From a virus (taxonomy: Duplodnaviria; Heunggongvirae; Uroviricota; Caudoviricetes): a DNA stretch of 29,363 nt. The notes under the pieces are model-generated. The model was not told the DNA's origin, ran no database searches, and saw nothing but the letters and a program-made list of their open reading frames with translations. The position numbers and the translations under genes are program-made. Location of the stretch: positions 1-29,363 of IMG/VR virus record IMGVR_UViG_2713896897_000016, one strand, 5' to 3'. Positions 1 to 29,363 of the stretch are shown here, piece after piece; the first letter of the stretch is position 1, and the number at the start of each line of letters is the position of its first letter.

Positions 1-17874: not shown

Positions 17875-18411
17875 CTATTCCCCCTCCACGGCTACGCCAG
17901 CGGCGCGAAGTGCGTCTATGCAGGCATCAAGCCCCTGATTAAAACCAATAGTCTCGTAATATTCCTTTGTGTGCATGTCAGGGGAATTGCGATATTCAGG
18001 CAGCGTAACGGTCACGACGCGAGACTCTAAATATTCGATATATTCCCGTAATACGTCGGCGCGGTGTTTTCCCAGCGGCAGGATTGATTTAAACCGCGTT
18101 GTGTCTGCCTGCACCCAGTCAGTTTTTTCTTGCCAGTCAATATACGCAGTGTGATAGCTATTTAATTCTGATACCCGGTTGCGCAATTTATCGCGAGAAT
18201 CAGCAATTTTTTTAGCGTATTTAGCTGATGCGGCGTTCATGCCCTCCAGCACTGTTACGCGGCGTTTCGTTGTTTCCAGTTCATCCACCAGCGCGATCAC
18301 CGCTTCTGGTGTTGCTAAATCCTGCCAGTTGTCTGACGTGTCGCAAGCCTGCCGGCACATAATTTCTTCTTCTGCCGCCGCGCGTAGTGCCTGATAATCA
18401 ATTTTGCTCAT
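17875..18411 (-). CDS. Ead/Ea22-like protein
   Basis: MSKIDYQALRAAAEEE... N-terminus and coiled-coil character typical of Ead/Ea22 proteins of lambdoid prophages. Confidence 0.5.
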   Translation of the reverse strand: MSKIDYQALRAAAEEEIMCRQACDTSDNWQDLATPEAVIALVDELETTKRRVTVLEGMNAASAKYAKKIADSRDKLRNRVSELNSYHTAYIDWQEKTDWVQADTTRFKSILPLGKHRADVLREYIEYLESRVVTVTLPEYRNSPDMHTKEYYETIGFNQGLDACIDALRAAGVAVEGE

Positions 18412-19109
18412 TGCGCCGTTTCCTGAATACGTTTGAATTCAATTACCCACACCCACGAGCTAGCCTGCCAACTGTCGTTGCCGTAGATGGACTTCCACAA
18501 GCTACGGAAACCGGGGTAATGCTTATCACCAATGAGGGTGCATTCCGTTGGTGCGCCCTCTGCTTTTGCATCGCATTCGCTGATATCGTTTAACCGCTCA
18601 ACTCGCACGTCGGTAATCTCCAGCAAAATACGGCTGGCCCAGCGTGGCATGTGAATTGATGGGCGCCAGGCACCTTCGAACTTTTCATTCTCAGTGTACG
18701 GCTTCCAGTCGGCATCATCAGGGATTGACCACAGGCCGTAATCACCTGGCTTTTGCTCGCAACTTGCACGGTAAATACGAGCTGCGCTTTTCTTGTCGCC
18801 CTTACACAGGTTGTCATTCCAATCAACACAACAGCCGTCTTCATTACCAAGCGTCGCCCACGTTTCGCGCACCCAAATGCGATCGCCGATTGAACCATGT
18901 GGACAAGCTGGAAGGGCTGCATATGGTTGGGTACCTGTTGGCAACCACCAATCATGGGTGTGCCCAGCGCATCGTGGGTTTTGCGCGGGTTTAACGCCCC
19001 AACACACCCCCTCGCGCTGATTCTTGATGATTCTCCGCGTCTGCGTCTTCCGCCCATCGAGAATGGCGCGCACCATTTCGCTGTTAAAAATCATTCCGCG
19101 CTCTTTCAT
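18408..19109 (-). CDS. hypothetical protein with ASCH-like N-terminus
   Basis: MIFNSEMVRAILDGRKTQTRRI resembles the ASCH-domain N-terminal strand; several Cys/His. Confidence 0.4.
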   Translation of the reverse strand: MKERGMIFNSEMVRAILDGRKTQTRRIIKNQREGVCWGVKPAQNPRCAGHTHDWWLPTGTQPYAALPACPHGSIGDRIWVRETWATLGNEDGCCVDWNDNLCKGDKKSAARIYRASCEQKPGDYGLWSIPDDADWKPYTENEKFEGAWRPSIHMPRWASRILLEITDVRVERLNDISECDAKAEGAPTECTLIGDKHYPGFRSLWKSIYGNDSWQASSWVWVIEFKRIQETAQ

Positions 19110-19501
19110 TCTGCTTTCCCCTCGCGCAGCTGCTCAGAAAGCTCTTTGCCGCAATAAATAGCGCCTGCGATTACCGGAATTTCATCACCGACAAAATCTC
19201 CATCATCAAGAAATTGCTGAAGACGGTCAGTTAATTTCTCAACACCCCGCGCCTCGGCTACGCGCAGGATTCTGTCTGTTGTGGGTGTCTGCACGGACTC
19301 GCGAAGAATTTCGTATGCCGCCATCATCGCTCTCTCAGGAACTTCATCATCGGCGTAGAAAGCATCAAGCGCAGTCATCATCACGCTCAGAGAGGGCTTC
19401 GAGAATTTCAGCGCTTCATTTTCTGAAGCCACTGAGTTTAATCGGGCTATTAACTGGCCTACCCACCACTGCAAATCGACGCCATCAGGACAGTTCGTCA
19501 C
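19106..19501 (-). CDS. hypothetical protein
   Basis: 131-aa ORF, overlaps downstream start by 4 nt. Confidence 0.35.
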   Translation of the reverse strand: MTNCPDGVDLQWWVGQLIARLNSVASENEALKFSKPSLSVMMTALDAFYADDEVPERAMMAAYEILRESVQTPTTDRILRVAEARGVEKLTDRLQQFLDDGDFVGDEIPVIAGAIYCGKELSEQLREGKAE

Positions 19502-19643
19502 TTCACGCTCTTTCTCAATCGTTTAGTGTGCAGCTGTTAGTTCACTCATGATTACCCTCTCAACGCCCACGCTATAGCAAGCGCCACACCTATGGTCATA
19601 AATGCCCTCGCCCATGAAATATCGTTTCTCATAAAACCCCCTG

Positions 19644-20333
19644 TTAAATCAGCCCTGCGGATTTGCGGGCGTTATATTTTTCCAGTAATTCTTGCGCCGG
19701 AGTTTTCCCTCTCGGAGCACAAGGTGCCGCCAGTGCGCGACGAATTGGCGGGATCGGCTTGCCGTCCATTACGCGTTTTTCCCAGTCAACCAGCAGCTTT
19801 CCAGCGAGCGCGGTTAACTCACTTTCGGTCATCTGGCCCTCCGTTCCCCGGCGGCGTAACTCAATACACAGGTGGTACATAACCGGCTGTGTCCACGGGT
19901 ATTGCTCACTCGTTGGATAACGAAAAACCAGCTTTCGCCAGTTCCAGTACTCGGTCATGACGTCAGCGGCGCAGATACCCAGCACGCCTTTCCCTTCACG
20001 GCACCATGCGATGAACTGACCAGGTGAAGGCCAGAAAGGCGACGCACTGGCGCGAGCCTTTGCCATGCCGTTTGATAACTGTTCACGCTGGCTGATGCCT
20101 GCCTCTGCGAACGCGGCGATCCATTGCTGCTTTGCGGTTTTTTCATCGGCAGCGGTTTTTAAATTGGTCTGCGTGGAGGCAGGAAAAACCTGTCTAAGCT
20201 GTCTGAATAGCGCGTCAACAAGGTTTTCAGCTTCGGGATTAATAACCCTTGCCTGATCTGCGTTAGCGCCCGACATGCGCGATAACGCACGCCCATCGCG
20301 GTTTTCAATTGCGCGGTATAATTCGGTTGTCAT
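19644..20333 (-). CDS. P: replication protein P (helicase loader, lambda P-like)
   Basis: PFWPSPGQFIAWCREG and surrounding segments match lambda P (PFLPSPGQFVAWCREE) as recalled; follows O with ATGA overlap. Confidence 0.85.
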   Translation of the reverse strand: MTTELYRAIENRDGRALSRMSGANADQARVINPEAENLVDALFRQLRQVFPASTQTNLKTAADEKTAKQQWIAAFAEAGISQREQLSNGMAKARASASPFWPSPGQFIAWCREGKGVLGICAADVMTEYWNWRKLVFRYPTSEQYPWTQPVMYHLCIELRRRGTEGQMTESELTALAGKLLVDWEKRVMDGKPIPPIRRALAAPCAPRGKTPAQELLEKYNARKSAGLI

Positions 20334-21142
20334 ATAAAATCACTCCAGGCCTCAGGGCTGTTCCAGTGCTCTGAATCATCGCCGTGGTTTAAATCTTCGT
20401 GCCGCTGCTTGCGTCCTCTGGCTTCACGCTGTATCGCGAGCGTGTCCCACTTCTCACGCAGTTTTGCAGGAGATAAAATATTCGAGCACCAGAAGGAATC
20501 ACTGGCTGCCCATTTGAATAACTCACAGATTTCACGGTGTGAGCGATTATCCAGCGAACGCATCATGCGGACATCATTTGCCCACGAGGTCATATTTCGG
20601 TTTGTTGCAGACGGCCTGATTGTTTCAATCATGGCGGAAAGCCACTCAGCACAACGCAAATCATCAGCGCTTCCCCACTTTGCCATGGACGGGGTATAAA
20701 TCACCGCGTCAGGATGGGCTGATAAAAATTTCTGTAATTGCTCGTCAGGGGATTCGCCAGAATTCTCTGACGAAGATCTTTTAGTATTTACTTTCTTTTG
20801 TCTTTTGTGTGTCCCTGTTTTGGTGACATTATTAATGCTGTGATGTGAGCCGTTAATATCCCAATCGGCAATATTTTTATTTATACCAATTAACCCACAT
20901 TCACGATCTATAACCTTCATGGATATAAGCTCGTTTTTCGCAGCATTAACTTTTTGCCGCGGCAATCTGGTTATTTCAGCTAACTGCCCATCCGATATTC
21001 GGTCCATTTTTTTATTAAACCCGTATGTTTTGCGGCATACTGCGTGCGCAACTTTGCTTTGAACTTTTGTCAAATCTGCGCCTATCAGTGCCTCATAAAG
21101 ATCATTAGCAATGCGCGTATAACCGTCTTCAATTTCTGCCAC
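20330..21142 (-). CDS. O: replication initiator protein O (lambda O-like)
   Basis: N-terminus DGYTRIANDLYEALIGADLTKVQSKVAHAVCRKTYGFNKKMDRISDGQLAEITRLP matches the lambda O origin-binding domain as recalled; basic low-complexity linker mid-gene. Confidence 0.8.
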   Translation of the reverse strand: MAEIEDGYTRIANDLYEALIGADLTKVQSKVAHAVCRKTYGFNKKMDRISDGQLAEITRLPRQKVNAAKNELISMKVIDRECGLIGINKNIADWDINGSHHSINNVTKTGTHKRQKKVNTKRSSSENSGESPDEQLQKFLSAHPDAVIYTPSMAKWGSADDLRCAEWLSAMIETIRPSATNRNMTSWANDVRMMRSLDNRSHREICELFKWAASDSFWCSNILSPAKLREKWDTLAIQREARGRKQRHEDLNHGDDSEHWNSPEAWSDFI

Positions 21143-21161
21143 GCGAACCGCCTGAAACTGT

Positions 21162-21608
21162 TTAGTGCCCTGCCGGGATCACCGTGTTAAATAACCGATT
21201 GAACGCCTCGCGCGCCTCCTTCCCCTCTTTGCACAGCTCGCGATCAGGCGCGCCCAGGTTGACGGCGTTTAAAAACTCCGTGATCTCCTTGAGAGCCAGA
21301 GCAGATAAATACTGCGGCGCATCAGGCATTGACACGGCAGCACTACGCAGAACAGGCATGGCGCGTAATGCCGGGCCTGTCAGTTCTGCCGCCATAGCGC
21401 TATAGCGTGGGCCGTCACAGTTCTGGAAAATACGGCGCACCCCTTGCCTAGCGTTGTCCTGGTCACTGTCTGGGTCGGGTAGTAAACTGCCGCCTCCCTC
21501 GTAGTGATACTGTGCTGCTATATCCAGGCCGACGGTTTGCCAGCCCTCGCTCGCTGCCCACTGATTAATAGCCGTGGCAACGGCATCAATCGACGGAGTG
21601 ATTTGCAT
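21162..21608 (-). CDS. YdaT-like (CII-like) regulator
   Basis: GWQTVGLDIAAQYHYEGGGSLLPDPDSDQDNARQGVRRI resembles Rac YdaT as recalled; sits between Cro-like gene and O. Confidence 0.45.
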   Translation of the reverse strand: MQITPSIDAVATAINQWAASEGWQTVGLDIAAQYHYEGGGSLLPDPDSDQDNARQGVRRIFQNCDGPRYSAMAAELTGPALRAMPVLRSAAVSMPDAPQYLSALALKEITEFLNAVNLGAPDRELCKEGKEAREAFNRLFNTVIPAGH

Positions 21609-21816
21609 TTTTCAGCTCCTCGCGACGATTCTGTTTATGCTGGTCATAGATAACGGGGTCGTAAGTTAGAACTCCGCCGGAAGCCTCCTGTAGTCGCATG
21701 GCCCTTGCTTCAGGTACCAACTCTTTCCATTTGTAAAAAGATGGAAGCCTGATGCCCGCAGCCTCCGCTACGCGGGTTTTACTACCAAAAAACTCTAACG
21801 CATCCCTTGTGAACAT
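21586..21816 (-). CDS. Cro-like / YdaS-like HTH regulator
   Basis: Start at MFTRDALEFFGSKTRVAEAAGI... chosen for the AAGGG Shine-Dalgarno 7-8 nt upstream; divergent from the repressor gene. Confidence 0.55.
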   Translation of the reverse strand: MFTRDALEFFGSKTRVAEAAGIRLPSFYKWKELVPEARAMRLQEASGGVLTYDPVIYDQHKQNRREELKNANHSVD

Positions 21817-21898
21817 TATCTTGCCCTTAAAATTAGCCATAACTAATAAAATACAACCAAATAAAAACTTGATCAAGAGATATTAGTATTAGCTAACT
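21817..21898. promoter_or_regulatory. divergent immunity promoter/operator region
   Basis: Perfect palindromes CTTGATCAAG (21868..21877) and TTAGCTAA (21889..21896); minus-strand TTGATC-17-TATTTT promoter-like hexamers for the cro-like gene; the repressor ATG at 21899 has no Shine-Dalgarno (possibly leaderless). Confidence 0.45.
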
Positions 21899-22309
21899 AT
21901 GGATATGAAAAAGTTGACTATCGGCGAACGCATCAGATTCCGCCGCAAAGAGTTGAAATTAACGCAAAAGTCATTAGCTAAGGCCCTTGGGCTGTCTGAT
22001 GTTTCCGTATCGCAGTGGGAAAGAGATGATAGTGAGCCCACGGGGAAGAACCTTTTTGCTTTAGGGAAGGCGCTCCAGTGTTCGGCAACCTGGATTCTCT
22101 ACGGAGATAAAGAACAGACTCCGGGTGTGCCAGTAACTCAGCCGTTAGAGCTTGATGAACAGCAACGAGAGTGGCTTGAATTATTTAATTCATTACCAGA
22201 ATCGGAGCAACTCATACAACTGGAGGCCATGAGAGTAAAAGTCGAAAACTATAATCGACTATTTGATGAACTACTAAAAGCAAGAAAAAGAAACAAAACA
22301 GATAGTTAG
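21899..22309 (+). CDS. immunity repressor, short XRE-family HTH protein without S24 peptidase domain
   Basis: 136 aa; HTH LTQKSLAKALGLSDVSVSQWERDDSEP; divergent from the cro-like gene. Confidence 0.7.
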   Translation: MDMKKLTIGERIRFRRKELKLTQKSLAKALGLSDVSVSQWERDDSEPTGKNLFALGKALQCSATWILYGDKEQTPGVPVTQPLELDEQQREWLELFNSLPESEQLIQLEAMRVKVENYNRLFDELLKARKRNKTDS

Positions 22310-22352
22310 TGGAAATGGAGTAGTTGGATTTCAAGTAAGAGGGAATAGTATT

Positions 22353-22682
22353 TTGATTATTACGCATGAGAAATTTATCAATTTTTTAACTTCTGTTGGC
22401 GCGGGCGTCCAGTGTCCTGTTTGTAAGTTTGTCGGTTGGGATATAAGCGCCACTTGGGAAATCGATACCAGCGAGAAAAAGGACGATCTTATTATTAATC
22501 ATTTGCCTTACGCGAGACTTCATCGGGATGAAACCACGACAGGGTTCTCAGGCGGCCTCCCCCTTCTAATGACTAGTTGTAACAAATGTGGATACACACG
22601 GCTTCATCATTACAAAATCGTCAGTGCTACCATACAGGAAATGGATGATTTAGGGGCTGATGGGGACACTACCAATGAATAA
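22353..22682 (+). CDS. zinc-ribbon protein (two CxxC pairs), unknown function
   Basis: 109-aa ORF with CPVC (res 21-24) and CNKC (res 77-80); apparent TTG start with AAGAGGGA Shine-Dalgarno; AT-rich; directly downstream of the repressor on the same strand. Confidence 0.5.
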   Translation: MIITHEKFINFLTSVGAGVQCPVCKFVGWDISATWEIDTSEKKDDLIINHLPYARLHRDETTTGFSGGLPLLMTSCNKCGYTRLHHYKIVSATIQEMDDLGADGDTTNE

Positions 22683-23049
22683 TGTTATATATACTAATAA
22701 CTGGGGGCCATGTTCAGGTCCTAAAAATGGCGGTGACGGAGGTGGCGGTATGTATGAGGTACGCATCGCAAAACTTGAATCAGACGTTGAAAGCATTAAG
22801 AATGATATTTCTGATCTAAAGGCCAATCTACGAACCGCGAGCACCGACCTTTCAGCAATCAGGCGTGATACGGCGGTTATGCTTCAGAAATTCGTTGATA
22901 TAGATGCTCAACTTTCAACAAAGCCAAGCAAGGATAGCCTCGAGGCCAAGGTGACCAGTTCAGCCAACAAACAAATTATCTGGACTATAGGTTCGATTAT
23001 TGCCACGGTCGGTATGGCTACTGGTCTTATTATAAAAATGATGCACTAA
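22675..23049 (+). CDS. coiled-coil protein with C-terminal transmembrane anchor
   Basis: Start MNNVIYTNN overlaps upstream stop by 8 nt; Gly-rich then heptad-like segment (YEVRIAKLESDVESIKNDISDLKANL) and C-terminal hydrophobic helix IIWTIGSIIATVGMATGLIIKMM; followed by a strong terminator. Confidence 0.5.
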   Translation: MNNVIYTNNWGPCSGPKNGGDGGGGMYEVRIAKLESDVESIKNDISDLKANLRTASTDLSAIRRDTAVMLQKFVDIDAQLSTKPSKDSLEAKVTSSANKQIIWTIGSIIATVGMATGLIIKMMH

Positions 23050-23067
23050 TCCCTTCATACAATAGCA

Positions 23068-23089
23068 CCGGCGAAAGCCGGTTTTTTTT
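23068..23089 (+). terminator. intrinsic terminator
   Basis: CCGGC-gaaa-GCCGG hairpin followed by T8. Confidence 0.7.
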
Positions 23090-23148
23090 CGCTATAAAAC
23101 AGATACTTGAAAAAAATCGGCAATAAATCACGCCAAAATTAAGTTTTA

Positions 23149-23179
23149 ACTTGATTTTAATTTTAGCTATAGCTAACAT
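23149..23179 (+). promoter_or_regulatory. candidate early-left promoter with overlapping operator palindrome
   Basis: TTGATT (23151..23156) - 17 nt - TAACAT (23174..23179); 14-bp palindrome TTAGCTATAGCTAA (23163..23176) overlaps spacer and -10 and shares the TTAGCTA half-site with the region upstream of the repressor gene. Confidence 0.4.
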
Positions 23180-23334
23180 CACATCGTCGAAAGCAGTCAC
23201 CCAGGCAGGATGCCCACGAAGTAGCCGCCAGCGGCATATGAAGAGCTGGATGATGTGACTATCAACAATCACTGCACAGTGATTACTCAGTAAACGTTCC
23301 GTTAGCCGCGACAAGGCCAGATGAGGGATTCGCA

Positions 23335-23736
23335 ATGAGCAACATGACAGTAACCAGGGGAACAGGGTACGACGAGGACAATATCCCGCTTTGTGGTAAG
23401 GGCCTGTTTTATTGGGTTGACGTTAATGGCAGTACCGACATGGACGGTCATCATGAGTTTGGGACCGAAAGAGAGGTCATCGAATTAATTGATGAACTCA
23501 TCCCCGCCCCGCTTTACAACGTTTACCAGCGAGCTGACGGAATGCAGATCGCAGTTAATATCAATGGCACTGCATGTTTTATGCGCCCGTTTAAGCAGGC
23601 CGCATGGCTGCGCACCGGATTTGAAGCTAATCTGGAGTACTACTGGCTCGTTGATAAACAAGTTTCAATCAGCGATACCCCGAATTTAATGGCTCATTTT
23701 GATAACGGGCGATTAGAAGTTGTGGAGGTGTTTTGA
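23335..23736 (+). CDS. hypothetical protein, first gene of the early-left operon
   Basis: 133-aa ORF with GAGGGA Shine-Dalgarno 8 nt upstream; no family recognised. Confidence 0.45.
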   Translation: MSNMTVTRGTGYDEDNIPLCGKGLFYWVDVNGSTDMDGHHEFGTEREVIELIDELIPAPLYNVYQRADGMQIAVNINGTACFMRPFKQAAWLRTGFEANLEYYWLVDKQVSISDTPNLMAHFDNGRLEVVEVF

Positions 23737-23942
23737 TGAAACACCAACACTACGGCACTAAATTAGTTGAGCGCGGAGAGGTGAAGCCCGGAACATTATT
23801 ATTGTACAACGGGAAAATTTACACCGCGTCCGCAAATGTCAAAGCCGGTTTGCATATTAATACGCTACTAGAAAAAACGATGATTAAAAGCAACTTAATC
23901 ACAGTTTTTTTAGATGGTGCAGGCGAGCATTTAATTAACTAA
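23733..23942 (+). CDS. kilR: KilR-like killing protein (cell-division inhibitor family)
   Basis: PGTLLLYNGKIYTASANVKAGLHIN...ITVFLDGAG resembles Rac KilR [21 protein letters not shown]...IKVFLGRDG as recalled. Confidence 0.6.
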   Translation: MMKHQHYGTKLVERGEVKPGTLLLYNGKIYTASANVKAGLHINTLLEKTMIKSNLITVFLDGAGEHLIN

Positions 23943-24006
23943 TCAGAATTAAATTTATTTATGCCCTAACAGGCAGGGATAACCACATTTAATAGCAGGT
24001 CCGATT

Positions 24007-24303
24007 ATGCCAGCTTACGCTATTTATGACGCTATTGAACAGCAACGCAATGACGCTGATGTTATTAATGTCATACGCGAAAAGGAAGAAAAAGAATTAT
24101 CAGAATGGTTTTCAGGGGCAATTAAGCCCCGCTTTATCCAGTCTGCTGTATTGACCGCATTAGGCAGCAGAGCAGATGAAAAAGCAGTAAATAACGCATT
24201 TGATGTTTGCAGTATTGAAGAACTGGTCGCGGAATTTACACAGCAATTGAGTGATGAGATAGCGCGCCAGCAACAGAAAATTAACGACAGTTTCAGAAAT
24301 TAA
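24007..24303 (+). CDS. hypothetical protein
   Basis: 98-aa ORF in early-left operon. Confidence 0.4.
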   Translation: MPAYAIYDAIEQQRNDADVINVIREKEEKELSEWFSGAIKPRFIQSAVLTALGSRADEKAVNNAFDVCSIEELVAEFTQQLSDEIARQQQKINDSFRN

Positions 24304-24312
24304 GGACACAAA

Positions 24313-26205
24313 ATGTCAGAATTAAAAGTCTATATCGGTGCATATATCCCCGACGAAAAATCAATTGAAGAAAACGGCGCTCGCAAAGTTGCCTACGCAT
24401 TTGAAGCGCGTGGTGAAAAACACGCGCGAGCAAAACTTTCATTTGCATTCATTGAGGAATATCCGGGAGCGCAGGACGCAGCATTTAAAAGTTTTCTTTG
24501 CGAGGACGCACCAGGAATGCCCCGCCCCGCTCTTAATGTATGGGATGAGGATTTTCTTTATGAAAATGACTGGTCCGAGGAATTAGGACACCCGGTTTCA
24601 CGTATTGAAGAACCGAAGTCAGTGGATTTTAATAAACTCTCCAGCGAGCAAAAAATCGCCGTATTAGTCAAATACTCCACCGCCGATATAACAACCGATA
24701 TGCTGCCGGACGCGCTGGAATTAACACAGGATGAGGCAGGAACATTCCCCGGTCATATTGTCGAGGCAATTAGTAAAACTCCGGCAATTACTGCTATGTA
24801 CCCCGAGCGTATTATTGAGGCCATTCAGTACGTTGTCAAAAAATGCGCAACTACCAGCAAGTGGCCCGACATCAAAGCGCAGCTCGCGAGCTGGCAGAGC
24901 GGTTTAAATCCTGAGCGCACGGAACCGGAATCAACTGAAAAATTACGCACCCCGTCAGGCGCTACCGCTGGCGGTGGTAACGCCACGGATCGCAATCCTG
25001 ATGTTGAGCATGATTTTAACTCTCTCGCGCTCGAAATCGCGCTGGGTATTCATGCACGGGCGATGGATTTTGATATTTACAATCTCCGCTCCGCGCACAT
25101 TAACCGCGCTCGGGAAATTATTAAGTATAAAGAAAAGCCGTTCCCCGCCCTGTTTGACGCGTTCCGTAATACTCCGGGTGTACTCGATTATTCCCGAGCC
25201 ATGATCATCTACGCGGTCAAAACGGCACCGGAAAATATTGAGAGCACGCCGGGTAAATTATCACACTATCTGAACACCACGCTTACGGAGTCAGACCACG
25301 AACACCCGGATCCGCAAATGATCGCTATTGCGTGTGGTACGCACACCGAAGAATCAAGCCAGGGCGAGCCAGCGCCGCAGGAAGACACACCAGAACCAGA
25401 GCGTCAGGGGCCGTTCTACTACCGCACCCCTCAGGGCGAGGTTGGGCGCGCGAATAAGCTGGCAAAACTGACAGCGGTTATTGAGCAGGGTTGCGAGGAG
25501 ATTACACGCGAGCAGTACACGGAACTCAAAAATGCGCCGTCATATGATGACGTTAGTAAACAGCTCGCAGCACAACGCGGTGAATACGTAGAGGGAATCA
25601 GCGACCCGAATGATCCGAAATGGGTTAAGACCGAAGTTCAACCAGAGGTAAAAAACCACGGTAACGGCGTGTTTTCAATTGAGGGGTTAATGGGCGAGCA
25701 GGAAAAACCAGCGGCCCCGGTCGCCTCAGATGAGGGAGTAAAAGCGAAAGAAGCCCATGTTGTAGCCACCCCGGCCCCGGTTGATTTTCAGGGCGTTGCT
25801 GCAAGTCTCGAAAAAGACATGGCAAACAAAAACGACGAGGCCAGGGGCAATCTCGCTATCTGGCGTAGCGTAATGCGGACCGATCCCCGATTCACAAAAC
25901 AGATGGTGGGAATGGGATTTGAGGGAACCAGCATCAACCCCGAATATATGATTATGCGCGCTACGGAGATATTTGGGCCTATCGGTAGTCGTTGGGGTTT
26001 TGAAATATTAGAGGACCGAATGATTCCGGGCGCTCCTTTTTCTGAGGCTGTTTATGAGGATAAAAAATTCATTTGCAACCGCATGTTGCGTGACGGTGAC
26101 GGCACCTTGCTGCATGAACAAAACCACAGCATTAAAATCCGCCTGTGGTATCAGGTCGGTGCTGATGAGGGATCGGTATATGTTCAAAACGAAACACGGA
26201 ATTAA
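24313..26205 (+). CDS. large uncharacterised protein whose C-terminal ~130 aa form the start of a Rad52/Erf/Sak-like single-strand annealing domain (interrupted)
   Basis: Continuous 630-aa frame; C-terminal MVGMGFEGTSINPEYMIMRATEIFGPIGSRWGFEI resembles Rad52-family RVGFGNQ...INLANEIFGYNGWSHSI; N-terminal ~500 aa not recognised; frame ends at 26205 inside the expected domain. Confidence 0.5.
   Translation: MSELKVYIGAYIPDEKSIEENGARKVAYAFEARGEKHARAKLSFAFIEEYPGAQDAAFKSFLCEDAPGMPRPALNVWDEDFLYENDWSEELGHPVSRIEEPKSVDFNKLSSEQKIAVLVKYSTADITTDMLPDALELTQDEAGTFPGHIVEAISKTPAITAMYPERIIEAIQYVVKKCATTSKWPDIKAQLASWQSGLNPERTEPESTEKLRTPSGATAGGGNATDRNPDVEHDFNSLALEIALGIHARAMDFDIYNLRSAHINRAREIIKYKEKPFPALFDAFRNTPGVLDYSRAMIIYAVKTAPENIESTPGKLSHYLNTTLTESDHEHPDPQMIAIACGTHTEESSQGEPAPQEDTPEPERQGPFYYRTPQGEVGRANKLAKLTAVIEQGCEEITREQYTELKNAPSYDDVSKQLAAQRGEYVEGISDPNDPKWVKTEVQPEVKNHGNGVFSIEGLMGEQEKPAAPVASDEGVKAKEAHVVATPAPVDFQGVAASLEKDMANKNDEARGNLAIWRSVMRTDPRFTKQMVGMGFEGTSINPEYMIMRATEIFGPIGSRWGFEILEDRMIPGAPFSEAVYEDKKFICNRMLRDGDGTLLHEQNHSIKIRLWYQVGADEGSVYVQNETRN

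Positions 26206-29363: not shown

Follow-up and report, generated by a model that had tools for sequence, protein, structure and literature searches.

A replication origin that lies inside the initiator gene O is a textbook element of lambdoid phages. In lambda, the origin (39034 to 39160, in gene O) is placed between the sequences for the N-terminal DNA-binding and the C-terminal P-binding domains of O and consists of four iterons (TCCCTC-N6-GAGGGA), an A-rich tract and an inverted repeat, which flanks the AT-rich tract and is counted as part of the origin; a P-family gene follows directly downstream. By analogy with lambda, O dimers in intact relatives of the locus described here would bind to 19-bp palindromic iterons set in an array and assemble into a bent O-some, which on supercoiled DNA transcribed from pR would open the adjacent A-rich tract, and the C-terminal domain of O would then bring P-DnaB to the opened tract.

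Origin opening depends on the binding of O to multiple iterons (PMC5043065). As summarized in PMC7466680, unwinding takes at least a fragment with two iterons and the AT-rich tract (Dodson 1986, as cited in PMC7466680), replication in vitro requires the AT-proximal pair of iterons (Wickner & McKenney 1987, as cited in PMC7466680), and three iterons suffice for normal growth of lambda (Moore 1981, as cited in PMC7466680). In the Stx phages P27 and 933W, each iteron matters for plasmid establishment (PMC7466680), and mutation of one iteron of six in a P27-derived plasmid abolished transformation (PMC7466680, Table 2). Small in-frame deletions in the origin make lambda ori-minus, with initiation lost in cis, and the r93/r98 class lacks 24 bp and with them one iteron (PMC6022878).

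The locus described here lies in a lambdoid prophage of Escherichia albertii, within a stretch of DNA of 29,363 nucleotides (IMGVR_UViG_2713896897_000016) that was analyzed as a whole and is called the window. It resembles ori-lambda in its position inside the O gene between the two domains, in the order iteron, A-rich tract (about 36 to 40 bp) and inverted repeat, of which the tract and the repeat align almost base for base, and in the P-family gene directly downstream. Unlike ori-lambda with its four iterons, it has a single one of the class TGTCAC-N7-GTGACA, and its AT-rich tract is 36 nt long vs about 40 nt in lambda. We consider it likely that this segment (20742 to 20828) is an ori-lambda-type origin that has collapsed from six iterons to one and is inactive or severely weakened.

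Origin elements in the linker of O

The initiator gene of the window (Table 1) encodes a protein that matched the O family (Pfam PF04492, Phage_rep_O) over residues 1 to 94 (E = 3.5e-35). BLASTP of this protein against lambda O gave 48% identity over 253 aa (E = 9e-79), including the C-terminal half, which aligned to lambda O residues ~180 to 272. The protein is on record in identical form as WP_059216007.1 ('replication protein [Escherichia albertii]'), and in it a shortened linker joins an N-terminal iteron-binding domain to a lambda-O-like C-terminal domain; it is shorter than lambda O (270 vs 299 aa) and lacks the N-terminal 21 residues of the latter. The start of the P gene overlaps the stop of O, an arrangement that is the same in lambda. 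A cI-like HTH gene on the plus strand is followed by divergently oriented P22-Cro-like, YdaT/CII-like, O and P genes, all on the minus strand, and from this gene order and these families the region is a lambdoid early-right operon. A promoter and terminator scan, in which a cro-side early promoter for the O-P module did not stand out, had no signal beyond that expected from shuffled sequence. In place of lambda cII the window encodes a 148-aa protein, whose homologue in the prophage of E. coli STEC384 (see below) is named 'toxin YdaT family' in RefSeq and which has Pfam YdaT_toxin among its precomputed matches; it matched PHROG 163, 'CII-like transcriptional activator' (E = 3.9e-16), and our own Pfam scan of this protein at E <= 0.01 gave no match.

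Table 1. Positions of the features in the window (counted from its first nucleotide) and of related elements
Feature	Position	Strand	Description
O-family replication initiator gene	20330-21142	minus	270-codon ORF, 270 aa, GTG start
P-family helicase-loader gene	19644-20333	minus	Pfam PF06992, Phage_lambda_P, E = 6.5e-52
Single iteron TGTCACCAAAACAGGGACA	20810-20828	minus	19-bp hyphenated palindrome, O-sense reading; class TGTCAC-N7-GTGACA
Deletion junction interval TGTCACCAAAACAG	20815-20828	minus	14 nt common to iterons 1 and 6 of relatives
A+T-rich element CACAAAAGACAAAAGAAAGTAAATACTAAAAGATCT	20774-20809	minus	36 nt, 75% A+T, 61% A on O-sense strand
Inverted repeat TCGTCAGAGAATTCTGGCGAATCCCCTGACGA	20742-20773	minus	14-nt arms, 4-nt spacer, 86% complementary
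Inverted repeat plus AGATCTTTTA	20742-20783	plus	intrinsic-terminator-like, 14-bp stem, antisense to O
TCTTTTG pair	20794-20808		2.1 tandem copies
AT run aatatttttatttatacc	20870-20887		codes for GINKNI
148-aa protein gene	21162-21608	minus	at the position of lambda cII
ParB N-terminal-like gene	8596-10020	minus	
ParB N-terminal-like gene	9983-10720	minus	
Small-terminase gene	7363-8352	minus	
Tandem repeat TTTTGGACCGATT	8189-8218		x2.3, in the 5' part of the small-terminase gene
Tandem repeat TGATATACC	556-584		x3.2, near the window start
Iteron-iteron spacer GACAAAAACTGTCACC			example from a multi-iteron array

The origin elements were found at O codons ~105 to 134, in the linker between the N-terminal DNA-binding and C-terminal domains, where the GC content was low (0.34 to 0.41 over 20700 to 20999 vs about 0.49 to 0.61 in the flanks). 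When the reverse complement of the window was aligned with the lambda origin (J02459, four iterons annotated at 39034 to 39118), the iteron of the window fell on lambda ITN4, followed by the AT-rich tract and then by the inverted repeat. The tract aligned with lambda 39120 to 39159, the high-AT tract of ori-lambda, and by this alignment is the homologue of the tract where unwinding occurs. The 40-mers that overlap it were among the least stable 1 to 2% of the window with respect to duplex stability. In all relatives surveyed, a tract starting with CACAAAAGAC follows the last iteron (mean of 74% A+T over 40 nt, n = 73), and it is retained even beside different, unrelated initiator C-terminal domains.

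The inverted repeat flanks the AT-rich tract on the side far from the iteron and codes for SSENSGESPDE. Of its first 30 nt, 29 are identical to those of lambda (TCGTCAGAGAATTCTGGCGAATCCtCTGAC), though the two proteins are only 48% identical, and as a DNA hairpin it had a dG of -7.2 kcal/mol (z = -2.0). Read on the plus strand, the repeat and the T-run next to it have the appearance of an intrinsic terminator, which we treat as incidental. Judged by its alignment with lambda, the segment is clearly a lambda-type replication origin locus by ancestry.

An earlier, sequence-only reading of the window had placed a possible origin inside the O gene by analogy with lambda. The location was right, as indicated by the O family membership and by linker DNA homologous to ori-lambda, and the analogy proved sound in that the last iteron, the AT-rich tract and the inverted repeat all align with ori-lambda. 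The two copies of TCTTTTG on which that reading had drawn are indeed present (TRF score 30, which is the minimum threshold) and amount to a trivial 7-mer repeat, the complement of CAAAAGA motifs inside the AT-rich tract. The AT run to which it had also pointed was found as well and belongs to the least stable 40-mer within the O gene (20853 to 20892), but it is not the unwinding element. As such a candidate it was rejected, being on the wrong side of the iteron, that is, upstream of it, coding for the conserved GINKNI (GPNKNI in lambda, a motif of the O N-terminal domain) and aligning to lambda coding sequence upstream of ITN1.

No clear iterons of 18 to 20 bp had been recognized in that reading. 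Repeat finding across the O gene, as had been proposed there, likewise revealed no family of 18- to 20-bp repeats, but one 19-bp iteron had been overlooked, together with the inverted repeat and a 141-bp deletion (see below); iterons had escaped notice because the 29-kb window has just one. A lack of detectable iterons had been named as grounds for abandoning the origin, and with one iteron this is nearly the situation in the window, yet ancestry marks the segment as an origin locus. A search of the window with the iteron motif (exact and with 3 mismatches) gave 1 match, with 0.01 expected by chance. This site scored 27.9 bits with a PWM made from 73 distinct iterons of relatives, and the next-best site elsewhere in the window scored 9.4 bits vs a training minimum of 15.3 bits. 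PWM scans near the iteron and across the window detected no degenerate iterons or half-sites, and among the tandem and dispersed short repeat arrays sought in the window as signs of another origin none was iteron-like. The position in the O linker, the AT-rich tract, the inverted repeat and the downstream P gene were all present, and a multi-iteron array of 18- to 19-bp hyphenated-dyad repeats was absent. Because this defining array was not found, the segment is filed not as a functional ori-lambda-type origin but as a degenerate derivative of one.

A 141-bp gap relative to six-iteron relatives

The closest relatives of the locus are prophages in the complete genomes of E. coli STEC384 (NZ_CP091029) and STEC379 (NZ_CP091024) and one metagenome contig, each of which carries six iterons; the metagenome contig (ULSO01042213.1) has the same six-iteron array and is an independent source. 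The O genes of STEC384 and STEC379 are 95% identical to that of the window and 141 bp longer. Alignment with STEC384 O gave a single clean gap (columns 315 to 455, 141 nt) between flanks that are about 95% identical, and STEC384 shares with the window an identical AT-rich tract, an O that is 95% identical outside the gap and the same cI/cro/YdaT/O/P module. STEC384, STEC379 and PhiR12_2 (PV340550), the closest isolated viable phage, have iterons of the same class as the window and an identical last iteron, TGTCACCAAAACAGGGACA. In number, however, they differ, with six iterons in STEC384 and STEC379 and four in PhiR12_2 vs one in the window, which lacks the 141 bp (47 codons).

The six 19-bp palindromic iterons of STEC384 are, in order, TGTCACCAAAACAGTGACA, TGTCACCAAAACAGGGACA, TGTCACCGATTTGGTGACA, TGTCCCCAATTTGGTGACA, TGTCACCAAAACAGTGACA and TGTCACCAAAACAGGGACA, and iterons 1 and 6 start at 315 and 456, 141 nt apart. 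The iteron of the window has the left flank of iteron 1 and the sequence and right flank of iteron 6, and it is the same as the AT-proximal (last) iteron of STEC384, of locus L086, of PhiR12_2 and of most IMG/VR loci. With TGTCACCAAAACAG common to iterons 1 and 6 and a distance of 141 nt between their starts, the window allele is exactly what one unequal crossover or slip during replication would produce. By comparison with the relatives, a single event of this kind between the first and the last of six iterons removed the 141 bp; a lone iteron remained, with the AT-rich tract and the inverted repeat beside it, and O and P stayed in frame. The gap equals 47 codons and is in frame, and O (270 aa) is without stops and P is intact. 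What is particular to the window is this natural in-frame collapse of an array to one iteron. The segment is an origin locus, as the sequence-only reading had proposed, but not a normal one, since one iteron stands where close relatives have six and others three to six.

Within the STEC384 array (O nt 315 to 474, corresponding to 3315 to 3474 of locus L002; the same in L086, 254 to 413), iterons 5-6 repeat iterons 1-2 perfectly over 43 bp, and the start-to-start spacings are 24, 24, 36, 33 and 24, all multiples of 3; most relatives have a lambda-like spacing of 20/24/23. The six-iteron array looks as if it grew via an in-frame 117-bp duplication. Because its spacings are multiples of 3, any iteron-to-iteron recombination within it stays in frame. 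The Stx phages P27 and 933W resemble STEC384 in having six-iteron arrays inside a lengthened O gene, but their iterons are of the lambda class (TCCCTC..., oligonucleotide table in PMC7466680), and it is in STEC384 that the spacings are all multiples of 3.

We assessed iteron numbers at 80 IMG/VR loci with genes for related O proteins. Complete O genes of the TGTCAC class (n = 69) carried four iterons at 43 loci, five at 23 and six at 3, and none had fewer than four. Three to four iterons were visible at the 7 loci where O was cut by a contig end, three to five were present at 3 loci with other classes (TGTCTC-N7-GAGACA and TTTACC-N7-GGTAAA), and 1 locus with an interrupted ORF (L017) had at least three TGTCAC iterons. 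At each of the 80 viral loci, as in the viable phage PhiR12_2, the count is three or more, mostly four to six. The TGTCAC iteron class is widespread in the databases. Full-length O homologues among the matches listed were 282 to 375 aa long, and O of the window, at 270 aa, is shorter than all of these. The protein homologue search gave no relative above 59% identity among the matches listed, the phage collection contained no megablast match to the O gene, and a scan of species-representative genomes with the O protein gave only an irrelevant match in Bacillota. An exact search with the pattern of the upstream array boundary had 0 hits in viral contigs and found one six-iteron contig in metagenomes, and no second one-iteron allele was recovered. 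The 90% protein cluster comprises only O of the window and one 104-aa partial protein, so that in these databases the one-iteron allele stands alone.

Two further observations were made on the arrays of the relatives. At L047 (nt 139+295..381) and at L048 and L049 (nt 1501+288..401), iterons of the classes TGTCTC-N7-GAGACA and TTTACC-N7-GGTAAA (5 copies) occupy the same position in O, and behind each array come the same CACAAAAGAC AT-rich tract and GAGAATTCTG(G/A)CGAATCCTC repeat; it seems that a specificity module, made up of the N-terminal domain and the iterons, is exchanged while the unwinding module beside it stays constant. The last iteron is almost always CAGGGACA and not the palindromic CAGTGACA, both in the window and in PhiR12_2 (O nt 422 to 440, which is nt 1862 to 1880 of L087). 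In relatives with lambda-like spacing it translates into S-P-K-Q-G-H, and a T at the asymmetric position would give a TGA stop (CAG TGA), so that the asymmetry of the AT-proximal iteron may have been conserved by coding constraint. The window reads its iteron in another frame (V-T-K-T-G-T), and there the G has simply been inherited.

Predicted function of the one-iteron origin

Because one iteron is fewer than the two-iteron minimum of ori-lambda, and fewer than in any arrangement reported to function, the origin is predicted to be inactive or severely weakened. By analogy with lambda, a one-iteron origin of this kind is probably inactive or badly weakened: it would not be able to assemble an O-some, and the prophage would be copied only passively with the chromosome. 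The closest functional analogue, as far as the comparison with lambda carries, is formed by the ori-minus r mutants of lambda (Rambach r93, r95, r96, r98 and r99), which like the window have in-frame deletions in O that remove origin elements and keep the translation of O and P; an in-frame deletion in O that preserves the frames of both genes is indeed what the window contains. The r mutants differ in being laboratory-selected survivors of replicative killing that lost 12 to 24 bp and with them either an iteron or some of the AT-rich tract, whereas the window has a natural deletion of 141 bp in which five of six iterons are gone and the AT-rich tract is intact. The dN/dS of O vs STEC384 was 0.20, and the small and large terminase, portal, protease and major head genes were full length. 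O, P and the late genes being still intact, the lesion looks recent.

Several points weigh against inactivation. The two-iteron minimum was measured for lambda O with lambda iterons, and O-ori systems differ in affinity and requirements (PMC7466680); the AT-proximal iteron is the one that was kept, and transcription through the origin could partly compensate for the others; and intact, constrained O and P together with intact late genes would fit a still-replicating phage equally well. In that case the single-iteron origin would still fire, with one O dimer, or oligomers nucleated by it, opening the tract with the help of pR transcription and supercoiling, perhaps at the cost of a lower burst. 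We regard continued firing, the main rival reading, as unlikely. It is favored by a retained iteron that is AT-proximal and nearly invariant in relatives, with the AT-rich tract and the inverted repeat intact, by intact O, P and late genes with O under purifying selection (dN/dS 0.20), and by a natural iteron number that is flexible (three to six), lambda being normal with three in the account that PMC7466680 gives of Moore 1981. However, fewer than three iterons were seen in 0 of the 80 viral loci and in 0 of the 2 complete E. coli genomes, nor were they seen in the metagenome contig or in PhiR12_2; the minimum for lambda, in the earlier work as cited in PMC7466680, is two; loss of one of six iterons kills P27 plasmids (PMC7466680, Table 2); and the dN/dS of 0.20 mostly reflects history before the deletion. 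The specific proposal that a natural one-iteron lambdoid origin supports O/P-dependent initiation, one O dimer beside the AT-rich tract plus transcription being enough in vivo, appears improbable to us.

The absence of five iterons could also be due to the assembly, if a real multi-iteron array of E. albertii had been collapsed by a short-read assembler. The window comes from a 40-kb short-read draft contig (BBVG01000029.1, GCA_001514595.1), the locus is hard to assemble, as seen from three E. coli draft contigs that carry the same O allele, break off 2 nt short of the first iteron and so yield 104-aa 'partial' proteins (P0122), and the STEC384 array contains the perfect 43-bp duplicate of iterons 1-2 and 5-6. 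Collapse of that duplicate, the only long one inside a STEC384-type array, would leave two iterons, however, and not one. Further, the junction AATAA + TGTCACCAAAACAGGGACA + CACAAAAG contains 20- to 32-mers that are absent from a STEC384-type array, and a de Bruijn assembler would therefore need reads containing them. The exact 270-aa protein was also found in a second source (Logan), on a contig of 40456 vs 40448 nt, and 2 samples carry the contig. Finally, real recombination would be expected to give just such a gap, which preserves the frame and runs exactly from one iteron register to another. In view of these points an assembly artefact is quite improbable, and assembler collapse of the 43-bp duplicate as its cause was rejected, as it predicts two iterons and the window has one. 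One of the E. coli draft contigs (ABTIFN010000011.1, GCA_040522485.1; L085 2001 to 2312, at the end of a 167-kb contig) ends at ...CACAGCATTAAT.

That the segment is merely a low-complexity basic linker of O, with the origin elsewhere, we hold to be very improbable: the window has no repeated iterons, and low GC and TCTTTTG could reflect lysine-rich coding (K = AAA/AAG), but conservation of the DNA exceeds that of the protein, with an AT-rich tract and inverted repeat close to those of lambda at 48% protein identity, the CACAAAAGAC tract is kept beside unrelated C-terminal domains, relatives bear iteron arrays at exactly this spot, and no other iteron-like array is present in the 29-kb window.

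Wider meaning and other features of the window

The main gain from this locus concerns annotation and method. Homology can reveal a lambdoid origin where repeat finders see nothing, and comparison with near-identical relatives exposes an in-frame lesion that calls of 'intactness' based on ORFs would miss; in the window no gene looks damaged, but the origin, a cis-acting element, is probably dead. The collapsed origin, provided that the lesion is real, would be a natural counterpart of the lambda r mutants, in a prophage disarmed at its origin and not in its genes. A weaker version of the proposal on one-iteron initiation would, if true, make array collapse a recurrent, host-favored route to the loss of autonomous replication and to escape from replicative killing with the genes kept. 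If, conversely, a one-iteron origin works, the two-iteron minimum would be lowered and the need for a multi-dimer O-some questioned. Iteron arrays are breakpoints of short-read assemblies, and replication modules of prophages in draft genomes need care.

Outside the early region, two adjacent ParB N-terminal-like genes are situated just upstream of the small-terminase gene; their families are PHROG 5475 and PHROG 620, 'ParB-like partition protein'. Of the two tandem repeats found at a distance from O (Table 1), the one within the small-terminase gene is a possible candidate for a packaging site. The 40-mers with the lowest stability and the highest A+T content in the window were located outside the O gene, at 13327 to 13688, 23136 to 23175, 23929 to 23968 and 27292 to 27382, and these sites appear to be intergenic or foreign low-GC segments.

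Follow-up and report, generated by a model that had tools for sequence, protein, structure and literature searches.

As judged from its sequence, a gene pair downstream of the repressor in a lambdoid prophage of Escherichia albertii is a Rex-like arrangement, a repressor-linked soluble and membrane protein, built from proteins unrelated to RexA and RexB. The prophage is the window analysed here, 29,363 nucleotides of viral DNA (IMG/VR record IMGVR_UViG_2713896897_000016), and the two genes are referred to as A, which encodes a zinc-ribbon protein, and B, which encodes a membrane-anchored coiled-coil protein. RexAB is found in the repressor-proximal slot of temperate phages and its mechanism is still unresolved. 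An unrelated two-gene cassette takes this slot, and it is also found at the sieA position of P22 and at a moron site in the tail region. Prophages that carry it are numerous in Escherichia, Salmonella, Klebsiella, Enterobacter, Serratia and Yersinia; the Stx1 prophage of E. coli O157 Sakai is one of them. Three observations go beyond the first-pass annotation, which was made from the window sequence alone: B is the constant member of the pair, its upstream partner comes from any of three interchangeable families, of which the zinc-ribbon type is one, and a putative internal ribosome-binding site (RBS) is conserved within B.

A search by accession and keyword, which did not cover Brenes & Laub 2025 (Cell Host Microbe), found no paper on the A-B pair, and the text and supplements of the DefensePredictor paper contained no matching sequences. 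Phage HK544, which carries a B homologue, serves solely as a challenge phage in the Tai paper (PMC11364771). As far as we found, the pairing of the A and B PHROG families is previously undescribed, and a prior description may exist.

A repressor-linked gene pair in the immunity region

The products of A and B are 100% identical to the E. albertii hypothetical proteins EMK8059119.1 and EMK8059118.1, respectively. On the plus strand the gene order is DicA-family repressor, A, B, terminator, a 133-aa ORF, kil, gam and a RecE-like exonuclease gene, with the integrase gene at the end of the window (Table 1). Near the cassette the minus strand encodes P-like and O-like replication proteins together with a CII/YdaT-like and a P22_Cro-type protein, and the repressor gene is divergent from the genes for the latter two. 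The 136-aa repressor opens the transcription unit; it consists of an HTH domain only, without an S24 peptidase domain. Nucleotide searches with the cassette region returned only 53-nt fragments in E. coli genomes and no phage match.

The first-pass annotation had placed the pair at a position equivalent to that of rexAB and closed by a strong terminator, and both statements hold. The gap between the repressor stop and the A start is 43 nt long and contains no terminator-like site, and no separate promoter is predicted for A-B. The unit ends in an intrinsic terminator with a folding energy of -14.5 kcal/mol (z = -4.3; none of 200 shuffled sequences folds as well). Operator-like repeats with the consensus TTAG(C/T)AT(A/T)AGCTAAC are found on both sides, one between the cro-like and repressor genes and the other between the terminator and the early-left genes, which comprise the 133-aa ORF, Kil (phrog_294), Gam (PF06064) and the exonuclease. 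The cassette therefore lies within the immunity region bounded by these operator-like repeats, a position equivalent to that of rexAB in lambda. On the basis of the terminator-free 43-nt gap, the terminator 3' of B and the flanking repeats, the repressor, A and B are most likely co-transcribed in the lysogen.

The block had also been described as visibly AT-rich. This is correct relative to the window (43.6% versus 49.6% GC) but not relative to its neighbours, as the immunity/early-left region at 21586-24303 has a GC content of 43.1% and the repressor gene one of 43.6%. Because the A-B block has the same GC content as the immunity region around it, it was ruled out as a compositional island.

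Table 1. Features of the repressor-A-B region, in window coordinates.
Feature	Position	Strand	Details
Operator-like repeat, OR side, cro-like/repressor intergenic region	21880..21897	.	ATATTAGTATTAGCTAAC; 78% match to 23160-23177
Repressor, DicA family, 136 aa	21899..22309	+	NCBIfam NF007257 DicA, E = 1.4e-58; Pfam HTH_3, E = 2e-15
Gene A, 109-aa zinc-ribbon protein	22353..22682	+	TTG start; phrog_4293, E = 6.7e-12
Gene B, long form, 124 aa	22675..23049	+	ATG start; phrog_3556, E = 2.3e-31
Internal Shine-Dalgarno GGAGG (22738-22742), 7-nt spacer and ATG of Met26 (22750-22752)	22738..22752	+	Conserved motif
C-terminal TM helix segment of B, about residues 100-120	22972..23034	+	Kyte-Doolittle 19-residue mean 1.87 at residues 101-120; AF2 helix 97-123
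Intrinsic terminator closing the repressor-A-B unit	23067..23090	+	GC-rich stem ACCGGCGAAAGCCGGT, then eight T
Operator-like repeat, OL side (direct repeat D1), after the terminator and before the kil-gam early-left operon	23160..23177	.	Contains palindrome TTAGCTATAGCTAA

The A and B proteins and a candidate internal start

The two CxxC pairs previously noted in the 109-aa A protein are C21/C24 and C76/C79, and these cysteines occupy the sole invariant columns in an alignment of 77 family members. We infer that A is a cytosolic protein that would bind zinc through these four cysteines. Its AF2 model has a pLDDT of 94. From 1.8 billion representative proteins, a full HMMER search assigned 104 clusters to the A family, mostly of 80-126 aa. 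Remote relatives surfaced in this search; a k-mer-limited protein search returned only the identical E. albertii protein, and neither tblastn of A against phage records nor a pattern scan of viral contigs using A alone gave a match. No Pfam, NCBIfam or PADLOC family matched A, and a profile search against PDB sequences returned generic zinc-knuckle noise only.

The start codon of B overlaps the stop of A by 8 nt, within ATGAATAA, as the first-pass annotation had it, and the same stop/start overlap is present in the Salmonella orthologue. An alternative ATG at 22660 would give a protein of 129 aa. As the Salmonella orthologue has no such upstream in-frame start and ATGAATAA is common to both genomes, we consider the 124-aa form with the 8-nt overlap to be the correct long B. 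The description of this protein as one of about 125 aa with a Gly-rich segment, a heptad-like helix and a C-terminal transmembrane (TM) helix agrees with our analysis: a Gly-rich run, GGDGGGG, spans residues 19-25, AF2 predicts a long helix over residues 26-81, and a hydrophobic helix lies near the C-terminus. Across the family, B begins with a short, variable peptide at the N-terminus. Next come a linker rich in Gly and Asp, a Met and a conserved helix, further coiled coil of variable length, a K-x-x-x-W motif and the TM helix. The Met is nearly invariant within the conserved helix motif M-x-x-R-[VIL]-A-x-L-E-x-x-V-x-x-I-K, in which R30 and E35 are invariant. The K-x-x-x-W motif that precedes the TM helix is also conserved, and its W103 is nearly invariant.

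The B family comprises 189 members (clusters), all annotated as hypothetical and none with a Pfam domain, from Escherichia, Salmonella, Klebsiella, Enterobacter, Serratia, Yersinia, Pectobacterium, Brenneria, Pantoea and Hafnia. Comparison of 38 members with Pfam gave only sub-threshold coiled-coil matches, to FlaC_arch (29/38) and XhlA (10/38, best E = 0.0035), and a profile search of B against PDB sequences gave only generic coiled-coil noise. Thus neither protein matched a solved fold, known family or defence model in Pfam, NCBIfam, PADLOC or PDB sequences. The PHROG families concerned, 4293 for A and 3556, 12602, 6136 and 6324 for the B family, are all listed as 'unknown function'.

Comparison of the window with a Salmonella locus (L005) gave saturated synonymous divergence in both genes (pS 0.75-0.79) while pN remained low (0.13-0.19), which indicates that A and B are real genes, conserved above chance. 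Both are under purifying selection, and they are translationally linked, co-inherited genes. Co-folding A and B as one chain joined by a linker, with 15 paired sequences, gave a low-confidence model (pLDDT 56.8) with no predicted contact, a result that does not speak against an interaction.

Within B, a Shine-Dalgarno (SD) sequence precedes the codon for the conserved Met, Met26 in the window protein, and initiation at this codon would produce a short B of 99 aa (22750-23049). An SD core of at least 5 bases lies 4-10 nt 5' of the conserved Met in 38/51 distinct B genes, and 34 of these 38 have GGAGG at exactly 7 nt. The internal site has no SD score in 11 of the 51, mostly with a G run there. 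The Gly codon at -4 is GGA or GGG in 49/51 genes, versus 13-32% at neighbouring Gly positions and 38% elsewhere in the gene. Predicted anti-SD duplexes average -10.7 kcal/mol at the internal site, -5.5 kcal/mol at the overlapping long start and -2.0 kcal/mol for background, the internal duplex being the stronger in 22/24 genes; the corresponding values for the window B are -10.8 and -5.5 kcal/mol. The GGAGG-N7-ATG motif is missing from the most distant B-like gene (metagenomic locus L022), and is so far a feature of the Enterobacterales family only.

Public annotations of B disagree, with 99-aa, 124-aa and 129-aa forms called. Conservation of the internal SD suggests that B may be made as two isoforms. 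We prefer this interpretation over a mis-called start because the codons upstream of Met26 are under purifying selection (codons 1-25, window versus L005: pS 0.59, pN 0.07) and because the frame is always open back to the partner stop, in all lineages and over about 77 codons in the gp40 type.

Partner families and genomic positions

The first-pass annotation had asked whether the pair recurs in other prophages at repressor-proximal sites, and it does. Salmonella prophages encode, in order, a DicA-like repressor, A (66% identity), B (75% identity) with the 8-nt overlap, KilR and Gam. Three remote A homologues (P0124, P0128 and P0139; about 25-30% identity), picked from the HMMER list, are each located 3' of a CI-type repressor, and each is followed by an overlapping short B-like gene with GGGDD-M, a coiled coil, KxxxW and a TM helix. 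A distant A, a 124-aa zinc-ribbon protein, is paired with B through the overlap ATGATTAA in Salmonella phage 29485 and related prophages.

Scanning IMG/VR with the B alignment identified 80 loci, and a scripted analysis of all loci then covered 102 B genes, 101 of which have an adjacent upstream partner on the same strand. The partner is of the zinc-ribbon A type at 38 loci and of the gp41 type (HK544 gp41/ECs2991; phrog_12039 and phrog_4231) at 33. At the remaining 30 loci it belongs to a third family of about 140-155 aa that has no PHROG or Pfam match and forms one BLAST cluster of 24 distinct sequences. An ATGAnTAA overlap between the partner stop and the B start is conserved. By these comparisons the three partner families are mutually unrelated and interchangeable, and B is the constant part of the system. 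The N-terminal extension of HK544 gp40 was considered as a duplication of gp41, and this was rejected as gp41 and the extension have no detectable relation.

Among 16 non-redundant zinc-ribbon pairs, the identity between A proteins correlates with that between the B N-terminal peptides (Spearman 0.28, Mantel p = 0.002) but not with that between the B cores (rho = -0.05, p = 0.69). In loci L018 and L019, for example, the A proteins are 25% identical while the B cores are 87% identical. This pattern fits a model in which A and the N-terminal peptide of B would be recombined as a unit onto different cores at the conserved linker, although DNA adjacency alone could give the same correlation.

The positions of these pairs are varied. 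In HK544, a lambda-immunity phage, and in VT1-Sakai (Sp15, the Stx1 prophage) a gp41/gp40-type pair occupies the rexAB slot between cI and PL. In the P22-like phage UPF_BP1 a B pair lies 3' of mnt and ahead of gene 16, with arc and ant as neighbours; P22 carries sieA at this position. In Salmonella phage 29485 and its relatives the pair lies at a tail-region moron site, between the Arc/Bro-N antirepressor region and the tape-measure gene. The gene directly upstream of the partner, surveyed at 100 loci, belongs to a cluster of CI-type HTH repressors in 75 (47 distinct sequences), is Mnt-like in about 7 and encodes an antirepressor in about 8. The immunity systems that B pairs accompany are unrelated to one another (CI with S24, DicA type and Mnt). 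We also surveyed 80 loci whose repressor is 61-73% identical to that of the window. None of these contained A or B, and in ten examples there was mostly no gene start within about 150 nt of the repressor stop. The A-B pair therefore belongs to the accessory cargo and not to the switch itself. Proteomics of O157 lysogen cells grown without induction detected ECs2991, a homologous partner protein (PMC3936929). Together, the rexAB, sieA and tail-moron slots, the co-conservation of the pair and the detection of ECs2991 support the view that the pair is lysogen-expressed accessory cargo located in exclusion hotspots.

Comparison with known systems and possible functions

The organization of the cassette is similar to that of lambda RexA-RexB in that two genes, one for a soluble and one for a membrane protein, are predicted to be co-transcribed with the repressor and lie between it and OL/PL, closed by a terminator. 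In HK544 rexAB is literally replaced by a B homologue with a different partner. The proteins themselves differ. RexA is a DNA-binding protein of about 280 aa, whereas A is a 109-aa zinc-ribbon protein, and RexB has four TM helices, whereas B has a coiled coil and one C-terminal TM helix. The interchangeable partner, drawn from three families, and the candidate internal start in B also have no counterpart in RexAB. Neither A nor B has a Rex-family match in Pfam, PADLOC, NCBIfam or PHROG, and SieB (PF14163) homology was not detected at E <= 0.1, in line with the earlier statement that the pair resembles neither RexA, RexB nor SieB. Like SieA, SieB/Esc and HK97 gp15, which are expressed in the lysogen, B is a small membrane protein in a moron slot. 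The location ahead of the tape-measure gene in the Salmonella phages resembles that of the HK97 gp15 moron, and the conserved GGAGG-N7-ATG at Met26 may parallel the internal start in SieB that gives rise to Esc. However, A-B shares no homology with SieA, SieB or HK97 gp15, its topology differs, and those proteins work without an obligate soluble partner.

Two further comparisons concern position and architecture. Prophage CP-933P carries paaR2-paaA2-parE2, in which a two-gene toxin-antitoxin (TA) cassette lies directly 3' of the gene for the PaaR2 repressor (PMC8630535). As in the window, the repressor gene is divergent from YdaS/Cro-like and YdaT/CII-like genes and the cassette follows directly downstream. 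ParE2 is a soluble toxin of the gyrase type and PaaA2 is a small antitoxin that is disordered, whereas neither A nor B has a ParE fold or a known antitoxin fold and B is membrane-anchored. In architecture B resembles XhlA (PF10779) and the tail-anchored ElaB/YqjD, which also have a coiled-coil helix at the N-terminus and one TM helix at the C-terminus. In the case of XhlA, the matches are far below the gathering score (11.9 bits for the window B against a cut-off of 34.7), and the context of B is an immunity region and not a lysis cassette.

Known exclusion genes occur in the slots that the pair occupies (rexAB, sieA and the moron site of the tail region). For this reason we favour, with confidence a little short of even, the interpretation that A-B is a lysogen-expressed phage-exclusion or abortive-infection module in which the partner would be the specificity subunit, B the membrane effector and the short isoform a modulator. 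In the mechanism we propose, the cassette would be a moron of the lambdoid prophage, transcribed with the repressor in the lysogen, and would guard the lysogen against other phages. B would be tail-anchored in the inner membrane, with its N-terminus assumed to be cytoplasmic, and its cytoplasmic coiled coil would oligomerise and present the short N-terminal peptide through a flexible, Gly-rich tether. A could dock on this peptide as a specificity or sensor subunit. A cue from the infecting phage would then cause the B oligomer to perturb the inner membrane, with the outcome that the cell would be depolarised, as in Rex-like abortive infection, or that entry of the incoming genome would be blocked. 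Initiation at the internal RBS would give a shorter B without the docking peptide, which could set the threshold for this response, comparable to the holin/antiholin and SieB/Esc pairs. Several points weigh against the exclusion interpretation: no PADLOC defence model matched, one TM helix gives little ground for proposing a pore, and addiction modules such as paaA2-parE2 also typically lie next to a repressor. Our literature search found no phenotype for any member of the A or B families.

The main rival is that A-B is an addiction or TA module, with B as a membrane toxin and A as its upstream, coupled antidote, that stabilises the prophage or immunity region and is not primarily anti-phage. 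The gene order and 8-nt overlap are those usually seen in type II TA pairs, B almost never occurs without a partner (101/102), a constant membrane component with exchangeable partners resembles TA mix-and-match, and the equivalent site of a YdaS/YdaT-type immunity region carries a proven TA pair (PMC8630535). We nevertheless consider this unlikely, as neither A nor B is similar to a known toxin or antitoxin family in Pfam, NCBIfam or PADLOC and a separate promoter is not predicted. In addition, the part of B that varies with the partner is the partner-adjacent part, while the core is constant, and an antitoxin that neutralises the core should vary along with it. Addiction also makes less sense at the sieA slot and the tail-region moron sites. 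Another possibility, which we regard as improbable, is that the pair modulates the life cycle of its own prophage (lysis-lysogeny or induction) or alters the lysogen's envelope or stress properties, as would ElaB and YqjD, which are tail-anchored coiled-coil host proteins. RexA has a role in the lysis-lysogeny switch or induction. The predicted co-transcription with the repressor and the ElaB/YqjD-like architecture of B agree with a modulator, as does the lack of an S24 cleavage domain in the repressor, because of which induction must take another route. However, the absence of the pair from all 80 loci with close repressors indicates that the switch does not need A-B, the pair accompanies several unrelated immunity systems, and no DNA-binding or regulatory domain was detected.

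A different objection applies to the long form of B and hence to the docking peptide: B could be translated only from Met26, with the stretch between the A stop and this ATG an untranslated spacer that stays open by chance. The stronger anti-SD duplex at the internal site and the 93-100-aa form often called by annotation pipelines are both compatible with this idea. We give it a low probability, since the frame is open to the partner stop in all lineages, including the roughly 77 codons of the gp40 type, codons 1-25 have a pN far below pS, changes in the Gly run fall mainly on third codon positions, and the ATGAnTAA overlap is conserved.

Returning to the exclusion interpretation, it is possible, though we rate this broader proposal as somewhat less likely than not, that the pairs constitute an undescribed modular prophage immune family. 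Such a family would combine a constant, two-isoform, tail-anchored effector with three swappable families of cytosolic partners that set specificity, and would have repeatedly replaced RexAB and SieA in lambdoid and P22-like Enterobacterales prophages. If A-B is a defence system, a small and tractable family with a constant membrane part and an exchangeable partner would join the prophage immune repertoire, phage host range in clinically relevant enterobacteria would be affected, and the internal start would offer a handle on how membrane effectors stay silent until infection. The A-B system is experimentally very approachable.

Repressor and induction

The window repressor is of the DicA type, with an HTH domain followed by a C-terminal helical part. 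Pfam and NCBIfam profile searches detected no S24 peptidase domain in it, and the prophage therefore cannot be induced through RecA-stimulated self-cleavage of its repressor. Presumably, an antirepressor or some other route is required.

Features of the window and of the compared loci
Feature	Locus	Coordinates	Size	Match or sequence character
DicA-type repressor	window	21899-22309	136 aa
ORF at the position of lambda N	window	23335-23736	133 aa
Lambda Gam-like gene	window	24007-24303		PF06064
Exonuclease ORF 1	window	24313-26205	630 aa	phrog_2489, up to about position 567
Exonuclease ORF 2	window	26054-26629	191 aa	phrog_2489, positions 580-728
Mu Gam-like gene	window	26626-27123		phrog_253
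Protein with N-terminal TM helix	L021	1150-1524	124 aa
Protein with N-terminal TM helix	L169	3930-4400	156 aa
B homologue	L100	3899-4531		ATKADLQ(N/S)F, repeated about six times
B homologue	L103	3956-4396		S-x-E-L-S-L-x-x-K-I-Q-S-V-type repeats
'Partition protein ATPase' (public record)	L002	2313-2570		starts MARDDPHFNFRMP

Occupants of the repressor-proximal slot

The position directly after the repressor gene can stack further cargo beside the A-B pair (zinc-ribbon protein and coiled-coil membrane-anchored protein), since in the lambdoid contig L021 the gene for an additional TM protein is inserted with the CI gene on one side and the A-B pair on the other. Another uncharacterised occupant of the slot is found in the L169 prophage, whose repressor is 73% identical to that of the window. 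There the repressor gene leads directly into different cargo, made up of the gene for a TM protein and then two ORFs of 101 aa and 120 aa.

Some B homologues (L100 and L103, two of the compared loci) carry a far longer stalk formed by tandem peptide repeats, so the length of the coiled coil can be adjusted in evolution.

In the P22-like Salmonella phage UPF_BP1 (L002), the product of the gene labelled 'partition protein ATPase' is the Mnt repressor of P22-like phages; the public record thus misannotates this mnt gene.

Early-left operon

The first ORF past the OL-like operator, which precedes the early-left operon, occupies the position of lambda N and had no matches across Pfam, PHROGs, PADLOC and NCBIfam. 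Unlike N proteins, which are Arg-rich, its product is not. Two distinct end-protection or nuclease-inhibitor genes, one lambda Gam-like and one Mu Gam-like, lie within the operon.

The RecE-like exonuclease of the window (24313-26629) is seemingly in two pieces. Its two overlapping ORFs lie in different frames and cover successive stretches of phrog_2489, which suggests that a frameshift splits the gene. Such a frameshift may reflect partial decay of the prophage or, alternatively, a sequencing error.
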